IMG/VR virus record: IMGVR_UViG_3300012948_000001 | Location: 1-56,955 of that record | Direction: 5' to 3' (one strand) | DNA: 56,955 bases | Source: a virus | Lineage: Duplodnaviria > Caudoviricetes | In this document: in pieces, positions 1 to 56,955 of the stretch | Numbering within the stretch: the first letter of the stretch is position 1 | Layout: every line of letters starts with the position of its first letter | The notes under the pieces: generated by a model | What the model saw: only the letters and a program-made list of their open reading frames with translations | Databases searched by the model: none | What the model was told of the DNA's origin: nothing | Made by a program: the position numbers and the translations under genes

Positions 1-123
1 GCTTTTGAAACGCACAACTCAGCACGGAGATAAAACGGAAATTCGGTTTATCCCAGGAACACCAGAAGGATCGTTTACATTTGTAATCGGTCTGTCGCAG
101 TTTCCGTGTATCTCATGGAGTGA
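1..123. repeat. Terminal direct repeat, copy 1 (circularisation overlap)
   Basis: 1-123 is identical to 56833-56955. Confidence 0.95.
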
Positions 124-162
124 AGCGTTGGATATGTTCTACACATTCGATGCGGAGAAAAC

Positions 163-444
163 ATGAACAAGCGAGAATACACCGTTCCTATTAAGGACGG
201 TATGATCGTGAAACATGGGTCGATGCTCCGATTTACCGTTAAGAGTGGTAAGGAAGTTCTGGAGGATGACCTATGCGATGCACGATTCATTGGTGGCGCA
301 TTGACGAGAGCTAGCATTATGTATAACGCTCTCTCGATGAGTGGTGGGATTTCGTGGTTTAACCCGTCCACAGGGCGATCTATCAAAAGACCGAAGACTA
401 CGATCCGCGCAAGAATCGAGGATATCGTAGAAGTTCCACTGTAA
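163..444 (+). CDS. Hypothetical early protein
   Basis: ATGA overlap with the junction-spanning ORF; GGAG upstream. Confidence 0.7.
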   Translation: MNKREYTVPIKDGMIVKHGSMLRFTVKSGKEVLEDDLCDARFIGGALTRASIMYNALSMSGGISWFNPSTGRSIKRPKTTIRARIEDIVEVPL

Positions 445-451
445 GATATTT

Positions 452-492
452 GGAGGCTGGTGCTGAAAATAGGGTTCGATTCCCTATCTCCA
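452..492 (+). ncRNA. tRNA-like minihelix (acceptor-like stem plus T-arm); not a full tRNA
   Basis: GGAGG...taggg-TTCGATT-cccta-TCTCC-A; no D or anticodon arm. Confidence 0.4.
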
Positions 493-516
493 ATTGTAGT
501 TCGGAAAGGAGGGTAG

Positions 517-768
517 ATGGGCTACGATGATGTTTCATATTCTCAGGTTGAAGGTATGATCTCAGACCTACGCGGAACGATTGAATCATTGCGGTATGAT
601 CTGGAACAACGAGTCTCGGATGCAGAGAATAACATCTATAACGAGATTCGCGAGAATTATCGCGATCTTTCTGAAAGCATTAACGGTTTGAGCGAACGGT
701 TGTATAACCTGGAAATTCAGGTAGGTGATCTGGAAGCGAAGTTGGAGAAGAAATATGACCGGATCTAA
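517..768 (+). CDS. Coiled-coil hypothetical protein
   Basis: AAGGAGG SD; heptad-like L/I pattern. Confidence 0.75.
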   Translation: MGYDDVSYSQVEGMISDLRGTIESLRYDLEQRVSDAENNIYNEIRENYRDLSESINGLSERLYNLEIQVGDLEAKLEKKYDRI

Positions 769-1138
769 TCTGCCACCGGGAGTTAACGTGAACGATATCC
801 CAGGAAATCGTCCTGAGGATATAGAGAGCGAAAAGTTCTGGGAAGCTCTCGATGAGCAATTCGTCAAGCAGTATGGCGATAGAGCAAAGAAATGGTTGGT
901 CATGCTCGAAGACATTGATCCTGAAGATATGATCTTTGAGTATGTTGAAACAGCTCGTGAGATTGCATATCAGAAAGGCTATGGAGATGCTGTTGATATT
1001 GTCGAGTATGAATGCGATCATAAGTGGCGTGACTACAGCGAGTACGGTGGCGATTACGAAGAAAATCCTATCGTCTGCAAGCATTGCGGAAAAGTTGCGC
1101 CACCGGATGTAGTGGAGATATTCAAACGGGAGAACTGA
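755..1138 (+). CDS. Hypothetical acidic protein with C-terminal Zn-ribbon-like motif
   Basis: GGAG SD; CDH...CKHC. Confidence 0.7.
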   Translation: MTGSNLPPGVNVNDIPGNRPEDIESEKFWEALDEQFVKQYGDRAKKWLVMLEDIDPEDMIFEYVETAREIAYQKGYGDAVDIVEYECDHKWRDYSEYGGDYEENPIVCKHCGKVAPPDVVEIFKREN

Positions 1139-1317
1139 TGCTGAGCGCACACGATGATGCACATATGGAGGAAATCCTAAAGGGTTATGGCGATTGGTTC
1201 TCGGCTAAATTGCTGAGACTGATTGCCAAAGCTGACGGACAGAACATGGAAAGAATCAGACTCGGATTTCCTGAGCACGTAGCAGCATACGAGAGGTACG
1301 TAGAAACCGGAAAGTAA
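1138..1317 (+). CDS. Hypothetical early protein
   Basis: TGATG coupling with the upstream gene. Confidence 0.7.
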   Translation: MLSAHDDAHMEEILKGYGDWFSAKLLRLIAKADGQNMERIRLGFPEHVAAYERYVETGK

Positions 1318-1357
1318 CGCAATCGTAGCCAGTCAAAGGCTGGCTACAGTGGCGTTA
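1315..1357 (+). promoter_or_regulatory. Intergenic RNA hairpin, candidate RNase III-type processing site
   Basis: taacgc..gtagccagtc-aaa-ggctggctac..gcgtta between a stop codon and a GGAGGTGA SD. Confidence 0.5.
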
Positions 1358-1374
1358 TTGAGAGGAGGTGAGAT

Positions 1375-1545
1375 ATGATAAAGGGAAAGGGATGGCCGTC
1401 GGCGAAGGTCACCTTGCGTAAGGATAGAAAGATTATCACGATTCAGGATGAACAAACGAAGGAAATCCTGAAGTGTACGGTCGCCGGTGGAGAAGAGCTA
1501 TTGAAGCAATTGGATAGTGTTGTAAAGGCAGCAAGGAAAGGATAA
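1375..1545 (+). CDS. Small hypothetical protein, 56 aa (not in ORF track)
   Basis: GAGGAGGTGA SD then ATG; MIKGKGWPSAKVTLRKD... Confidence 0.7.
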   Translation: MIKGKGWPSAKVTLRKDRKIITIQDEQTKEILKCTVAGGEELLKQLDSVVKAARKG

Positions 1546-1579
1546 ATGTGCCAAATTGGGTGGAAGGAGGTGAAAAGCC

Positions 1580-1924
1580 TTGGAATGGGATAACGAGGGT
1601 AATGTCCTTTATGAAGAGGACAAGACCTTTTACATTCACAAGTATGAAGTCGGCCAATGTTATGGTGGGCCAGAAGAAGGTGGATGGTGGTATGAAGCAG
1701 GAACACCCACCGAAGATTGGAAACCACTAGGGCCGATCAAGGGTGAAGAAATCGCCTACGTTATCGTTCGTGCATTGAACGAATACGAGCATGAAAGGGC
1801 AGAACGAGATGAGCAGTATAGTTATACTTCTGTCCTGTCACATCAGTCGGAGCATTTCTCCTACGATATTGACGAATCGCCGGTAGCAGAAGGCTATCCA
1901 AAGGTTAGGCCACATTATGAGTGA
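1580..1924 (+). CDS. Hypothetical acidic protein (YGGPEEGGWWY motif)
   Basis: GGAGGTGA SD with TTG start. Confidence 0.75.
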   Translation: MEWDNEGNVLYEEDKTFYIHKYEVGQCYGGPEEGGWWYEAGTPTEDWKPLGPIKGEEIAYVIVRALNEYEHERAERDEQYSYTSVLSHQSEHFSYDIDESPVAEGYPKVRPHYE

Positions 1925-2261
1925 AGGGATCAAGTGGTGTAAGACATGCGGAAGCGTTCTTACTCCAGAAACAAATAGCGCTCGATGGGAAATTTATGAG
2001 CGCCTACGGGATGGGAGACAGTCGCTAGAAGGATTGACGTTTACTAGTGATTGGGTGCAGGAAAACGTCTATGACGATGAGTCGCACGAAAACTTTATTG
2101 CGACGATGGAGAGAGATATGTATCGTCGTGGTCTTTGTGTTGATTGTAGTCTACCTGATCTACGAGGCATTACGGATGACGATATAATGTCGGACGAGGA
2201 AGCTCAGGAGATGCACGATCTTTGGGCAATGGAAAGAGCTGAAAGGAACGCGGGTTGCTAA
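1917..2261 (+). CDS. Hypothetical Zn-binding protein
   Basis: CKTC and CVDC pairs; overlaps upstream stop. Confidence 0.7.
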   Translation: MSEGIKWCKTCGSVLTPETNSARWEIYERLRDGRQSLEGLTFTSDWVQENVYDDESHENFIATMERDMYRRGLCVDCSLPDLRGITDDDIMSDEEAQEMHDLWAMERAERNAGC

Positions 2262-2467
2262 GAAGGCTCAAACGTTGGTGGAGAGACTTCTGGTTCGCAA
2301 TCCACTCACATCCATGAAAACATACGAAGAGAAAGTTCAGATGGTTCTGGATGATTACTGGTCTGGAAAGATCAGTCAAATCCGAGCCGATGAGATGTTG
2401 AGAGTTATTCAACAACAGCATAAGATAAGTGGTACACTCGACCTTCGCACATTGGAAAGGAGGGAAA

Positions 2468-2809
2468 ATGAGCGCACCGGAGAGAATTGATAGTCGGGAT
2501 TTGGATTTGGATGATCCCGAGGATAAAGCTCTTTACGATGAACTAGAAGAGAATAGTGAAGAGCATCCCGACGATGGTGTATTTCCGATTCGAGCAGACA
2601 AGTTTGTCGAATATGCTCAGGAATATGCCGATGAGACAGGATCATTCTCATATCGGATAACAAACCCGAGAACGTTTCGTGAGGAGGCAATTGATCTCTC
2701 GCAAGAGTGGCCTTTCAATCACATTGATTGGGAGGCAGCAGCAGAGGACTTGCGCGATGGCTGGTTTGAAGTAGAATACAAAGGTGCAACGTACTACGTC
2801 CGACCTTAG
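2468..2809 (+). CDS. Acidic protein, possibly ArdA-like antirestriction DNA mimic
   Basis: Very acidic; IDWEAAAEDL...VEYKGATYY resembles ArdA C-terminal region (recalled similarity, not searched). Confidence 0.45.
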   Translation: MSAPERIDSRDLDLDDPEDKALYDELEENSEEHPDDGVFPIRADKFVEYAQEYADETGSFSYRITNPRTFREEAIDLSQEWPFNHIDWEAAAEDLRDGWFEVEYKGATYYVRP

Positions 2810-2847
2810 TTTAAAGGAGCAGCCTGCGGGCTGTTCCCTTAAGCTAA
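2806..2847 (+). promoter_or_regulatory. Intergenic RNA hairpin, candidate RNase III-type site
   Basis: ttagtttaaaggagcagcc-tgcg-ggctgttcccttaagctaa directly before AGGAGGTGA. Confidence 0.55.
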
Positions 2848-2858
2848 AGGAGGTGATA

Positions 2859-3137
2859 ATGGAAGCTTGGTTGAAGGAAGCGAAGGATAAGCTCGTCAAG
2901 GATATTGCGGAAGATGGCCCAATCACTAGTTGGGATGAGACGAATTACTGTAGATTTTGCAATATCACATGGGCAGAAGATACGTTTGACGAATATCTCG
3001 AAAACGAGATAAGCCTTGCAGTTGATCCTGGTGCAAGAACTCGGACTGGTAGTCGTATCGCATGGGAACATCACGAAAAGGACTGTGTTTGGGTACGTGC
3101 CAATACGATCCTAAAGGGAGAACATGCGAAAGCCTAG
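2859..3137 (+). CDS. Hypothetical protein (CxxC ... HxxxC)
   Basis: Strong SD then ATG. Confidence 0.7.
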   Translation: MEAWLKEAKDKLVKDIAEDGPITSWDETNYCRFCNITWAEDTFDEYLENEISLAVDPGARTRTGSRIAWEHHEKDCVWVRANTILKGEHAKA

Positions 3138-3315
3138 AGAAGCCGTAGAATTGATGGACGATAGGAACTTTATCTTTCGATTCGGCCAATTGGTTGGAGC
3201 AGTTGAAATGGCTTCTCACCAATTGCAGCAATCGAAGGATGAAGAGGCACAAAAGGTCGGACAAAGATTGTCTGTTGTATCAAGTTGGTTCTTCGAAGAG
3301 AAAGGAGGTGAATAG
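3124..3315 (+). CDS. Hypothetical protein
   Basis: GGGAG SD; operon packing. Confidence 0.65.
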   Translation: MRKPREAVELMDDRNFIFRFGQLVGAVEMASHQLQQSKDEEAQKVGQRLSVVSSWFFEEKGGE

Positions 3316-3770
3316 TGCCAAAGGTCGTAGGATTCGTATATGATGCGGATCATCATTGTGAAGATTGTACTCGCAATTATGTCAAGAAGCATTGGCATAA
3401 GGACTTCGATGATCCACCGGATTATATACCAAATGTCGATGGGGTAATCAGTGGAGACATTGAGTTCCATGATGGTGAATTCAACACGATCCATCCGATG
3501 TTCGATGATGAAGAAACAGATACGCCTATCCATTGCTCAGATTGTCATGAGTATATTGAGACAGCATGGACTGACGAAGGTGTAACATACGTATTCGAGG
3601 CATTGCGGGATTATCTCATATCGGGATATGGAAATACTGATGCTCTCGATGTTTGGGCCGATGAGCTGAGCTATGCCTGCCCAGATACTGAGATAGATGT
3701 AACCCTCGATCTATATAACGAAAGGAGGAAATATGAGCGCGAGCATCCACCCGGACAGCCCACTCATTGA
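3315..3770 (+). CDS. Hypothetical acidic Zn-binding protein
   Basis: GGAGGTGA SD with GTG; CEDC and CSDC. Confidence 0.75.
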   Translation: MPKVVGFVYDADHHCEDCTRNYVKKHWHKDFDDPPDYIPNVDGVISGDIEFHDGEFNTIHPMFDDEETDTPIHCSDCHEYIETAWTDEGVTYVFEALRDYLISGYGNTDALDVWADELSYACPDTEIDVTLDLYNERRKYEREHPPGQPTH

Positions 3771-4077
3771 CGGAGCTATTCCTCGCACCGAGGCAGAACG
3801 TTGTAGCATTCTGTTGGATTATGCTCTGAACGATTTAAACAATAAGTGGAAGCATTACAGCTGGGAGGAGTTCCCGACTGAACTTTATCGGGAATATTTC
3901 AAACTGGAAGACGAATACCGTCAACATTATGATGGCGAGTATTGGGAGTGGTGGAATGAGTTAGAGGATGATATCATCGACCTCATCAACAAACTTCTAC
4001 CCGAAGATGCCGTATGTCTCTTGAATCCAGATGATCCAGGCACTGTGGTTATCTGGAACAGGGACGATGAGTTCTAA
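3733..4077 (+). CDS. Hypothetical acidic protein
   Basis: AGGAGG SD then ATG. Confidence 0.7.
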   Translation: MSASIHPDSPLIDGAIPRTEAERCSILLDYALNDLNNKWKHYSWEEFPTELYREYFKLEDEYRQHYDGEYWEWWNELEDDIIDLINKLLPEDAVCLLNPDDPGTVVIWNRDDEF

Positions 4078-4489
4078 AGCAAAGAAACAACTAGCTGCAC
4101 TCAATAGAGTGCAGGCCGTCTTCGAAGATCCGGATAAGATTTCCGATTTCGGCTTGCTTCAGTTACAGAACTTTAGTAAGGATATCGAAATCCTCCTCGA
4201 TGCATTTCCGAAGGAAAGTAACATAGGTATACTTCGGGAATTCAAGATTGAGGTAGATAAGTTCATCCAAGCGGAGATTGGTATTCGACGCGCAGTTACG
4301 GGTGCAGAATACGAGCTTCGCAAACTGTTTCACAAGACAGTAAAAGAGACACTACGGGAACACAAGAAAGAACACGAAGTCGCACACCAGGAACTTTGTA
4401 TTACCTGCAATAAACGACCGAGACATTTCGGTGAATACTGCAAGCGATGTTGTCCACCCGAAATGCGACCGATAGGGAAGGTCACATGA
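4067..4489 (+). CDS. Hypothetical protein with C-terminal Zn finger
   Basis: CITC...CKRC; start revised to MSSKAKK. Confidence 0.6.
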   Translation: MSSKAKKQLAALNRVQAVFEDPDKISDFGLLQLQNFSKDIEILLDAFPKESNIGILREFKIEVDKFIQAEIGIRRAVTGAEYELRKLFHKTVKETLREHKKEHEVAHQELCITCNKRPRHFGEYCKRCCPPEMRPIGKVT

Positions 4490-4686
4490 TTGTTGAAATG
4501 CGCTGTCCTAACTGTCGTGAAACCAACGAGATAAAGCTCGATGATGAGAAATATGATCGTTGGATCAGTGGAGAGCACGTTCAGAATGTATGGCCGGAGA
4601 AAACTCCCGCTGAACGTGAACAGTTGATTACGGGGATTTGCTCTGACAAGTGCTGGAACGAGTATCTCGGGCCAGAGCTTGATTGA
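4486..4686 (+). CDS. Small Zn-binding protein
   Basis: CPNC...ITGICSDKCW; ATGA overlap. Confidence 0.65.
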   Translation: MIVEMRCPNCRETNEIKLDDEKYDRWISGEHVQNVWPEKTPAEREQLITGICSDKCWNEYLGPELD

Positions 4687-4885
4687 GGAATCCCCTATTG
4701 CCAACTGCTGTAGATGCAATTCAAAGTATGTCCATGCTGGAGATGCCGAGGTAGTCTATACGAATTTCAAGACTCTGAGGTATCATACGCTATGTCCAGG
4801 GTGTAAACTTTGGGCGGAGCCTCTAACGGCAGAAGAACTACAGAATTGGATGGATCAACATGAACGAGAAGAGTACGGAGCTTGA
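4679..4885 (+). CDS. Small Zn-binding protein
   Basis: CCRC...CPGC; overlap with upstream stop. Confidence 0.55.
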   Translation: MIEESPIANCCRCNSKYVHAGDAEVVYTNFKTLRYHTLCPGCKLWAEPLTAEELQNWMDQHEREEYGA

Positions 4886-5132
4886 TAAGAATGCGTACTA
4901 TACGGTCGAGGGTTATGGCGGAATTGCATGGTATACTCTCGGTTATCACGTCGAAGAGATTTGGGATTCAAATTGGGATGAAGTCGAGGAGGTCGTGGAT
5001 ACGGCAAAGGCAGTAATGGTCATGGTTGGTGATGACCGTAAGTTCGTCTTCGATATCGAGGAATTGACCGAACTTGATGAAGATGAATTCTGCCATACAT
5101 GCGGTCAGATCGGTTGTACGGCAGATGGCTAA
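4860..5132 (+). CDS. Hypothetical acidic protein
   Basis: MVGDDR...CHTCGQIGC. Confidence 0.65.
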   Translation: MNEKSTELDKNAYYTVEGYGGIAWYTLGYHVEEIWDSNWDEVEEVVDTAKAVMVMVGDDRKFVFDIEELTELDEDEFCHTCGQIGCTADG

Positions 5133-5297
5133 GATGGATGACGTTTTCAAGACGATGATCTTGGATTTGATTAAAGCTAACGTCCAAGCCGCAGCAGCCA
5201 TCGAGATCAGTTACTTTGAAATCGAACAGGCTGTAGCACAAGGAATCAGAAAAGGTAACGGTCAAGCCGTCTATTGTGATCTTCATCTGATGCCAAA

Positions 5298-5343
5298 GTA
5301 GATTAAATAGAGCAGATCGAAAGGTCTGCTCTGCCTAATCTAT
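5298..5343 (+). promoter_or_regulatory. Intergenic RNA hairpin (processing site or terminator)
   Basis: gtagatta..agagcagatc-gaaa-ggtctgctct..taatctat. Confidence 0.5.
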
Positions 5344-5407
5344 GTGTTTAATTATGTAAACCTTGATAATTTCCCTCATTTTAAAAATTTCTGAGAGGAG
5401 GTGATAT

Positions 5408-6079
5408 ATGGAACTTACCGAGAAAATCGCTAAACTTCTGGAGAAAGCTCAGAGCACTACGTTTGAAGAGGAAGCACAACTCTTCTATAACAAAGCTCAA
5501 GAGCTAATGCGGAAGTATGCCATTGAGGAAGCTGAGCTTTGGAAAACCGGAAAGAAAGGTGAAACTCCGATTGTCCAGGCATTTACTCTTGGTTCCGATA
5601 AGATGGCAGGAGTTGAGGGTTTGAATTCATTGCTTCATGCATGTACCGAATTCAACAGATGCCAGATGTGGTATACTGGTAATTACAAGGCACACTGTCA
5701 TGTTGCAGGATTCAGATCAGACGTTGAATACGTCGAGCTTCTCTATAACAGTCTGAGATTGTACGGTGAGGAGAAATTGGTTTGGGCAAGTCTCGAATCA
5801 GACGAACATCATCGTACATTCGATGCTGGTTTCTGGAGTGGATTTGCTAACCGCATCTATTTCAGATTGCAAGAGGATCAGTTGAACAGTCCAACTTCTA
5901 CCGCTCTTGTATTGATCGACCGTAAGAAGGAAGTCGATAGATGGTTGGCAGAAGATCAAGGTATGAGATTCGGCAAGGGACAATCATCCGGTAACAAGTC
6001 CTATGATGGACGTAAGGCCGGTGCAGAGGCAGCTAACACAGCTAGTCTAAATCCGAGAAGAGGATTGGAAAGTGCGTAG
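5408..6079 (+). CDS. DUF2786-domain protein
   Basis: N-terminal KIAKLLEKAQST..EEEAQ...KAQELMRKYAI is the DUF2786 signature. Confidence 0.8.
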   Translation: MELTEKIAKLLEKAQSTTFEEEAQLFYNKAQELMRKYAIEEAELWKTGKKGETPIVQAFTLGSDKMAGVEGLNSLLHACTEFNRCQMWYTGNYKAHCHVAGFRSDVEYVELLYNSLRLYGEEKLVWASLESDEHHRTFDAGFWSGFANRIYFRLQEDQLNSPTSTALVLIDRKKEVDRWLAEDQGMRFGKGQSSGNKSYDGRKAGAEAANTASLNPRRGLESA

Positions 6080-6356
6080 ATACGTACTAAACACATCATT
6101 TGGAGCGTACTCTGCGGGGACTGAAGTAGATATTAGGAGCGCAACGGGATGGGGGAAAAAAGATGTGGTGGGTATTCATCCTGTTAATAGTCATCCTAGT
6201 GTTGTCATTGACGTTCCTGCTACTTGTCTTACACTTCGACGCGATAGAACGGATCTTATTGCGAAACCAACGCGGGAAGAAAGGCGAAAGGAGTTGAGGA
6301 CAGTTTGGGAGCTGATGAATCGTACATCAGACGAACCGACATCATCGAAGACGTAG
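6072..6356 (+). CDS. Hypothetical protein
   Basis: Overlapping operon packing. Confidence 0.55.
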   Translation: MRRYVLNTSFGAYSAGTEVDIRSATGWGKKDVVGIHPVNSHPSVVIDVPATCLTLRRDRTDLIAKPTREERRKELRTVWELMNRTSDEPTSSKT

Positions 6357-6556
6357 GCTTTGAAGTTGATGGCGGATATGGAGAGGACGGAAGACAATCA
6401 AGAGGCTTCCTAACTCTTGAAGGTGACTTCGTTGAAACATTCCAGCGGTATCTGGAAAACGAAGATGAAAGTGATCCCGATTACGGTCGTGTAATTCTAC
6501 GACTGGAACGGAACGAAGCAGAGAAACTCGTAGTCGAGATTTCAAAATGGATCTGA
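6305..6556 (+). CDS. Hypothetical acidic protein
   Basis: GAGG SD with TTG. Confidence 0.55.
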   Translation: MGADESYIRRTDIIEDVGFEVDGGYGEDGRQSRGFLTLEGDFVETFQRYLENEDESDPDYGRVILRLERNEAEKLVVEISKWI

Positions 6557-6831
6557 CGGCGTACCAAGTTGATGCTATCGCAGAGTTGAGTCAAGACAAT
6601 AACGTCTCTAAGATAGAGATAGGGAAGGAGGGATTAATGCCAATCACGCTAAACGCGGATCAGGTTGCCGCGATTGCAAAACTCAATCGAAGTTATGCTG
6701 TCATCAAGATGGTGCTAACGGAACAACCTAACTCAGAGGAATATATCAAGGTAGAGATGACTCTGAAAGCCGGTAAAGGAACAATCGAGCGAGAGTTTAT
6801 CATGGATGGGATTGGTGCTCTTGTAAAATGA
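6547..6831 (+). CDS. Hypothetical protein with internal repeat (LTAYQVDAIAEL / LNADQVAAIAKL); possible second start at 6637
   Basis: ORF; AAGGAGG SD before internal ATG. Confidence 0.55.
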   Translation: MDLTAYQVDAIAELSQDNNVSKIEIGKEGLMPITLNADQVAAIAKLNRSYAVIKMVLTEQPNSEEYIKVEMTLKAGKGTIEREFIMDGIGALVK

Positions 6832-7070
6832 AGATCCAAAGACCAACGCTGGGTATATTTCTAACTGAACTGAGAAAGTTACCAGCAGAAATCGAGAATG
6901 TAGAAGAGTGTGCAAAGAATTGGATAGCTCAACAGGAGAGTCGTGAGAACGGTTATCACGATCAGTATTACACCTCCCTTACTCGGGAGAGATTGGAACG
7001 TTCATTAATCGAATTGAGAAAGGTGCTTGCTGAAGTCTATGACACCCAAGGAGATCGTGGGCTCTTCTAA
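6828..7070 (+). CDS. Hypothetical protein
   Basis: ATGA overlap. Confidence 0.6.
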   Translation: MKIQRPTLGIFLTELRKLPAEIENVEECAKNWIAQQESRENGYHDQYYTSLTRERLERSLIELRKVLAEVYDTQGDRGLF

Positions 7071-7071
7071 T

Positions 7072-7323
7072 ATGCTGTTCAATGCGAATGATAAAAAGAA
7101 ACCATCATGGGAAGCGGGTACGAAGATAATGGATACATGGCCCGACCCACTTCAACTACTAGAGATCCGAGATGCAGTAAGAAAAGGAGCTACAAAGGTA
7201 ACTCTTGATGGGAGAGAATTCACCATTAAGTATAGAGAGAATGGTGACTTTTCCATCTGGCCTGTCGAGGGATTCGTTCCTGGTGGTCATTTCGAACTCG
7301 AATATGCATTCAAGGAACTCTAA
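7072..7323 (+). CDS. Hypothetical protein
   Basis: ATG just after the upstream stop. Confidence 0.55.
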   Translation: MLFNANDKKKPSWEAGTKIMDTWPDPLQLLEIRDAVRKGATKVTLDGREFTIKYRENGDFSIWPVEGFVPGGHFELEYAFKEL

Positions 7324-7662
7324 ATGTTTGATCGGGAATTAACGCCAGAAGAAGTGGAGGATCTACTAGCCAAACCAACAAATAAAGGTGAGTTTGAAGT
7401 ACCTGGTACCAACATTAGGAGAAAATATAATACCGACGTGAGGACAATAACCAATTGGTTCAAACTACCTCACACAACGGGTCTATGTACCGTGCCAGCG
7501 CATATTGAGCATCGGCCTGAGAATGACTATCCCAAAGATCGGATAGCCATGATAATGAAAATAGGTCGGTATCAAGTATGTCGTTGGTGTTTTCTGGAGA
7601 AGCTAGACCAAATCCCACAGGGGGATATCGGGGATGAATACGATGGGATAGCTGGAGTATGA
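7324..7662 (+). CDS. Hypothetical Zn-binding protein
   Basis: C...H...CRWC; AAGGA SD. Confidence 0.65.
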   Translation: MFDRELTPEEVEDLLAKPTNKGEFEVPGTNIRRKYNTDVRTITNWFKLPHTTGLCTVPAHIEHRPENDYPKDRIAMIMKIGRYQVCRWCFLEKLDQIPQGDIGDEYDGIAGV

Positions 7663-8114
7663 TAAGTCGTGAATTCGAATATAGCGTTGAGCTATATGAG
7701 GCATTGGAACGGGAGTCGAGAGTCCGTACTATCCAGGGTATTGAAGTAACTGCCTGGGAAGGTAGTCTTGTGAATAAGTACCGTGGCCTGGGTATATCCC
7801 AGACCTATTATTCACCAGTCAAGGGAATCCTTGAGGGCCAAGGCTGCATCACCACCATGCGGCGCGGCTCCCGCTCTGCCCCTAGCCTCATCGTCCTACA
7901 TCATCCCCCGGACGAGGCCGAGTATACGATTTTGAAATTTGGTGGGCCGAAAGACTTGACAGAGGCCCGCTACCGTGCTAAGCTCCGTACCATGATTCGG
8001 GAGGAGCTTAAAGACCAGATAGGAGGTAGGGATATCGTAGAGACACTACGGGAGCTAGATACACGGGTAAGTGCAATAGAACGAAAAATCCAACCAAACA
8101 CAGGAGAGAAATAA
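7659..8114 (+). CDS. Hypothetical protein, possible winged-helix
   Basis: ATGA overlap; GISQTYYS...LEGQGCI pattern. Confidence 0.6.
   Translation: MISREFEYSVELYEALERESRVRTIQGIEVTAWEGSLVNKYRGLGISQTYYSPVKGILEGQGCITTMRRGSRSAPSLIVLHHPPDEAEYTILKFGGPKDLTEARYRAKLRTMIREELKDQIGGRDIVETLRELDTRVSAIERKIQPNTGEK
7956..7984 (+). promoter_or_regulatory. Housekeeping-sigma promoter inside a CDS
   Basis: TTGACA-17-TAAGCT with TG extension. Confidence 0.6.
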
Positions 8115-8115
8115 A

Positions 8116-8433
8116 ATGAGTAACGCTTTTGTTGAACTGTCGGACGAGGCTCTGAACGAGGCACTTGCAGGTTCAAGGCAGCGTGGAGTCTATGACGAGA
8201 ACTACATCGCTTTTGTTGATTCAGGTCGTCGTGGTGTTGAGATCAATCTGGCCGAGGGAGATCATGCCGGTAAAAAGGCACAGTCTGTCAAGACCGGGTA
8301 TGAGTCCGCTATTGAGCGCATCAAGGCGGGTAAGATTCTGGATGCTTCAGATGAGGTTAAGGAAGCAGCCGGTAACACCAAGGTCATTCTGAAGGGCGAT
8401 CGTGTGTTCCTCGTCCGCTCGGACGTATCGTAA
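8116..8433 (+). CDS. Hypothetical protein, likely highly expressed
   Basis: CAGGAGA SD; biased codons. Confidence 0.75.
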   Translation: MSNAFVELSDEALNEALAGSRQRGVYDENYIAFVDSGRRGVEINLAEGDHAGKKAQSVKTGYESAIERIKAGKILDASDEVKEAAGNTKVILKGDRVFLVRSDVS

Positions 8434-8502
8434 CCAACCAATCGAAACGAGGGGAGATAGCAATATCTCCCCTCACACTACTAACACAGGAGAGATAAAG
8501 AA

Positions 8503-8736
8503 ATGGCATCTACCGTTGAGACTTATGAGTTTCCCGCAAGTACGCGAGGGAAGCATGATTGGAATGCATGGCTTGATGGTCAGATTTGGGTACTGACGGA
8601 AGGTGTAGACTTTGATTCAAAGGCTACCTCGTTTCGTACTTCGGCCATGAAGCAAGCTGGTAATCGTAACAAGCAGCTTCGTTTCAATGTCGATGGTAAC
8701 AAGGTGTATCTCCAGGCCATCGAGAAGTCCGCTTAG
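8503..8736 (+). CDS. Small putative DNA-binding protein
   Basis: HDWNAWLDGQIWVLTEGVDF motif; same acacaggagaga leader as the previous gene. Confidence 0.7.
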   Translation: MASTVETYEFPASTRGKHDWNAWLDGQIWVLTEGVDFDSKATSFRTSAMKQAGNRNKQLRFNVDGNKVYLQAIEKSA

Positions 8737-8757
8737 TCCTACTAAGGTCGGGGAGAG

Positions 8758-8793
8758 AATGAGAGGGTCGGAAACGGCCCTCTCATTTTATTT
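8758..8793 (+). terminator. Rho-independent terminator
   Basis: aatgagagggtcg-gaaa-cggccctctcatt followed by T-rich tail. Confidence 0.75.
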
Positions 8794-8825
8794 CAATAGC
8801 GTGCTTACTTTAAAAGTTCGCACCC

Positions 8826-8854
8826 TTGACAATCACTTCCGCATCTGCTACGCT
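8826..8854 (+). promoter_or_regulatory. Housekeeping-sigma promoter
   Basis: TTGACA-17-TACGCT with TG extension. Confidence 0.7.
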
Positions 8855-8859
8855 TCACG

Positions 8860-9110
8860 TTGCATCCCGTAGATGCGCTCGCGGAATCAGGGGAGATAGC
8901 ACGGGAATGTGCGCCTATGCTATCTCCCCCCGCTTATTCAGATACAAAAAATCCGACGGACGGAGTATTCTGAATGAGAGATAGTGTAATCGGTCGGTGT
9001 GTCCTCCTTACCGATGACCCTGTACTATCTCTCATGGAGGATAGTCCGTCTATCTTCCATAACAGAGGGAGGTGGTTAGTTACGCGCAAAGGCTAGCTAC
9101 CTCCCTCTTA
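8860..9110 (+). ncRNA. Structured leader or sRNA with three long hairpins
   Basis: Stems 8890-8929, 8959-9050 and 9064-9108; no credible ORF. Confidence 0.55.
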
Positions 9111-9136
9111 CTTTGTAATCTACTCGGGAGGCTATC

Positions 9137-9490
9137 ATTCGGCATACGCTTGCGATACTAACTGTATGTGCAGCTTTTATAGCAGCAACAGCAGGACAAG
9201 CACAAGCGAAACATCCGAAGAAAGAGCATGTACCGAACTGGATAGTACGAGCGTTCTTATGTATTCATAGGTACGAGGGTAGCTGGCAAGATAACTATGC
9301 GCCCTATTGGGGTGGGCTCCAAATGGATGTTTCGTTCATGTATAGCTATGGACGAGACATGATTCGTAAGTATAATGGATATGCAAACAGATGGAGTCCG
9401 CACGATCAGATCGTAGTTGGCTATCGTGCATGGAAAGTGAGGGGTTTCCAACCATGGCCGAACACGGCCAGGCATTGCCACTTGTTGTAG
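9137..9490 (+). CDS. Secreted Rpf-like (resuscitation-promoting factor) lytic transglycosylase with non-canonical ATT start (not in ORF track)
   Basis: GGGAGG SD at 9126; signal peptide ending AQA; CIHRYEGSW...YWGGLQM...ANRWSPHDQI...RGFQPWPNTARHC matches the Rpf motif set with catalytic Glu. Confidence 0.8.
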   Translation: MRHTLAILTVCAAFIAATAGQAQAKHPKKEHVPNWIVRAFLCIHRYEGSWQDNYAPYWGGLQMDVSFMYSYGRDMIRKYNGYANRWSPHDQIVVGYRAWKVRGFQPWPNTARHCHLL

Positions 9491-9966
9491 ACGAATTCGT
9501 TTGTCCTTCATGTGGCAACTTTGTTCGTGATATAAACGACGAGACAGGATGGTGTTTAACATGCAGTCCACCATCCTGTTCTCGTTGCCATGGTGGTATC
9601 CATACCGACGGACGGAATGGAGCAACATACGTATCAGATTCAGAAGTCATATGGAAATCAGGGAGGTGGTTATGTCGTAAATGCATTCGGGAGTTATGGG
9701 TTGAGCATAATGCAGATCGAATAGAAGAGTTCATGCTAATCGGTCTGAGTTATCATCAGGCAGTAAGAAGGGTTAAGAACGAGAACAGGGCTGTATGCGT
9801 CGTATGCTCTTCACCAATCCCAGGTCGGCACAGGGCGCAGACGTTATTCTGCAAACGAACTAAGGCTTGCAGAACAGCTAAGTCAAAATACCTCTGGAAG
9901 ATAAACCATTATGGTATGTCTCCAGAGGATGCGTTGGAAGAGGTACTACAGAATGGAGATTACTAA
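9454..9966 (+). CDS. Multi-Zn-finger protein
   Basis: Six CxxC-like pairs; start revised to ATG 9454 (GAGGGGT SD). Confidence 0.7.
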   Translation: MAEHGQALPLVVDEFVCPSCGNFVRDINDETGWCLTCSPPSCSRCHGGIHTDGRNGATYVSDSEVIWKSGRWLCRKCIRELWVEHNADRIEEFMLIGLSYHQAVRRVKNENRAVCVVCSSPIPGRHRAQTLFCKRTKACRTAKSKYLWKINHYGMSPEDALEEVLQNGDY

Positions 9967-11536
9967 AAAGCCATTCCAAGAACAGGAGCTAGAGCAGCTC
10001 GTCCCACTAGATAATTGTGCGAATTGGGATGAGATGGGTTGCTTCAAGACTAGCACCGTTTTGTGGTGGTTGGAAGAGAAGTTCAAGCATAAGGCATACG
10101 AAGTAGATAGTGATGGTGTAGCAGAACAGACTGTCGTATCTGAGAAAGCACCTAAAGTCCTGGTCATTACCACTCGATCTGGTAAAGGAACTTATTGGTT
10201 GCTGACTCCGCAGGTACATCCCAATTGGGAGTTGTTCAATATCCAACGCAAGAAGGTAACTCTTGTCATTGACGATATGGAACTCCCCGTGGATGAAATT
10301 CCTCTTAACGGTAATCATCCTATGTTGTTTGTGGCGCATTATGATGTATTTACCGAGAGGAAACCGCGGAAGAAAGCGATTGATAAAGCGGCTAAGAAGG
10401 AAGTAACAGAGGAATCGAATCCTCTGCTGGAGCAAATGATTCAACTTCATGGTAAACAAGATCAGGGTCTAGTCGATGAGCTTTTGAAGATCGAATGGGA
10501 TGCTGTAGTTATTGATGAAGCGCACCGAATCAAAGGCAGAAAGACCGGCTGGACTAAGAACATCAAGAAACTCAAGACGAAGAGGAAGCAAGTAATGACC
10601 GGGACTGGTTTCATCAATCGGCCCGATGAGATATGGTCATTGCTACACTTCCTTGAACCTAGAAGGTTTACCTCGTATTGGAGATTCCGTGAAAGATACT
10701 GCGATGAGGAAGTTGATTGGTCAGGCTTTAGAAAAATCAAGGGAATCAAGCCGGATACCGAACAAGAGTTTAAGGAGCTTATTCGGTCATTCGGCCCAAG
10801 ACACACAAAGCGAGATGTGTTCCCAAACTTGCCAGAGCCAATCTTCTCACCAATCGAGGTAGAACTTAATGCGACGCAGTTGTCTATGTATGAAGCAATC
10901 AGGGACGAGTTGTATGCCCTTGACCAACAAGGGTTGCCCATACTCGCGCCCAACGTCCTATCGGCGCTCCAAAGATTGCGGCAAATCTGTGTCGCAACAC
11001 CAGAAGTAGTTAGGGATTACTATGATCCAGAAGAGGGACGAAGAAGGCAAGAGATTAAGCTTGTCGAACCTTCCTCTAAACTCGATGCTCTCATGGAAAT
11101 TGTCGAGGGGCTTGAATGGGACGATGAACGTAGAGATCAAGTTGTCGTTTTCTCTAACTTCAAAGACCCTATCGAACTTGCCAAAGCAAGATTTGATAAA
11201 GCTGGAATCTCTTATATCCACATGCAACAAAGTGATAACGACCGCAAGAGATATGAGAAATGGTCAATAGAATTCCCGAAGAGAGAAAAGCAGGTATTTA
11301 TCTGTACCTTGCAACTGGGAAGCGAAAGTATCAGTCTTACTTCAGCGACTACCTGTGTTTTCTTAGACAGGTCGTGGAGTCCGAAAGACAACGAGCAAGG
11401 GATTTCAAGAGTATGGAGGCCGGGACAGGAATATCCGGCAAACATCATTCACATTAACGCAAAGGACACGGTTGATGAAAGGGTCTTCCGTGTAAACGAA
11501 ATTAAGAAAAGTTGGTTTACGCAAATCTTTGGCTGA
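9953..11536 (+). CDS. SNF2-family helicase
   Basis: DEMGCFKT, DEAH, MTGT, LRQI, SW.P..NEQGISRVWRPGQ motifs. Confidence 0.9.
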   Translation: MEITKKPFQEQELEQLVPLDNCANWDEMGCFKTSTVLWWLEEKFKHKAYEVDSDGVAEQTVVSEKAPKVLVITTRSGKGTYWLLTPQVHPNWELFNIQRKKVTLVIDDMELPVDEIPLNGNHPMLFVAHYDVFTERKPRKKAIDKAAKKEVTEESNPLLEQMIQLHGKQDQGLVDELLKIEWDAVVIDEAHRIKGRKTGWTKNIKKLKTKRKQVMTGTGFINRPDEIWSLLHFLEPRRFTSYWRFRERYCDEEVDWSGFRKIKGIKPDTEQEFKELIRSFGPRHTKRDVFPNLPEPIFSPIEVELNATQLSMYEAIRDELYALDQQGLPILAPNVLSALQRLRQICVATPEVVRDYYDPEEGRRRQEIKLVEPSSKLDALMEIVEGLEWDDERRDQVVVFSNFKDPIELAKARFDKAGISYIHMQQSDNDRKRYEKWSIEFPKREKQVFICTLQLGSESISLTSATTCVFLDRSWSPKDNEQGISRVWRPGQEYPANIIHINAKDTVDERVFRVNEIKKSWFTQIFG

Positions 11537-11792
11537 TGTTCACCATACTATCCGACATACCCAACTCAGACATATGGAGAGAATGGGTGACAAACCCTTA
11601 CCCTCACTGAAGGAGGCATTAGCTCACGACCCTGAACTAAGAAAAGAAATAAAACGGATGGTAAGTGACAGAGCGATAGTCGCTGAACGTAAAGCCAAGA
11701 ACATAGAAGGAGCAATTAAACGAAGTCACAGGAATAAAGTTTGGTCACTAGAGGAATGGAAAGATCACATGGATGAACGGGGCTGTTATTAA
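11529..11792 (+). CDS. Hypothetical protein
   Basis: Overlap with helicase stop. Confidence 0.55.
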   Translation: MADVHHTIRHTQLRHMERMGDKPLPSLKEALAHDPELRKEIKRMVSDRAIVAERKAKNIEGAIKRSHRNKVWSLEEWKDHMDERGCY

Positions 11793-11828
11793 CCTCCGGT
11801 CAAACGGAAAAAAGATTGTCCGGAGGGC

Positions 11829-11857
11829 TTGACATTCGCGTCGCCGTGTGGTAGTGT
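11829..11857 (+). promoter_or_regulatory. Housekeeping-sigma promoter
   Basis: TTGACA-17-TAGTGT with TG extension. Confidence 0.7.
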
Positions 11858-11998
11858 CTCAAATTCCTCTCCGGCGGGATGACGCATTCCGCTGGGTGGA
11901 ACATCCAGGTTACGGGGGAAGTTGAATTAGTCCCAGCTTCCCCCGCTAACCTCGCTAATACGGGTAACGCACATAACGCGGTGAACTAGGAGGTTCAG

Positions 11999-12142
11999 TT
12001 GTCCGCAAAAAATAGAAAAGTAGGATGGCCGAAAGGCAGAAAGCTGTCTGTTCAGCATAAGAGAGCAATCTCAGATGGCATGAAAAACAGCAGTCACGTA
12101 ACTGCAAGCCAACGTAAGAGACGTGAGAATGAGCGGAATTAA
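11999..12142 (+). CDS. Small basic NUMOD3-like protein, 47 aa (not in ORF track)
   Basis: AGGAGG SD with TTG; KGRKLSVQHKRAISDGMK. Confidence 0.6.
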   Translation: MSAKNRKVGWPKGRKLSVQHKRAISDGMKNSSHVTASQRKRRENERN

Positions 12143-13385
12143 GATAGATCCAACGCCAGCAGTTCGTCCGCCGAAGATACCGTCGAAGTTCGACGTTATC
12201 CCGATTCACGCGAGCGATAGAGGCACATTCAAAAAGTGCAGACGCAAATGGGATTGGTCTAGTCCCATGCGTCATAATCTTCAACAGAAGGTAGAGTTCT
12301 CAGGACTCTATATCCCGCTGTGGTTTGGTTCTGGAGTACACTATGCGCTCGCACAATACTACAATCCAGTTCTGCAACGTGATCCTGTAGAGACATTTCT
12401 ATGGTGGTACGATTTGCAGATGAATGGTGGTATATGCAACGAGGAACAACTTGATCTAGTCTATGATCGTAAGCCGAAGCAATACGTCCATAACGGAACC
12501 GTACAGTTTGAGGTACGTGGTTTGTATGATCTACTGCCCACTTACGATATAGAAGAGTACGAGGAACATCGTGAACTCGGAATTGGTATGCTCAATTACT
12601 ACAAAGAGTATGCCGCAGAGAATGATAGTTTCGCAGTTATTTGTGAAGAGCACACATTCTCTGTTCCTGTAATGCAGAAAATGATGCATGGTGAAGATCA
12701 ACCTCTATCGGCCATTGATCCTCGTGATGGTAAGGTAAAGCCGGTGCATATACGGGGTACACAGGATGCAATCATCCAAGACCTAGAGTATGGATTGTTC
12801 GGAATTCTCGAACACAAGACCGCAGCAGCGATAGACGAAAACTATCACAGAAAGTTGGAGAAGGATGAACAATGTACGACGTATATGTATGCTGGTGAGA
12901 TTGAGGCCAGACAGCATGGCCTTGAATACGAGAAAATATCATTCGTCCTATACAACGCGCTTCGCAAAGCGTTCCCCAAACCGCCAACCCCAACTAAGTC
13001 AGGACTCTTCTCTATCAACCGACAGACTGAATCAACTACGCCCGGAATGCTCCGTGAATACATTGAACGAAACGGACTAGAGGTAGTAGTTGAAGCCGAC
13101 GAAAAGCTCCAAGCGTATGTAGAATATGTCGAGAGATCAGGTGGCGAACAGTTCATCAAGAGAAACTACGTCCGTCGTAACCGAGCAGAGATTGAGTCAT
13201 GCGGGGAACGGATATATATGGAAGTCAGCGATATGCTAGACCCGCATGTCCGTATCTATCCGAATCCCACAGGCGAGCATTCCTGCCTCAATTGCATATT
13301 CCGTTCACCATGTATCGCCAGGGATGATGGAAGTGAATGGCAACTTATTCTCGACGATCAGTTTGAAGAGAACTGGACGAGATGA
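12129..13385 (+). CDS. PD-(D/E)XK Cas4/RecB-like exonuclease
   Basis: FKKCRRKW, FGSGVH, GTQD..EHKT, Q..Y, C-terminal CxxCxFxxxC. Confidence 0.85.
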   Translation: MSGIKIDPTPAVRPPKIPSKFDVIPIHASDRGTFKKCRRKWDWSSPMRHNLQQKVEFSGLYIPLWFGSGVHYALAQYYNPVLQRDPVETFLWWYDLQMNGGICNEEQLDLVYDRKPKQYVHNGTVQFEVRGLYDLLPTYDIEEYEEHRELGIGMLNYYKEYAAENDSFAVICEEHTFSVPVMQKMMHGEDQPLSAIDPRDGKVKPVHIRGTQDAIIQDLEYGLFGILEHKTAAAIDENYHRKLEKDEQCTTYMYAGEIEARQHGLEYEKISFVLYNALRKAFPKPPTPTKSGLFSINRQTESTTPGMLREYIERNGLEVVVEADEKLQAYVEYVERSGGEQFIKRNYVRRNRAEIESCGERIYMEVSDMLDPHVRIYPNPTGEHSCLNCIFRSPCIARDDGSEWQLILDDQFEENWTR

Positions 13386-13419
13386 ACATAAATGAAAACC
13401 TATAGAATCGCGGAACTAG

Positions 13420-13653
13420 GTGGTAAAGTTAATGGATAGAGAGGCTATTTGTGGGGCAGTAGCAAGAGGCTGGTGCTGGCCTATCAACTCTCACAAGACG
13501 ATGGACGTTGAATTAGCACATGCCATAACTGAAGAGATATGGCAGGCTGATTGGACTCCTAATCTTGGTTGTGCTACAACACGAGAGCTTTTAGATGAAA
13601 TTCGAGCACGTATAGAAATTGATGGCAAACTCGACTACAAGACAGTAACATGA
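13420..13653 (+). CDS. Hypothetical protein
   Basis: ARGWC...KTMDVELA motif; start uncertain. Confidence 0.55.
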   Translation: MVKLMDREAICGAVARGWCWPINSHKTMDVELAHAITEEIWQADWTPNLGCATTRELLDEIRARIEIDGKLDYKTVT

Positions 13654-13889
13654 CTTCAACGTTTAAGAACACAGACGATATAACAATCGACAAACTATTA
13701 GAGGAACCGGAAAGACCAAAACAAGTAGGCCCACTTAGGAGACACGACAAAGAGATGCGTTGCGCGAATCGTGGTTGTGGTTCACCAACATATCTTAGGG
13801 TACAAGGTGTGTCACGTTGCTCTGTTCATGCGTTGAACGAGCTTAATGAAATGCTAGTCGAAGCAGGATTTATGGGAGTAATGAACTAA
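13650..13889 (+). CDS. Small Zn-binding protein
   Basis: CANRGC...CSVH; ATGA overlap. Confidence 0.6.
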   Translation: MTSTFKNTDDITIDKLLEEPERPKQVGPLRRHDKEMRCANRGCGSPTYLRVQGVSRCSVHALNELNEMLVEAGFMGVMN

Positions 13890-14062
13890 TGCATTTCTAT
13901 ATCCCTACATGGGTTGTAGCGTTCGTGGTCGGCGGATATATCGGTCACTTGCTTGAACGACTACGCTGGAAGATTATTATCTGGAAGCATGAGAATAGCG
14001 AAGGGGGTGATACACTATCGCAATCGCAGAATCATCCATCAGACAGCGACTCGGAGCAGTAA
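13889..14062 (+). CDS. Small membrane protein, 57 aa (not in ORF track)
   Basis: TAATG coupling; hydrophobic N-terminus. Confidence 0.5.
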   Translation: MHFYIPTWVVAFVVGGYIGHLLERLRWKIIIWKHENSEGGDTLSQSQNHPSDSDSEQ

Positions 14063-14808
14063 CCATAGAAGAAATACCTCAATGGCTTGATATGCTCATC
14101 TTCGGTGAGCCTGGAGTCGGTAAGACTACATTCATGGGAACAGTTCTGGATCATCCTGATCTGTTGCCGTGTTTGTGGTTAGATATCGAAGGTGGAACTA
14201 CTCCAATCGCTGACAAACTACTACATCATAAGAGCGATGTAGATGTTATTCCCCTTCGTACTTTGAAGAAGTTGCAAGAAACTCAGAACCTCCTTTATAT
14301 GGAAGGCGATAACCTACCATATCGTTCTCTTGTAGTGGACAATATGACTGAGCTGCAATCAATTGATATGAAGGTTATCATGAGGGAGGCAAAAGCTAAC
14401 GCTCGTGATCCATCAAAGATTGATATCGACGTTCCGTCTCAACGGGAATGGGGAAAGTCCCGAGAGCATATGCGTGCTATTACCAGATCACTTCGGGACT
14501 TGCCATGCCATCTATTCACAACAGCTCATACAGTCGATGTTATCAAAGACGGACAACCCGACAGAATTTATCCCGGCTTTGGTGGTAAAGCTAAGTCGGA
14601 CGTACCAGGGTTCCTCAACATTGTTGGTTACATGACAATGCTAACAGAAAGGGGGAAAGAGCCTGAGATACGGATTCAAACCATCGGATCGAAACAGGTG
14701 CTAGCCAAGGATAGATTTAAGAAGCTAGATCATCTGCTTATCAATCCAACAATCCCAGCAATCTACGAAACGATTTACGGAACAGGAGAGAGTAATGCCA
14801 CTTCTTGA
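14017..14808 (+). CDS. AAA_24/Sak4-like ATPase recombinase; start probably ATC at 14017 (track: ATG 14092)
   Basis: GEPGVGKT Walker A, DIEGG, VVDNMTE; GGGGGTGA SD precedes ATC. Confidence 0.8.
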   Translation: MAIAESSIRQRLGAVTIEEIPQWLDMLIFGEPGVGKTTFMGTVLDHPDLLPCLWLDIEGGTTPIADKLLHHKSDVDVIPLRTLKKLQETQNLLYMEGDNLPYRSLVVDNMTELQSIDMKVIMREAKANARDPSKIDIDVPSQREWGKSREHMRAITRSLRDLPCHLFTTAHTVDVIKDGQPDRIYPGFGGKAKSDVPGFLNIVGYMTMLTERGKEPEIRIQTIGSKQVLAKDRFKKLDHLLINPTIPAIYETIYGTGESNATS

Positions 14809-15322
14809 TTTGACTGATCGTGAAGGTGGGTTTGTCGCAGTTCCCGCAGGACGTTACAAGGCTACTATTATGGAAGCTGAGGAACGTCATACGGGTGGCG
14901 GAGGTAAGATGCCCGAAGGTACGCCAATGATCGCGATTCAATGGCGTCTTGATGAAGCATTGTTCGATTGGCCTGAGACTGTCGATGATTTCAATGCCGA
15001 AGGTGAGCTAGTTCCGGTAGATGCACCATCGTTGGAAAACCGTAGAGTCTTTTCCAGCCATGTTATACCGCCGAAAGAGGCTGTAAACTACAAGATGATG
15101 AACGGTATGCTCTTTCGGATGCTCGAAGCAATCGGATACAGTAAGGAGGAACTTGCATCCGGTAACTTCGAGTTGGACTACGAGGATATGAAGAGTCGTG
15201 AAGCTCTACTGACTGTCACGCGCGAGACGTATACCGATCCTGATACTGAGGAAAAGGTATTGCAGAATCGCGTGAAGGCTATCAAGGCCGCAGGTGCCGC
15301 TGCTTCATCCGGTATTCTTTAA
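14795..15322 (+). CDS. DUF669-like ssDNA-binding protein
   Basis: VPAGRYKATI..AE...NRVK; position after Sak4-like gene. Confidence 0.7.
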   Translation: MPLLDLTDREGGFVAVPAGRYKATIMEAEERHTGGGGKMPEGTPMIAIQWRLDEALFDWPETVDDFNAEGELVPVDAPSLENRRVFSSHVIPPKEAVNYKMMNGMLFRMLEAIGYSKEELASGNFELDYEDMKSREALLTVTRETYTDPDTEEKVLQNRVKAIKAAGAAASSGIL

Positions 15323-15331
15323 GAAGGAGCT

Positions 15332-15499
15332 ATGAAGGTAGAAGACCCAGAGGAAATTGGTAACTTCATCATGAAGACAGTCTCTCTTAATCCTGGCATG
15401 AAAGCATCACAAGCTGCTGATCTCTACTTCAGCACGAAGCAAAAGCAATACGACAAGGTTGCCGAGCCTAGCGTCAATGGCAACAGTCGCGCAGCCTAG
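15332..15499 (+). CDS. Small hypothetical protein, 55 aa (not in ORF track)
   Basis: AAGGAG SD then ATG. Confidence 0.55.
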   Translation: MKVEDPEEIGNFIMKTVSLNPGMKASQAADLYFSTKQKQYDKVAEPSVNGNSRAA

Positions 15500-17669
15500 T
15501 AAGCTAAGAGAGAAGTTCTTTGAGTACCTGTTTGATGACCAAACGGGCTACCTTTGTATAGCTACGGCGGATAAGACACAAGATCCGAAAGCTATGCGAG
15601 CATCGTTTAAGCAAACATTCTTTAAGTGGCCTAGCGATAAGGATACTGTATCCGATTTCATCACGGGCAAAGTACCTCATGCCCATATATGGTATTCAGT
15701 AAGCCTTTTCGCTAGGCCAGACAGGAAGAAGGAATATGCAAATGCCGGAAGAATCATCTATGCAGACCTCGACGCCTGCGACCCAAGCATTGTCGAACCA
15801 CATCCTACACTTGTTACCGAGACTTCTTCAGGACGTTATCAAGGAATATGGCGAACAGACCGAATACTTGACCCCGACACTACAGAGGATTACGCAAGAA
15901 GAATTGCCTATAGATATTCTGTTAACGGTGTCGATAAATCAGGATGGGATACCGGGCAACTTCTTCGAGTTCCATATACCCGAAATTATAAGTACCCAGG
16001 AAATCCAGAAATTCGCATCATTGAATCCGTAGATGATCTACTCTCCCCCGATGTATTTGAATCAATCGACATACCGGAGTATGATCCATCACTAAATGGC
16101 GATCAAGATGCAACAATGCCAGAGTTGGATAAACTCCCCGATGCTGAGTTTGTCATCTATAAATACGAGAACGAACTAAAACGTAAGCCATTGACTCAGT
16201 TTTATATCGAGCCGGATGCGGGAGCGGATTGGTCATCGCTCATGTGGAGTCTCATCAATACGTGCTTTGAGGCAGGTATGAGCGATGTTGAGGTTTTCGC
16301 AATTGCATTGAAGGCGAAGTGCAACAAGTACGAGCGTGATCGTAGGCCAATTAGATATCTCTGGAAAGAGGTACAAAAAGCTGCGGCAGCACAAAAAGCT
16401 TTTAACGTCACGTTCGACAAATTTGGAAAGCTAGAGTTTCCCAACATTCAACCTGAACCCGCCACAGGGAGTTTCGCAGAAACCTACATCAATTGGGCAA
16501 CAGACACGACGGATGCGCCACCAATCTTTCACGAGCTGTCTGCCTTTATGGTATTGTCCTCTCTGCTCTCTAGTAATATTAGGCTAGAGTTGACGTTTGG
16601 TTCGATCGTTCCGAATTTATGGGGAATGATTTTGGGCAAGACTACTCTAGCCCGTAAGAGTACGGCTATGCAGTTGGCTACTGAGATGATTCTCAGTCTT
16701 GATGAAGAAGCAATACTCGCAACTGACGGATCAATTGAAGGGATAGTGCAAGGATTGAGTGAACGGCCTGGTCGAGCTTCCATCTACTTCCGTGATGAAG
16801 TAACAGGATTCTTCGACCAAGTAAACAAGAAGGATTATCTTGCAGGGATGATCGAAGCATTCACCTATCTCTACGACAGTCCTCTTAGATTTCGTAGGGT
16901 ATTGCGGAAAGAGACAGTTCATATCGAACGTCCGATCTTTATCTTCTTTGGTGGAGGGATCAAAGAGAAAGTATATTCGGTTGTTACAGAGGAATATATC
17001 TTCTCAGGCTTTCTACCTCGCTTTCTGGTCGTTGCAGGTGAGTCCTCCTTAGAGGAATTGCATGATGCCAAGAAACGTATGGACGAAGATATGAACAAAC
17101 GCAAAGTAGTTAAGGATCAGCTAGCTCAAGCATATGATCGGTATAATCAGATTCGTATGGTCAATATTGCGGGACAGCAAATAGCTCGCCAGCCTGAATT
17201 CGAAGCCGACATAACAGATGAGGCATTGGATTTGTGGAATAAATGGCAGAGAGAAATCCGAAAAGTTGCATACGACAGCCATGTGAGTCAGAACGCATTG
17301 CCGGTTTTCGAGCGTCTAACAATTTCAATGCTTAAGATGGCTATGCTGCTCGGTGCTGTCCGACAAGAACCCACGAACGATAAGTTTTTGATTGAGGAAA
17401 AAGATATACGAAATGCTGGACATTTCGTACAACGTTGGGCTAAGCATTCGGTAGATATGATTTACGATGTTGGCAAGAGTGGAGAGACTCGATTGCTTGA
17501 AAGGATCGTGGCCTATATTGCACGCAATCCAGGTGCTCCTAGAAGCAACGTCATGCGTGCTTTTCATCTGAATAAACGATCTGTAGACTTGTTTGAAGAT
17601 ACACTCGTCGAACGAGGCGAGATACGCCGCCAAAAATCAGGAAAGGGAGTGAGGTATTGGACGACATAG
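15477..17669 (+). CDS. RepB-type (AEP) primase fused to DUF3987-like helicase
   Basis: YADLD, ETSSGRYQGIW, LLRVPYTRNYKY; C-terminal RKS, RDE, GFLPRF. Confidence 0.85.
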   Translation: MATVAQPSKLREKFFEYLFDDQTGYLCIATADKTQDPKAMRASFKQTFFKWPSDKDTVSDFITGKVPHAHIWYSVSLFARPDRKKEYANAGRIIYADLDACDPSIVEPHPTLVTETSSGRYQGIWRTDRILDPDTTEDYARRIAYRYSVNGVDKSGWDTGQLLRVPYTRNYKYPGNPEIRIIESVDDLLSPDVFESIDIPEYDPSLNGDQDATMPELDKLPDAEFVIYKYENELKRKPLTQFYIEPDAGADWSSLMWSLINTCFEAGMSDVEVFAIALKAKCNKYERDRRPIRYLWKEVQKAAAAQKAFNVTFDKFGKLEFPNIQPEPATGSFAETYINWATDTTDAPPIFHELSAFMVLSSLLSSNIRLELTFGSIVPNLWGMILGKTTLARKSTAMQLATEMILSLDEEAILATDGSIEGIVQGLSERPGRASIYFRDEVTGFFDQVNKKDYLAGMIEAFTYLYDSPLRFRRVLRKETVHIERPIFIFFGGGIKEKVYSVVTEEYIFSGFLPRFLVVAGESSLEELHDAKKRMDEDMNKRKVVKDQLAQAYDRYNQIRMVNIAGQQIARQPEFEADITDEALDLWNKWQREIRKVAYDSHVSQNALPVFERLTISMLKMAMLLGAVRQEPTNDKFLIEEKDIRNAGHFVQRWAKHSVDMIYDVGKSGETRLLERIVAYIARNPGAPRSNVMRAFHLNKRSVDLFEDTLVERGEIRRQKSGKGVRYWTT

Positions 17670-18004
17670 AATCATCCGAACGATTGGAAAATTCTCAGGC
17701 AGCATTGCAGGAAGAGGTAGGTGAGTGGGATAGGTTGGAGGTACAGATTCTCGACGTGGCTATGAACAACCATGTTAGAATGAATATGTATATCGGTATG
17801 CTATTGGAGAAGCTCAGTGAGAATGGTACGATAGATCGGACAGAATTTGAGGCAGAAGCAAACGAGCGTATGGTTATCGAGCTTCAGAAGCTTAGAGAAC
17901 AGATCACTCCGGCGGTTCGGCAACAGCGTATGCGAGCCGCAGGTATCGAATTGCCCAACGGTCGCCATATGACGATCCCGAAAGATCATAGGAGGAAGCA
18001 TTAA
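17657..18004 (+). CDS. Hypothetical protein
   Basis: SD with TTG; operon packing. Confidence 0.6.
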   Translation: MDDIESSERLENSQAALQEEVGEWDRLEVQILDVAMNNHVRMNMYIGMLLEKLSENGTIDRTEFEAEANERMVIELQKLREQITPAVRQQRMRAAGIELPNGRHMTIPKDHRRKH

Positions 18005-18186
18005 TGGAAGGACACGCATCGGTTCCGGAAGATCGCTGGATGGAACTTGTCGATTCCGAGGTCAACGCTCTACGTTGGGCAGTAAGAATGTGTAGTGATG
18101 ATGAAATCATCACACAACTAGATGAGTCTATTCGTGTTCTAGTGGCATGGCGGGAGATGTGGAACCAGGGTGACGGAGAGGATTAA
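18004..18186 (+). CDS. Hypothetical protein
   Basis: TAATG coupling; GGAGG SD. Confidence 0.6.
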   Translation: MEGHASVPEDRWMELVDSEVNALRWAVRMCSDDEIITQLDESIRVLVAWREMWNQGDGED

Positions 18187-18388
18187 TCATCCTCAGCATT
18201 ACGGTGGAGATACTACCTACGAAACAATCAAAGTCATTCACGCCTGGAAACTAGGATTTAATCTTGGTAACTGCGTTAAATACATTTCCCGAGCCGGTAA
18301 GAAAACAGATCATGTCGAAGATTTGAAAAAAGCAGCGTTCTATCTAAACTATGAGATAGAACTATTAGAGGGTAAAAGAGAAATCTAA
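18170..18388 (+). CDS. DUF3310 protein
   Basis: INHPQHYG...GNCVKYISRAGKK...EDLKKA. Confidence 0.85.
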   Translation: MTERINHPQHYGGDTTYETIKVIHAWKLGFNLGNCVKYISRAGKKTDHVEDLKKAAFYLNYEIELLEGKREI

Positions 18389-20814
18389 TGACGACGTTTC
18401 TTGAGATAAAACGGAAACATCCGTTGGCTGAGTGCGAGGTATGTCCTCTCATCAATTCACCCTGCGCTCCTTCTATTGGCCCAGAGGATGCGAAGATAGC
18501 CGTAGTCAGTAGAAGTCCTGGGTTTTATGAAGCGCAGAAGGGACAGCCTTTTAGTGGGCCGTCTGGCAAAGTTCTCGATCATTTGCTCCAACAGAATGGA
18601 GTAAAACGTGAAGAAGCTTTCCTTACTAACGTTGTCCTTTGCACTACTACTGCTCCACCGAAAGCTGCGATACAAGCGTGCGCTCCGCGTCTCCGTAGCG
18701 AAATTTCACAAGCTGATGTTATTATCGCCGCAGGAAGCGAAGCAGCTAAAGAAGTCCTTGGGGTCAACAGCCTATCTGGAAATCGTGGATTTAGGCACAG
18801 ACGCACTACAGACAGTGGGAAGTGGCAAGACGTGGTTGCCACCAACAACCCAGCCATCGTCCTCAAAGACGACACCATCTTCCCAAATCTCGTTAGGGAT
18901 TTTAGACTAGCGATAAATCCATTGCCACCAGTAGAACTTCCGGAAGTGAGTTGGACTAATGCAACTATGGAAGCTAGGAGAATCGCACGAGATATCAGTC
19001 GAAGGCTATCTACCTCGCCTGGAACCATTGCAGTCGATATCGAAACGAAAGGACTTGCTCACACGGCAGTCATTGTTAGTCTTGGACTCTCTATTACGGG
19101 ACTTCGAGCGTTTGCTTTTGGAGCCGAATGTTTCAAAGACGACTCTTTCCTTGTCGATTTCATTAGACCGATCCTCACGCAAGCCGGTACTACTTATATC
19201 TGGCACAACGGAAAGTTCGACGTTAGAAACTTTAGATCAAAGCGAATTGCAGGCAGGGTAGACGAAGATACGTTGCTCCTATCCTATGCTTTGGATGAAA
19301 GATCGGATGAGGAGCAAGTACATTCTCTCGACTATCTGTGCATGAATGAATTGAATTGGCCGCACTATGAACCAAAGATAGTCAAGAACTGGAAAGCCGC
19401 TGTGGCTAGACTGGAGCGAAATGCCGAATTTGAAAGACTTGCCCAGTTGGAGGTACCGGATGAATTGTATGAATACAACGCCAACGACGCAGCCGGTACG
19501 GCTCTCCTATTCCCAATCCTCAAACAGCGTGCTATCGACGATGGTGTCTATGATTATTATAAGAACTACCTTCTTCCAGACAGTAACGCCCTTATTGACG
19601 TAGAACTGCGAGGAATGAATTATAACATTCACAAAGCCGCCGACATGAATGAGATGGAGGTACTGCCTAAACTAGATGAGCTAAGAGAGACATTGAGATT
19701 GATCGTAGGCGATGGTAGTTATAATCCCGCCTCTGCTAAACAGAATTCTATACTGGTATACGATAAGTGGAAGGTAATACACGACATTGATCGGGGAGAG
19801 GATAAGGAACGCTCTGTCGATAAGCCGGTTTACACGGAACTCAGGGCAGGTCGTTTCTACATGGGGGCGGGTCATCAAGGTGACGCCGAAACAGTCAGAA
19901 GATGGGCCGGATACTTCACAGAATTCAAAGAGCTAGACAAACAGAGAGGTACATACGTTGAGGGACTCATCAAAAGAGCTGAGTTTGCGGGAGGAAAAGT
20001 CTTTAGCGACTTCAAGCTACATTCTACCGTCACGGGTAGGTCAAGCTCTAGTCGGCCTAATCTTCAAAACGTTACAAGGACGAAGGAGAATCTCCCGAAT
20101 ATTCGATCCCTTTTCGTTCCCTCTGAAGGATGTTGCATACTGTCAGCTGACTATTCGCAAGCAGAGTTACGGGCAATCGCCACCCTATCAGGTGATACTC
20201 GTCTGCAAGACATATACAGAGATAAGCGGAGTCTCCATCGAGAAGTAGCAGAACGTTTCTACGGAAAAGACTACAACTATGAGCAGTACGTCCATGCCAA
20301 GAATATGGATTTCGGAGTGGCGTATGGACAATCGGCGGAAACGTTCCAAGAGAAACATGATATTCCGGTTGCGGAAGGCAAGGACTTCATCAAATGGTGG
20401 TTCTCCAACTTCCCAGGAGTTGCCCGTTGGAGAAAAGAAGTCGCCCGAACCGTCAAGCGAGACGGATATATTCAAACTCCATTTGGTCACAAGCGAAGAT
20501 TTTATCTCATTACCTTTGAAAACAAGGGTGCGGTATATCGAGAAGCCATTAATTGTATTCCTCAAAATATCGCTGCTCGTCTTACTCTATACAGCGTTCG
20601 CCGTTTGGTTGATCTTGGTCTTCCTGTTGTTAATACCGTTCACGATAGCATCGTGCTTGATTGCCCTATTCATAGGGTGGGAGAATTTGTTGAAGCTATT
20701 AAGGGGGTGATGGAATCGGCACCTAAAGTTATTGGATGGATAGACATACCCTTTGAAGTTGAGTTCAGTGTTGGTGAAAACTGGGGTGAACTAAAGGAGA
20801 TAGAGAGTGTCTGA
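18388..20814 (+). CDS. polA: Family A DNA polymerase with N-terminal UDG-like Fe-S domain (SPO1-like) and 3'-5' exonuclease
   Basis: CEVC..TNVVLC..C; DIET, HNGKFD, YNANDA; TGR, ADYSQAELR, KNMDFGVAYG, VHDS. Confidence 0.92.
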   Translation: MTTFLEIKRKHPLAECEVCPLINSPCAPSIGPEDAKIAVVSRSPGFYEAQKGQPFSGPSGKVLDHLLQQNGVKREEAFLTNVVLCTTTAPPKAAIQACAPRLRSEISQADVIIAAGSEAAKEVLGVNSLSGNRGFRHRRTTDSGKWQDVVATNNPAIVLKDDTIFPNLVRDFRLAINPLPPVELPEVSWTNATMEARRIARDISRRLSTSPGTIAVDIETKGLAHTAVIVSLGLSITGLRAFAFGAECFKDDSFLVDFIRPILTQAGTTYIWHNGKFDVRNFRSKRIAGRVDEDTLLLSYALDERSDEEQVHSLDYLCMNELNWPHYEPKIVKNWKAAVARLERNAEFERLAQLEVPDELYEYNANDAAGTALLFPILKQRAIDDGVYDYYKNYLLPDSNALIDVELRGMNYNIHKAADMNEMEVLPKLDELRETLRLIVGDGSYNPASAKQNSILVYDKWKVIHDIDRGEDKERSVDKPVYTELRAGRFYMGAGHQGDAETVRRWAGYFTEFKELDKQRGTYVEGLIKRAEFAGGKVFSDFKLHSTVTGRSSSSRPNLQNVTRTKENLPNIRSLFVPSEGCCILSADYSQAELRAIATLSGDTRLQDIYRDKRSLHREVAERFYGKDYNYEQYVHAKNMDFGVAYGQSAETFQEKHDIPVAEGKDFIKWWFSNFPGVARWRKEVARTVKRDGYIQTPFGHKRRFYLITFENKGAVYREAINCIPQNIAARLTLYSVRRLVDLGLPVVNTVHDSIVLDCPIHRVGEFVEAIKGVMESAPKVIGWIDIPFEVEFSVGENWGELKEIESV

Positions 20815-20938
20815 AAACGAGCCTAAAGAGGAATCAGAGAACGAAGGCCAGCCTGACGTAAACCCAACTCCAGAACCAGCAGAAGAACCAGCAGAAGAGT
20901 GGGCGAAAGGAGATGAACCGAGTGGCGCTGACTCGTAA
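20807..20938 (+). CDS. Small acidic E/P-rich peptide, 43 aa (not in ORF track)
   Basis: AAGGAG SD with GTG; fills the pol-lysin gap. Confidence 0.5.
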   Translation: MSENEPKEESENEGQPDVNPTPEPAEEPAEEWAKGDEPSGADS

Positions 20939-21746
20939 ATGGATTCCAAGTCCTAATTACAGTAGTCGTGGTGGTGCAAGTGTACGTCTGATTGTTCTGC
21001 ATACCGCCGAAGGTGCATTGACAATCGAATCACTCGGCAACTTTTTCGCTTCATCGTCGAGCCAGGTAAGTTCGCATACCGGAGCCGATGATAAAAAGAA
21101 CACGGTAGGTGAGTATGTTAAGCGTGGAAATAAGGCATGGACAGCAGCGAATGCTAATCCTGTTGCCACCCAATTGGAACTATGTGCCTTCGCGTCTTGG
21201 TCTACTGATGAATGGCATCGCCATCCAAACATGCTTGATAATTGTGCCAAGTGGATTGCCGAGGAAGCTAAATACTTCGGTATCCCAATTGTGAGATTGA
21301 ATTCTTCACAAGCACAAGGTTCAGGACGTGGTGTATGTCAGCATGTTGATCTAGGATCATGGGGTGGCGGACACCATGATTGCGGTAGCGGTTTTCCAAT
21401 GGGTTATGTATTGGAAATGGCTGCTGGTCATCCAGTATCAGCACCTACCCCGCCACCATCATCCGGTAAAGCACCACCATTCCCATATCCGAGCAATCAT
21501 TATCTCGGTCAGCCATCGTCCGATCCTCATTGTCATTCAGGATATTACGGTGGAGTAGATAGAGATAACGTCCGCAAGTGGCAGGGCCAAATGTCACATC
21601 GAGGATGGTATCTCAACGTTGATGGCATGTATGGGCCTAACTCTGAGAAAGTATGTAGACAGTTCCAGTCTGAAAAAGGGCTCTCTGTGGATGGGCTTGT
21701 TGGGCCTCAGACTTGGGATAAAACCTGGACTTCACCGATAGTATAA
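20922..21746 (+). CDS. Endolysin: Amidase_2 plus C-terminal PG-binding domain
   Basis: SPNYSSR..IVLHTAEG, SSH, H..HHDCG; VDGMYGP, FQ...GLSVDGLVGPQTW; GTG start fits the SD better than 20913. Confidence 0.9.
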   Translation: MALTRKWIPSPNYSSRGGASVRLIVLHTAEGALTIESLGNFFASSSSQVSSHTGADDKKNTVGEYVKRGNKAWTAANANPVATQLELCAFASWSTDEWHRHPNMLDNCAKWIAEEAKYFGIPIVRLNSSQAQGSGRGVCQHVDLGSWGGGHHDCGSGFPMGYVLEMAAGHPVSAPTPPPSSGKAPPFPYPSNHYLGQPSSDPHCHSGYYGGVDRDNVRKWQGQMSHRGWYLNVDGMYGPNSEKVCRQFQSEKGLSVDGLVGPQTWDKTWTSPIV

Positions 21747-22741
21747 TGGCCGCTACTCCATTCCAAAAGTTCCGTGTGGACTACAATCAGACAGCAGATG
21801 TACCGTTGGACTATACTCAAATGTCTACCGGAGGGTTTGAGGGTGTAGCGTTCAGGCCCGAAGAAGGTCTTGATCTAGTCAGTCAGAGAATGGATTACTG
21901 CAAAAAACAAATGACATTTCGAGGCCAGCCATTCGATCACAACATATGGTTTGCTGATCCATTGTCCACTGACTCGATAGCTGCAAAGATTCCTTCAAGC
22001 GCACAAGCTTGGGCGAATTATATTGTTAAGTTCGTTAAAGACTTGACAGTTAAAGGATATCCACCAAAAGTCCTCGGCCTCAATATCGAATTTACTGGTA
22101 AGGGATATCCACCCTGGAAATCAAATATAGCATATCAGCCCTGGGCACACGTATTCGCATCGGCTGTAGATCCGATGGATAATAGGGTAAAGAATTTCCT
22201 CTACGTCACGCCCAATGGTGGACAGTCGGGACTGTCCACTCCGAGGTGGCAAGCAACAGGAGTAATCACCGATAACAACATCAAGTGGCAGGTAGATGGA
22301 AACCAGAAGCAGCCATACCAGTACGCGAATGGATGGGCCTTTAACGAGATAGCTGCTAATACCATATTCAATGCCTTGCCTAATCAACTTGTAGACGTTC
22401 AGCCTATGGGTGGGCAAGGGGATTTTAATCACGGTATCTGGATGAAACGTGGTGCAAGAAACAGTCCGCAATGTTATGGGAGCCAACCCTACCTTGATCT
22501 CAGAAACTTAGAGGATGAAATAGCCGGCATTGTTAATAATATGTATATTCGCCCATATTACGGCTTTACTCCTGACCGACGACGCATCCATCCAACAATA
22601 GGCGCCTTCGGCCAAGGTCGCTTCTACGTCCCCTGGATCGAGCAAGCTCGTAGACGTAACATCTTTGGCATCCGTATATATCCTCATAATAATCTTGCTC
22701 CTAGCGATTTTACGGACTATCGCCCGTTGGTGATTCCATAG
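21746..22741 (+). CDS. Putative glycoside-hydrolase-like protein with inserted carbohydrate-binding module
   Basis: LNIE and PQCY motifs; insert WKSNIAY...GQSG..PRW...TDNNIKW. Confidence 0.45.
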   Translation: MAATPFQKFRVDYNQTADVPLDYTQMSTGGFEGVAFRPEEGLDLVSQRMDYCKKQMTFRGQPFDHNIWFADPLSTDSIAAKIPSSAQAWANYIVKFVKDLTVKGYPPKVLGLNIEFTGKGYPPWKSNIAYQPWAHVFASAVDPMDNRVKNFLYVTPNGGQSGLSTPRWQATGVITDNNIKWQVDGNQKQPYQYANGWAFNEIAANTIFNALPNQLVDVQPMGGQGDFNHGIWMKRGARNSPQCYGSQPYLDLRNLEDEIAGIVNNMYIRPYYGFTPDRRRIHPTIGAFGQGRFYVPWIEQARRRNIFGIRIYPHNNLAPSDFTDYRPLVIP

Positions 22742-22754
22742 TATAGATATACCA

Positions 22755-22768
22755 CGAACGTATGTTCC
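22755..22768. promoter_or_regulatory. Gram-positive LexA (SOS/Cheo) box
   Basis: CGAACGTATGTTCC matches CGAACRNRYGTTYC exactly; intergenic. Confidence 0.6.
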
Positions 22769-22953
22769 ATATAGAGTCCAATATCCTGCCTCCTGGCCGC
22801 TTGCCGAAACCGCCGTCGGGAGGTAGGATGGGCCTGTACGGTTGGAGGGAGGATCAGAGAGGCGACGGAGCGCAATCAGATCACCGGGCCTTGACCGATC
22901 CTAAGATCGCCGTATCCAGCCTCGGTCTTTTGTAAACCTAACAGGAGAGATAC

Positions 22954-23196
22954 GTGAGTCAGGATATTAGATTTAAGAAAACTCCATTGTTCGGATGTAG
23001 CGAATGTCTTGAAGACTTTGCGAGCATGGAGGTATTCGATAAACATAGAGTAGGCACGTTTGAGCCTAATGACAGACATTGTTTAACCGAAACACAGATG
23101 TTGAATAAAGGATGGCAAAAGAACAAACACGATAGATGGTTTGACCCCAAAAGAACAGAAAGAGCTGCCAGATATTTCGGCAATGAAAATCGTTAG
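22954..23196 (+). CDS. Phage FDxHR Zn-binding protein
   Basis: CSEC...FDKHR...C; CAGGAG SD. Confidence 0.7.
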   Translation: MSQDIRFKKTPLFGCSECLEDFASMEVFDKHRVGTFEPNDRHCLTETQMLNKGWQKNKHDRWFDPKRTERAARYFGNENR

Positions 23197-23653
23197 TATC
23201 GACCCAGGGGGCACAACCGGCTACGCTATCGGAGAAGACTTCCCTGAAATCTTTAGAGTACAGATAGCGTATGGTCAGAAGAAAATGAATTCTGATGAGT
23301 TATATGAATTTATTGAGGATCTCAACCCTTCGCATCTGATATGTGAGAACTTCACTTATCGCAATAAACCGAGGACAGGACTTGATCTAACGGCCCCTAA
23401 ACTGATCGGTGTAGTAGAACTTTACGCTACACGTCAGACGGGAGTTACATTATATATGCAGCCGCCTGGACTCGGTTGGGACTACTTCACCGATAAGCGT
23501 ATAAAGGATATGCGCCTTTATCAAAAAGGCTTACAGCATGGTAGAGATGCTCTACGACACATGCTGTATTGGATAACCTTCGGAAAAGGATTCCCGCTCA
23601 TGGAGAGCATGGCGGGTTACAAATACGAGTTAGTCCCCGAAGAGTTCTTCTAA
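23183..23653 (+). CDS. RuvC-like Holliday junction resolvase
   Basis: IVSIDPGGTTG, ICENF, HGRDA. Confidence 0.75.
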   Translation: MKIVSIDPGGTTGYAIGEDFPEIFRVQIAYGQKKMNSDELYEFIEDLNPSHLICENFTYRNKPRTGLDLTAPKLIGVVELYATRQTGVTLYMQPPGLGWDYFTDKRIKDMRLYQKGLQHGRDALRHMLYWITFGKGFPLMESMAGYKYELVPEEFF

Positions 23654-23851
23654 CGATAAGTATTTTTCCTCGATAAGAATCGAAACTGCGTTAGCCATAT
23701 TCCTTGCATGAAGCTTTTTCAGCAGTTTCTTTTTATGGTGTTGCACAGTGTTAGGAGCTATCGCCATTATTTCGGCCGTTTCAGATGTAGTGTATCCTAA
23801 AGCAGCGTATTTAGCTACCTCAAGCTGCCTCTCTGATAGCAGGCTTTTCAT
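23630..23851 (-). CDS. Stand-alone LuxR/GerE-type HTH regulator
   Basis: LSERQLEV...G.T.SETAEIM.IAPNTVQHH...KL.ARN. Confidence 0.85.
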   Translation of the reverse strand: MKSLLSERQLEVAKYAALGYTTSETAEIMAIAPNTVQHHKKKLLKKLHARNMANAVSILIEEKYLSLEELFGD

Positions 23852-23931
23852 AATAGTGTGGGGGAGATATGCCCAGGAGAGACAACAATCTCCCCCACTG
23901 TCGCTAGCCTAATTACTGCTAGCTAACCCTT

Positions 23932-24453
23932 TCATGGACAATGTTTGTTATGTGGTGGACAAGGCTTTCCTGGTGGTTTACCTCCACCACCTCCATTACC
24001 ACCGCCATTAACAGTTACAGTTCTTGTAACAGTAACGGTAACTGTATCTACAACAGTACGTGTTATAACACGTCCCGCAGGCCCAGGTGGGCCAGGTGGG
24101 CCTTGAGGCCCGGTATGTCCTGGTGGCCCAGTTAATCCTCTTTCTCCTGCTGGCCCTCTAGTACCTGTATCACCCTTTGGGCCTTTTGCACCTTTAGCAC
24201 CGGCCGGGCCTTGACTAGCATTTATAATCTTTTGGATTTGGTGGATTTGTTTGATAATAGAACCTGTTGTACCTGCTGGGCCTGGTGGGCCTGCCGGGCC
24301 TTGAGGGCCAGGTTGACCTATAACACTTACGATACTGCTAATTGTAGTCTCTTCCTTCTTAACTTTCGCATTGAGTTGTTCGGCAGTAATCCACCCGAAC
24401 AAACCAGCTAGAGATAGAACTACAATTAGAGCTACAAAGCTAACGTATCTCAT
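23932..24453 (-). CDS. Membrane-anchored collagen-like protein of the lysis cassette
   Basis: N-terminal TM helix; two Gly-X-Y runs. Confidence 0.75.
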
Positions 24454-24640
24454 CTTTGTTACCACCACGAGGATGCTTCACGATTCCAAACCCAAAAACG
24501 TATCCTGCTAGAGCTAACATAACTGGAGTGGTGACTGTTAGAGCCGAATAGTCCTTTTGAAGATATCCTGCTACAACGGAAAATGTCCAGACTGCCACCA
24601 CACATACCTCAACAACAGTGATTAACCATTTTGGTGCCAT
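24440..24640 (-). CDS. Holin-like 2-TM protein, paralog B
   Basis: Two TM helices; basic C-terminus. Confidence 0.6.
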
Positions 24641-24646
24641 TCCATA

Positions 24647-24820
24647 TTATTTTGCTACTTTTGTTCTAGTCCCAAAGACAAATCCTGCCAACGTCAACAT
24701 AACTGGTGTTGTAATGGCTAATGCCTCGTAGTCATCTTCGATGATTCCCTCTATCAAAGAGAATACCCACACGGCGAGTACGCAAATAATAATTACCGTC
24801 ATTAACCATTTCGGAACCAT
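24647..24820 (-). CDS. Holin-like 2-TM protein, paralog A, 57 aa (not in ORF track)
   Basis: MVPKWLMTVIIICVLAVWVFS...DYEALAITTPVMLTLAGFVFG aligns with 24440-24640. Confidence 0.65.
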   Translation of the reverse strand: MVPKWLMTVIIICVLAVWVFSLIEGIIEDDYEALAITTPVMLTLAGFVFGTRTKVAK

Positions 24821-24875
24821 CCATTATTTTGGAGGCTTAGTTCCCGGCGGCGGGTCGTCTGGTGGTACAGGTTGT

Positions 24876-26345
24876 TTAGAACCATGGTACAATTGGTGGC
24901 CTCGTTCCTACAGATTCTAGGGCATTATTACCCTTTAGAGGCATAAACATGATACGCTGGAGGCGAATCTCTGTTGATGCGCGAGGATCGCCAGCATTGT
25001 ACCAAGAGGGGAAGTTAACGGAACTGCCGTCTGGCGTCCACAAAGCGACTCCATAATCATTTTGGTTGATCGTATGCATACCCATATACATGGGCACCCA
25101 TGCACCAAAACTTTGGGTCATGCAGTCGGCACTATGACCAGAGTTCTGTAGCCAAGAGACTATACCTACTCCACGTGATCCCGTCGTATAATCCCAACCT
25201 GTTGTAAATGATCTCGCTGTCAGATAAACAGCGTAGGTAAACCCCGGACGCCAGATTGGTGCGTTATTAACCCCTTGATCCGCATCACTCATAACAACGT
25301 CGATGAATCTTCCTCTTACTTGAGTATCGTAGCAATACGCATCTTGAATATATCCGGATTCATCGGTGGTAGCATAGGGATATGGCTGGGGTCTACTTCT
25401 CTGCGGGGCCGGGCCTCCCTGTCCTGCATAGAAATAGTAACCGGAGTCAGGCATGAACATGATCCAGTCGATAGCTATCCATGCAGTTCCGCCATTACAC
25501 CAAGCATAGATATCTATTTGATTTCCATCATGGTAAATAGGGCCATAACTTCCAAAGCCACCATATCCCATACCCTGATATCCGTAATTTGTCGATCCCC
25601 ACAAACCGGAATTCGCACCTGCATACCCAGCATGAGTTATTACATGAGTACCCATTAAAGAGCTTGCTATATAGTCATCACTTTTTGCAGCTAGCCAAGC
25701 TCCCGTACTGGCAGGATGAGCACGATATCCGATAAACATGTCGTACTTATGGCCGCTCAAAAGACCAACGTGTTCGGGAAGGAAACTTACAACTGGCGTC
25801 ACACCAGCAGGCAATTGATTTGTTGATGCCGAAACAACGCCGCCAGTTTGAGTAGAAACGAGAACTACATCATCTGTCGGATTAATGGATGCTGGCGTTG
25901 ACGGGCCGCTCATATCCTGATCTACAGTAGCATCCCCGAAAGTAAAGTCAGGTATTCCTGATGATCCCATCCTAGCCGGACTGATGGTAATAATTCCACC
26001 GGGGAAACGAGCTATGCCCTTTCTAGGTTGATCCGATGTATGTGGCAATGCCCAGATACCGGGAGCGGGCGGAGGAAGTGGAGTTCCGCCTATCTGATGC
26101 CAATTGCCATCTATACCATATACCCATAGCGTAGATGGGTCATTGACATCTCGTACCAATTGACCCGTAACAGGATCAGGTGGGAAGAAAGCGGAGTCAT
26201 ACATCGGGAGGGTAGGAGTTAACATGGCCCTACCCATATTTGCGGCGCCTGCTGCTAATGCATCAATCCGCGTGTGGATGGGGTTGAGTACCCGTTCTAT
26301 CGAGGCATCGTTACCCGAATCCCTAGATGATGGATTCATCCTCAT
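24876..26345 (-). CDS. Tail tip / receptor-binding protein
   Basis: Last gene of the tail module; aromatic beta-rich C-terminus. Confidence 0.6.
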   Translation of the reverse strand: MRMNPSSRDSGNDASIERVLNPIHTRIDALAAGAANMGRAMLTPTLPMYDSAFFPPDPVTGQLVRDVNDPSTLWVYGIDGNWHQIGGTPLPPPAPGIWALPHTSDQPRKGIARFPGGIITISPARMGSSGIPDFTFGDATVDQDMSGPSTPASINPTDDVVLVSTQTGGVVSASTNQLPAGVTPVVSFLPEHVGLLSGHKYDMFIGYRAHPASTGAWLAAKSDDYIASSLMGTHVITHAGYAGANSGLWGSTNYGYQGMGYGGFGSYGPIYHDGNQIDIYAWCNGGTAWIAIDWIMFMPDSGYYFYAGQGGPAPQRSRPQPYPYATTDESGYIQDAYCYDTQVRGRFIDVVMSDADQGVNNAPIWRPGFTYAVYLTARSFTTGWDYTTGSRGVGIVSWLQNSGHSADCMTQSFGAWVPMYMGMHTINQNDYGVALWTPDGSSVNFPSWYNAGDPRASTEIRLQRIMFMPLKGNNALESVGTRPPIVPWF

Positions 26346-27571
26346 CCGCGAACAGTCCCAGGTCTACCTAGTTGGTAAATATCTTCGACGGCTAGCTCTA
26401 TTGTTTCATCGCCCTGATTATTAATCGTGCCATGAATCTGATTGATAATCATGGCATTGGCGATATGTTGAGCGCCGAAATCGAAATCACACCAGATAAG
26501 TTCACCAGGCTGACATAGCTGCCAGAAATTCTCTATTTCATCCGGCCTGAGTTGTACCGGAATGAGATGTTGAGGGTGAAGATCATGAGATAGCTGAGAC
26601 TGCGCGAGAGATTCTATGTGCTTTTTCGTTAGCACTAGTGAACTATTCATCGTACCATCGAGACGATAGAAAATGCTTTCACTTTGGTCGTATGAAAGTG
26701 CGATGCCAAGATCACCTGCGACGCCTTGTCCCATTGCCAGTATATGTGTCATGGCTGGGCCGGAGTTATCGAATTCGATATCGGTAACATCAAATGGATG
26801 GTTCTTATCATCGAATATAAACATGCAGTCACCAGGCTGAGGTTTTTCAGTACCGAAATCGCCGAATCTATACGGAGACATTATATAGAATTCGGGAGGC
26901 GCACCACCGCCCTCTGCCTGGTGTATATCACATGCAAAATCAAACCCTGGATGAAGCTGGCTTAGCTGACTGATATAGTCATAGACGAAGGTAGTATCTC
27001 CCAGCGGTATTTCTAGGGTATGTGTTTCACCAGTTATCCCTAGACCATCCACAGGGTTGCCGATCCGAATGTTCATGCTATTCGGTCGATCTAATATCTT
27101 CTGTAGAACCTCGGCTATGACAATAGCTACGTCATCTGTCCTATGATAAGCAGGACTCACACCCTGAAAAGTAGATAGGTGAATGTCTCCGCCAACAAAT
27201 GCATTTGTGTCTTGAGGATTGAATGGATAATGCCGTACTTGGAGATAGTTCAGATAGCCCTTACCAGCTATATGAACGGCCTCTTCGCCCTTCTTTGTAA
27301 TAACTTGGGTATGCCAACCCGATGCAACAAGGAAATCATCTCGCCAAAGTTCCCATTCAGTACGATATGGGCCGACGAACCCCCATTGCATAGTGGGTTC
27401 AGCTTTAGCCAGGTCATAGGTTATATCGTGAGCATCATTACGTTGTAAGCGAAAGTCAATGTTCATAGGACGGTAGATCCCGCCCTCGGGTGGATAGAGA
27501 TTGCCATAATGGTCTTTGTGTATAACGACCCATCCACCCTTATATCCGTTATAAAAGGATAGAGCTGCCAT
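26342..27571 (-). CDS. Minor tail protein (hub/Tal-like)
   Basis: Synteny after Dit; size. Confidence 0.7.
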   Translation of the reverse strand: MAALSFYNGYKGGWVVIHKDHYGNLYPPEGGIYRPMNIDFRLQRNDAHDITYDLAKAEPTMQWGFVGPYRTEWELWRDDFLVASGWHTQVITKKGEEAVHIAGKGYLNYLQVRHYPFNPQDTNAFVGGDIHLSTFQGVSPAYHRTDDVAIVIAEVLQKILDRPNSMNIRIGNPVDGLGITGETHTLEIPLGDTTFVYDYISQLSQLHPGFDFACDIHQAEGGGAPPEFYIMSPYRFGDFGTEKPQPGDCMFIFDDKNHPFDVTDIEFDNSGPAMTHILAMGQGVAGDLGIALSYDQSESIFYRLDGTMNSSLVLTKKHIESLAQSQLSHDLHPQHLIPVQLRPDEIENFWQLCQPGELIWCDFDFGAQHIANAMIINQIHGTINNQGDETIELAVEDIYQLGRPGTVRG

Positions 27572-28038
27572 CAGATCGTATAGAGTTTCCCGCTCGATAC
27601 ACCAATCATAAACGGACGGAACAACTTATACGTTATCTGGAACTCTGTCACGGACGGATACAGCGCCAACATTGGCAGCGTAGGATATCCATCGAGTGTG
27701 TAGTCCTGGTAAAAGTCCTCAGTTATACCATCGAAGCCAATAAACAAGCGGCCCATACGACGTGCAGTTTCTATAACACCAGCGGGAACCAGCGTATTCA
27801 ACATGCCCAATCTACCAACCATGTAGTCCTGCGGTGTGTTATACAGGGCGTCTCCAAGAGTATGAATCAAGACTTTACCAAGATACGTGCGAGATTCCCA
27901 GATACCGTGTTCCTGCATCCGCTGTAGTTCCTCGTTACGTACATCACCATCTACTTCAAAGTTCTTCAACGGCCAGGTATCAGTATTGAATGACCATATC
28001 TGACCGTTGAGATTTTGTATGTCAAATCTTCGTATCAT
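27571..28038 (-). CDS. Distal tail protein
   Basis: Immediately after TMP. Confidence 0.65.
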   Translation of the reverse strand: MIRRFDIQNLNGQIWSFNTDTWPLKNFEVDGDVRNEELQRMQEHGIWESRTYLGKVLIHTLGDALYNTPQDYMVGRLGMLNTLVPAGVIETARRMGRLFIGFDGITEDFYQDYTLDGYPTLPMLALYPSVTEFQITYKLFRPFMIGVSSGKLYTI

Positions 28039-31000
28039 GGTCTACCAGGATGCCTACGTCCTCTGTGGATATGCGTCCGGGCTTTTCTCGTTGCGGTACC
28101 AATATCTACACCGTGAACATGAACAACAGTCTGATAGTGATTGTGTGTAGTACGGTGAGTAGTGTGGGTACCTCTAGTTCCACGAGTTGTATGAGTACCA
28201 GTAATCGTACCTGTCCTCAAGAAGTTCGTAAAGAGTTTCTCCATCTCTTTTGTAATAGCAGCTTGATTGTCAGTCATACCCATCATAAATGCTTTAGCTG
28301 CGGCTCTACCATATCTGCGCCATGCTTGAAGCTGGCCCATGAACTGGTCATGAGTATACTTTTTGATAAGTTCCTGCACATGTTTAAAGCTATCGAAGTA
28401 ATTTTGTAGTTGGGTTTTGTTCATTGTTGTTAGCAAATGGACGTTTGCTGCTGCACTTGGCCCCATCTGCAATAGCTGATCCAGAAGTTGGGCAGGAGCA
28501 CCTCGCTTTCTCAATTTTTCAATATCATTATTCCATGATGTAAAGGACTTGATCTGACTATTCAAGTCTCTCTGTAGATCACCTGGTCTAAGTATCTGAC
28601 CCCATTGCAATCTGTTCTGAACCGCCGCAGACTGCATATATGGGCCACTGAATAGCTGACCAAACGCCGACTGTTCTTCCTGTGCGATATTGTTATATGC
28701 ACTGACCATAGCATCAGTAGCAGTTTTAGTTTGATTAGCTACATCTTGAGCATTCTTGATCTGCTTCTTGGTCTTCGCATCATCAGCACGAATAACATCC
28801 ATGATGCCCTTAAGCTCAACGCCTGTATAGTTCGCTTTGATAGCAGCGAGGATCTTCTCATATTTGATCTGATCCTGAAGATTTTGGGGATGAAGTAGCG
28901 CAACTCTGTAAGCCTTAACCGCAAGATCAATCCATTGCTGCGCTGTCTTACCGGCTGCTTGTACCGATGCATCAAAGTATTTCATATCATGACCAGCTTT
29001 TTCAGCAGCCTTACCTGTTGTTGATACAGCATTAGCCGCTCTAGCGATAGCCGCTGCTTCTCTTTCCAATCGAGCCAATCGAGCCGCTCCACCTGTTCTT
29101 CTAAATACACCAGGCTCGTATTGTCTCTCCATCTCCAGACCAGTTATCTCTTTCACCAAGTTACGGAGACGTAGAGTTTTCTCGAAGTTGGCAGGATCTT
29201 TCTGAGCAGCACCAATGACCTTGTTCATATGGTCAGTGATCTTCTTATCTCTCGCAGTATTGCCCGTGAACGCACTATCAAATGCATTTGACCATGCATC
29301 GGCGACCTGCTGACCATTCTTTGCCATATCACCTCTGAGCAAGTCCATTTCATGCGAGAAGTGATCTTTAGCTCTTCTGGCCCATCCACCCAAGAAACCA
29401 GGCAAATGACTAAATGGTTCAACGATTCCATATGCAGCTGCTAATGCACCGATCTTTATTTCATCCCAGGCGATATTGAAGAAATGAACGATAGATTCAG
29501 CTATTGCTTTAAAGATTTTCTTAGTTCGTTCCCAATGCATTACCGTATAAGCAGCGGCAAGAGTGGCTGCTGTTATAAGGAGACTAAATCCCATAGTCAT
29601 TAGGGCTTCGCTTATAGCCATACTTTCGCCTGCTGCTCTAAAGCCAGCCTTTAGGACGGCTAGCCCTGCCAAGACCGCAGGGATGACAGTTTTAAGTCCA
29701 CCCAATGCATCGACGACGGCCATTGTTTGCTTATGCCAATGCATCATAACGAAGATAAGGCCGCCTATGACGGTAGCACTAGCTAGTCTAATAATAGTTC
29801 CAGTAAGAACAATTCCTTCCTGGCCCATGAGTCTCATTGCGATCCTACCAAGACCGAGCCACCGAACAATAGCCATGATCGGTGTAATCGAACGCATAAG
29901 AACGCCTGCGAGCACCGAAAGAGTGCCGCCTACTGTGAGGATAATCGCGCCCCAGGCTGCGTATTCCCCGATGACTCTTTTCGTATGCGGACTAAGTCTT
30001 TCGAACCATCCAATTGCTCTCTGAATTAATGCGAGAAACCTAGTCATTGCTGGCATGACGGCTCGGCCTATTTCGATACCGAGTGCCTTGAGTGAATTCA
30101 TAAAGACTGCAAACTTAACCGCAGGCTGTTTAGACAAGGCATCGAACGACTTTGCAAGCTCGTTGTTATCGTTCTTGACCTGACCCGATACGTTTAGATA
30201 TTCCTTCCATGCCTGCGTTAAGAACACAGCGACTCGTCGAGCTTGCTGAGTACCGGCCAAACCACTACCGCCAGAGCCAGCAGTTATATCCTTAAAGAAT
30301 TGAATGATACCGCCCTTGAATGTACCTTGGACAAGAGACGGAACATGTTTAGCTATGGATTCAAAAATCTGTTGTAGTGGAAGTAATCTGTGGTGTGCAT
30401 CTGTGATGTCAATACCAAATCGTTTGAATCCACCACCTGCCGCGGCTCGTTGCATTACATCCAGAACTCGTGCATAACCGATCCCGGCCTGTTGAGCGGA
30501 GTTCATGTGTCGCGTTAAGAAAGCAATCGTTCCTGCCATAGATACAAACGACTGATTGTTAGCTCTTGCCGCAGGAACGGCACTAGCTAAGGCGCCAGTG
30601 AAATCAGTAAGATGCATCTTACCGAATCGGATAGCAGCCATCGTTATATTAGCTAATCTACCTAGTGTTCCGACGCCATGACCAGCCTTAAGAGCAGACT
30701 GACCGAAGTTATTGATAATACTAATCAAAGCCTTCGTTGTAGTACCTAAATCAGTCTGACTGGCAACAGAAACTTTGTTCGCTATATCCAAGTAGCCTAA
30801 CGCCTGTTTCGTCCTATCAGATGCAGAACCAACGAGGGTAAGACCGGAGTGAAGGTTATAGATAGCTTCGAGCATATCCTTACTTGATGCAGGATATTTG
30901 TGCATCTGCTCTAAAACGCCATTCATAACCTCTTCGGTTACTTTAGGAATTTCTTTAAGACTGCTCGTAACTTGGGTAGCTGCAAGAGTGGCATCCCTCT

Positions 31001-31283
31001 GAAACTTGGCATATGAATAAGCCATTATTCCAAGTGCGGCAACAGTAGTTCCACCCGCAAACATAGCAGCTCGACCTGAATCGGTTAGTGCCCTGCCTAC
31101 AGTAGCTCTACGGGCAGGATCAGCAAATACCGCATGAGCACTACTCGCTGCTGACAACTGCTCGGAAGCTAATGCACCACTTCTACCAAGACGAGTGAAG
31201 TCCGCTTCAATTGCACGTAACTGACGGGAGGCCAGATCAATGACCCGGACTCCATATATCAAGTCTCTATATCGGAAGGCCAT
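28035..31283 (-). CDS. Tape measure protein
   Basis: 1082 aa, Ala-rich helical, hydrophobic segments; follows tail chaperones. Confidence 0.9.
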   Translation of the reverse strand: MAFRYRDLIYGVRVIDLASRQLRAIEADFTRLGRSGALASEQLSAASSAHAVFADPARRATVGRALTDSGRAAMFAGGTTVAALGIMAYSYAKFQRDATLAATQVTSSLKEIPKVTEEVMNGVLEQMHKYPASSKDMLEAIYNLHSGLTLVGSASDRTKQALGYLDIANKVSVASQTDLGTTTKALISIINNFGQSALKAGHGVGTLGRLANITMAAIRFGKMHLTDFTGALASAVPAARANNQSFVSMAGTIAFLTRHMNSAQQAGIGYARVLDVMQRAAAGGGFKRFGIDITDAHHRLLPLQQIFESIAKHVPSLVQGTFKGGIIQFFKDITAGSGGSGLAGTQQARRVAVFLTQAWKEYLNVSGQVKNDNNELAKSFDALSKQPAVKFAVFMNSLKALGIEIGRAVMPAMTRFLALIQRAIGWFERLSPHTKRVIGEYAAWGAIILTVGGTLSVLAGVLMRSITPIMAIVRWLGLGRIAMRLMGQEGIVLTGTIIRLASATVIGGLIFVMMHWHKQTMAVVDALGGLKTVIPAVLAGLAVLKAGFRAAGESMAISEALMTMGFSLLITAATLAAAYTVMHWERTKKIFKAIAESIVHFFNIAWDEIKIGALAAAYGIVEPFSHLPGFLGGWARRAKDHFSHEMDLLRGDMAKNGQQVADAWSNAFDSAFTGNTARDKKITDHMNKVIGAAQKDPANFEKTLRLRNLVKEITGLEMERQYEPGVFRRTGGAARLARLEREAAAIARAANAVSTTGKAAEKAGHDMKYFDASVQAAGKTAQQWIDLAVKAYRVALLHPQNLQDQIKYEKILAAIKANYTGVELKGIMDVIRADDAKTKKQIKNAQDVANQTKTATDAMVSAYNNIAQEEQSAFGQLFSGPYMQSAAVQNRLQWGQILRPGDLQRDLNSQIKSFTSWNNDIEKLRKRGAPAQLLDQLLQMGPSAAANVHLLTTMNKTQLQNYFDSFKHVQELIKKYTHDQFMGQLQAWRRYGRAAAKAFMMGMTDNQAAITKEMEKLFTNFLRTGTITGTHTTRGTRGTHTTHRTTHNHYQTVVHVHGVDIGTATRKARTHIHRGRRHPGRP

Positions 31284-31560
31284 CGTATTTCTCGGCTACT
31301 CGTTTTTGTGCAGCTGCTTTAGCTTCTTCATTCTTAGTCTCGGCTTCCTCGGCTCTTGCGCGAGCATCGAGTATACGTTCTATCTTTAGTAGATATGAAG
31401 CTGGCTGTGCGAATAGTCCGCCTGGAAACGGGAGTTGGTGGAATGCTTCCCCTAGACGGACTAGTCTTATCCACCTTACGACCTCAAGGGTTAACTCTCG
31501 GCCGAAGGCTCGTTCACATCGTTCGTCTTCTCCGAGGTAGATGAGACATGCCGCTTCATA
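31267..31560 (-). CDS. Tail assembly chaperone, -1 frameshift extension (gpT-like; not in ORF track)
   Basis: Open -1 frame after GGATTTT: YEAACLIYLG...HQLPFPGGLFAQP...YDGLPI*. Confidence 0.75.
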   Translation of the reverse strand, partial: YEAACLIYLGEDERCERAFGRELTLEVVRWIRLVRLGEAFHQLPFPGGLFAQPASYLLKIERILDARARAEEAETKNEEAKAAAQKRVAEKYDGLPI

Positions 31561-31964
31561 AAATCCTCAAGCGATTCCTCATCCGCCTCTTCATTTAGCT
31601 CTTCGATACGATCCTCAATCTCTTGACCCACTTTCGGATCAAGGATAGAGAGAGTCATCGGATTGTTGAAGTCGAGTTTTACTCCCTTATCATCTTCGAG
31701 ATTATGATCGACGATGCAATTAGCAAACTCAAACTGGCGAGTCCATCGAGATGCGCTTTCAAGGTCGATCTTCTGCATCATACTCTGTTGCCTATTGCGC
31801 CTAGCTGCACGATTAGGAGCTTCCTGTTCCATAGACATACGAAGTGCCTTATCGCGTCGTTCGAGCATCTGATCGAATGAAAGCTGCTTCAGTTCGACCC
31901 ATCCACCCTCAAGATTCTTTAGATCATAGTGGTGAGTCTCGGTACTAACAGTTGCTCTTGGCAT
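31491..31964 (-). CDS. Tail assembly chaperone (gpG-like)
   Basis: CAGGAG SD before MPRATVS; between tube and TMP. Confidence 0.8.
   Translation of the reverse strand: MPRATVSTETHHYDLKNLEGGWVELKQLSFDQMLERRDKALRMSMEQEAPNRAARRNRQQSMMQKIDLESASRWTRQFEFANCIVDHNLEDDKGVKLDFNNPMTLSILDPKVGQEIEDRIEELNEEADEESLEDFMKRHVSSTSEKTNDVNEPSAES
31560..31566 (-). promoter_or_regulatory. Programmed -1 frameshift slippery site G-GAT-TTT
   Basis: Near the end of the chaperone ORF with open -1 frame reaching the TMP start. Confidence 0.7.
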
Positions 31965-31989
31965 TGAAGCTCTCCTGTTTCTCTCCTGT

Positions 31990-32991
31990 TTATACAATAT
32001 TAGCCGCAGACATGCAATGAAGCTCGTAGCAATCGCCACCAGCAATTGCAAGTCCCCGACCAGTCGATGCTGCCATGATGAGATCGCCAATGTTTGCAAG
32101 GTCAACATCATAGGTTTCATACGCGAAGCGATTAAGCTGGAGTTTAGTACCATCAGTAGCGGTAGCAAATCCTACACCACCCTGAGTTGACTCCAACTTG
32201 ATAGCTTGCTGACTCGTATTGACGAAGTTGTTATACTCCGTAATGTCAAGGAAGTCCAGTTCAGCAGTAAGCGTTACATTCGTTTCATGGAACGCAATAT
32301 ACTGAGCCGACCTCTGAGACTTCAGACGGTTCTCAGCAGTTGGATTATGGTTAACCTCCAACTGCCATGTTCTATGAGCCACATCGTTGAATGGGCCTGC
32401 TCCAGAGAACGGAGTAGCAGAAGCAGCGTCGATAAAGACGTTATGCGTATCCGCACCGAGCAAATCAGGACTAGACCATGTAGGAGTAAACGGGCCTCCA
32501 CCCGTATTCTCGCCCAGGCCAAACATCGTTAGCGTACATCGAAGAACGCCATCAGTTACCTCGAACAGATATCGACCAACTACACAACCGAAGTAACCGA
32601 AAACAATATCGTTCTCGATAAACGTGATCGAAAGGGTCTTCGCACCACCCGCCACAGCGCCAGCGACAGATGCGGTTTTATTCGGGACTGCCTTATAGTG
32701 ATAAGGAGCAGCCGCACCAGTCTTAGTAATTGTATGCCGCGAGGCATAGAGGAAGTAGGGGAAGAAGTTGGAGTCAATCTCCATTACGATCTCGCCCTCG
32801 ATGTGATAGTAACCCTGCTTCACATCGGACACCATAACCTGCTGGCGCAACTGAGGACTGAAGTAACGTGCCTCGGTATACTTAAACGTTTTGCTGAGAA
32901 TAGGCACCCAAATAGATGGAACTACGTAAGTACCGCTAGTCGTCTCGATAGCGATACCCATTGCTGCCCCACCACCAAGACCAGCAGGCAT
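31990..32991 (-). CDS. Tail tube (major tail) protein
   Basis: GIAIETTSGTY N-terminus; GC.V motif; synteny. Confidence 0.8.
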   Translation of the reverse strand: MPAGLGGGAAMGIAIETTSGTYVVPSIWVPILSKTFKYTEARYFSPQLRQQVMVSDVKQGYYHIEGEIVMEIDSNFFPYFLYASRHTITKTGAAAPYHYKAVPNKTASVAGAVAGGAKTLSITFIENDIVFGYFGCVVGRYLFEVTDGVLRCTLTMFGLGENTGGGPFTPTWSSPDLLGADTHNVFIDAASATPFSGAGPFNDVAHRTWQLEVNHNPTAENRLKSQRSAQYIAFHETNVTLTAELDFLDITEYNNFVNTSQQAIKLESTQGGVGFATATDGTKLQLNRFAYETYDVDLANIGDLIMAASTGRGLAIAGGDCYELHCMSAANIV

Positions 32992-33254
32992 TATTCACTC
33001 ACCCCCTCTTCTTTTGGTTCTGCTGCTGCCGCTTCTGTAGGCTGGGACTCTTCTGATCCACCTGCTCTTCCGTCGATGAAGACGGTGGAGTCGCTTGCGA
33101 AGGCTTCATCCAGTTTCTTACCTGTTGCAGCTTCAAACGTAGCCAATTGCTCATCTGATACCTCTTCTTCCTTGCCATTCTCGAATACGCCTAAACCATC
33201 AATGGCAAGCAAATGACCCTCCGGAAAGGCCGGATTGTCAACCTTAACTTTCAT
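32991..33254 (-). CDS. Hypothetical virion-module protein
   Basis: AGGAGGGAGG SD. Confidence 0.65.
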   Translation of the reverse strand: MKVKVDNPAFPEGHLLAIDGLGVFENGKEEEVSDEQLATFEAATGKKLDEAFASDSTVFIDGRAGGSEESQPTEAAAAEPKEEGVSE

Positions 33255-33263
33255 CCTCCCTCC

Positions 33264-33752
33264 TTACGGCTTAGGGAACCTCTCCTGCGAAATACCACTC
33301 CATTCCATACGTGTTGCAACAACGGGGGACTGCGGTGGACGGCGAATGAAAGCTGGTTCTTCTGCACTTACCCATCCCTGAATGATTTGCTTCGTTGATG
33401 CATCTAATGAATCTGCCCACATCTCCATCATTGGTTGTCGGTGGAGATCGTCTCTGATAGCTCCGGCCAACTCCATATCCTCTCTAGTGCGTACTTTATG
33501 GGAGGCATTGAGGTTGGCATGATATATGAAGATTTCGAGACTGACTCTAATGATGAATGTATGGGTTGCCCAATAGTCTCGTTGCGATGGCCCTGCTTGG
33601 ACAAGGAGTGCCGGGTATTCCGGCCTGAGTTGTTCTTCTGTGTACGCGACAAAATTTAATCCAAGCTCTTCTGCATTTTCCGTGAAGTGGTTATACAGGT
33701 AGTCTACGAATTGAACTGGATCAAAGAATAGTTGTACCTGAGTTGTAGCCAT
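33264..33752 (-). CDS. Tail terminator-like protein
   Basis: YPALLV motif; synteny. Confidence 0.6.
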   Translation of the reverse strand: MATTQVQLFFDPVQFVDYLYNHFTENAEELGLNFVAYTEEQLRPEYPALLVQAGPSQRDYWATHTFIIRVSLEIFIYHANLNASHKVRTREDMELAGAIRDDLHRQPMMEMWADSLDASTKQIIQGWVSAEEPAFIRRPPQSPVVATRMEWSGISQERFPKP

Positions 33753-34348
33753 TAGTAGTAATAATGCCCAAATCTTACGCCGATTCCCGGTATCATACGG
33801 AGTGGCTGTCCCGTAGCGCGACTCACCCCACGAAGAGTTCCATCAAACCATTCATCGAAGATAGTGTCGATGGCTCTCTTAGCACGATCTGAGATAGCCA
33901 GGAACTTCCTCTGTGGAGATTTACTTTTGCCAGTCTCACCAGTTAGATTCGGTTTATCAGGCTGGTCATGGTAGACCCAGTAATCGGGCAATTTGTTTGG
34001 ATCTATCGAAACAGATCCTTCACCCAATCTTGTCGATTCAATTGTGTAGCTGCTGATTTTTGTAGCGGAATCATAAAGATCGCCTGTCCATTGCAACAAT
34101 TTCGTTTGACCTCTAGCCCGTGCTACATAACCGTATTTTTCAGACCACTGTTGCCAAGCTGTACCATCAGGGCTAGATTCTGTATCGAAATTCTCTTTCA
34201 CATCATCAGCCATAACGCGACTCGTAGCTATTAGCGGCTTCTCGAACTCTCTCAACTCCATGCCTAGCGTATCTAGCTGCTGAACCGTGACTAACGGATC
34301 GCGGCCTTTAAGCCAGCCTGCGTGAACTATGAAAGGTCTATCTGCCAC
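33752..34348 (-). CDS. Virion morphogenesis / tail completion protein (Mu gpG-like)
   Basis: NF..E.SPDGTAW, L..TGDL..S, PQRKFLAIS. Confidence 0.8.
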   Translation of the reverse strand: MADRPFIVHAGWLKGRDPLVTVQQLDTLGMELREFEKPLIATSRVMADDVKENFDTESSPDGTAWQQWSEKYGYVARARGQTKLLQWTGDLYDSATKISSYTIESTRLGEGSVSIDPNKLPDYWVYHDQPDKPNLTGETGKSKSPQRKFLAISDRAKRAIDTIFDEWFDGTLRGVSRATGQPLRMIPGIGVRFGHYYY

Positions 34349-34826
34349 CGATACCTGGGATCGAGAAGAAACGATCGTCTACTGTAAAGAATGGCCCATC
34401 ATCTGTGTTGTTAGGCCAGAAGTCATCACTGTTCAAACGCTCGCCCAGATCAAGTGGAGGCTGAACATCATACATGACAAACTGACCACTGATGACTCCA
34501 TTAAGTAGCGCGATAGCCTCATTATATTTGACCTGTGCATAGACAGGATCATCTAATGAATCTTCGGAGTAACGTTCGCGGTAAAAGAAAGCCGCGATGA
34601 GACGACCCGCAATAGCCCGAATCAACTCAGGTACATAACCTGTTGCTGTTGGATCGGATACTGTCGGGTCGTCCCATCCGGCTATCGTCGTAGACGGAAC
34701 AATGTTAGACAAGTATCCCCGAATGATGCGTTCAGCGTCGAGTTCCATCCGTTCAAAATCGGCCCACTCAGGTTCGATCTTGTCCAGGGGGAGATGAACC
34801 CTTACATCATCGAGGGTGCAGAACAT
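34338..34826 (-). CDS. Head-tail adaptor (Mu gp36/DUF1320-like)
   Basis: FCTLDDV...IIRGYL...VPELI...YNEAI..L..V.SG. Confidence 0.75.
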   Translation of the reverse strand: MFCTLDDVRVHLPLDKIEPEWADFERMELDAERIIRGYLSNIVPSTTIAGWDDPTVSDPTATGYVPELIRAIAGRLIAAFFYRERYSEDSLDDPVYAQVKYNEAIALLNGVISGQFVMYDVQPPLDLGERLNSDDFWPNNTDDGPFFTVDDRFFSIPGIGGR

Positions 34827-35287
34827 TATGCCGTCTTTGCCGAAGCTTCCGCCGCGGTACTTGCCATTACAGGACTACCTTCCCTGGCCGCCTGAGCTTC
34901 TCTTTCTACAGCATTGAACGCGAGAAGGTCATCGTTGACGGTGTATCCACCCGGACTTGCATTAATGCCTTCCCACTCATCCGCCGCTGTTGCTTTAGCC
35001 ACCAAGAAATCGCGGATGCTCTGATCCGAATCAAGTGGGTAGTCATCAGGATATGGTACAGCTCTAACCGCACCACCCAAGCATAGTGCATCAAACTCAA
35101 CTTGTGCCCTATCTGCATCATGGTTAGGGAACAACTGAGTTGCCGATACCGAATCACCCGGTTTAACATACTCATATTCGAGAGCTACACCAGTATTCGG
35201 ATCAACCTTTGCACCATACTTAATGGTTGTCCAGGCGTAGAAGCCTCCACCTTTCTTGTCTTCCTTCTTAGGCTCCTCAGTAGCCAT
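34826..35287 (-). CDS. Hypothetical head-associated protein
   Basis: TAATG coupling. Confidence 0.65.
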   Translation of the reverse strand: MATEEPKKEDKKGGGFYAWTTIKYGAKVDPNTGVALEYEYVKPGDSVSATQLFPNHDADRAQVEFDALCLGGAVRAVPYPDDYPLDSDQSIRDFLVAKATAADEWEGINASPGGYTVNDDLLAFNAVEREAQAAREGSPVMASTAAEASAKTA

Positions 35288-35379
35288 TATTCCTCTGCAC
35301 CACCCTCTTCTTCTCCACCATTACCCTCTTCCGGTGCAGGCTCAGCAGGTGCAGGCTCTTCTGATTCCCACTTAATCAT
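35287..35379 (-). CDS. Small acidic peptide, 30 aa (not in ORF track)
   Basis: TAATG coupled at both ends; MIKWESEEPAPAEPAPEEGNGGEEEGGAEE. Confidence 0.55.
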   Translation of the reverse strand: MIKWESEEPAPAEPAPEEGNGGEEEGGAEE

Positions 35380-36392
35380 TACCAGGCTCCTGAGCTAAAG
35401 GCGTTTTTGATGAGATAACCTGCGATGGATGAAGTGATCTTGAGATCGTACTTCTGTGATACACGGATGATATCGCTCTTGCGACCTTCCTCACGCCATC
35501 TATCAGTAGGTCGAGTCCCACCATTGGGATACTGCTGTGAGAACGTCTTACCAAACGTCTGCTGATTCTGCCCAGGATTAGGCTCCACAATACCTACCCA
35601 AACATCCTTGCCCCAGAACTGCTGTACGCTTGGAGTTGCAAGGTAGTTATCGGCGGCATTGTAGACCGAATCAACAAGATAAATCGTGCCCTGGAATCCG
35701 GTCAAGAGCTGGAATGCATCGTCCTGCAACAAGGTGAACGTCTTGAACCTATCAACAATACGCGGATGGTTCTCGATGAACTGCTGACCGTATCGAGGAA
35801 GAATCATCGTATTGGCAGGTACGTTACCCGTATCGACCAAAATCTTGGTCAATGCAGCACGAATATCAGCCAATGGATTCGATGCACTTGCCAAACCGTT
35901 TGCCCAATCCTGATCCCACTGTGCCGTACCAGAGAGAGTTACCGTATGACCGGCAGGATAGTTAGCGGTATTGCGAACGAGGTTAGCAACCTTCAATTCA
36001 TGACCGAGTAGAATGGATCGAGTTACCAACTCGACAGCATCACGTTCCGGCTCGATAACAGCAGCGCCACCAAAAGTAGGATCAGCGATGCCACCTTGCG
36101 ACATATACTCTTGACGCTCTTCATCGTGGATGGCAACCTGAAGAGAATGTTCTTTCGTGAAGAACGTATCCTCACTCCAGCGCCTACCACGAACTTCGTT
36201 AGCTACCGTGCCGGGTTCTCGTCTATCGAGAAAGATGATCCAGTTGGATCTATCGAATACCCGGTAACGTCCCGATGGTGTCGTTACAGGGGTGGTCGGC
36301 ATTACTCGTTCGCCGTAGAGATTTTGATCCTGGAAACCGATAGAGAATCCGGTAAGGATAGGATCAAAATAAAGTAGCCCGGGATCATACAT
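35379..36392 (-). CDS. Major capsid protein
   Basis: DPILTGFSIGF N-terminus, AGYLIKNA C-terminus, 337 aa, synteny. Confidence 0.88.
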   Translation of the reverse strand: MYDPGLLYFDPILTGFSIGFQDQNLYGERVMPTTPVTTPSGRYRVFDRSNWIIFLDRREPGTVANEVRGRRWSEDTFFTKEHSLQVAIHDEERQEYMSQGGIADPTFGGAAVIEPERDAVELVTRSILLGHELKVANLVRNTANYPAGHTVTLSGTAQWDQDWANGLASASNPLADIRAALTKILVDTGNVPANTMILPRYGQQFIENHPRIVDRFKTFTLLQDDAFQLLTGFQGTIYLVDSVYNAADNYLATPSVQQFWGKDVWVGIVEPNPGQNQQTFGKTFSQQYPNGGTRPTDRWREEGRKSDIIRVSQKYDLKITSSIAGYLIKNAFSSGAW

Positions 36393-36410
36393 CTAGTACC
36401 GTCACCCCCT

Positions 36411-36842
36411 TTACAGTTTTGAGCCGGGAAGGTCGAGTTGAACTGAACACAAACCACCATCAATACCGCTACCTCGCGCATAGCCAACTACACGAGTTCC
36501 AGTAGCGGCTACTTTCGCGTAGCCTTCTTTTCCTGCTGTTGAACTGATTGAAACAGGAGAGCCAACTGGAATAGCTCCGTCACACCAGACTTCTGCGGCT
36601 CCCATAACTGCAACCGACGCACCCTTACCGCGCTGTGCATCAGTTAGCATTCCAACGAACGGAGCTGTTGTAACTACATCGAACATTGCAACGCCAACAG
36701 GAACGGTTAGGTATAGATCATCGGCGGTAGCAATGCCCATAACCGTTTCCTCTGCATTCCACTTCACAAAGGTACGAGCCTTGATCGCTCCAGAGACATC
36801 GTAACCTTTGCTAAGAACAAAGTTCGCAGTAGCCGTACTCAT
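36411..36842 (-). CDS. Head decoration / capsid cement protein
   Basis: Between scaffold and MCP; G.A.V..G pattern. Confidence 0.7.
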   Translation of the reverse strand: MSTATANFVLSKGYDVSGAIKARTFVKWNAEETVMGIATADDLYLTVPVGVAMFDVVTTAPFVGMLTDAQRGKGASVAVMGAAEVWCDGAIPVGSPVSISSTAGKEGYAKVAATGTRVVGYARGSGIDGGLCSVQLDLPGSKL

Positions 36843-36860
36843 CTAATTCAACCCTCCTTC

Positions 36861-37469
36861 CTACGGCGTTACAGCAGCTTTGTTAGCTGCATCTCGATAT
36901 GCCTCGAACTCATCTGGGTGAGTCTGTGCTGCAATCGAGAGTGCCTCATTCCAACTCTTCTTATCCTTGGCGGCAATCTCACTTACGATTTCAGCGAAGT
37001 CCTTGCGAGCATCGTTCTCATTACTTCCCTTGAAATCCTTAGTCCTAGATGAACCGCGCTCACCAAACTCAACAATCGAGTTAGGTAGCATAGTCAGAAT
37101 TTCTCCAAGCTCATCGAGTGAAGCAGTCCGCTCGGAGAAGTTCTTAGCAAACTCTTCGATCTTATCGACCGCGAGCTGCGAATAACCCTTCTGAATCTCG
37201 ATTTCCTTATCGTCATCCTTCTCAGTTACCTTGAAGCGAGAGAATGTTTCTGCGAATCGCTTGGCGCCATTCTCTCTATCTCGCTCTTCCAACCTAGCGA
37301 GACGCTTTGCCTCTTCTGGATATTCCTCCGCGAAGGCCAACTTCTTATCGTGTTCCTCGTGAGCCTTCCTTAGCGGTTCCAATTCAGCAAAGACCTTTTT
37401 TGCTTCGGCCAATACATCAGCATCCTCGCTCAGTCCAAAGACTTTACGAAGTTCTGATTCCAGCTCCAT
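36861..37469 (-). CDS. Nested scaffold protein from internal in-frame start
   Basis: GGAGGGAGGT SD before ATG (MELESELRK). Confidence 0.65.
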   Translation of the reverse strand: MELESELRKVFGLSEDADVLAEAKKVFAELEPLRKAHEEHDKKLAFAEEYPEEAKRLARLEERDRENGAKRFAETFSRFKVTEKDDDKEIEIQKGYSQLAVDKIEEFAKNFSERTASLDELGEILTMLPNSIVEFGERGSSRTKDFKGSNENDARKDFAEIVSEIAAKDKKSWNEALSIAAQTHPDEFEAYRDAANKAAVTP

Positions 37470-38489
37470 GTTACCTCCCTCCGTATCAGTCTCGGACGCC
37501 GCCTTCTTATTCTCTTTCTCATCGGAGATATCTGCTCCGATGCGCTTCATAGCAGCCCTGATCTTGCCTTTGATAGCACTAACCTGACTGCTTGAATATT
37601 TTGCCGCGTTCTTCGGCATGTTGATGTACGACCATGCCGCGCGAATGTGCGTTTCATTGTCAAGTGGATATCGCTTTACTCCATCCGACTGATAGCCAGG
37701 GTCGGCATACGTTACATCACCGTAGGGCTTTTTTGAGTCTTTGAATTGCTTTGCGATTTCGGAGAAGTTCAGCGGAGCCATCCCTTTGACCCAAGGCGAG
37801 TTTGTCAGACCTGCTCCATCAAAGACATACTCGTACTTGATCTTATGCTGTGGGTGAGTCCAACTATCGTAATGCGACCCACTCAGATAGTTCCACTCAC
37901 CATCATCAATCTCTTGCCGAGCAATATCATTGAACTTGGCGAGTCCGTACAAACCATCCTCACGTACATCAAGCTCTATGAATTCGCCAGCGGCTTTTCC
38001 TCCCTTTGCTTTATCGAGTCCATGATCGTAGTCTACGAGAATCTTCTGGCCTCGGATATTCTGATCGAAGCCATTTTTCATCTTTGTTGCAATATCCGCG
38101 TCGATAGTAGTTTCACCAAAGACCGGATGATCCCACGTATCGAACGGATAAATCTGTACCCATCTTTGGTTATCTTCCAGCCAGTCTTCCTCGGCAAACT
38201 GCCGGAGCGGGCTGAGATAACTAATCAGCTCTTCGCCCATACTCTTTCTCCTTGACTCTGGCACATTAGCGTATAATGCTCGCATCTGTGCAAGTGCCGA
38301 ATCCCTAGTAGCATGACAAGCTACTTTCCTCCCCGTCTGTTGATTGAATACTCCCCAGGGTTTATCTGCTGGACATTGATCTGATTTCTTTGCTACCCAA
38401 GGCATTTCTTTTGTACTCTTTAGCTTCTTGAATCCAACCGAGAAGTTCGGAGATATGGGATCGAAGTAAAGTAAACCAGGATCATACAT
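36861..38489 (-). CDS. Mu-like capsid maturation protease-scaffold with an inserted YADPG..RYPLD...RAAWSY domain
   Basis: VDYDH, AAG, YLS, GAGLTNSPWVKGM; helical C-terminus. Confidence 0.85.
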   Translation of the reverse strand: MYDPGLLYFDPISPNFSVGFKKLKSTKEMPWVAKKSDQCPADKPWGVFNQQTGRKVACHATRDSALAQMRALYANVPESRRKSMGEELISYLSPLRQFAEEDWLEDNQRWVQIYPFDTWDHPVFGETTIDADIATKMKNGFDQNIRGQKILVDYDHGLDKAKGGKAAGEFIELDVREDGLYGLAKFNDIARQEIDDGEWNYLSGSHYDSWTHPQHKIKYEYVFDGAGLTNSPWVKGMAPLNFSEIAKQFKDSKKPYGDVTYADPGYQSDGVKRYPLDNETHIRAAWSYINMPKNAAKYSSSQVSAIKGKIRAAMKRIGADISDEKENKKAASETDTEGGNMELESELRKVFGLSEDADVLAEAKKVFAELEPLRKAHEEHDKKLAFAEEYPEEAKRLARLEERDRENGAKRFAETFSRFKVTEKDDDKEIEIQKGYSQLAVDKIEEFAKNFSERTASLDELGEILTMLPNSIVEFGERGSSRTKDFKGSNENDARKDFAEIVSEIAAKDKKSWNEALSIAAQTHPDEFEAYRDAANKAAVTP

Positions 38490-38683
38490 TACGGCCCGTC
38501 ATCGTATGGCGGTGGCCCCGGTACTGCACCAGGGTAGTTATAGACAATAGGTGGTGAATCCCTACGTGATCCAGTCAAGAAATCCTTTTCGGGATCATCG
38601 GTACGTGGAGTAGGTGGATTACCCGTACCAGGCTCAGAATGCTCTTGCCATTGATGTTCAAAGAATATCAGCAGCCAGATCAT
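38489..38683 (-). CDS. Small hypothetical protein
   Basis: ATGA and TAATG coupling. Confidence 0.55.
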   Translation of the reverse strand: MIWLLIFFEHQWQEHSEPGTGNPPTPRTDDPEKDFLTGSRRDSPPIVYNYPGAVPGPPPYDDGP

Positions 38684-40125
38684 GTCGGGTTATTACCCTT
38701 TCCCATATTGCCTGTTCGTTCACCCTTCGCATTGGTATTACCTTCCAATGCAGGTTTACCACCATTAGCACCTGGTTGCTGGAGTTGCTTAGTTACTATC
38801 TCCCTGATTTGAGCAGGCTCGATTTCTGGCCGAGGCTCAACTTTCTTAGGAGCATCGAATATCTCTCGTGCCCATTGTTCAAGCGGCATATCAGGCGATA
38901 TGACAGCTTCCTGTACGAGTTGCGACAATGCAGAAGCGAACTGCTGCAAGTCTCTTGTTTCACCAAGGTTCCTGACTTTGAGTAGTGGGTATCTATCCGT
39001 ATCGAAATTGTACGCCATCAGAGGCGGGATTAGCTCAAGATTAAACGTATCGCAGATCAGGTCTGCAATAGCACGGTTAGACTTCATAAAGATATCTTGC
39101 TGAGTTGCAGATGAAGCCCGACCACCACCGCCGCCTGTTTCAGATACACCCAACATAAGGAACTCTACAAGAACGTTGAGCATAATCATTGCGTTATGGT
39201 GGTCGATTGATTTGATAACATCAACCGTATGACCTTTAAGCTCTAGGAAGTCGAACTCCCAACCAGGCGGCGAAACAATACCCGCTTTTTCGTTAGTTCG
39301 TAGGTTCTGAACCAACTCCAACGCCGCGTCCCTATCTGATTTTCTATAACCAGGTGGGAGTATAGCTCTCGGCACACCGATCCCGTGGCGCTCCTTTTGA
39401 ATTGCGTCGATCTTGTAAAGGTGATTCTTGTAGTACCAATGTGGATATGCCGAACGTAGAATCGACTTCCCGCCATAGATATCAGCACCATCTTCGTCGA
39501 AGTTGAAGATCAGTAGTTTCTCAGCAGGGATCGTTACTTTCTCTACATCAAGATTCGCGCGAATGGCGTTATATTCTACAGCCTGGATCTCACCATAATT
39601 ATCAAACAATATTCGGTTGATAGAACGGGCAGGTCGTGGCCCCAATTTCTGAAGCATAGTATAGTTCTTGCGATTAGCTCCAGCACGAGTCGGTGCCCAT
39701 TCTCGTGTCTCATATACAGCCTCAAGCATGGAGATACCATAGTCCATGAACTTGAGGATATGAGAAAGCGTCTTGATGCGACCATTAGTGGGTGCCGACA
39801 TCAAATTAAATGAGACGAATTCAGCCTGGTCGAGACAATCTTGCGATTGGTCGTAAGGCTCAACATAAAAATCGGCACCCATAATGGTCGATTTGACCGC
39901 ACGTAAACTAGCCCGACAAGATGCATCGAACGTGCCCATAATGTAGTACGTGCGGAGTTCCTGATATTTGCCTGCTAGATCGGGAACAATGTCCCGAATC
40001 GGCATAACACCAGCGGAGCCTAGCTCTACTACCGCATTGTCCGGCTGAGGTGTATGTCCCGTAGCCGTATAAGGCGGATTTGTTACCTTCTTACGTGGAT
40101 TGAGTCTATCAAGCAATGATGCCAC
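38680..40125 (-). CDS. Portal protein (Mu gp29/DUF935-like)
   Basis: YG.S.LE, SILRSAY, ERHG.G.P, LIP.L..YNF. Confidence 0.88.
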   Translation of the reverse strand: MASLLDRLNPRKKVTNPPYTATGHTPQPDNAVVELGSAGVMPIRDIVPDLAGKYQELRTYYIMGTFDASCRASLRAVKSTIMGADFYVEPYDQSQDCLDQAEFVSFNLMSAPTNGRIKTLSHILKFMDYGISMLEAVYETREWAPTRAGANRKNYTMLQKLGPRPARSINRILFDNYGEIQAVEYNAIRANLDVEKVTIPAEKLLIFNFDEDGADIYGGKSILRSAYPHWYYKNHLYKIDAIQKERHGIGVPRAILPPGYRKSDRDAALELVQNLRTNEKAGIVSPPGWEFDFLELKGHTVDVIKSIDHHNAMIMLNVLVEFLMLGVSETGGGGGRASSATQQDIFMKSNRAIADLICDTFNLELIPPLMAYNFDTDRYPLLKVRNLGETRDLQQFASALSQLVQEAVISPDMPLEQWAREIFDAPKKVEPRPEIEPAQIREIVTKQLQQPGANGGKPALEGNTNAKGERTGNMGKGNNPT

Positions 40126-40482
40126 TTAGATTCGCTCTCCGCAATGAGGACAGTGGGTGATTCCTTGCGGATGCCTACCATACCAAAGTTCTAGGTTCTC
40201 AACTCGATTATCGTCTCTAATGCCGTTCTTATGATGAACAGTCTCTTTCTCCATTAAAGGACGACCAAGATGTTGCTCCATTACTAGTCGATGTTCTCTG
40301 ATAGTGAAAACCTGACCTTGCCACGTCGCATTCCAAAGAACATAACCATTGCCTATACATCTACTCCACTTAGGCGGTTGTCCTCTTTGAAGCATCCCCC
40401 TACCTGTGCGGGAACCAAGTTCTATAGATTCTAGCAATTCATCAACATTAGTGTCGATGAATGAGGTATCAGTTGTCTCCAT
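40126..40482 (-). CDS. HNH endonuclease
   Basis: EHRLVME.HLGR...VHHKNG.RDDNR.ENLEL. Confidence 0.85.
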
Positions 40483-41857
40483 AGAATCCCACGTCGCTTC
40501 CTAGTGTAATTGATTTCTCCAGACGGAAGAATGTGTCAGCTTCCCGCGCAAGGACGGCAGAATCATACACATCATCCAGACGCGATCCAAGCCCGAGGAT
40601 AAAATAGTCGCCTATGAAATAACGCAAAGCATCAGGCCCATGGTCGTCATAGTCTACCTGGCCTTCTTTCACTGGCCTACCCTCTTTTTCAGCAGGACGA
40701 CGTAGAGCCAGCATTTGCCTGATAAGCTCAGAACATGATCTATCAATATACAGTTGAGGCTTACCATCTGGCTGAATCTTCAGCTTACGCTTAACCGCTT
40801 CAATGCCATTGATCCAAGGTACCTTCTCAGAAATAACATATCCCAAGACAAGAGCAATAGTCGCAGCCTCGTCAGCACCAGCAGGATCACCATACATAGC
40901 ATCAACATGGAAATCTTCTGGATTATCGCGACTTTTCAATATATGAGCATGATCCCATGTAGTCAGAAACCGCATCTGATATTCCCGCCATACATACACA
41001 TTATCGGATGGGTCAACCATGATATCGAGACATACGAAGGGAGCGTTGAATCCGTAGTCAAATACCCAATAGTTCTTCCAACCAGATATATATTCAATAT
41101 CGGTGACATGAATGCGCTCGTCGAACTCGTCATATATCTGTCCTTCAAACGTCGTAAACTCGGCACAATATTCCTGCGCCCAGTATTGAGGAGATGCAAG
41201 CTTCTTCACATTCTGCAATTCGGGATCATCGAGGCCCAATGGGAATCTAGCACTATTAAGCCATGTAGGAAATCGCCATGACTCATATAGACCGCGCATT
41301 TCTTTGTCCCGCCCAAGTCTCCACAGGCCGTAATACCAGTTATAACCTTTAGGTGTAGAAGGGAAGATAGCCCAACCTTTGCGATCAGTTAACGCAGGCT
41401 GGATATACTGCTGCCAAGTATCCATGTTATGCTGAGCAGCCTCAGACATAATGACACCATCAAGACCTTCACCGAGCAGCGAGTCAGGGTTGGTGGCAGA
41501 CACAACCTCAACAACGGAGTTCCAGGGAAACGTAATCTTCATAATACCCTGGTTGACGTTGTTGGATATCTTCAATTGTGGGCCTAGCTTGAGCTTGCGA
41601 ACGAAGATATCATGGATTACTCGAAACTCCTTCTCACCTAGTCTATACGTAGGCCCGCAAATCCACCAGTAGGTATCGGGCTGCAAACACGCAAAGGCCA
41701 TTTCGACACCGGCAGCTTTAGACTTACCCCATCTACGACCGCAACAAGGAATACGATGCTTAGCGGTGGAATTGTGGAAATCCCACTGACCTTGGGAATG
41801 GGGCTCATACTCGATCCTCTCGAAGAACAGTTCCTTGCTAAGTTCGATACTACTCAC
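40469..41857 (-). CDS. terL: Terminase large subunit
   Basis: [40 protein letters not shown]. Confidence 0.92.
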
Positions 41858-41949
41858 GGAACCCGGCGCATAATATAAATACCCAGGCAGATCATCAGGA
41901 AGATAATGAGAAAATCAATCCAATGGAGGACTACAGTAACGGCGAGCAT
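41854..41949 (-). CDS. Small membrane peptide, 31 aa (not in ORF track)
   Basis: TGATG and GTGA coupling; single TM. Confidence 0.5.
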   Translation of the reverse strand: MLAVTVVLHWIDFLIIFLMICLGIYIMRRVP

Positions 41950-42263
41950 CAGATAACCTCCACATTATACGGCCCGAGAACAGGAACTTCGGGCAAAAGC
42001 TGGAACTGAATGAACAATTCATAACGATCTTTCGCCATATTGGTCGTATCAACCAGGCAATAAGCGGTCATACCGGCAGGAGTGGTCAGATCACACGCTT
42101 GTTTGCCTGGAGGGAGAGGAGTATCGGAATCATCGCTTTCCTTAGTTAGCCAGAATACCGGAGAAGTTCCGGCAAGGTCGGTTAGATTCCCTAGCCTATC
42201 CTTCACATCAACTGGCACATGCTCTTTGGTAGGCTTAGTCAGCTCTACTTGGATTCCGGGCAT
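41949..42263 (-). CDS. BppU-like adaptor, paralog of 47741-48061
   Basis: TKE.V, CLVDTT, E.P..GP shared. Confidence 0.55.
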   Translation of the reverse strand: MPGIQVELTKPTKEHVPVDVKDRLGNLTDLAGTSPVFWLTKESDDSDTPLPPGKQACDLTTPAGMTAYCLVDTTNMAKDRYELFIQFQLLPEVPVLGPYNVEVI

Positions 42264-44706
42264 TTGACCACCACCTTCTGAAGATTATTGAAGCACTATA
42301 TCGCTTCTCGTGCGGACGGCCGAACCATTTACGATAAGCAAATGAGGCATTCCATCTAAGCACCCCCAACTCAGCAAACAGATCATACATCTTGAGGGCT
42401 TCAACAACCATGCCCGGAATCAGATGCAGAGGTACCGTCGCATCATCTACTCTAGTATAGACTTCAACTACGCTTGGCTCCAACTCTAGGATTACGATAC
42501 CAACCGAATCACCCGAGAAGATAGTAGTGGAGCTAGGTGAAAGAGCCAGTCGCTCCGTAGCTCTATCTACATATGCTGCATAATCCGCACTATCCGGAAC
42601 TAGACTTAGATACTTTGTCGCCGCGTCAATAGTCGGCGGAGCCTGTTCATATGCACTTGGCAGGAAATAGAGATTTCCTGTAGCCGAATCTTGAGATGCT
42701 TCAACATCAGATGAACTAGGAACGAGGGCTAAAGTTTCAGTCGCTGCATCAATAGATCCCGTTTGTTCAGTTACACTTCCTGTAACAATTATTTTCCCCG
42801 TATCAGAATCCAGATAACTGTCAGTATCGACAGAATTAACGGTAAATAGAAGCTTATGAAGGCCAGAATCAATGGATGCCTCTATATCAGCAGCGGCAGG
42901 AGTAAGGTATAACCATAGCGTATTGGCCTCAATGTACTGTGCAAAATCAGTCGATGCGAGCGAGAAGATCAATCGAGATGTTGCTGCATCAACATACTCG
43001 GGTAGATCAATAGCCGAAGGGACAAGGATGATTTGTCCAGTACCCGCATCAACACCCGTACCCGACCCAGCTTCGGTAGCCGAAATATCAAAGAGTAGTG
43101 TTTCGGTAGCTGAGTCCATCGTCTGCGTTGTTTCAGCAGCCGCAGGCGTAAATAGAATATTTCCTGTGTCTGCATCGACCGTAGCTCCTATGTCCTGTGC
43201 CGATAGAACAAACAAAAGATCGACTAATCCGAAGTCTTGTCCCGTCCCTGTCTGAGTTTCCGACCCACTCGGAGCCAATACTAGAACCTCAGTAGAGGCA
43301 TCAGCGAATTGGGCAGCTTCTACAGTAGAAGGAGTTACTATGATGATTCCAGTATCGGCATCATAAGTAGCATGTTCCTCGACCATAGACATAGAGAATA
43401 CCAACTTCCCTGTGGCCGCGTCGATGAAAGCCCCGCCCTGGGTAGAACTAGGAACCAGGAGTAGAGTTTCGGTAGATGCATCAGCAGACTCACGACCTTC
43501 CGATGCAGTTGCAACCAAAAACACAAGAGCTATCGCATTTGAGTCGGAGAACTGCTGAGTATCGGTGCCTGTCGGCGAGAAAAGTAGAGATACAGACCCA
43601 GATTCCGGTATCTCATGAATATCTACAGACGAAGGTAACAGCAGAAGCGTCTCTGATCCACTATCTATAAATTGTGCCAGGTCTGTCGATGATGGAGCAA
43701 AGATCAGTACTCCAGTACCCGCATCAATAGCCGTGATCTGCTCAGATATAGACGGTGTGAATACCAAAACTGTTGTAGCAGCATCGAGTCTCGTATATGT
43801 CTCAGCAGAACTAGGCGAGAACATTACAAATCCCGTATCGCTATCAACATATCCTGCAATATCTGTCGAATCGGGAATAAGACTTAAATATCCTGTAAGG
43901 CTGTCGTCGTGTACGATGGATTCATCAGCAGTTGGGATAAGAGATAGCGGTACAGTTCCAACTTCGATACCTATTTCAACCTCAGCACCACTCGGAGTGA
44001 AGACTAGGACTTCAGTTCCACTATCTATGAACTGTGCCGTCTCAACGCTAGAAGGTACAAGAGTTAGGCTCTCTGTATCTGCGTCCGTTGTTGCATAAGC
44101 TTCGCTGGATGAACCTGTAAGGAAGAGAGCTATTACATCGGAATCGGTATAGATTATTGGAGCTACAGGAGCCTGATATGCTGGTACGGTATTACCAGGC
44201 ATTGCATTAACGATACCTTCAATAGCCGTGAATGGCGGTATTACTGGCGCGGTACGCCGAACGGAAGGCCAGCCCGGTATAATATTCTCAGGCTCGGATA
44301 GAATAATACCAATACGAGCAGTAAATTGCGCTGTTCGTATCTGTGCTTCTCCACCCGACGGCACCATACGAAGAGGAACAGCAATAGCATCTACAAGATT
44401 GGCAAATGTTACGCTGCTTGGGGTTAAGCTAACTCGCTCAGTAGCACTATCTACGGTGGCAGCTACGTCCGCTGCACTAGGGGTAAAAGCTAGTACCGCG
44501 GTATTAGCCTCAATGTCCGCCGCAATATCCGTACTAGAACCGCTCAAATCGAGGTACTCGGTACCAGTATCATTGCTTAAAGCTACTTCGGTGCTTGATC
44601 CCGTCAAATCGAAGTAAACTGTACCCGTATCTGGGCCAAACTGAAACGCAGGGACAATATTTTGCCCGAGAGAAAGATTAGTACCGAGTAGAGAAGTGAA
44701 CGGCAC
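42235..44706 (-). CDS. Repeat-rich fibre-like structural protein
   Basis: About two dozen ~30-aa repeats (D.xT..L...PS...). Confidence 0.7.
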   Translation of the reverse strand: MPFTSLLGTNLSLGQNIVPAFQFGPDTGTVYFDLTGSSTEVALSNDTGTEYLDLSGSSTDIAADIEANTAVLAFTPSAADVAATVDSATERVSLTPSSVTFANLVDAIAVPLRMVPSGGEAQIRTAQFTARIGIILSEPENIIPGWPSVRRTAPVIPPFTAIEGIVNAMPGNTVPAYQAPVAPIIYTDSDVIALFLTGSSSEAYATTDADTESLTLVPSSVETAQFIDSGTEVLVFTPSGAEVEIGIEVGTVPLSLIPTADESIVHDDSLTGYLSLIPDSTDIAGYVDSDTGFVMFSPSSAETYTRLDAATTVLVFTPSISEQITAIDAGTGVLIFAPSSTDLAQFIDSGSETLLLLPSSVDIHEIPESGSVSLLFSPTGTDTQQFSDSNAIALVFLVATASEGRESADASTETLLLVPSSTQGGAFIDAATGKLVFSMSMVEEHATYDADTGIIIVTPSTVEAAQFADASTEVLVLAPSGSETQTGTGQDFGLVDLLFVLSAQDIGATVDADTGNILFTPAAAETTQTMDSATETLLFDISATEAGSGTGVDAGTGQIILVPSAIDLPEYVDAATSRLIFSLASTDFAQYIEANTLWLYLTPAAADIEASIDSGLHKLLFTVNSVDTDSYLDSDTGKIIVTGSVTEQTGSIDAATETLALVPSSSDVEASQDSATGNLYFLPSAYEQAPPTIDAATKYLSLVPDSADYAAYVDRATERLALSPSSTTIFSGDSVGIVILELEPSVVEVYTRVDDATVPLHLIPGMVVEALKMYDLFAELGVLRWNASFAYRKWFGRPHEKRYSASIIFRRWWSNARNPSRAD

Positions 44707-44709
44707 TAG

Positions 44710-46017
44710 CTAACTCACCAAGAACGGCCAAACTGTCATGCGTCGCCGTGTCCAAGTACCAGTACCAGCATTGAGTTTATATTGCATCTTAAGCAAATCA
44801 TTCACCGCGCACGTTTGAAGCGTCGGCCCACCAACCAATGATTGAAGATCGGTAGTCGTCGCCGTTGAAGCACGGGCCGATGCATCATCAACGGTTGCGG
44901 CCGAAGCAACTTTAAGTCCAACAAACACTTCAGTACCACCAGCGTTGTTACACGCACCGGCAGCAGCACATTGGACGAGATATTGTCCTGCACGGGGAAC
45001 CGTAAAGCTTGGCCCTACTGTAGCGAGATCAGTATACGTCGTTGAATTCGACGTCTGTGATGTTTCAACACTAACAACAGCCGGTGGCCCACCTATGAAT
45101 ACCCATTTATACGAACCCGTAATAGATGCTGTGTAGCGAAAATGCCAAGCATAAGTTGGCGCCGTTGTCGAATCTACCAAGATATATTCATCACCATCAC
45201 TCGGAGACGATGGTAATGAAGTTCCAACTGGAATAACACCTGCACCCTGCGCAAATACACCTAAGGCGCCCGCAGTTATCAGATGTGTCACCTGTGCGCC
45301 GTTGGGATGAGCGATAGCTGCTGTGCCCTCAAGACCTCTGGTTATATTAGATAGCACATCTGCGGCTCGTGATACGACTAACATTATTTCAGACTCTACT
45401 AGGATACGGAAATTACCTGTAGCTGGGAAAGCTGCGCCCTGTCCTGACTGTAGCGTCAGCGAGGTATCACTGCTAGCCATGCCAGCGTTCAAGTTACCAA
45501 TGGCGTTATTTGCAAATGTCTCACGTTGAGTCGAACTATCCGACGTGTACGTCGCATAAACTGAACCACCGTGAGAATGCGTATTATTGTCAGTCCAGGG
45601 GTTCTTTGGATTACCACTGGAACTATAAGTATCGGCTTCCCAATAACCTGAGCTAGCAACGGTATCGTAAGCCAACGAAGAACCGTTGTTATTGGTACCG
45701 GCCCAGATAGTCAAATGGTAAGTACCCGCGGTTAAGTGCGGGTTACTGGCAAATGTGAAATCGACCCAGGCAGCAGCCGCACTAACTCCGATGATTACCT
45801 CATTAGATACAGCTACAAGAGTATTAGGCTTGCCGCTACCGTTATCGGTATAAATAGCAAAGCGAACATTCTGCGGGCCTGCCGACTCACCCCTGATATA
45901 CCCCGTTATCTTTGTAACGGTACCAGATTCACCTAGCGTATATTTATACGATTCAGTAAAACTAGCTCCATTGCCATTCCAACTAGCACCGACTGTAGTT
46001 TTACCAAAGGTAGGCAT
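44710..46017 (-). CDS. Modular fibre / adhesin-like protein
   Basis: N-terminal beta domain, then modules shared with the two neighbouring genes. Confidence 0.65.
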   Translation of the reverse strand: MPTFGKTTVGASWNGNGASFTESYKYTLGESGTVTKITGYIRGESAGPQNVRFAIYTDNGSGKPNTLVAVSNEVIIGVSAAAAWVDFTFASNPHLTAGTYHLTIWAGTNNNGSSLAYDTVASSGYWEADTYSSSGNPKNPWTDNNTHSHGGSVYATYTSDSSTQRETFANNAIGNLNAGMASSDTSLTLQSGQGAAFPATGNFRILVESEIMLVVSRAADVLSNITRGLEGTAAIAHPNGAQVTHLITAGALGVFAQGAGVIPVGTSLPSSPSDGDEYILVDSTTAPTYAWHFRYTASITGSYKWVFIGGPPAVVSVETSQTSNSTTYTDLATVGPSFTVPRAGQYLVQCAAAGACNNAGGTEVFVGLKVASAATVDDASARASTATTTDLQSLVGGPTLQTCAVNDLLKMQYKLNAGTGTWTRRRMTVWPFLVS

Positions 46018-46854
46018 TTAGCTCACCCTAACAGGAGTTACACTTATCCAACGCTGTGAGAATCTACCAGTCTGACCCGAGGTACTCGCCTGTCTATACT
46101 TCGCTACTAGAGCAGTAGACGCAGAAGTAAGTGTTTTCTCACGTCGCCGCATACACGACACTTGGTTTGGGCCACCAGCACCCGGTACGTCTGGTACGCC
46201 GGAACAAGAATCTGCATCAACAGCGCCCGTAGCCCCAATATCGTAACTCATCGTGGCACCAATATTGTGGGCATCTGCAACATTCGTATTAGCAGTAAAG
46301 CCATGTTCTACTACATAAATACCGGCACGAGGGGGTGTAACTGATGGCCCAGCTGTAGTGAGTGCAGCATATGTAGCAGAATTCGAAGTTTCCAGTGTAG
46401 TTACCTCATTATATAGTGGCGATCCATAAACGCATACCCATTTATATGCATCAGTAATAGACGCTGTATATCTGAATCGCCAGGCATAGGTAGGAGCAGT
46501 CGTCGAATCCACCAAGATATATTCCTGTCCATCATAAGGCGAGGCGGGCAAAGACGTGCCAATACCTATAGTCTGAACAAAGGTATTCAATGCAGCAGCC
46601 GTTAATATCTGGGTAACTTGAGCATTGATCGAATGTGCCACTGCTGCCGTACCTTCGGCTGCTCTTGTAAGGCTAGATAGAGTATCTCCTGAAATGGCGC
46701 CTACGATAATGATTTCTTGGTCAATCAGGATACGGAACTGAGGCCCACTTGGAAAGGTCGCGCCTTGGCCTGACTGTAGCGTAAGGCTAGTATCGCCAGA
46801 GGCCATAGCTGCGTTTAGATAGCCTACTGCACTATTTGCGAATGTTTCAGGCAT
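46018..46854 (-). CDS. Fibre protein
   Basis: MPETFAN...RILI..E...TR..EGT.A..H module. Confidence 0.65.
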   Translation of the reverse strand: MPETFANSAVGYLNAAMASGDTSLTLQSGQGATFPSGPQFRILIDQEIIIVGAISGDTLSSLTRAAEGTAAVAHSINAQVTQILTAAALNTFVQTIGIGTSLPASPYDGQEYILVDSTTAPTYAWRFRYTASITDAYKWVCVYGSPLYNEVTTLETSNSATYAALTTAGPSVTPPRAGIYVVEHGFTANTNVADAHNIGATMSYDIGATGAVDADSCSGVPDVPGAGGPNQVSCMRRREKTLTSASTALVAKYRQASTSGQTGRFSQRWISVTPVRVS

Positions 46855-47741
46855 TATGTTTTAATGATATGGTTCACGACAAGATATGATGGTGCATCCG
46901 CTGGCCCACCACCCGAAGTATTTGTACTAATATTGACAGTTATAGTTACCGTATGGCTATGTCCACCTGCCGCAGCATGCTGGTGATCTCCCACCGAGTC
47001 AGTATTACCATAGTAGTTGTTGATAAGATAACGGCTCGATCCACCACTACCCAAAGGTGTGGTACTTCCAGTAGTAGTAGCAATAAATGTACCACCGCCA
47101 ACGCTATGACTATGACCTCCAGCAGCCGCGTGTTGGTGATCGCCAACTGAGGATGTAGTAGCGGAAGGACTAGTTGAAGTCGATACACCATGATGATGAG
47201 ATGCATGGCGCGAACCAACAGCTACACCATCATTCGCACCTAATGCTAACCCCGAACGGGCACCATACAAAGCCCTGCCTTGCCCATCAGGTAAGTTAAA
47301 TGTTGTAGATCCATCGCCAGGGCCGTACGTATTTCCGATAACTGCATATAAGGCTGCATATGTTGTACGACTAACAGCAGAACCATCACAAAGCAGCCAA
47401 CCTGCCGGTACCGCACTTGATGGCCCTGCAAATGGTGTTATCATACCTGCTGGTAGAGCCTGTAAGAATAGACCTAATGCACCTGCGGTAACAACATGAG
47501 CTACTTGCGTAGCAGCAGCATGTGAGGCAGCGGTTGTACCTTCAACACCTCTCGTTATGCTAGACAGAGTATCACCTGAGATAGCTCCAACTAGCATTAG
47601 TTCGGATTCTATCAGTATCCTGAAGTTACCAGAGGTAGGAAAGAGCGTGCCTTGACCCGTATTTAGGGTCAACGACGTATCCGTAGGCCCTATAGATGCG
47701 CTCAAAGCGCCTATCGCATTATTGGAAAACGTCTCAGGCAT
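46854..47741 (-). CDS. Tail-collar-domain fibre protein with His-rich tip
   Basis: GMITPFAG...PAGWLLCDG.AVSRTTYAALYAVIG.TYG.GDGSTTFNLPD; HxH repeats. Confidence 0.85.
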   Translation of the reverse strand: MPETFSNNAIGALSASIGPTDTSLTLNTGQGTLFPTSGNFRILIESELMLVGAISGDTLSSITRGVEGTTAASHAAATQVAHVVTAGALGLFLQALPAGMITPFAGPSSAVPAGWLLCDGSAVSRTTYAALYAVIGNTYGPGDGSTTFNLPDGQGRALYGARSGLALGANDGVAVGSRHASHHHGVSTSTSPSATTSSVGDHQHAAAGGHSHSVGGGTFIATTTGSTTPLGSGGSSRYLINNYYGNTDSVGDHQHAAAGGHSHTVTITVNISTNTSGGGPADAPSYLVVNHIIKT

Positions 47742-48061
47742 TAGATGATATAAATATCAAACGGGCCTTCTCTTGGATTCTCCGGGCCTAGCGTCCAGTA
47801 GACATAGAGATTGTAGTGACTACCTATGACATACCCAGCGAGTGTAGTATCTACAAGACACTGGAGTAACATACCGCTTCCACCGATCACACACGCCACA
47901 GCGGATTGGATAGCTCCGCCTGTATCTGGGAATACGTCGAATTGGGGAGTTGTACCGCTAAGGGTTGTGACAGCTCCCGTCTCATCTACGACCTGCAAAT
48001 CGACGTACTCTTTGGTACCTTTTGCAAGTCTTACGGCTGTTACCGTAGTTATTAGCGCCAT
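47741..48061 (-). CDS. BppU-like adaptor
   Basis: Paralog of 41949-42263. Confidence 0.55.
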   Translation of the reverse strand: MALITTVTAVRLAKGTKEYVDLQVVDETGAVTTLSGTTPQFDVFPDTGGAIQSAVACVIGGSGMLLQCLVDTTLAGYVIGSHYNLYVYWTLGPENPREGPFDIYII

Positions 48062-48070
48062 AGCATTCCT

Positions 48071-48631
48071 TTACGGACAGGAGTTGTCGAAGGTTTCATC
48101 GCCTATACAGTAAACATTCCAACGCTTCTCGTATACATCAACGTCCCAACGGCCCATAGATGCAGGTATCTGCCATCGCTTGTCGAGGCTAAAATCGTAT
48201 AACGGAGTTGCATGGTTGAAACATTCGTGTGACAGCGGAGTAAGATTCAGCCGAATAGTACCAGCATCGTCATATTCGATAGCAAATACTTCTTCTTCGG
48301 TAATAGGTTGTAGATCAAGATAGATCGTACCACCCTCAACGGGGAAGTATTGCGGTGCTTCTACTCCACTCGGAGTGAATTTAAGAGCGGCAGTACCAGC
48401 CTCATTGATAAGCTGACTGTCTATGCCAGAAGGTCTGAACGCAAAGTTCAGTGTGCCAAACTCTGAGTTCAGACCTTCATAAGCAGCACCAGGAGTTAGC
48501 GCCAGGTTTAATGTACCAAGCGAGCCAATACCCGCTGCCTCAACTCCTGAAACAGTAAAGGCTAGCTTGACAGTTCCAGAGTCACCAGCCGACGGTAGAA
48601 GTTGCTCAATATGTCTACTGCGAAGAGCCAT
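48071..48631 (-). CDS. Short paralog of the repeat fibre protein
   Basis: GT..L.FTPSG repeats; RW-repeat C-terminus. Confidence 0.6.
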   Translation of the reverse strand: MALRSRHIEQLLPSAGDSGTVKLAFTVSGVEAAGIGSLGTLNLALTPGAAYEGLNSEFGTLNFAFRPSGIDSQLINEAGTAALKFTPSGVEAPQYFPVEGGTIYLDLQPITEEEVFAIEYDDAGTIRLNLTPLSHECFNHATPLYDFSLDKRWQIPASMGRWDVDVYEKRWNVYCIGDETFDNSCP

Positions 48632-48975
48632 TACTTAAATTCACAAACTTCCCAATCGAAAGCTCGACCCGTCCCGACAGTTTGCTTCAAGGTAAACCTA
48701 ATTGCACCACTATCAGTTAGTCCCGTTGATGCAGGTATCACAACTTTGCCGGCATCATCTGTTGATACATCATTTACAGTGAACCGTTCGTAATAAATGA
48801 CACGTCGAGTACCGCCGGTCTTGAACATCTTATAACAGCGAATCTCGACAATATCACCAGATGCTAAATTTGCCGGATCAAAGCCAAACTGATAGCTCGC
48901 AGCTTCAGAAGAATCAAACAGTGTATGCTCAGTACCAATCGTTGCGGTCTGAGTGCCATAAGATCCGACTACCAT
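48631..48975 (-). CDS. Hypothetical structural protein
   Basis: Operon packing; beta-rich. Confidence 0.6.
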   Translation of the reverse strand: MVVGSYGTQTATIGTEHTLFDSSEAASYQFGFDPANLASGDIVEIRCYKMFKTGGTRRVIYYERFTVNDVSTDDAGKVVIPASTGLTDSGAIRFTLKQTVGTGRAFDWEVCEFK

Positions 48976-49524
48976 TTAATATCCTGACGCAGTAGAAGTA
49001 AACCCGAACAAAGGCAAGAACAATTCGCCTCCCGACAATGCCGCTGGAGTTAGCGTAGTAGGCAATCCAGAAGCCAAGCCTGTCTCTTGCAGAATGCCAG
49101 TGAGTCTGTAGGCTGTTACGAACGCCTGGGTGTATCTGAAATAGGTACCTGTGGTCAAGCTCGCCCACATAGTCATGAAATATGACCCTGGGTCTAGGAT
49201 AAGAGACGCATTTGCGTATTGGAGAACAGATGCGCCAGCTTGTGCAGTTGATCCAGCAGATGCAAGTTTCGTTCCATTAAGCGTATAAATCCCTACATCC
49301 CAGTTCCCAGCCTGTGCGCCGCTTCCATTACATACAAACATTCGGTTAACTGGATATCTAAACGGAAGAGTGAACGGAATGTAATAAGCCTTCTGCGCTA
49401 CAGGCCAAACACCGCTTCCGAGAAATACGTTTGATCCGAGATCACCAAGAATCTCTTGCAGGATCGTATACCTGCTAAAAGAATTGATGAATAGTGGTGG
49501 AACTCTTCTTTTTGGAACGTCCAT
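48976..49524 (-). CDS. Hypothetical structural protein, paralog of 49524-50060
   Basis: WP.A.K..Y.PF, CNG, GN.D.G.Y, GSTAQ.G..VLQ, PG.Y. Confidence 0.65.
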   Translation of the reverse strand: MDVPKRRVPPLFINSFSRYTILQEILGDLGSNVFLGSGVWPVAQKAYYIPFTLPFRYPVNRMFVCNGSGAQAGNWDVGIYTLNGTKLASAGSTAQAGASVLQYANASLILDPGSYFMTMWASLTTGTYFRYTQAFVTAYRLTGILQETGLASGLPTTLTPAALSGGELFLPLFGFTSTASGY

Positions 49525-50060
49525 TACAAAGTGGTTAGAAGTTGCCAGGTTATATCGGGAGCATAAGCAGAAGACGGATTAGCAAACGTAGCCGTCGCAG
49601 GCAATCCGAAGGAGCCAGTTACTTCCTCTTGCACTCCATTGGCATTAAGCCAAATAGCCAATGGGTTAGCGCGCCTAACAATACCTGTTGCATTATCGAA
49701 GGTCATCGCCGAATAATACCTACCCGGATTGAACAGAGTATCTGTCATATCCCAAGTCTGAAGAACATTCACTCCCGACTGTGCTGTTGAACCCGAGTTG
49801 ATAAGTCTATGTCCAAATTCGTCGTACAAACCGATATCTAAGTTACCAGATACAGTTGCGCCGTTGCACCAAGTAGCCTTTACGAGCGTTACTGGCTTCG
49901 ATATAAAGAACGGTACGTAGATGACCTTATTTGCGGTGGGCCATGCGGCATTACCAACACCCGCATTCGGTACCAACACCCAATCACAAAGAGGACACTC
50001 CGGACTGAAGATATTAATTACACTCTTTACGTCCGAATATTCGAGCGGTATGTCACCCAT
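49524..50060 (-). CDS. Hypothetical structural protein
   Basis: Same motifs as 48976-49524. Confidence 0.65.
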   Translation of the reverse strand: MGDIPLEYSDVKSVINIFSPECPLCDWVLVPNAGVGNAAWPTANKVIYVPFFISKPVTLVKATWCNGATVSGNLDIGLYDEFGHRLINSGSTAQSGVNVLQTWDMTDTLFNPGRYYSAMTFDNATGIVRRANPLAIWLNANGVQEEVTGSFGLPATATFANPSSAYAPDITWQLLTTL

Positions 50061-50203
50061 TAGTCAATCGTCCATAGCCATAGGATGAACAGCCCTATTA
50101 CGAACCAGGTAAAGAGCACTAACAAGTAGCCGACCTCTTTATGCCTATATCTCGTATCCGAACCATAAAATTTCCGCTGAGAGATAGCTATAAGTGTCAG
50201 CAT
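50060..50203 (-). CDS. Small membrane protein, 47 aa (not in ORF track)
   Basis: TAATG coupling; C-terminal TM helix. Confidence 0.45.
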   Translation of the reverse strand: MLTLIAISQRKFYGSDTRYRHKEVGYLLVLFTWFVIGLFILWLWTID

Positions 50204-50361
50204 CAGGGTTTCGATGAAGCGTAGTTCAATAGTAAGCCCCGGATGATCCTGTATCTTGGGTGGTGTTGCGCTTCTGCGGCGTGTTACCAGGCTCTTGGGT
50301 AGGGAGCCTCTTTTTGGGGAAAGCAGACCTTGGGACAGAGCCGGGGCTTGTGTAAGTTAAT

Positions 50362-50856
50362 TTAACCCGCCTTTAGGGTAGCAGTTACCTTTTCCGTATC
50401 ACCGTTTGCAAAGGTACGTGTAGCTGCGGTATCACCCGCAAAGTACGGATTGCCTGCATTAAGCGAGGTACCATCGCTAAGTACCCAACTGTTCGCTCCG
50501 TTAGGTGATGGCGCACCACTAAACGCACCAAATGTTACCTGGCTAGCAGTAGTAGACTGTCCTCCAGTCGAGAACGTGTTATCAAAGGACGAGGCACCCC
50601 ATCCGCCCGCACCAATAGATCGAGTAATCGCTTGTCGCGCGTAACCCGCTGCGGTGGTAGAGCCGATCTCGTTAATGTTAGACCCTGATACCGTGGCACT
50701 CCATACGCTATTCCGTGCCATGTTCGCACCCGAACCAACGTTATTAGTAGCAAGCCCCATTTCCCAACCACCACCAGGAGGCGTAATGGTCGCACTTGCA
50801 CCCATAACGAAGTCCGTCACTAGCTGTGACAATCTCTGGAAGGCAATAACGGCCAT
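50362..50856 (-). CDS. Virion structural protein
   Basis: NE....GYARQAI, VTF, RT..NGDT pattern of fibre-associated proteins. Confidence 0.65.
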   Translation of the reverse strand: MAVIAFQRLSQLVTDFVMGASATITPPGGGWEMGLATNNVGSGANMARNSVWSATVSGSNINEIGSTTAAGYARQAITRSIGAGGWGASSFDNTFSTGGQSTTASQVTFGAFSGAPSPNGANSWVLSDGTSLNAGNPYFAGDTAATRTFANGDTEKVTATLKAG

Positions 50857-51311
50857 TACTCTGCACCACCTTCGCTGAGAAAGCCCAAGTCGTATTCACT
50901 ATCTTCTTGCATCTTGTACATACTGTCATGCGTACCAGCATCCGGAACAGCGGCATCCGTATAAAGCAACAAAGCCTGTACCAATTTCGGTACGTGTACC
51001 AGTCCCTCCATCTGATTGGCCTCAACTGCCTCGTCAAACGCCTTTTTCACGTCTTCTGTTGAGGCAACCCCATCGAGCATGTAATTCCCCGGATGCTCCT
51101 TATAAACCAGCACTTTCTTAATCCGTTCGGCAGGCCAAGTAGTAACCGTCATACCAACTTCCGGTTTTTCTACAGAGGCAGCAGGAGTTCCAGGTTCTCC
51201 CCTAAGTGCTCTATCATTATGCTCTTTCAGCGCAGTTTGAGCCTCCGCATCCGAACCGTAAAAAGCGACAGATTTCGTTCCCGTTTCGTAGATAATCTCA
51301 TAATATGGCAA
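50856..51311 (-). CDS. Hypothetical protein
   Basis: AAGGAGG SD with TTG. Confidence 0.65.
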   Translation of the reverse strand: MPYYEIIYETGTKSVAFYGSDAEAQTALKEHNDRALRGEPGTPAASVEKPEVGMTVTTWPAERIKKVLVYKEHPGNYMLDGVASTEDVKKAFDEAVEANQMEGLVHVPKLVQALLLYTDAAVPDAGTHDSMYKMQEDSEYDLGFLSEGGAE

Positions 51312-51312
51312 A

Positions 51313-51477
51313 TCATCCCTCCTTTTCCGCCAGTATTAGTTTGCATTGTTCTTCCAACTCTTTAACCTCCGCAGGTGGCAAATACCGTATGCCATCTTCC
51401 ACCATTAAAACTGCCCCACAGGGTGGTTTGTTAACAGCAATCAATTCCCAGGTACGGGTATCAACTTGTAGCGTCAT
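51313..51477 (-). CDS. Small hypothetical protein, 54 aa (not in ORF track)
   Basis: Fills the gap in the operon; GAGG SD. Confidence 0.45.
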   Translation of the reverse strand: MTLQVDTRTWELIAVNKPPCGAVLMVEDGIRYLPPAEVKELEEQCKLILAEKEG

Positions 51478-51868
51478 CTGTCGGTGCCCTCGGTGCTTCC
51501 AACAACGCCATACTTGTAGCTTCGTCTTGTACTAGCTGACTCAGTGGTACTATCCCAAAAGGCGCCAGTCGTTTTGAAGCTTCCGGCGTCATATACAACC
51601 CGCTGCCTCGTAGCATTTCGTGTTCGCCCTGCGTATGGTTCTTTGTCGCATGGTTGACTGCCCATGCTTTCCTCTTTTCCTCCGCCATATACGCTATCTT
51701 CGAATTCGCCGGAGTGTGGCCTACAGGTACTACTCTGTCCAATGCCGATTGGAAAAGCTCTCCACAGAGCCTACAGTATTGGTACGGGTATTGTGGATCA
51801 AACTCGAAGTTAACCAAAGAGTACCGACCAAATAGCGCACCGTGTAGAATCAACTGGCCTTGGTTCAC
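51461..51868 (-). CDS. Hypothetical Zn-binding protein
   Basis: CRLC...H...H; GTGA overlap. Confidence 0.6.
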   Translation of the reverse strand: MNQGQLILHGALFGRYSLVNFEFDPQYPYQYCRLCGELFQSALDRVVPVGHTPANSKIAYMAEEKRKAWAVNHATKNHTQGEHEMLRGSGLYMTPEASKRLAPFGIVPLSQLVQDEATSMALLEAPRAPTDDATS

Positions 51869-52179
51869 TTTTTCAAACTGTTGAACAGAGCAGTTACCAT
51901 ATCCTGATCTTCCTTATCGGACAAGCTTTGTGCAAGATTGATAATCACTTTAGCCGCGGCGAGTTCTGTAGTTTCTTTTTCTGCTCCTGTCGCCAGTTGC
52001 ACGACTTTTCCTAGTGCAGTATCCAAGTGTGCAACAGCGAATTCTCTGATGGCCCTTTTGATCTCTTCTACTGAGGCATCAGGTGAAGGCAGTTTATTTA
52101 GAAGCTCTAGGAGCTGATCTTGTTTGTTAACTAGATCACTTAGAGTTAGATCATCTACATCTTTGAAACTTTCTGACAT
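51865..52179 (-). CDS. Putative terminase small subunit
   Basis: First late gene; helical ALGKVVQLA....E...LAAAK.I pattern. Confidence 0.45.
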   Translation of the reverse strand: MSESFKDVDDLTLSDLVNKQDQLLELLNKLPSPDASVEEIKRAIREFAVAHLDTALGKVVQLATGAEKETTELAAAKVIINLAQSLSDKEDQDMVTALFNSLKK

Positions 52180-52205
52180 GGGCTGTTCCCCTTTCGGTTG
52201 AGGGT

Positions 52206-52262
52206 ATGATACACATAGCCCAGATTGCTTACTAGAGAGGAAAAGTGGTATAGACCACTTTT
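52206..52262 (-). promoter_or_regulatory. Candidate late promoter with upstream palindromic operator
   Basis: TATCAT -10 at 52206-52211, weak -35; AAAAGTGGT-n4-ACCACTTTT at 52241-52262. Confidence 0.5.
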
Positions 52263-52418
52263 ATTCGGAATGCTCCAGCTACATTAACCAACAGTCGAAT
52301 CTTGGGGGTTGAATTACGCATAGAATGCTTTAGAGTACGAGTTAGGTCAGTTAGGTCGGCTGGGCGTCCGGTAGGAGTCGGCGCAGCTAGGAGCCACTGA
52401 CAAAGCTAGACACAACCT

Positions 52419-52901
52419 AATTTGGGCTAGTTGAACGAGCGTGTGCGCCCATGCATGACACCGAAAGGACTGTTATGCCTGAAAACACACAGTCGTTTGA
52501 AGACGTGCTCGTCTCACTCGGCATGTCGTCCAAGGAATCCGACCCGCGCATGAAAGACCTGGGTAAGCGCATCATGACCCAGCTTCGCGGAGAGGTGGAT
52601 CGCGTAGTGGTTGCTTGCTACGCGGCGGATCGACTCGACGAGAACATGACTGCACTCGCCCTCGCTGGTGATACCGATGGTACGCTAGTGTTCGCCGACG
52701 TCATCGACGTGCCCGACGCTACCATCAGTCGCATCAGGAGCGCCTGCTACAGCAACGCTGTGCAGAACAAGCGAATCAAGAACGTCTCGTTCATCCGCGT
52801 CAACGACCACAATGGCAATGCGTTCGCCCTCGTGGTCAAGAGGCTCAACACCAGCAACTAACCTCGCATCGGCGCATACGTTCGTTCAACTAGCTCAGAT
52901 T
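52419..52901 (+). repeat. 31-bp inverted repeat flanking a whole ORF
   Basis: 52419-52449 vs 52871-52901; all four deviations are G-U pairs on the + strand. Confidence 0.85.
52475..52861 (+). CDS. First early gene, hypothetical
   Basis: AAAGGA SD; strongly C/G-ending codons. Confidence 0.75.
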   Translation: MPENTQSFEDVLVSLGMSSKESDPRMKDLGKRIMTQLRGEVDRVVVACYAADRLDENMTALALAGDTDGTLVFADVIDVPDATISRIRSACYSNAVQNKRIKNVSFIRVNDHNGNAFALVVKRLNTSN

Positions 52902-52921
52902 GCTAACCGAAAGGATTGGCT

Positions 52922-53185
52922 ATGTCCAAATCCGAAGCGGCTAGATTGGTCGATGCCTATCTGGCTGAACAGGAGAACGACGAGCTAACCGAACGGGAGC
53001 GATTGCGTCAGTGTGGTGTAGTTGACGTATCGCATCGTACCGGCAAGCGTCGTCGTGGCAATAGCGTCCTGAAGCGTCAGCCTAAGACGTATTCAGCGGC
53101 CAGCACATACATCATCCGTTGTCCGAAGACGGGTGAACAGATCGCAACAACCAAGGTGCTCATCAAAAAGAGAATCCCTGTATAG
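52922..53185 (+). CDS. Hypothetical basic protein
   Basis: AAAGGA SD; followed by terminator. Confidence 0.65.
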   Translation: MSKSEAARLVDAYLAEQENDELTERERLRQCGVVDVSHRTGKRRRGNSVLKRQPKTYSAASTYIIRCPKTGEQIATTKVLIKKRIPV

Positions 53186-53198
53186 GGATTCTCTTTTT
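53165..53198 (+). terminator. Rho-independent terminator (possibly bidirectional)
   Basis: aaaaagagaatccct-gtat-agggattctcttttt. Confidence 0.75.
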
Positions 53199-53259
53199 GT
53201 GCAGCATAAGGGAACAATTCGCGCTTCGCGATTTTCCTTCCGAAAGGAGGTGAAAACCC

Positions 53260-53403
53260 ATGAAATTCATCGTCGAGATGTTTACTTCCAAGCGTGTTTG
53301 GGAAATGGTCGGCAGTAACATGACGATCGAGGAAGTGATCCAACACTTCGGAAACATGCAATACGCGCCATTTCGTCTGTACGTTATGGCGGAAAAAAGC
53401 TAA
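53260..53403 (+). CDS. Small hypothetical protein, 47 aa (not in ORF track)
   Basis: AAAGGAGGTGA SD then ATG. Confidence 0.65.
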   Translation: MKFIVEMFTSKRVWEMVGSNMTIEEVIQHFGNMQYAPFRLYVMAEKS

Positions 53404-53426
53404 TCGCGTTAACGCGGTTAGTTCCG

Positions 53427-53611
53427 AGGTAATAAATCTAATTAATTACCTGGGAACTAATCGTGCAACGTCGTGTCAACAGGGTATATGGATCGCTTAT
53501 ACGAGGTATAAGCGTTTCATTTCACCAATTTCACCTATTACACACCGTCAGAAAGTTACAGTTATCCCTCGAAACAAATAAACCAGGTACTAAATCTAAT
53601 CATTTACCTGG
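53427..53611. repeat. Two 27-bp palindromic direct repeats in an AT-rich noncoding region
   Basis: aggtaataaatctaattaattacctgg (53427) and aggtactaaatctaatcatttacctgg (53585). Confidence 0.7.
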
Positions 53612-53767
53612 TAATTAATGTACGTAGTAGTGTAGTATGGTGAATTTGACAATCCGGGGAAGTGATAAACATAATTAAACACTGGCCGTGTCTCAACGAG
53701 GGATTTGCGCTACTTGTCCCTCAGACTTTTGACAGATCGAGGCTTTTTACGCGGAGCTGTCAAACCC

Positions 53768-53795
53768 TTGACAGTTGCGCGCAACATGCTACGAT
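53768..53795 (+). promoter_or_regulatory. Early promoter overlapped by inverted repeats
   Basis: TTGACA-16-TACGAT; CTGTCAA-n4-TTGACAG. Confidence 0.6.
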
Positions 53796-53820
53796 CCTAC
53801 ACATAACGAAAGGAGGAACA

Positions 53821-53925
53821 ATGACGCTTAAGGAAGCACTTTTGATTCAGCGTGAAAAGGCATCTCTTCGCGGCGATGTTGTTCTCGTTATGCGGATCAA
53901 CAAGCTGCTTGCGAAGTTTTGCTGA
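53821..53925 (+). CDS. Small peptide, 34 aa
   Basis: AAGGAGG SD then ATG. Confidence 0.6.
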   Translation: MTLKEALLIQREKASLRGDVVLVMRINKLLAKFC

Positions 53926-54003
53926 TAGAGGGAATGGAGAATCCGGAGGAATAAGCCAGTAAGTATGGTAGGGGCTACTGGCAAACGATAGGAGGTGATA
54001 CAG

Positions 54004-54192
54004 ATGGATGCAGCAACCATTACCTCGCTAGTCATCGTGATCGGATCTATTGTGATCGGTTTTGCACAATGGATCGCTGCGGTTTACGTTGCAGCAGAGA
54101 TCGGATACTCGAAAGGTCGTAGTGGACTCTTTTGGGGTCTGATCTTCGGATGGCTCGGCGTGTTGGCAGTATACGTGCTGCCTGAAAAGTAA
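54004..54192 (+). CDS. Small membrane protein
   Basis: GGAGGTGA SD; KGRSG..WG..FG.LG motif. Confidence 0.7.
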   Translation: MDAATITSLVIVIGSIVIGFAQWIAAVYVAAEIGYSKGRSGLFWGLIFGWLGVLAVYVLPEK

Positions 54193-54369
54193 TACTAACC
54201 CGAAAGGGTTAGTAAACCGGAAGTCAGTAAAAAGCAGCGTAGAGATAACATCGTGAGAAAAACTGTGTCGCGTTATGGCTAACCGCGAGATGGTAGAGGA
54301 CATAAAAGCCATCGTCCGGAACTGCGATGCTCTGACGGCTATAAGACGCTCCGGTTTATTAACCCTTTT
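54193..54369 (+). ncRNA. Candidate structured RNA A
   Basis: 19-bp closing stem 54203-54221/54350-54368 around a multibranch core. Confidence 0.6.
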
Positions 54370-54387
54370 AGGTCATTTAATTCGGCC

Positions 54388-54416
54388 TTGCAATCAGGGA
54401 CGGTTTGGTGTATAAT
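54388..54416 (+). promoter_or_regulatory. Strong early promoter
   Basis: TTGCAA-17-TATAAT. Confidence 0.7.
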
Positions 54417-54453
54417 CCGTTCCGCGGATCTACGGAAAGGGGATATCGCACTT

Positions 54454-54579
54454 ATGGCACCTATTGGTGATCCTGAGAAGGTTTGGGAATTGCCTGCACC
54501 GTTGGATGTACCTAGTCCAGACGACGTGCCGGTTGAATTGCCCATTCCTGTTGAAACTCCAGAAAAGGTGGAGGTTTAG
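54454..54579 (+). CDS. Pro/Glu-rich peptide, 41 aa
   Basis: AAAGGGGA SD; MAPIGDPEKVWELPAP... Confidence 0.65.
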   Translation: MAPIGDPEKVWELPAPLDVPSPDDVPVELPIPVETPEKVEV

Positions 54580-54762
54580 TAAGGCGCACTCAGGAAGATA
54601 TTTATTATGGAAACCCCTTATTCCTGAGGGCTTTGTCCAGGCTCTCGAATAGGAATAAGAGAGGGTTAGAGTTAGGACAACTCTAACGAACCATAAATGT
54701 CTTGATATCCTGTCCAGTAGTGGTAGCTGCTGAGATAAGGGAGTGCGTCTTACTAAATCTCT
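54570..54762 (+). ncRNA. Candidate structured RNA B
   Basis: 22-bp closing stem 54570-54591/54741-54762; nested hairpins with complementary loops. Confidence 0.65.
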
Positions 54763-54781
54763 ACCCGGAAAGGAGGTGATT

Positions 54782-55198
54782 ATGCTTCCAGAGTATGTTG
54801 GTAGCCAGCATGTTCGAGCGATCCGAATTTTTGGGGTCAATCGAAAGACACTTATGCTTGAATCTCTGAATGGTGAAGTTTGGGTGCCAGGTGAGATCAA
54901 GCAAAGTGTTTGTGGACATGCAAAGCACCATGGCTTTACGAAGCCAGAAGTAAAGTGCTCCTGTGGGATTTGGAGTTGCAAGTCCCGCAAGGCATTGAAG
55001 CGAACTTTTCCTCATTTGTATTACGGGGAAAGGATCGTGAGCGCACAAGTGGAGCAATGGGGTAGGGTAATCGAGCACAGAGACGGTTATCGTAGCGAGT
55101 ATGCCAGAATAGTGCCAGGCACTATCCAGTTCTGGCCTCGACCCCACAAACCGAGTAACAAAAAGCTCATCAACTTTCTACGCGCAAAGTATTCTTAG
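54782..55198 (+). CDS. CxCG-motif protein of unknown function
   Basis: AGGAGGTGA SD; CSCGIWS...WGRVIEH..GYRS. Confidence 0.75.
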   Translation: MLPEYVGSQHVRAIRIFGVNRKTLMLESLNGEVWVPGEIKQSVCGHAKHHGFTKPEVKCSCGIWSCKSRKALKRTFPHLYYGERIVSAQVEQWGRVIEHRDGYRSEYARIVPGTIQFWPRPHKPSNKKLINFLRAKYS

Positions 55199-55212
55199 AA
55201 AGGAGGTGAAAC

Positions 55213-55380
55213 ATGATCTTTGACAGCAAAGATCGTGAGGATATGAAAGTTGCGGTTTGGGCTATCGGAATCGCGGCCGATCATATCAAGTGCAGCATTT
55301 GCGGTCGTTATTGGGATACAATTGATCCCTGCTGTCTCTGCAACGTAACGTTGTGGGTTACGGGCAGAAAGAATAGCTAA
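55213..55380 (+). CDS. Small Zn-ribbon protein, 55 aa (not in ORF track)
   Basis: AGGAGGTGA SD; CSIC...CCLC. Confidence 0.65.
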   Translation: MIFDSKDREDMKVAVWAIGIAADHIKCSICGRYWDTIDPCCLCNVTLWVTGRKNS

Positions 55381-55386
55381 CCCGAT

Positions 55387-55457
55387 AAGGGTTAGTAAGC
55401 TAGTGAGAGGAACCAGGCGATTATTGCGAGCCAACTTTCACTAGCTCACTAACTCTT
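55387..55457 (+). promoter_or_regulatory. Intergenic long RNA stem, candidate RNase III-type site
   Basis: 23-bp stem with two G-U pairs and one mismatch. Confidence 0.6.
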
Positions 55458-55480
55458 AAGGAAAGGAGGTGAAAGACCTA

Positions 55481-55846
55481 ATGAAGAAAGAAGAGGCAAT
55501 TGTAGCGTTGCGTGAACTTGCAGACAAGCTTGAGAGTCTGGAGTTTACGGAGGACAGTGAAGCATGGTTTACGAATCCGTCGATTTATATCTATGGCGGA
55601 ACGAAAACCGAACTTCGCATGTTTGCACGCACAATGCGAAGTGTGAAGAAGTCTGCGAGTGATTCGAGCTTTTCACTCTATACGCCTTGGCAGAATAATT
55701 GGCGCATTGAGATGTATGCTCAGAATCGTGAGCAGGTCTGCAAGAAGAAGGTCGTCGGAACTGAGGAAGTTCCGGAGCGAACTACTCCTGCATATACCAA
55801 GGAGATCGTGGAATGGGAATGCGATCCCATCCTTGGTGTAGACTGA
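55481..55846 (+). CDS. Hypothetical protein
   Basis: REQVCKKKVVGTEEV...VEWEC.PIL; strong SD. Confidence 0.75.
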   Translation: MKKEEAIVALRELADKLESLEFTEDSEAWFTNPSIYIYGGTKTELRMFARTMRSVKKSASDSSFSLYTPWQNNWRIEMYAQNREQVCKKKVVGTEEVPERTTPAYTKEIVEWECDPILGVD

Positions 55847-55859
55847 AGGGAAAACGCAC

Positions 55860-55994
55860 ATGACAGATCAAGAGATCAAAGAGCAGATCGCTCTTTATCT
55901 TGAGCGCAAGAATCAAGTAGCGCAGAAAAACGGGAAAGAGACTCACGCACAAAGTCCAATGGAAGCAGCATTGGCAAAAGCTATCGCCAGATAG
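55860..55994 (+). CDS. Small hypothetical protein, 44 aa (not in ORF track)
   Basis: AAGGGA SD then ATG. Confidence 0.5.
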   Translation: MTDQEIKEQIALYLERKNQVAQKNGKETHAQSPMEAALAKAIAR

Positions 55995-56044
55995 CTAGTT
56001 CATCCGGAGCATTCTTTCGGGAATGCTCCCATGAGCTAGTTATC
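55990..56044 (+). promoter_or_regulatory. Intergenic hairpin with UUCG loop, candidate RNase III-type site
   Basis: gatagctagttcat..ggagcattct-ttcg-ggaatgctcc..atgagctagttatc. Confidence 0.6.
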
Positions 56045-56057
56045 GAAAGGAGGTGAA

Positions 56058-56294
56058 ATGACACATAAGCTGAAGTTCAAGCAAGAGGTATCTGTACATC
56101 ATCTCAAGAAGAATGATGAGTATGTGATGCATGGGTTTTACCTCGACGAAGATGAGGAGTATATCTGGATCGAAGGTACTGTCGGAGACAAGATTGGTCG
56201 CGTCATGCAGTTTCCGAAAGCTCAAGTGTTGTTTCTTGAGTACGAAGAGCGCAACAAACTACGGGATTCATACGACGAACATTGGGAAAAGTAA
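56058..56294 (+). CDS. Hypothetical protein
   Basis: AGGAGGTGA SD then ATG. Confidence 0.7.
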   Translation: MTHKLKFKQEVSVHHLKKNDEYVMHGFYLDEDEEYIWIEGTVGDKIGRVMQFPKAQVLFLEYEERNKLRDSYDEHWEK

Positions 56295-56337
56295 GTCTGA
56301 TGCAGCAATCTTTCGGGATTGCTGCACTGGATTTATT
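56290..56337 (+). promoter_or_regulatory. Intergenic hairpin with UUCG loop
   Basis: agtaagtctgatgcagcaatct-ttcg-ggattgctgcactggatttatt. Confidence 0.55.
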
Positions 56338-56354
56338 GATAGAAAGGAGGTGAC

Positions 56355-56510
56355 ATGGAACCTCGTGAGTTGCATATGCTTTTGAAGAGCGTTGTGCAAC
56401 CGGACGTAATGGTCGCATACGATGAATCGGAGGATGATTATATTCTCACGTTTCAGGAAGATGCAAACACCATTCGTGCAATGAGAATCGAGGTCAAGGA
56501 GGTGAAGTGA
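56355..56510 (+). CDS. Small hypothetical protein, 51 aa (not in ORF track)
   Basis: AGGAGGTGA SD; GTGA overlap with next gene. Confidence 0.65.
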   Translation: MEPRELHMLLKSVVQPDVMVAYDESEDDYILTFQEDANTIRAMRIEVKEVK

Positions 56511-56755
56511 ACGAAAAGCTCAAGCGGATCAATTGCGAGGTTGTTACAAACCTCGAAGTGATCTATCAGATGACTCCCGAACAGAGTTACGCGATAGAAC
56601 ATATCGCGATGAACTTCAAAGCAAGTAAAGTCCGCCTGTGGGGCCGGTTTTATCCGGATCAACCGGAAGATTACATTACAGGCGCATTGTTCGACCATAA
56701 GGATATGTTGATCTACGAATTTGGCGTAGATTCAACAGGACGGATATCTAGTTAG
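56507..56755 (+). CDS. Hypothetical protein
   Basis: AAGGAGGTGA SD with GTG. Confidence 0.7.
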   Translation: MNEKLKRINCEVVTNLEVIYQMTPEQSYAIEHIAMNFKASKVRLWGRFYPDQPEDYITGALFDHKDMLIYEFGVDSTGRISS

Positions 56756-56781
56756 AACGGAAAGAAATTTTCCGGCACCCC

Positions 56782-56810
56782 TTGACTTTGGAAAGGAGGT
56801 GTGGTAAGCT
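56782..56810 (+). promoter_or_regulatory. Housekeeping-sigma promoter
   Basis: TTGACT-17-TAAGCT with TG extension. Confidence 0.55.
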
Positions 56811-56955
56811 TGGAAGCGCCTACGGGAGAACTGCTTTTGAAACGCACAACTCAGCACGGAGATAAAACGGAAATTCGGTTTATCCCAGGAACACCAGAAG
56901 GATCGTTTACATTTGTAATCGGTCTGTCGCAGTTTCCGTGTATCTCATGGAGTGA
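56810..56955 (+). CDS. Junction-spanning hypothetical protein, continuing to stop at 164-166
   Basis: AAAGGAGGTG SD with TTG; MEAPTGELLLKR...FDAEKT*. Confidence 0.6.
   Translation, partial: MEAPTGELLLKRTTQHGDKTEIRFIPGTPEGSFTFVIGLSQFPCISWS
56833..56955. repeat. Terminal direct repeat, copy 2
   Basis: Identical to 1-123. Confidence 0.95.

What the first reader, a model, noticed from the sequence alone, without database searches (positions are those of the whole stretch)
52419..56337. Family of intergenic RNA stems with a shared YUAGU box that segments the early transcript, some enclosing cargo
Seen: long stems sit between a stop codon and the next SD at 52419/52871, 53407-53470, 54203/54350, 54570/54741, 55387-55457, 55990-56044 and 56290-56337, and past the junction at 1315, 2806, 5298 and 9064. 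Deviations from perfect symmetry are mostly G-U pairs on the + strand, indicating RNA-level selection. Most left arms carry (C/U)UAGU (gggttagtaa, gtttagtaa, ggctagtt, cggttagtt, cttagtt, agctagtt). Known: T7 and SPO1/SP82 early mRNAs are cut by RNase III at such hairpins, and UNAGU fits the WNAGW part of the RNase III consensus. Unusual: the loops range from 4 nt to about 130-150 nt structured RNAs to a 420-nt ORF. Inference: a modular excision system that releases discrete RNAs from one early transcript.
Basis: partly seen in the sequence, partly recalled or inferred. Interest (0 to 1): 0.85.

Follow-up and report, generated by a model that had tools for sequence, protein, structure and literature searches.

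The report
Phage early-mRNA RNase III-type punctuation stems
A soil phage separates its small early genes with long RNA stems that look like cutting and capping signals for the host double-strand RNase, a familiar kind of signal in an unusual, fully paired and sometimes long-range form.

Summary
Eleven very stable stems lie in the early rightward operon of this complete 57-kb phage genome. They are selected on the + (mRNA) strand: the longest unbroken paired runs are 32, 25 and 20 bp, against at most 18 on the other strand and at most 19 in 6 shuffles, and G·U outnumbers A·C 33 to 8. Eight of the 11 carry YTAGT in the 5' arm (0.29 occurrences expected). A distant relative (metagenome contig L008) shows the same design, with the box in 4 of 7 stems. 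There an equivalent long stem around the first early ORF keeps the box, while every other pair has changed on both sides.

The RNase III reading is the best explanation but is untested. The same box is invariant in 4 of the 6 RNase III sites annotated in Bacillus phage SPO1. However, a covariance model of those sites finds nothing here, so this is a functional analogue and not a family member.

The "cargo" stems are not exceptional. B. subtilis RNase III is reported to cut 10-36-bp duplexes that close up to 505 nt, and it releases scRNA from such a stem.

This scan has noted intercistronic phage hairpins before on other DNA (213 notes). Verdict: a new variant of a known kind, of moderate interest.

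The parts
52418..52457 (+). S1 left arm in the 5' leader of the first early gene. Carries CTAGTTGA.
   Evidence: 37 of 40 positions pair with 52863-52902
52475..52861 (+). 128-aa ORFan enclosed with its SD by S1. It lies in a GC-rich island (56-58% against about 47%).
52863..52902 (+). S1 right arm, between the stop of the first ORF and the SD of the second.
53413..53465 (+). S2 hairpin (25 positions, 23 paired, loop 3). TTAGT box in the lower stem. The upper part is a palindrome that recurs near 53580.
54193..54214 (+). Small local hairpin that competes for the S3 box. It would cap the 3' end of the upstream product.
54198..54221 (+). S3 left arm, with a TTAGT box.
54222..54349 (+). 128-nt structured non-coding insert closed by S3 (cargo A).
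   Evidence: no Rfam match
54350..54373 (+). S3 right arm. A promoter-like site follows at 54388-54416.
54567..54591 (+). S4 left arm. The TAG of its TTAGT box is the stop codon of the 41-aa ORF at 54455-54579.
54592..54740 (+). 149-nt structured insert closed by S4 (cargo B). It holds a hairpin with the 8-mer GTGGTAGC, which also occurs in the equivalent inserts of L007 and L008.
54741..54765 (+). S4 right arm. It ends 6 nt before the SD of the 138-aa Cys-rich protein gene.
55376..55396 (+). Small local hairpin that holds the stop codon and competes for the S5 box.
55386..55458 (+). S5 hairpin (24 positions, 23 paired, 25 nt inside). Has TTAGT and CTAGT boxes and one A.C mismatch.
55990..56044 (+). 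S6 hairpin. Begins at the stop codon and carries a CTAGT box.
56290..56337 (+). S7 hairpin. It has no box. The lower stem starts at the stop codon, followed by an A.C mismatch and a GC-rich upper stem.
1313..1359 (+). J1 hairpin, same two-tier design as S7, no box.
2806..2847 (+). J2 hairpin, two-tier design. The TAG of its TTAGT box is the stop codon. The right arm runs into the SD.
5298..5343 (+). J3 hairpin, two-tier design, no box.
9064..9108 (+). J4 hairpin (18 bp) with a TTAGT box, in a hairpin-rich leader of about 700 nt.
53157..53206 (+). Canonical terminator-like hairpin with a T run after the second ORF. Listed for contrast with the stems; it is not a member.

Best explanation
The stems are RNA punctuation signals in the early polycistronic transcript. 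The host double-strand-specific endonuclease RNase III most likely cuts them.

Proposed mechanism (all steps inferred):
- The cuts turn one long message into one- or two-gene messages.
- Each upstream product ends in a remnant half-stem, or in the small local hairpin that overlaps the box. This would block 3' exonucleases.
- Each downstream product begins a few bases before a very strong ribosome-binding site.
- The long-range stems work the same way as rRNA or scRNA processing stems. S1 would release the first early mRNA with its two ends paired. S3 and S4 would release two structured RNAs of about 130-190 nt.
- The YUAGU box, usually with a G.U wobble 2-3 nt upstream of it, is a shared reactivity determinant in the 5' arm.

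Shown: the stems, their selection on the RNA strand, the box, and their conservation in a relative.
Inferred: the cleavage, the enzyme and the fates of the products.
For: 1. RNA-level selection on the + strand.
2. Duplex lengths of 18-40 bp and enclosed spans of 3-405 nt fall within the range reported for B. subtilis RNase III targets (10-36 bp, up to 505 nt; PMC11780869 section 24).
3. The stems have no T tails, while the same genome uses canonical terminators.
4. They lie between a stop codon and the next strong SD, and they are concentrated in the small-gene early block.
5. The box is strongly enriched in 5' arms here (8 of 11 stems). It is also enriched in the distant relative L008 (4 of 7 stems, 5 TAGT where 0.43 is expected, P 9e-5).
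6. S1 and its L008 counterpart share CTAGTTGA / TCAACTAG, while all 10 pairs above the box differ on both sides and still pair.
7. YTAGT within GTTGYTAGT is invariant in RS-A to RS-D, which are 4 of the 6 RNase III sites annotated in SPO1 record AF031901.1.
8. A G.U wobble lies at -2 or -3 of the box in 8 of 12 box stems. PMC11780869 reports more U-G wobbles in the distal box.
9. The phage encodes no recognisable RNase III or dsRBD domain, so a host enzyme is implied.
Against: - No cleavage data exist. The only public run that holds this DNA is a DNA run that may be its source.
- The host is unknown.
- A covariance model of SPO1 RS-A to RS-D finds nothing in the window or in L007-L009. The best hit with filters off has E 0.48 and covers only a small local hairpin. 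The invariant 3'-arm ATGGAGCC is absent from the stems.
- In SPO1 the box lies partly in an internal loop. Here it is fully paired.
- The distance from the box to the top of the helix varies from 1 to 26 bp, so no fixed geometry is evident.
- In 3 of the 12 box stems (S4, J2, 8E) the TAG of the box is simply the stop codon of the upstream gene.
- The box was chosen after seeing the data.
- Comparative support rests essentially on one 6.7-kb contig plus two short ones.
Confidence: 0.6

Rival explanations
1. The stems act by structure alone, without endonucleolytic cutting. They would block RNase J1 and 3' exonucleases, insulate the translation of neighbouring cistrons, or act as ribosome-driven switches. 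In the switch version, the small 5' hairpin that holds the stop codon competes with the long stem.
For: - Local hairpins overlap the box in S3 and S5 (54193-54214 and 55376-55396). Similar ones occur in S2 and in L008 stems 8D and 8H.
- The right arms end 3-12 nt before strong SDs.
- Ribosome binding near a 5' end is reported to stabilise SP82 mRNA (passage in PMC7509114 citing Hue 1995).
Against: - Perfect duplexes of 24-40 bp are expected RNase III substrates in any cell that has the enzyme (plus established biochemistry).
- A structure-only role does not explain a conserved oriented box.
Confidence: 0.15
2. The YUAGU box is read by some other factor. This could be a phage-encoded RNA-binding protein or nuclease among the many early ORFans, or another host RNase. 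The stems would merely present the box.
For: - The box is conserved in orientation while the rest of each stem drifts.
- None of the 10 early proteins tested has a PHROG family.
- The 138-aa Cys-rich protein beside cargo B has no Pfam family. Its model has no PDB match at E 0.001 or better by Foldseek.
Against: - The same box occurs in annotated RNase III sites of an unrelated Bacillus phage, which points to a host factor.
- No candidate protein is shared between this phage and SPO1. Only the DNA polymerase was compared, and it is under 29% identical.
Confidence: 0.1
3. The stems are DNA-level elements. They would be short conserved linkers where gene cassettes are exchanged by recombination (as proposed for PeSL motifs of T4-type phages), or inverted ends of miniature insertions.
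For: - S1 and its L008 counterpart enclose ORFs of 128 and 129 aa with no BLASTP similarity. Both ORFs lie in GC-rich islands.
- The left arms of S3 and S5 are nearly identical over about 22 nt, which suggests duplication.
- The PeSL abstracts describe intergenic promoter/stem-loop motifs that mediate shuffling.
Against: - The G.U against A.C asymmetry and the strand-specific run lengths.
- The stems keep pairing through changes on both sides.
- They do not terminate, and only S3 is followed by a promoter-like site.
- No transposase or target duplication was seen.
- This role could coexist with an RNA function.
Confidence: 0.08
4. The stems are transcription terminators or attenuators without a U tract.
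For: They are stable GC-containing hairpins placed after stop codons.
Against: - None of the 11 is called as a + strand terminator.
- Most downstream genes have no promoter of their own.
- The genome has canonical terminators with a T tail where the operon is interrupted (53157-53206, 8756-8789).
Confidence: 0.05

Closest known systems
Bs-RNase III processing sites of Bacillus phages SP82 and SPO1 (RS-A to RS-F in GenBank AF031901.1; Panganiban and Whiteley 1983, seen only in reference lists)
   Same: - Intercistronic position between a stop codon and the next SD in the early host-takeover genes.
- They form a repeated family.
- YTAGT in the 5' arm. It is invariant in RS-A to RS-D.
   Different: - SPO1 sites are local hairpins of about 50 nt built as lower stem, internal loop and upper stem, with an invariant 3'-arm ATGGAGCC.
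- Here the stems are almost fully paired, lack that 3' motif and reach across as much as 405 nt.
- The covariance model of RS-A to RS-D does not detect them.
Long-range RNase III target duplexes in B. subtilis mRNAs, and the scRNA precursor stem
   Same: - Duplexes of 10-36 bp that close up to 505 nt, cut on both strands with a 2-nt 3' overhang (PMC11780869 section 24).
- scRNA is released from a stem around 255 nt (PMC1935012).
- S1, S3 and S4 have this geometry.
   Different: - Those are host RNAs.
- Here the duplexes are arrayed in a phage early operon and share a sequence box.
- Cleavage is not shown here.
RNase III processing signals of the coliphage T7 early region (R0.3 to R1.3; own knowledge, plus a passage in PMC1935012)
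   Same: - Hairpins between early genes of one long transcript.
- The two-tier hairpins J1, J2, J3 and S7 (lower stem, mismatch, upper stem) resemble T7 sites with an internal bubble.
   Different: - T7 sites have larger asymmetric internal loops and are cut once.
- The host group is different.
- No sequence relation was tested.
PeSL promoter/stem-loop cassettes of T4-type phages (PMC2839356 and PMC4122927, abstracts read)
   Same: Repeated intergenic motifs in regions of small variable early genes, possibly marking where cassettes are exchanged.
   Different: PeSLs combine a strong promoter with a terminating stem-loop and are proposed to act as DNA recombination sites. The stems here lack promoters and T tails and show RNA-strand selection.

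Membership tests
SPO1/SP82-type Bs-RNase III site (RS-A to RS-D) | Detected by a covariance model built from the four annotated sites. | tested here: not met
   Model R1 recovers 5 SPO1 sites at E 1e-11 or better. It gives no hit at E 10 or better in the window or L007-L009 with default filters. With filters off the best hit is E 0.48, on a small local hairpin only.
SPO1/SP82-type Bs-RNase III site (RS-A to RS-D) | Invariant 5'-arm GTTGYTAGT. | tested here: inconclusive
   YTAGT is present in 8 of 11 stems, usually preceded by GG. The GTTG spacing is not kept.
SPO1/SP82-type Bs-RNase III site (RS-A to RS-D) | Invariant 3'-arm ATGGAGCC. | tested here: not met
   CATGGAGCC with up to 1 mismatch gives 2 matches in the window, where 12.45 are expected by chance. 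Neither is in a stem.
SPO1/SP82-type Bs-RNase III site (RS-A to RS-D) | Intercistronic position in early genes, between a stop codon and the next SD. | tested here: met
Generic bacterial RNase III substrate | Intramolecular RNA duplex of about 10-36 bp or longer on the transcribed strand. | tested here: met
   18-40 paired positions per stem. The reference range comes from PMC11780869.
Generic bacterial RNase III substrate | Staggered cleavage that leaves a 2-nt 3' overhang and depends on rnc. | not testable with these tools
   No RNA run holds the DNA. The host is unknown.
Intrinsic (rho-independent) terminator | GC-rich hairpin followed by a T run. | tested here: not met
   None of the 11 stems appears among the + strand terminator-like sites.
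PeSL cassette of T4-type phages | Strong sigma-70-like promoter joined to a terminating stem-loop. | tested here: not met
   Only S3 is followed by a promoter-like site, and there are no T tails. The definition comes from the abstracts.
Any Rfam family (ribozymes, riboswitches, tRNA-like RNAs) for the enclosed RNAs | Match to a curated covariance model. | tested here: not met
   There are 0 matches at gathering score in the window. At E 1 or better in L001 and L007-L009 there is only one chance-level hit, outside the inserts. No tRNA was found.

The most novel reading that the evidence does not exclude
The box-bearing stems form a dedicated excision grammar, and its long-range members deliver functional non-coding RNAs.

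Cargo B (54592-54740) is a conserved structured RNA with a GGUA-capped hairpin. It always lies between a Pro-rich peptide gene and a Cys-rich 138-aa protein gene. It may be circularly permuted in one relative. After excision, with its ends paired, it would act together with that protein as a new phage ribonucleoprotein.

The small hairpin that holds the stop codon would couple cutting to translation of the upstream gene.
Probability: 0.12. Interest if true: 0.7.

Novelty: new variant of a known kind. Interest (0 to 1): 0.4.

Why it matters
If RNase III does cut these stems, the phage offers a compact natural set of substrates for a Gram-positive RNase III. The set spans hairpins with a 3-nt loop up to a duplex that closes a whole gene. 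All members share one short box, which also marks the SPO1 sites although the structural context is different.

That would make the sequence determinants of Gram-positive RNase III directly testable. They are less well defined than those of E. coli.

It would also show that phages use rRNA-style end-clamping to stabilise their very first message. Practically, such stems could serve as insulator or processing parts for operon design in Bacillus-like hosts.

On its own the finding extends a phenomenon known since the 1970s-80s and seen many times in this scan.

Tried and rejected
- Relatives by DNA. No match in the phage collection. The closest cultured phages are under 29% identical in DNA polymerase.
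- The SNF2 helicase, P0006 and P0012 gave no viral contigs.
- A genome-contig scan with the Cys-rich protein alignment found none.
- L002-L006 and L010-L019 are too distant or of different GC content to compare.
- The S1 cargo protein has no homologue. Neither it nor the L008 counterpart has a usable Atlas hit.
- Sequencing runs. No RNA holder is listed. The single DNA run may be the source, and laying its contigs showed no variants.
- A 16-letter pattern for the GGUA hairpin found 76 viral contigs. That is about the chance level by my own rough estimate of the collection's size. The hits look like coding repeats, and none lies near a homologue of the Cys-rich protein.
- blastn-short among the cargo inserts gave only 11-12-nt matches (E 0.014 and 0.056), so cargo homology and the suggested circular permutation remain weak.
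- The integron attC and Mini-III (ACCU) readings were considered by eye and dropped. No test was run for either.
- The link from SP82 to the annotated SPO1 sites, and the Hue 1995 details, rest on reference lists, one review passage and recall. The primary papers are not held.
- Supplementary tables of PMC11780869, which list the cleavage sites and the motif, are closed. Its Figure 3G could not be seen. The match of the box to the B. subtilis motif is therefore untested.
- My gene list is crude. It missed two small ORFs and mis-started later genes, so I give no exact count of gaps with and without stems.

Full report
Context. The window is a complete IMG/VR virus record of 56,955 bp with direct terminal repeats. 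The - strand gene ends at 52179. From about 52.45 kb, small genes with very strong Shine-Dalgarno sequences run on the + strand, across the record's end and on to about 24 kb. The replication genes lie there: an SNF2 helicase, a PD-(D/E)XK nuclease, a DUF3987 protein and a UDG-fused family A polymerase. The phage has no close cultured relative; its polymerase is under 29% identical to any phage record. The block has no DNA match in the phage collection. None of the 10 early proteins tested has a PHROG family. The only public run that holds the DNA is a soil metagenome DNA run that may be its source.

Observation. S1, S4 and S3 give the three longest unbroken Watson-Crick plus G.U runs within 700 nt on the + strand of the whole genome: 32, 25 and 20 bp. 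The - strand reaches 18 at most, and six shuffles reach 16-19. Within the stems, G.U oppositions outnumber A.C by 33 to 8. Adding the main helix of S2, which one search left out of its total, gives 35 to 8. Base composition predicts a ratio near 1.1 to 1. Selection therefore acts on the + strand RNA and not on duplex DNA.

Strong 64-nt hairpin windows are three to five times denser in the small-gene early block than elsewhere. The figures are 2.5 per kb (52.18-56.96 kb) and 1.8 per kb (1-10 kb), against 0.5 per kb in the replication block and 0.64 per kb in the late block on its own strand. None of the stems is followed by a T run. Canonical terminators do exist at 53157-53206 and 8756-8789.

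The box. YTAGT occurs 9 times in 8 of 11 left arms, where 0.29 is expected (P 3e-11). Of the 12 YTAGT on the + strand between 52180 and 56955, 8 lie in stems. Only S6 also has TAGT in its right arm, so the signal is oriented. A G.U wobble, with the G in the 5' arm, sits 2 or 3 nt before the T of the box in 8 of 12 box stems from the window and L008. By my rough estimate about 3 would be expected. Both counts were made after seeing the data.

Three caveats apply to the box:
- In S4, J2 and L008 stem 8E, the TAG of the box is the upstream gene's stop codon.
- S7, J1 and J3 lack the box.
- The left arms of S3 and S5 are near-identical, so they may be duplicates.

By eye there are two designs. The first is almost perfect duplexes with the box (S1-S6, J4). 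The second is two-tier hairpins (J1, J2, J3, S7): an A/U-rich lower stem that starts at the stop codon, an A.C mismatch near position 10, and a GC-rich upper stem with a 3- or 4-nt loop.

Relatives. Relatives therefore came from the search for related loci with the alignment. The useful ones are three metagenome contigs: L007 (2.2 kb), L008 (6.7 kb) and L009 (1.6 kb).

L008 repeats the architecture:
- It has a divergent control region.
- Its first early ORF (129 aa) is closed by a duplex of 21 bp, or about 30 bp with the basal extension seen in the fold. The duplex carries the same CTAGTTGA / TCAACTAG box as S1.
- Four more intercistronic stems lie between stop codons and SDs.
- A 27-29-bp duplex around a 124-128-nt insert lies directly upstream of the Cys-rich protein homologue. 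A homologue of the Pro-rich peptide precedes it.

TAGT is in 4 of the 7 left arms of L008 (5 occurrences, 0.43 expected, P 9e-5). Above the shared box, all 10 aligned pairs of S1 and its L008 counterpart differ on both sides and still pair. The two enclosed proteins show no BLASTP similarity. Both lie in GC-rich islands. L007 and L009 also have a 16-22-bp duplex around 160-210 nt just upstream of the homologue. The arm sequences are unrelated and lack TAGT. Structure is thus conserved where sequence is not. The sample is only three contigs.

What it most likely is. The duplexes have the size and geometry reported for B. subtilis RNase III targets: 10-36 bp, up to 505 nt between the two cuts, and a 2-nt 3' overhang (PMC11780869 section 24). 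scRNA is released from a stem that closes 255 nt (PMC1935012). [quoted passage not shown]

I checked this. GenBank AF031901.1 annotates six "RNAse III site" features, RS-A to RS-F. RS-A to RS-D share an invariant GTTG-TAGT in the 5' arm and ATGGAGCC in the 3' arm. RS-E and RS-F have neither. My blind hairpin scan of SPO1 had already found this family.

Membership in that family fails, however. A covariance model of RS-A to RS-D recovers five SPO1 sites. It finds nothing in the window or in L007-L009, even with filters off. The 3'-arm motif is absent. In SPO1 the box lies partly in an internal loop, and here it is paired. The phage has no RNase III or dsRBD domain of its own.

I therefore read the stems as host RNase III cut-and-cap signals of a distinct, fully paired type, with confidence about 0.6. 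The small local hairpins that overlap the box and contain or adjoin the stop codon (54193-54214 and 55376-55396) would cap the 3' end of the upstream product after cutting. They could also compete with the long stem before cutting. This step is inference.

Rivals. The alternatives are structure-only stabilisers or insulators, a different box-reading factor, DNA-level recombination linkers of the PeSL kind (abstracts), and U-less terminators. They are weighed in the Rival explanations section. The recombination-linker idea draws some support from the unrelated ORFs inside homologous S1-type stems, and it could coexist with an RNA role.

The cargo. Cargo A and cargo B have no Rfam or tRNA match. 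Cargo B shares the 8-mer GTGGTAGC, the top of a GGUA-capped hairpin, with the equivalent inserts of L007 and L008. It occurs once in each insert. Two occurrences are found on both strands of the whole window, where 1.3 are expected. An A/U-rich 11-mer is shared by L007 and L008. In L007 the two motifs stand in the reverse order, which would fit a circular permutation, but the evidence is thin. The neighbouring Cys-rich protein folds with confidence (pLDDT 86). It has no PDB match at E 0.001 or better by Foldseek.

Novelty and score. Intercistronic RNase III hairpins in phage early transcripts are textbook for T7 and SP82/SPO1. This scan holds 213 notes with these words in at least 207 genomes. 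Several follow-ups there filed similar families under the SPO1 type.

What is different here:
- The stems are fully paired.
- The SPO1 box is kept without the rest of the SPO1 motif.
- The stems are used rRNA-style around the first early gene and around two structured RNAs.
- The first of these clamps is conserved in a distant relative.

That makes this a new variant of a known kind, with interest about 0.4.

Noticed in passing
window 54388-55198; L008 5468-6383; L007 312-1032; L009 582-1411: A conserved module. A stem-closed structured RNA (cargo B, with a GGUA-capped hairpin in the window, L007 and L008) lies directly upstream of a 138-aa protein with invariant Cys/His positions. The window and L008 also have a small Pro-rich peptide gene in front. 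The protein has no Pfam family and no PDB fold match at E 0.001 or better. The motif order in L007 suggests a circular permutation of the RNA.
   Followed up: partly
window 52400-53150; L008 1100-2050: In both phages the first two early ORFs form a GC-rich island (56-62% against about 47%) that ends at a canonical terminator. The first ORFs (128 and 129 aa) show no detectable similarity to each other or to anything else.
   Followed up: partly
window 53427-53451 and about 53580-53606: The upper part of S2 is a 25-nt imperfect palindrome that recurs about 155 nt downstream with the same centre. Both copies lie upstream of the promoter-like sites at 53646 and 53768, so they look like operators.
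   Followed up: no
window 450-493: The intergenic hairpin has a core (470-486) that reads like a tRNA T arm (GGTTCGATTCC) inside a 7-bp outer stem, giving a tRNA-like minihelix. Rfam gives only weak T-arm matches (tmRNA E 0.22), and ARAGORN finds no tRNA.
   Followed up: partly
window 8737-9453 and 11537-12122: Two long non-coding stretches are packed with very stable hairpins (MFE -289 and -198 kcal/mol for 727 and 596 nt). The first contains J4.
   Followed up: no
L098 (SPO1 AF031901.1) 10542-10594, - strand: A seventh SPO1 hairpin matches the RS-A to RS-D model at E 1e-11. The record does not annotate it as an RNase III site; the terminator TL2.7 (10576-10599) overlaps it.
   Followed up: no

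Follow-up and report, generated by a model that had tools for sequence, protein, structure and literature searches.

Why should a small phage gene, together with its ribosome-binding site, be enclosed by the two arms of a long inverted repeat, and do those arms matter as RNA or as DNA? The question arises in a 56,955-bp phage record that represents a complete genome (terminal overlap of 123 bp); this whole stretch of DNA is what we call the window. An earlier note on the locus had likened the repeat to an rRNA processing stem clamped around the first early ORF of the phage, and its claims were followed up here by computational analysis.

The phage is an uncultured soil phage. A sequencing-run search found the sequence in a single run, a soil metagenome (DNA) that is probably the source sample, and listed no RNA sequencing runs containing the locus. 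The structural genes (capsid, portal, terminase, tape measure, tail tube, and tail fibers) are on the - strand at ~23.6-52.2 kb, and no sheath gene was identified among the tailed-phage structural genes. The + strand carries replication genes and small orphan genes from 52.4 kb across the record end to 23.7 kb. There is no close cultured relative; the best matches of the DNA polymerase are to Weizmannia, Bacillus, and Brevundimonas phages at <30% identity, and blastn of the window against 50,697 phage records gave no match. The genome has a GC content of 0.469 and contains very long Shine-Dalgarno (SD) sites (GAAAGGAGGTGA, repeat family D4/D15) and TTGACA/TATAAT promoters, from which features alone we derive the suggestion that the host belongs to the Bacillota. 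No tRNAs were found in the window, and a tRNA-like reading of TAGCTCAG was rejected given that ARAGORN was negative. Rfam (rRNA included) had zero matches in the window at the gathering threshold, and relaxing the cutoff to E <= 1 yielded no meaningful ones.

A 31-bp helix around a single cistron

A repeat search returned two arms of 36 nt that are 86% complementary at the DNA level and 411 nt apart (Table 1). Read position by position, 31/36 arm positions form Watson-Crick pairs, and four of the remaining five are G-U pairs in + strand RNA (52422 T·G, 52425 G·T, 52439 G·T, and 52443 G·T). The fifth mismatch is a C·C (52450/52870), after which four more pairs follow. The earlier note had described a 31-bp stem whose four non-Watson-Crick positions are all G-U, and this description proved exact: the contiguous core (52419-52449 / 52871-52901) has 27 Watson-Crick and 4 G-U pairs, and the 36-nt repeat is this core plus the C·C mismatch and the four additional pairs. 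The SD-like element and the whole 128-aa ORF, from its ATG at 52475 through its stop codon, lie inside the loop, as had also been stated. The arms are noncoding and fit the cistron tightly, with the helix ending ~8-9 nt before the SD and resuming ~4-5 nt after the stop codon. The start codon is 20 nt from the inner helix end, and the helix leaves the SD uncovered. The flanking sequences of the gene provide uninterrupted double-stranded RNA (dsRNA) of about two helical turns or more.

Table 1. Features of the inverted repeat and of the neighboring rightward region, in positions of the window
Feature	Position	Strand	Remarks
Left (5') arm of repeat A	52419..52454	+	Contains the core GGGCTAGT and the stop codons TAG and TGA
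Right (3') arm of repeat A	52866..52901	+	Begins 5 nt past the stop codon of the 128-aa ORF
SD-like GAAAGGA	52463..52469	+	Within the loop, 5 nt upstream of the ATG; from sequence reading
128-aa orphan ORF (P0001)	52475..52861	+	Within the loop; stop codon 52859-52861
Partial third copy of the outer end of the right arm plus flank	52216..52232	+	TAGCCCAGATTGCTTAC versus TAGCTCAGATTGCTAAC, 15/17; able to pair with 52419-52429
Small GAAA-loop hairpin / SD of the next ORF	52902..52920	+	Directly 3' of the right arm; resembles the CTAACCC-GAAA-GGGTTAG hairpins at 54193 and 55376
P0002, second ORF of the GC-rich block	52922..53185	+	87 aa, orphan, basic; GC3 0.567 on the TTG-start frame 52916-53185
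Promoter-like match, the only one upstream of the 128-aa ORF	52309..52336	+	TTGAAT-16-TAGAGT, 8/12; weak
16-bp hairpin	53164..53199 (to ~53204 including the T-run)	+	A-run before, T-run after; closes the GC-rich block
Sibling stem B	54202-54221 / 54350-54369	+	20 bp including 2 G-U, 128-nt loop; after the membrane-protein gene, before the promoter at 54388
Sibling stem C	54567-54591 / 54741-54765	+	25 bp including 3 G-U, 149-nt loop of structured noncoding RNA; directly before the SD of gene 54782-55198
Sibling stem D	55386-55409 / 55435-55458	+	21 Watson-Crick pairs of 24; 2 G·T, 1 A·C

Of 75 inverted pairs genome-wide, this repeat ranks first in both length and quality; the next-best pairs are 34 nt (71-74%) and have arms 11-14 kb apart. 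When an 18-mer of the left arm was searched with <=3 mismatches, the only sites were the two arms (expected, 0.02; two matches in 0/100 shuffles). The longest contiguous G-U-tolerant helix formed within 1.5 kb is 32 bp at this locus, compared to maxima of 16-21 in 30/30 shuffles. The stem is present in both the minimum free energy (MFE) and centroid folds (z = -5.88, with equally stable shuffles in 0/100), and the mean pair probability of its 31 pairs was 0.96-0.996 in five transcript contexts. These results confirmed that the inverted repeat is real and nonrandom, far beyond what chance would produce.

Sibling stems and the G-U bias of the arms

Three additional stems that share a core with this repeat (repeat A) lie in the same region (stems B, C, and D in Table 1) and are a new finding of this analysis. 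Stems B and C came from a helix scan, and stem D was found by inspection. Stem C is longer than every shuffle maximum, stem B alone is at chance level, and both appear in the MFE and centroid structures predicted for 54185-54800 (z = -7.94, 0/20 shuffles). All three are intercistronic, in the order stop codon, stem, and next SD or promoter. The arms of A to D all contain the core GGGYTAGT, to which each arm pair adds 8-18 nt of private sequence. Because the four repeat units have unrelated interiors, we rejected a MITE family. The membership of stem A in the family of B, C, and D depends on the 8-nt core, a link that was drawn post hoc. Tight hairpins of the form CTAACCC-GAAA-GGGTTAG are found at 54193-54214 and 55376-55396, and many other + strand gene junctions carry UUCG or GAAA tetraloop hairpins, which are RNA-level motifs.

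We considered that the core could instead be a protein-binding DNA site, with GGGYTAGT as the half-site of a phage or host regulator and its distant inverted copies serving looping or repression of the cassette. The core is present at 11-12 aligned sites in 52.2-56.1 kb, some of them tight palindromes, and the basic orphan protein P0002 is encoded next door, both of which would fit a regulator. However, a common binding protein does not explain the private extension of each arm pair, the spacings vary from 4 to 411 nt, and the GAAA/UUCG loops and the G-U bias described below are features of RNA. The core with 1 mismatch is also not enriched genome-wide (12 versus 12.5 in shuffles), and only its clustering is notable. 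We therefore regard binding sites as an improbable explanation of the repeat.

The mismatches within the arms bear on the strand that pairs. The four repeats hold 12 mismatches, and 10 of these are G-U on the + strand, the other two being one A·C and one transversion; the boundaries of A to C followed a Watson-Crick-only extension rule, and the span of D was set by hand from the pairing table. If the neutral share of G-U is at most 0.33-0.44, the probability of 10 or more G-U of 12 is about 0.0005-0.007 by hand calculation. For repeat A alone, in which 4/5 mismatches are G-U, the signal is marginal (p about 0.04-0.1, a hand estimate). Of the 10 G-U pairs, nine place the G on the left and the T on the right. 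The same G-U pattern would arise from a C-to-T mutational bias on the + strand, and under a 2:1 C-to-T bias the observed 10/11 transitions have a p value of about 0.075 (hand calculation). The duplex energies of the + and - strand RNAs, in kcal/mol, are -59.5/-46.7 for A, -42.2/-29.3 for C, -29.8/-25.3 for B, and -22.9/-22.3 for D.

A quite different possibility is an invertible DNA switch, in which inversion of the 483-bp segment by a site-specific recombinase would control whether the gene is on or off. Segments of ~483 bp with ~36-bp arms are typical of invertons, and the SD and ORF would flip as a unit. We regard this as very improbable. No serine or tyrosine recombinase, integrase, or transposase was detected among the 105 ORFs of the phage at E <= 1e-4, although a host enzyme is possible; the arms are only 86% identical; and a G-U bias is not expected at recombination sites. 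One contig (depth, 26.7) also crosses the locus uninterrupted, and neither joints nor alternative-junction contigs accompany it, which is weak evidence given that the contigs come from one run and drop rare variants. The lack of a recombinase or transposase, the single contig, the absence of a 22-nt arm pattern from the genome collections searched, and the lack of a target-site duplication weaken the transposon and inverton readings alike.

Several further structures were noted in this region and in one other part of the genome. The 199-nt noncoding unit at 54567-54765, which follows a 41-aa ORF and has a 25-bp closing stem with several internal hairpins, had no match in Rfam and may be a structured phage RNA. 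At 54193-54369, a 9-bp GAAA-tetraloop hairpin directly follows the membrane-protein gene, and its 3' half can instead pair with a distal copy 150 nt downstream (20 bp); this looks like an alternative pairing, and the promoter at 54388 (TTGCAA-17-TATAAT) follows shortly after its end. The strong promoters at 53646 and 53768 are closely preceded by a pair of AT-rich direct repeats of 35 nt (53427-53461 and 53585-53619; 86%), each of which forms a hairpin (AGGTAAT...ATTACCT); they are possibly an operator or origin-like region. Far from this region, before the helicase region, a cluster of strong hairpins and repeats at 8445-9110 contains elements at 8449-8474 and 8756-8789, the latter a GAAA hairpin of 15 bp that has a T-run. 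It also includes an inverted repeat of 27 nt (8959-8985/9024-9050) and, at 9064-9108, a hairpin of 18 bp.

Composition and relatives of the enclosed gene

The earlier note had remarked that the enclosed ORF has more C/G-ending codons than the rest of the genome, and this was borne out. P0001 has a GC3 of 0.737 when scored on 52451-52861, a 136-aa frame that includes the 128-aa ORF, and none of the 105 ORFs has a higher value; the next is 0.638, and the others range from 0.25 to 0.64, mostly 0.35-0.55. The conclusion drawn there, that this codon usage marks a highly expressed gene, found no support. The major capsid gene, which is surely highly expressed, has a GC3 of only 0.488, and the GC-rich zone spans a whole block at ~52.3-53.1 kb that includes P0002 as well as P0001 (GC of 0.53-0.60 at 52.4-53.0 kb versus 0.41-0.49 on either side). 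Given the ordinary capsid value and the extent of the block, the codon bias of P0001 looks like a sign of foreign origin, which is a simpler reading than high expression.

This two-gene block, which ends in a terminator-like hairpin, looks like a moron in the sense of the published definition (PMC3594210). At 52.3-53.2 kb, it deviates from the surrounding genome in GC and GC3, as a moron does, and the hairpin with its T-run reads as a bidirectional intrinsic terminator, an assignment that is our own and that the consensus terminator scan does not include. As for a promoter of its own, the block offers only the 8/12 match. The only strong sigma-70-like + strand promoters near the locus (53646, 53768, and 54388) are downstream of the ORF, so that the label of first early ORF lacks support. 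A promoter that would place the transcript start at the left arm was looked for and rejected, as none was found. The two arms may be transcribed together; they are on the same strand, and the scan found no terminator-like site on the + strand between them. Two other features of the block were noted. Upstream of the left arm, a GC-rich leader carries a tandem 9-mer (AGTTAGGTC x2, 52340-52357) followed by two TAGGAG words. On the - strand inside P0002, a leftward-pointing promoter-like sequence (53034-53061, TTGCCA-16-TACGAT, 9/12) would, if active, produce RNA antisense to both cassette genes and toward the structural operon.

The description of P0001 as a host-takeover protein found no backing in any family, fold, or defense library. 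There was no Pfam match above cutoff and no PHROGs or PADLOC match, and neither a PDB profile search nor the ESM Atlas gave a usable match. The AlphaFold model, of mixed helix and strand, has a pLDDT of 55.3, which is too poor for a structure search. An exhaustive HMMER search with P0001 returned five hits at E <= 0.001, namely, P0001 itself, one distant homologue (P0003; 125 aa, 35% identity over the full length, E of 2.2e-11), and three proteins of 1,281-1,600 aa with WD40/LRR/STAND repeats that we treated as spurious short-repeat matches. The full-length match to P0003 supports the 128-aa frame and its start at 52475. A word-indexed search found only the query itself for both P0001 (1/48 candidates) and P0002 (1/14).

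No related genome retaining the stem locus was found among the relatives scanned. The only known sources of P0003 are a Logan contig of 1,490 bp and a single catalogue entry, and scans of viral, genome, and metagenome contigs for its locus found nothing. Two neighbor-gene scans had no matches, and a third gave two 23-residue matches (L004 and L005), of which L004, the one inspected, was unrelated. Relatives of the capsid (60-61% identity) are fragments without the locus, and two loci with a homologue of gene 54782-55198 (GC of 0.63 and 0.31) have no comparable stems or core motif.

The same results bear on the proposal that the stem gives rise to a covalently circularized, excised RNA encoding a highly expressed host-takeover protein, which we find scarcely credible. 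All that speaks for it is the closed-loop geometry, which places the inner helix end 4 nt from the stop codon and 20 nt from the start codon. No RNA ligase or RtcB-like gene was detected among the 105 ORFs, which leaves the claim of circularization unsupported; the ordinary GC3 of the capsid gene removes the codon bias as a signature of expression, no strong promoter lies upstream, and P0001 belongs to no recognizable family.

The main rival to a functional RNA stem is that the repeat is a DNA-level scar of cassette acquisition. It would have been left by recombination or template switching between intergenic hairpin modules, or by a selfish unit of the intervening sequence (IVS) or MITE type, and RNA pairing would be a tolerated by-product; we consider this unlikely, although it carries appreciable weight. 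The arms exactly bound the strongest compositional outlier in the genome. Two direct repeats have the appearance of recombination joints. One, of 17 nt (52216-52232 / 52891-52907, 15/17), takes in the right arm's outermost 11 nt together with 6 nt of adjoining flank; the other, of 13 nt (52460 and 52906, 12/13), spans the SD context. Together with the "minus, plus, ... minus" order of the core at A, B, and D, these two direct repeats suggest that the rightward region was assembled by exchanges among hairpin modules. Such traces are also compatible with an RNA stem that is native to the phage and has received a foreign gene in its apex.

Known mobile and modular elements resemble the locus in part. 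In T4-type phages, repeated promoter/stem-loop modules (PeSLs) are described as flanking orphan genes in plastic early regions and as driving modular shuffling (PMC2839356), and core-sharing hairpins likewise recur at gene boundaries in the rightward region of this phage. However, PeSLs are direct repeats with strong promoters, whereas the phage repeats are inverted and pair specific and have no convincing promoter. The IVS in the 23S rRNA of Coxiella burnetii is reported to be a 428-nt, ORF-bearing (S23p) element that is excised by RNase III and regarded as horizontally acquired and selfish (PMC4990558); the phage element is similar in having ~430-480 nt, a terminal stem, and one small ORF. 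Unlike the IVS, it lies outside rRNA (no rRNA is present in the window), and P0001 shows no S23p four-helix bundle (no Pfam match; an alpha/beta fold predicted at low confidence, pLDDT of 55). Correia/NEMIS and other bacterial MITEs are described as having transcribed terminal inverted repeats that are RNase III substrates and affect neighboring mRNAs (PMC2229807, PMC2649163). They share with the phage element terminal inverted repeats of ~24-36 bp that fold into a long RNA stem, but the phage element is single copy, contains a full gene, and belongs to no multicopy family.

Several observations run against a scar. No target-site duplication abuts the arms (the flanks are ...CAACCT before the left arm and GCTAACC... 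after the right arm), the arm is found at two sites only in the phage, and no cognate transposase accompanies it, so that it does not qualify as a MITE or a terminal-inverted-repeat transposon. A 22-nt arm pattern was absent (0 matches) from both IMG/VR and a set of genomes covering 185,579 species (one genome per species). The unrelated interiors of the four repeat units argue against a scar as well, and neutral drift does not predict that 10/12 mismatches should be G-U on the coding strand.

A proposed processing or stabilizing stem and its known counterparts

Our preferred explanation, which we advance tentatively and with slightly less than even confidence, is that the repeat forms a helix in the + strand mRNA that serves as an RNase III-type processing or stabilizing stem around a horizontally acquired gene. 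It is favored by a helix that exceeds chance and dominates the folds, by the + strand G-U asymmetry, by the sibling stems, by the tight fit of the noncoding arms to the cistron with no + strand terminator between them, by the tetraloop hairpins between genes, and by the lack of a recombinase, transposase, or integrase and of an inverted junction in the one assembly. It is weakened by the marginal G-U signal for A alone, the C-to-T alternative, the weak promoter, and the post hoc nature of the family link.

The arms would pair in the + strand mRNA to give a 31(+4)-bp helix that closes the SD and the whole 128-aa gene in the 411-nt loop, and ribosomes could translate the looped cistron without melting the helix. 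A host double-strand-specific RNase of the RNase III type would then cut both strands of the stem and uncouple P0001 from the downstream P0002, and the leftover paired ends may shield the RNA of the gene against 5' and 3' exonucleases. Alternatively, the uncut clamp alone might protect both ends, as in the hbs mRNA of Bacillus subtilis. The enclosed gene would be a horizontally acquired passenger, probably lodged in the apex of a phage-native stem, in which case the stem would have come first and the gene second.

Intercistronic RNase III sites formed by local hairpins are found in the early transcripts of T7. The transcripts of the B. subtilis phage SP82 are likewise described as RNase III targets (PMC4838370). 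The sites of both phages resemble the stem in lying between cistrons of a phage transcript and in that sibling sites share sequence, but they are local hairpins, whereas the stem has a 411-nt loop. In rRNA, flanking stems are reported to act as RNase III processing sites for 16S and 23S (PMC6582327), and these, like the phage stem, are long dsRNAs in which the two strands come from either side of the RNA that is to be freed. The phage stem differs in that it encloses a protein-coding cistron with an SD rather than an rRNA. The likeness to an rRNA processing stem thus stands in part: the gene is bracketed by a + strand duplex of the length of an RNase III substrate, and the mismatch pattern favors + strand RNA, while the processing itself is made plausible by the three further long intercistronic stems.

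Pairing across a single coding region is also described in cellular mRNAs. A 14-bp pairing between the untranslated regions (UTRs) at the 5' and 3' ends is reported to protect the B. subtilis hbs mRNA from RNase Y (PMC5737220), and a 5'/3'-UTR duplex of the Staphylococcus aureus icaR mRNA is reported to be cut by RNase III (PMC7821165). As at the phage locus, sequences upstream and downstream of one coding region pair, and in hbs and icaR this pairing controls the access of an RNase. Unlike these mRNAs, the phage helix is 31-35 bp long, leaves the SD uncovered, and is part of a two-gene unit in which the 3' arm is intercistronic rather than a true 3' UTR.

An extension of the preferred reading, which we consider rather doubtful, is that the rightward transcript is organized as "addressed" RNA modules. 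Coding and noncoding inserts would each be closed by a private long stem built on the common core, so that host RNase III could cut out each module, or leave it clamped, independently, and foreign genes could lodge in an apical loop without disturbing the operon. If true, such modules would be an mRNA counterpart of ORF-bearing rRNA intervening sequences. Ribosome reloading onto the same cistron could also be favored, as the helix would bring the stop codon, at 4 nt from it, close to the SD and the start codon, at 9-20 nt.

If the stem is a real processing or stabilizing clamp, phages would use gene-enclosing, long-range helices of the rRNA style to set the fate of a single cistron inside an operon, and such a clamp would offer a way to place orphan genes in phage transcripts while avoiding polar effects. 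Its signature, a private inverted repeat with an SD and an ORF exactly between the arms, would also be easy to search for and would give access to how phage "dark matter" genes are expressed. Should the repeat be only a recombination scar, it would still mark the exact boundaries of a recent gene acquisition.

Elsewhere in the genome, a single 808-aa ORF at 18388-20814 encodes DNA polymerase A with an N-terminal domain of the uracil-DNA-glycosylase (UDG) superfamily, so that UDG, 3'-5' exonuclease, and PolA are joined in one protein. An HNH endonuclease gene (40129-40482) immediately adjoins the large terminase gene. At the junction of the two gene blocks, a 73-aa GerE/LuxR-type HTH protein (23633-23851), which adjoins a collagen-repeat protein (23935-24468), is possibly a regulator of the late genes.

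Follow-up and report, generated by a model that had tools for sequence, protein, structure and literature searches.

The interval 54388-55198 (+ strand) of the window, that is, of the whole 56,955-bp stretch of DNA that was analyzed, is read here with about even confidence as a cassette in an early operon of a tailed phage from soil. Within it a two-gene ADP-ribosyltransferase (ART)-like module with a peptide regulator would have received, in the phage lineage, an RNase III-type RNA element between its genes. The window is a complete phage genome with terminal repeats, in which genes for helicase, primase, polymerase, terminase, portal and tail can be recognised. Only one sequencing run is listed as containing it, a soil-metagenome DNA run that is possibly its source, and no RNA run is listed. 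The promoter, the peptide, the RNA and the protein which the initial annotation had placed in this interval were each found in the sequence. The pair formed by peptide and protein is conserved and constitutes an undescribed yet widespread two-gene module.

The first gene (54454..54579, + strand; ATG at 54454, TAG at 54577-54579) codes for a 41-aa proline-rich peptide (MAPIGDPEKVWELPAPLDVP...), and an SD-like GGAAAGGGGA (54434..54443, + strand) was read from the sequence 10 nt 5' of its ATG. The window peptide has a pI of 4.05 and contains 24% Pro. No family was returned for it by Pfam, PHROGs or PADLOC, nor by NCBIfam for the peptides of three relatives, and ESM Atlas held nothing above 0.75. 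A peptide HMM was seeded with 11 peptides, applied at E <= 0.01 and then iterated twice. Loci in bacterial genomes were gathered with a 12-sequence alignment of the protein family, the close-family alignment having returned no relative from bacterial genome contigs; 37 of these 80 loci were matched at E <= 0.01 and 59 after the two iterations, when the count over all loci scanned stood at 68 of 92. The family consensus is M-x-I-G-x-P-x-R-x-I-x-V-E-P-L-E-x-P-V-P, in which G5, P15 and P19 are 97-100% conserved (68 sequences); the first 20 residues are conserved and the tail is hypervariable. Charge is not conserved, the pI ranging from 4.0 to 9.9 across the family, and a simple acidic-mimic model fails for that reason.

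Similar peptides next to this protein family had been mentioned in the initial annotation, and the survey of gene neighbourhoods bore this out for the peptide, which adjoins a homolog on the same strand at 68/92 loci, but not for the RNA, which was seen in four close phage relatives only. All 79 peptide-HMM hit domains share the strand of the homolog (opposite strand, 0), and the gap between the genes is mostly 0-70 nt or the genes overlap. The layout of type II toxin-antitoxin (TA) systems, two adjacent co-directional genes with the small one first and tight spacing, was found at 59 of the 80 genome loci and 68 of 92 overall. At one locus (L009) the pair is duplicated in tandem as one unit, and at three (L003, L054, L061) the peptide lies downstream of the homolog. 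A detectable peptide is missing at 24/92 loci, some of which are cut by contig ends. The bacterial neighbours of the pair vary; resolvases, an IS110 transposase and other TA genes are among them, which is what a selfish cassette would be expected to show. No account of the pair appears among the papers listed by keyword searches on ART, phage and TA.

The second gene (54782..55198, + strand) codes for a basic protein of 138 aa (pI 10.0) that carries a Cys/His cluster and is predicted to adopt an ART-like fold. Its Shine-Dalgarno sequence, GGAAAGGAGGTGA (54767..54779, + strand; ATG at 54782), is an extended motif that also serves other early genes (motif family D1). The protein family comprises 2,188 cluster representatives at 50% identity from Actinomycetota, Acidobacteriota, other phyla and phages, and it is absent from Pfam, PHROGs, PADLOC and NCBIfam. 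Neither the region nor the protein was matched by blastn and tblastn in 50,697 phage records, and a high-GC relative matched only two Streptomyces phage hypothetical proteins among phage records. ESM Atlas returned unnamed clusters for the protein, apart from a lead to T4 Y00F (0.92) which Pfam does not confirm. Residues conserved throughout the family are R15, W34, C44, P55, C59, C61, G62, W/Y64, W93, G94, G102, R104 and E/Q106; the cluster of three Cys and a His is presumably a zinc site.

The link between peptide and protein, proposed in the initial annotation, was also favoured by in silico prediction of the complex. Three runs scored 0.72, 0.74 and 0.72, and the best of 3 controls scored 0.00; contact agreement between runs was at least 93% and the pLDDT of the partner at least 58. 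A mark of 0.72 is attained by 116/157 solved complexes and 2/215 mismatched pairs, counts which hold roughly and are only a rough guide here because our own alignments were used in the prediction. Binding is predicted between peptide residues 3-16 and protein residues 2-11, 64, 66-67, 91-103, 107 and 109. The first 16 residues of the peptide, which are conserved, are modelled as an extra beta-strand on the most conserved strand of the protein (WGxVIEH). They also touch W64, Y107 and R109, beside W64 and E106 of the putative NAD pocket; the tail has no placement in the model. Because of this predicted strand addition and the contacts beside the putative pocket, the peptide is read as a bound neutralizer or regulator.

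Two AlphaFold models of the protein (pLDDT 86.3 and 90.9) were compared with 48,161 chains using VIA-align, and Z >= 2 was reached by 79 chains with the first model and 75 with the second. ART-superfamily entries made up almost all of the best 50 of the 79 and all of the best 50 of the 75. The top match to both models was 2aua, BC2332 (Z 5.8, rmsd 5.1 Å, 92 residues aligned; Z 5.7, 4.5 Å, 98 aligned). Other matches were TreX (Z 4.7, 3.9 Å, 102 aligned), DarT (Z 4.5, 5.1 Å, 115 aligned), pertussis S1 (Z 4.3, 4.2 Å, 108 aligned), CC0527 (Z 4.2, 3.9 Å, 89 aligned) and Tpt1 (Z 4.0), and DarT, Tpt1 and pierisin represent enzymes of this fold that act on nucleic acids. A Z below 8 may mean a common arrangement only, and the highest here was 5.8. 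Foldseek against the PDB gave nothing at E <= 0.001 with either model (best E 0.12 and 0.67). Sequence and profile comparisons likewise revealed no resemblance to any known ART family: Pfam models, DUF7666 included, matched 0/74 family members, a profile search of PDB sequences returned nothing relevant, and when the family profile was set against 9 DarT sequences using hhalign, DarT being the only ART family compared profile to profile, the probability was 0.06%. The ART-like fold suggested in the initial annotation is tentatively supported, at the fold level only and at low Z, by VIA-align with both predicted models, and neither Foldseek nor hhalign against DarT shows it.

The NAD-binding triad of ARTs is of the H-Y-E or R-S-E type and lies on strands 1, 2 and 5. 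In the 138-aa protein R15, G-x-[WY]64 (with a helix after it) and E106-[YF]107 make up a putative triad whose order and predicted secondary-structure elements fit this scheme. R15 is present in 70/74 members and position 64 is aromatic or His (W/Y/H), followed by a helix, in 74/74. Two acidic positions are not invariant: position 106 is E in 52/74 and Q in 19/74 (E or Q in 71/74), and E98 occurs in 56/74.

It is doubtful, though it deserves weight, that the protein is no ART and instead a zinc-binding factor for nucleic acid or protein, with a sheet that merely resembles that of ARTs and the peptide as its partner. The modest Z and the silence of Foldseek, sequence and profile searches speak for this view, as does the nature of the best conserved residues, which are three Cys, several Gly, Pro, Trp and two Arg, and no Glu. 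Occasional fusions point the same way, a family member being joined to a sigma-70 region 4 helix-turn-helix (P0083, E 9e-4) in one case and a DNA polymerase A domain (L029) in another. The view has to contend, however, with the matches listed at Z >= 2 out of 48,161 chains, which are nearly all of the ART fold with two independent models, and with the occurrence of the three conserved elements in ART motif order.

Among known systems, DarT-DarG, ParT-ParS, MbcT-MbcA, TreX-TriX and Tne2-Tni2 likewise combine a small ART-like protein with an adjacent partner gene on the same strand. Such ART-fold TA and immunity pairs are also cassettes scattered in mobile elements and phages, and their toxins are structural matches to the protein described here. 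They differ in that there is no sequence or profile similarity between them and this family, which has a Cys3/His cluster and for which toxicity and NAD use are putative; moreover, the partner here is only a proline-rich peptide of 35-50 aa without a known fold. The BC2332-like family (PDB 2aua; SCOP d.166.1.6), the best structural match with both models, has 11-12% identity at low Z and 210 residues against 138, and we know of no peptide partner in it. According to PMC3000352 and PMC3024214, 2aua is an uncharacterised member of the ADP-ribosylation superfamily, of which BC2332-like and CC0527-like proteins are SCOP families (PMC3000352). Viral proteins annotated as DUF7666 in BFVD resemble the protein at Foldseek E 2e-3 to 2e-2 and TM 0.46-0.52, but the Pfam model of DUF7666 fits none of the family members counted above, and no mention of DUF7666 was found in the literature; the best BFVD match was an uncharacterised Caudovirales protein (E 1e-7).

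It is unlikely, in our estimate, that the pair is of another kind than TA, the peptide being either a small subunit that the protein requires or, in the manner of a RiPP precursor, a substrate with an N-terminal leader and a Pro/Glu tail that is modified. RiPP leaders bind recognition domains by beta-strand addition, and the predicted binding of the peptide is leader-like in this respect. The conserved 20 N-terminal residues followed by a hypervariable tail, the contacts beside the putative pocket and the unplaced tail are also what this view would lead one to look for. Yet the tails lack the richness in Cys, Ser or Thr that is typical of RiPP cores, the neighbourhood has no conserved gene for a transporter, a protease or additional tailoring, and the scatter of the pair beside mobile elements and TA genes better fits conflict cassettes.

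In the window the two genes are separated by a structured RNA domain of 199 nt (54567..54765, + strand), which runs from the stop of the peptide to the SD of the protein and has an MFE of -97.5 kcal/mol when folded alone. The MFE of 54560-54790 is -105.8 kcal/mol, compared with -61.0 +/- 4.4 for 200 shuffles (z -10.3). The domain is closed by a helix whose 5' arm (54567..54591, + strand) spans the last 3 codons and the stop codon of the peptide gene, and whose 3' arm (54741..54765, + strand) stops 1 nt short of the SD, at a distance of 16 nt from the ATG. The initial annotation gave this stem 22 bp; the stem is present and its length is 25 bp, made up of 22 Watson-Crick and 3 G.U pairs with no mismatch and no A.C. 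The inner helices and hairpins named there are all present on the + strand. They comprise the helix aagatatt/aatgtctt (54595-54602 with 54696-54703), read from the sequence, and the helix cttattcct/aggaataag (54617-54625 with 54651-54659), which encloses the hairpin gagggctt-UGUCC-aggctctc (54626..54646). The hairpin gttagagtt-AGGAC-aactctaac (54665..54687) follows. Beyond those named, a last hairpin with the apex GU-GGUA-GC on a CC...AGG base (54709..54740, + strand; GGUA at 54722-54725) carries the sole motif common to relatives. Rfam gave 0 matches at the gathering score in the whole window and, at E <= 10 in 54300-54900, two chance-level matches only (E 0.62 and 8.5). ARAGORN found no tRNA, Tandem Repeats Finder found 0 repeats in 54100-55300, and there is no direct-repeat family within the RNA domain.

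The loop of the hairpin at 54665..54687 had been proposed to kiss that of the hairpin at 54626..54646, and GUCC and GGAC are indeed complementary. A 4-nt match arises in about 3% of trials with random loops of equal sizes, and the pairing is not conserved: L006 has no loop pair with at least 3 complementary bases and L007 has 3-nt A/U matches only, neither of them an equivalent, and L008 has a different 4-nt pair.

Analogous RNA domains lie in three related phage loci, L006, L007 and L008, always with the upstream stop codon on one side and the protein gene's SD on the other; in L008 another ORF stands between peptide and RNA, and the RNA is still directly 5' of the homolog's SD. The closing helices measure 25 bp in the window, 25 in L006, 25 in L007 and 22 in L008, are unrelated in sequence, and end 13-18 nt 5' of the start codon at the four loci. 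The domains of this phage lineage are of 180-250 nt with multiple hairpins, and the four interiors fold better than shuffles (z -4 to -10.3). No consensus structure was obtained using MAFFT and RNAalifold; the four RNAs are of analogous architecture and do not align. Coupling through ribosomal unwinding of the 5' arm was considered and rejected as a general rule because the arm starts at -10, 0, +20 and +1 nt from the upstream stop.

Other long-helix elements punctuate gaps between genes of these phages, in the window at 8959-9050, 52419-52901, 53157-53206, 53415-53463, 54198-54373 and 55386-55458, and also in L007. The long helices of these phages are near-perfect duplexes of 22-36 bp, several of which enclose multi-hairpin domains of 105-210 nt or a whole ORF. 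The non-Watson-Crick positions in 15 long stems are G.U in 18 cases and A.C in 6, which points to stems that act as + strand RNA. According to PMC5371410, the minimum target of RNase III is 22 nt, and sites are known in T7, T3 and lambda. There, too, helices of 22 bp or longer separate the cistrons of early polycistronic mRNAs. In rRNA precursors, distant arms likewise form long helices around a folded RNA, flanking 16S and 23S (PMC5371410). The four closing helices reach about 22 bp or more and are intercistronic, lying between stop codon and SD; in the window, the stretch from the promoter to the protein gene has no + strand terminator-like site. They differ from the sites in T7, T3 and lambda in that these phage helices are near-perfect over 22-36 bp, that several surround a folded domain or an ORF, and that cleavage is putative. 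By this analogy we infer that the RNA domain, like the other long helices of these phages, may be a processing and stability site of the RNase III type.

The initial annotation had put forward a candidate three-part system, with peptide and RNA as putative inhibitor, substrate or translational switch. In the form considered here the RNA would be a dedicated partner of the protein, serving as operator in autoregulation, as antitoxin or decoy, or as a substrate for modification by the enzyme, and the GU-GGUA-GC hairpin would be the recognition site; this we consider distinctly unlikely. A structured domain does stand directly 5' of the homolog's SD in 4/4 close relatives, L008 included, and in three of the four (window, L006 and L007) the 8-mer GUGGUAGC stands at the apex of a hairpin, on different stems, when only 78 of 20,000 shuffles gave any 8-mer common to at least 3 of the 4 interiors. 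The internal 150-210 nt of the RNA are needless for a plain RNase III site, and the common GUGGUAGC hairpin hints at a specific function. The basic character of the protein and the nucleic-acid-acting enzymes among its structural matches (DarT, Tpt1, pierisin) would suit an RNA partner, as would the ART toxin, described in PMC13617354, that modifies the GGU anticodon loop of tRNA-Thr. As a general partner of the protein family, however, the RNA fails: it is confined to the four close phage relatives, and everywhere else in the family it is missing and the two genes lie directly next to each other. The four RNAs are also unalignable and without an RNAalifold consensus, L008 is without the hairpin motif, similar helix-closed domains adjoin unrelated genes in the window and in L007, and there are neither tandem repeats like those of type III TA systems nor an Rfam family. 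Type III TA systems (ToxIN-like) do likewise have a structured RNA directly upstream of a putative toxin gene, but here there is no RNA-gene terminator and no endoribonuclease-like fold in addition to the missing repeats, and a peptide partner is present. A bolder form of the idea, to which we give a still smaller chance, is that the RNA domain, excised from the early transcript at its 25-bp helix and displaying its conserved U-GGU-A hairpin, is a functional partner of the ART-like enzyme, whether as decoy or mimic, as antitoxin beside the peptide, or as a substrate that is ADP-ribosylated or carries the enzyme to a target; if true, this would be a peptide-RNA-enzyme module without a described equivalent.

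It is very improbable that the inverted repeat acts at the level of DNA, as a miniature transposon or recombination site, or that it arose by chance, in either case without a part to play as RNA: 25-nt terminal inverted repeats around about 150 nt, and several such repeats in the early region, could suggest it, but the arms of different elements are unrelated, so that there is no repeat family, the mismatches favour G.U over A.C, the positions relative to stop codon and SD are exact in four divergent phages, and the interiors fold far better than shuffles.

A sigma-70-like promoter, TTGCAA-17 nt-TATAAT (54388..54416, + strand), precedes the peptide gene with 10/12 consensus matches; three + strand sites in 52000-56955, this one among them, reach 10/12 or more. 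The scan gave 9 promoter-like sites compared with 5.7 +/- 2.6 in shuffles, which makes the promoter plausible and statistically not compelling. The initial annotation had counted it as part of the unit; in relatives the preceding ORF abuts the peptide gene, and the promoter accordingly falls outside the conserved unit. No terminator-like site was found on the + strand between promoter and protein gene. An NAD-capped transcript was considered and is unlikely, there being no A near the expected start, 6-8 nt past the -10 hexamer. In a set of 42 further phage ORFs, there was no macrodomain or other ADP-ribose-handling gene and none for RNase III.

Under the preferred reading, an ART-like module with an RNase III-type element between its genes, the peptide would be the bound neutralizer or regulator of the protein, and the two would form an antitoxin-like and toxin-like pair comparable to the ART-fold TA and immunity pairs. 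In bacteria the two genes, 0-70 nt apart or overlapping, would be translationally coupled. In the phage lineage the RNA domain would have been introduced at this very junction, with the stop codon of the upstream gene before it and the protein gene's SD after it. Early mRNA of T7 is processed at RNase III sites, and cleavage at the closing helix in the same manner would uncouple the two cistrons, excise the RNA domain and leave an enzyme mRNA with a short leader.

If this reading holds, a very large protein family would be a new ART-like conflict module, and its partner, a peptide of about 40 residues that is easily missed by gene callers, would be the smallest yet. These phages would also provide a second, unstudied early transcript that is punctuated by helices of RNase III length, and the folded RNA domains inside some of these helices may themselves be set free as small RNAs.

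The 41-aa Pro-rich peptide ORF (ATG at 54454, TAG at 54577-54579, + strand) is preceded by a promoter, TTGCAA-17-TATAAT (54388-54416, +), with 10 of 12 consensus matches, and followed by a structured RNA domain with a closing helix of 25 bp (54567-54591 with 54741-54765, +; 22 Watson-Crick and 3 G.U pairs, 0 mismatches). The Shine-Dalgarno (SD) sequence of the 138-aa protein, GGAAAGGAGGTGA (54767-54779, +), starts one base past the end of this helix, and the protein gene starts at 54782 (+). The predicted fold of 54560-54790 has an energy of -105.8 kcal/mol (z -10.3), where shuffles gave -61.0 +/- 4.4. Every element listed in the initial annotation was found in the sequence, and the inner helices and two 5-nt loops match its description; the closing stem is present, at a length other than the 22 bp claimed, and the promoter stands as a local feature, its place as a conserved part of the unit not being borne out.

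The peptide and the protein form a recurrent pair. Small peptide-like ORFs were found beside the homolog in the first two viral loci, and 13 metagenome loci had the same arrangement. At locus L002 the peptide stop overlaps the ATG of the homolog; at L003 the order is reversed, homolog then peptide; at L009 the pair occurs as a tandem duplicate (889-1829 and 2250-3184), the second peptide having CTG as its apparent start codon. Eleven aligned peptides gave the consensus MxxIGxPxRxxxxxPxxxP. A 12-member alignment served as query for a second genome scan; from the 90 relatives found, 80 loci were retained, labelled mostly as Actinomycetota and Acidobacteriota, with single records from Bacillota, Parcubacteria, Nitrospirae and others. 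Six-frame translations of 92 loci were searched using a peptide HMM, excluding L001 (a copy of the window) and L013-L017 (truncated or near-duplicates of L012). The peptide was matched at E <= 0.01 in 37 of the 80 genome loci on the first pass and, after two iterations, in 59 of 80 (68 of 92 overall), with 79 of 79 matched domains on the strand of the homolog and 0 on the opposite strand. The end of the match lies mostly 0-70 nt from the downstream family match. The consensus of the 68 sequences is M-D/Q-I-G-E/K-P-x-R-x-I-x-V-E-P-L-E-x-P-V-P; the tail beyond it is Pro/Glu-rich and variable.

Complex prediction for peptide and protein scored 0.72 (three runs, 0.72, 0.74 and 0.72), the best of 3 controls scoring 0.00. 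Of 157 solved complexes 116 attained the mark applied to such scores, as did 2 of 215 mismatched pairs; these counts apply here approximately, as the prediction was run on our own alignments. At least 93% of contacts agreed between runs, with a partner pLDDT of at least 58. In the predicted complex, peptide residues 3-16 form an added strand along protein residues 91-103 and further contact residues 2-11, 64, 66-67, 107 and 109. The model supports binding of the peptide to the protein. The interpretation given in the initial annotation is partly supported, strongly so for the peptide-protein link. Across 16 genome loci the neighbouring genes are mutually unrelated, with two resolvases, an IS110 transposase, HigB and a MazE-PIN pair among them, a pattern typical of a self-contained mobile cassette. 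As far as family databases and the literature were searched, the gene pair is undescribed.

A word-indexed search yielded 15 proteins including that of the window (identity 39-54%), none with a Pfam domain; C44, C59, C61, C66, W93, G94, H99, G102, R104 and E106 are among the invariant residues of their alignment. When 1.84 billion cluster representatives were searched with a profile, 2,188 proteins scored E <= 0.001; 63 reached 1e-10 and 25 reached 1e-30. The signature of the 74-member alignment is PxxGxRxW ... W.PG ... C(x8)HxxPxxxCxCG[IFL][WY][AS]xK ... VxGxVxLWGxVIEHxxGYR[AS][EQ][YF]A. Three Cys are retained in 72-74 of 74 members and a His lies nearby, which suggests a candidate zinc site. 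Across the regions shared by the 74 members there was no Pfam match, and PHROGs, PADLOC and NCBIfam held no model for the protein; in the ESM Atlas it sits in unnamed clusters, chiefly from Actinomycetota and phages. L029 (3007-5199) encodes a fusion of a family member with a C-terminal DNA polymerase A-like domain (Pfam E 1e-17), and here too the peptide gene lies upstream. The Actinomycetospora genome with locus L064 carries four family matches (L099-L102, E 1e-26 to 2e-4); two are neighbours on a single contig.

The protein was modelled using AlphaFold2 with 15 and 74 sequences (pLDDT 86.3 and 90.9). Foldseek found no match to either model in the PDB (best E 0.12 and 0.67). Its top BFVD matches, at E 1e-7 and 1e-3, were uncharacterised proteins of phages, with several DUF7666-named proteins at E about 3e-3. 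Profile-profile comparison of the family with nine DarT sequences found nothing. More informative was an exhaustive search of 48,161 chains using VIA-align, which gave 79 chains at Z >= 2 for the first model and 75 for the second, and the matches listed were of ADP-ribosyltransferase (ART) fold nearly throughout for the first and throughout for the second: BC2332 (2aua; Z 5.8 and 5.7), TreX (4.7), DarT (4.5 and 4.2), pertussis toxin S1 and PltA (4.3), CC0527 (4.2), PARP13 (4.1) and Tpt1 (4.0), with MbcT, ParT, Tne2, Arr, scabin, pierisin and diphtheria toxin also listed. All these Z values lie below 8, the range for which the tool gives a warning, and the fold is therefore called ART-like and ART membership is not claimed. 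The ART-like fold proposed at the outset is moderately supported. In the models R15 falls in strand 1, G62-x-W/Y64 in the strand preceding helix 69-75, and the final hairpin contains E106-Y107; their order would follow that of the ART motifs, with the PARP motifs G-I-Y-F-A and E-Y as the comparison. The SCOP ADP-ribosylation superfamily includes BC2332-like and CC0527-like families (PMC3000352), and for 2aua itself a toxin-like character was predicted on the basis of local templates (PMC3024214).

The window is an entire virus record of 56,955 bp, with an exact direct repeat of 123 bp at its termini and a G+C content of 46.9%, and its DNA was found in a single sequencing run, a soil metagenome. 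PHROGs placed helicase, exonuclease, Sak4-like protein, primase, family A DNA polymerase and endolysin genes on the + strand, and tape measure, tail, major head, protease, portal and large terminase genes on the - strand. The locus lies in a + strand block of small genes that spans about 52.4-56.9 kb and resumes at 1-9 kb; none has a Pfam family, and we regard the block as the early region. Over the whole window, the + strand carries 8 copies of the extended Shine-Dalgarno AAAGGAGGTGA and the - strand, where the structural genes lie, carries none; early and late genes seem to differ in ribosome-binding strength. Direct repeats of 35 nt (53427-53461 and 53585-53619, 86% identical, 158 nt apart) both also belong to inverted repeats, and no ORF accounts for either. 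Directly 3' of the ART-like gene is a 55-aa Cys-rich ORF (CxxC ... CCxC; 55213-55380) with a perfect SD, not kept behind the homologs in the close phage relatives L006-L008.

In L006, L007 and L008 the peptide-protein gap measures 274, 257 and 491 nt by the peptide-HMM scan, and each gap is strongly structured (303-521, z -6.6; 2273-2454, z -8.5; 582-835, z -4.0, respectively). Their closing helices (25, 25 and 22 bp; 96, 100 and 95% complementary) are unrelated in sequence to that of the window, abut the SD and end 13-18 nt ahead of the start codon. The RNA domain travels with the protein gene and not with the peptide, because in L008 an additional ORF separates peptide from RNA. Every other scanned family locus had no room for such an RNA. 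The four RNAs could not be aligned, and RNAalifold gave no consensus structure. In three of the four, GUGGUAGC forms a hairpin apex (GU-GGUA-GC on a CC...AGG base) on differing stems; any 8-mer common to three of four interiors arose in only 78 of 20,000 shuffles. The proposed kissing loops are not supported, the GUCC/GGAC complementarity being confined to the window among the four RNAs and arising by chance in about 3% of trials.

Long helices recur elsewhere. Where the + strand early block begins, a 36-nt inverted repeat (52419-52454 / 52866-52901; 31 Watson-Crick, 4 G.U, 1 mismatch) encloses the whole of a 136-aa ORF (52451-52861); this gene would sit within a long-range RNA helix. A 24-nt helix with a 128-nt interior (54198-54373, z -5.1) immediately precedes the promoter at 54388; its 5' arm holds a small hairpin, TAACCCGAAAGGGTTA, that recurs at 55377-55395. 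Hairpins of 23-27 bp were found at 53157, 53415, 55386, 8959 and 3168, and three more long helices of 23-26 bp in L007, one enclosing a 105-nt branched domain. Two of these L007 elements, consecutive and of 23 bp each (1483-1570 and 1602-1752; z -10.9 for the pair), fill one intergenic gap, the second enclosing a four-hairpin domain. Over 15 long helices the non-Watson-Crick positions were 18 G.U and 6 A.C, and the lone helix in the - strand gene block had the opposite mismatch type, a bias that argues for selection in sense-strand RNA.

According to PMC5371410, the minimum RNase III target is 22 nt, and RNase III processing is established for T7, T3 and lambda transcripts and for rRNA precursors. 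Helix length agrees with this minimum and, given that established processing, we infer that the long helices are probably processing and stability sites of RNase III type. The closing helix would then separate the peptide and protein cistrons, a device that may substitute for the translational coupling found in bacteria. Such sites leave unexplained, however, the retention of a 150-210 nt branched RNA and the shared hairpin motif. That peptide, RNA and protein act as one three-part system we consider improbable. The pair and its RNA are viewed as a putative ART-fold two-gene conflict module combined with phage intercistronic elements of RNase III type.
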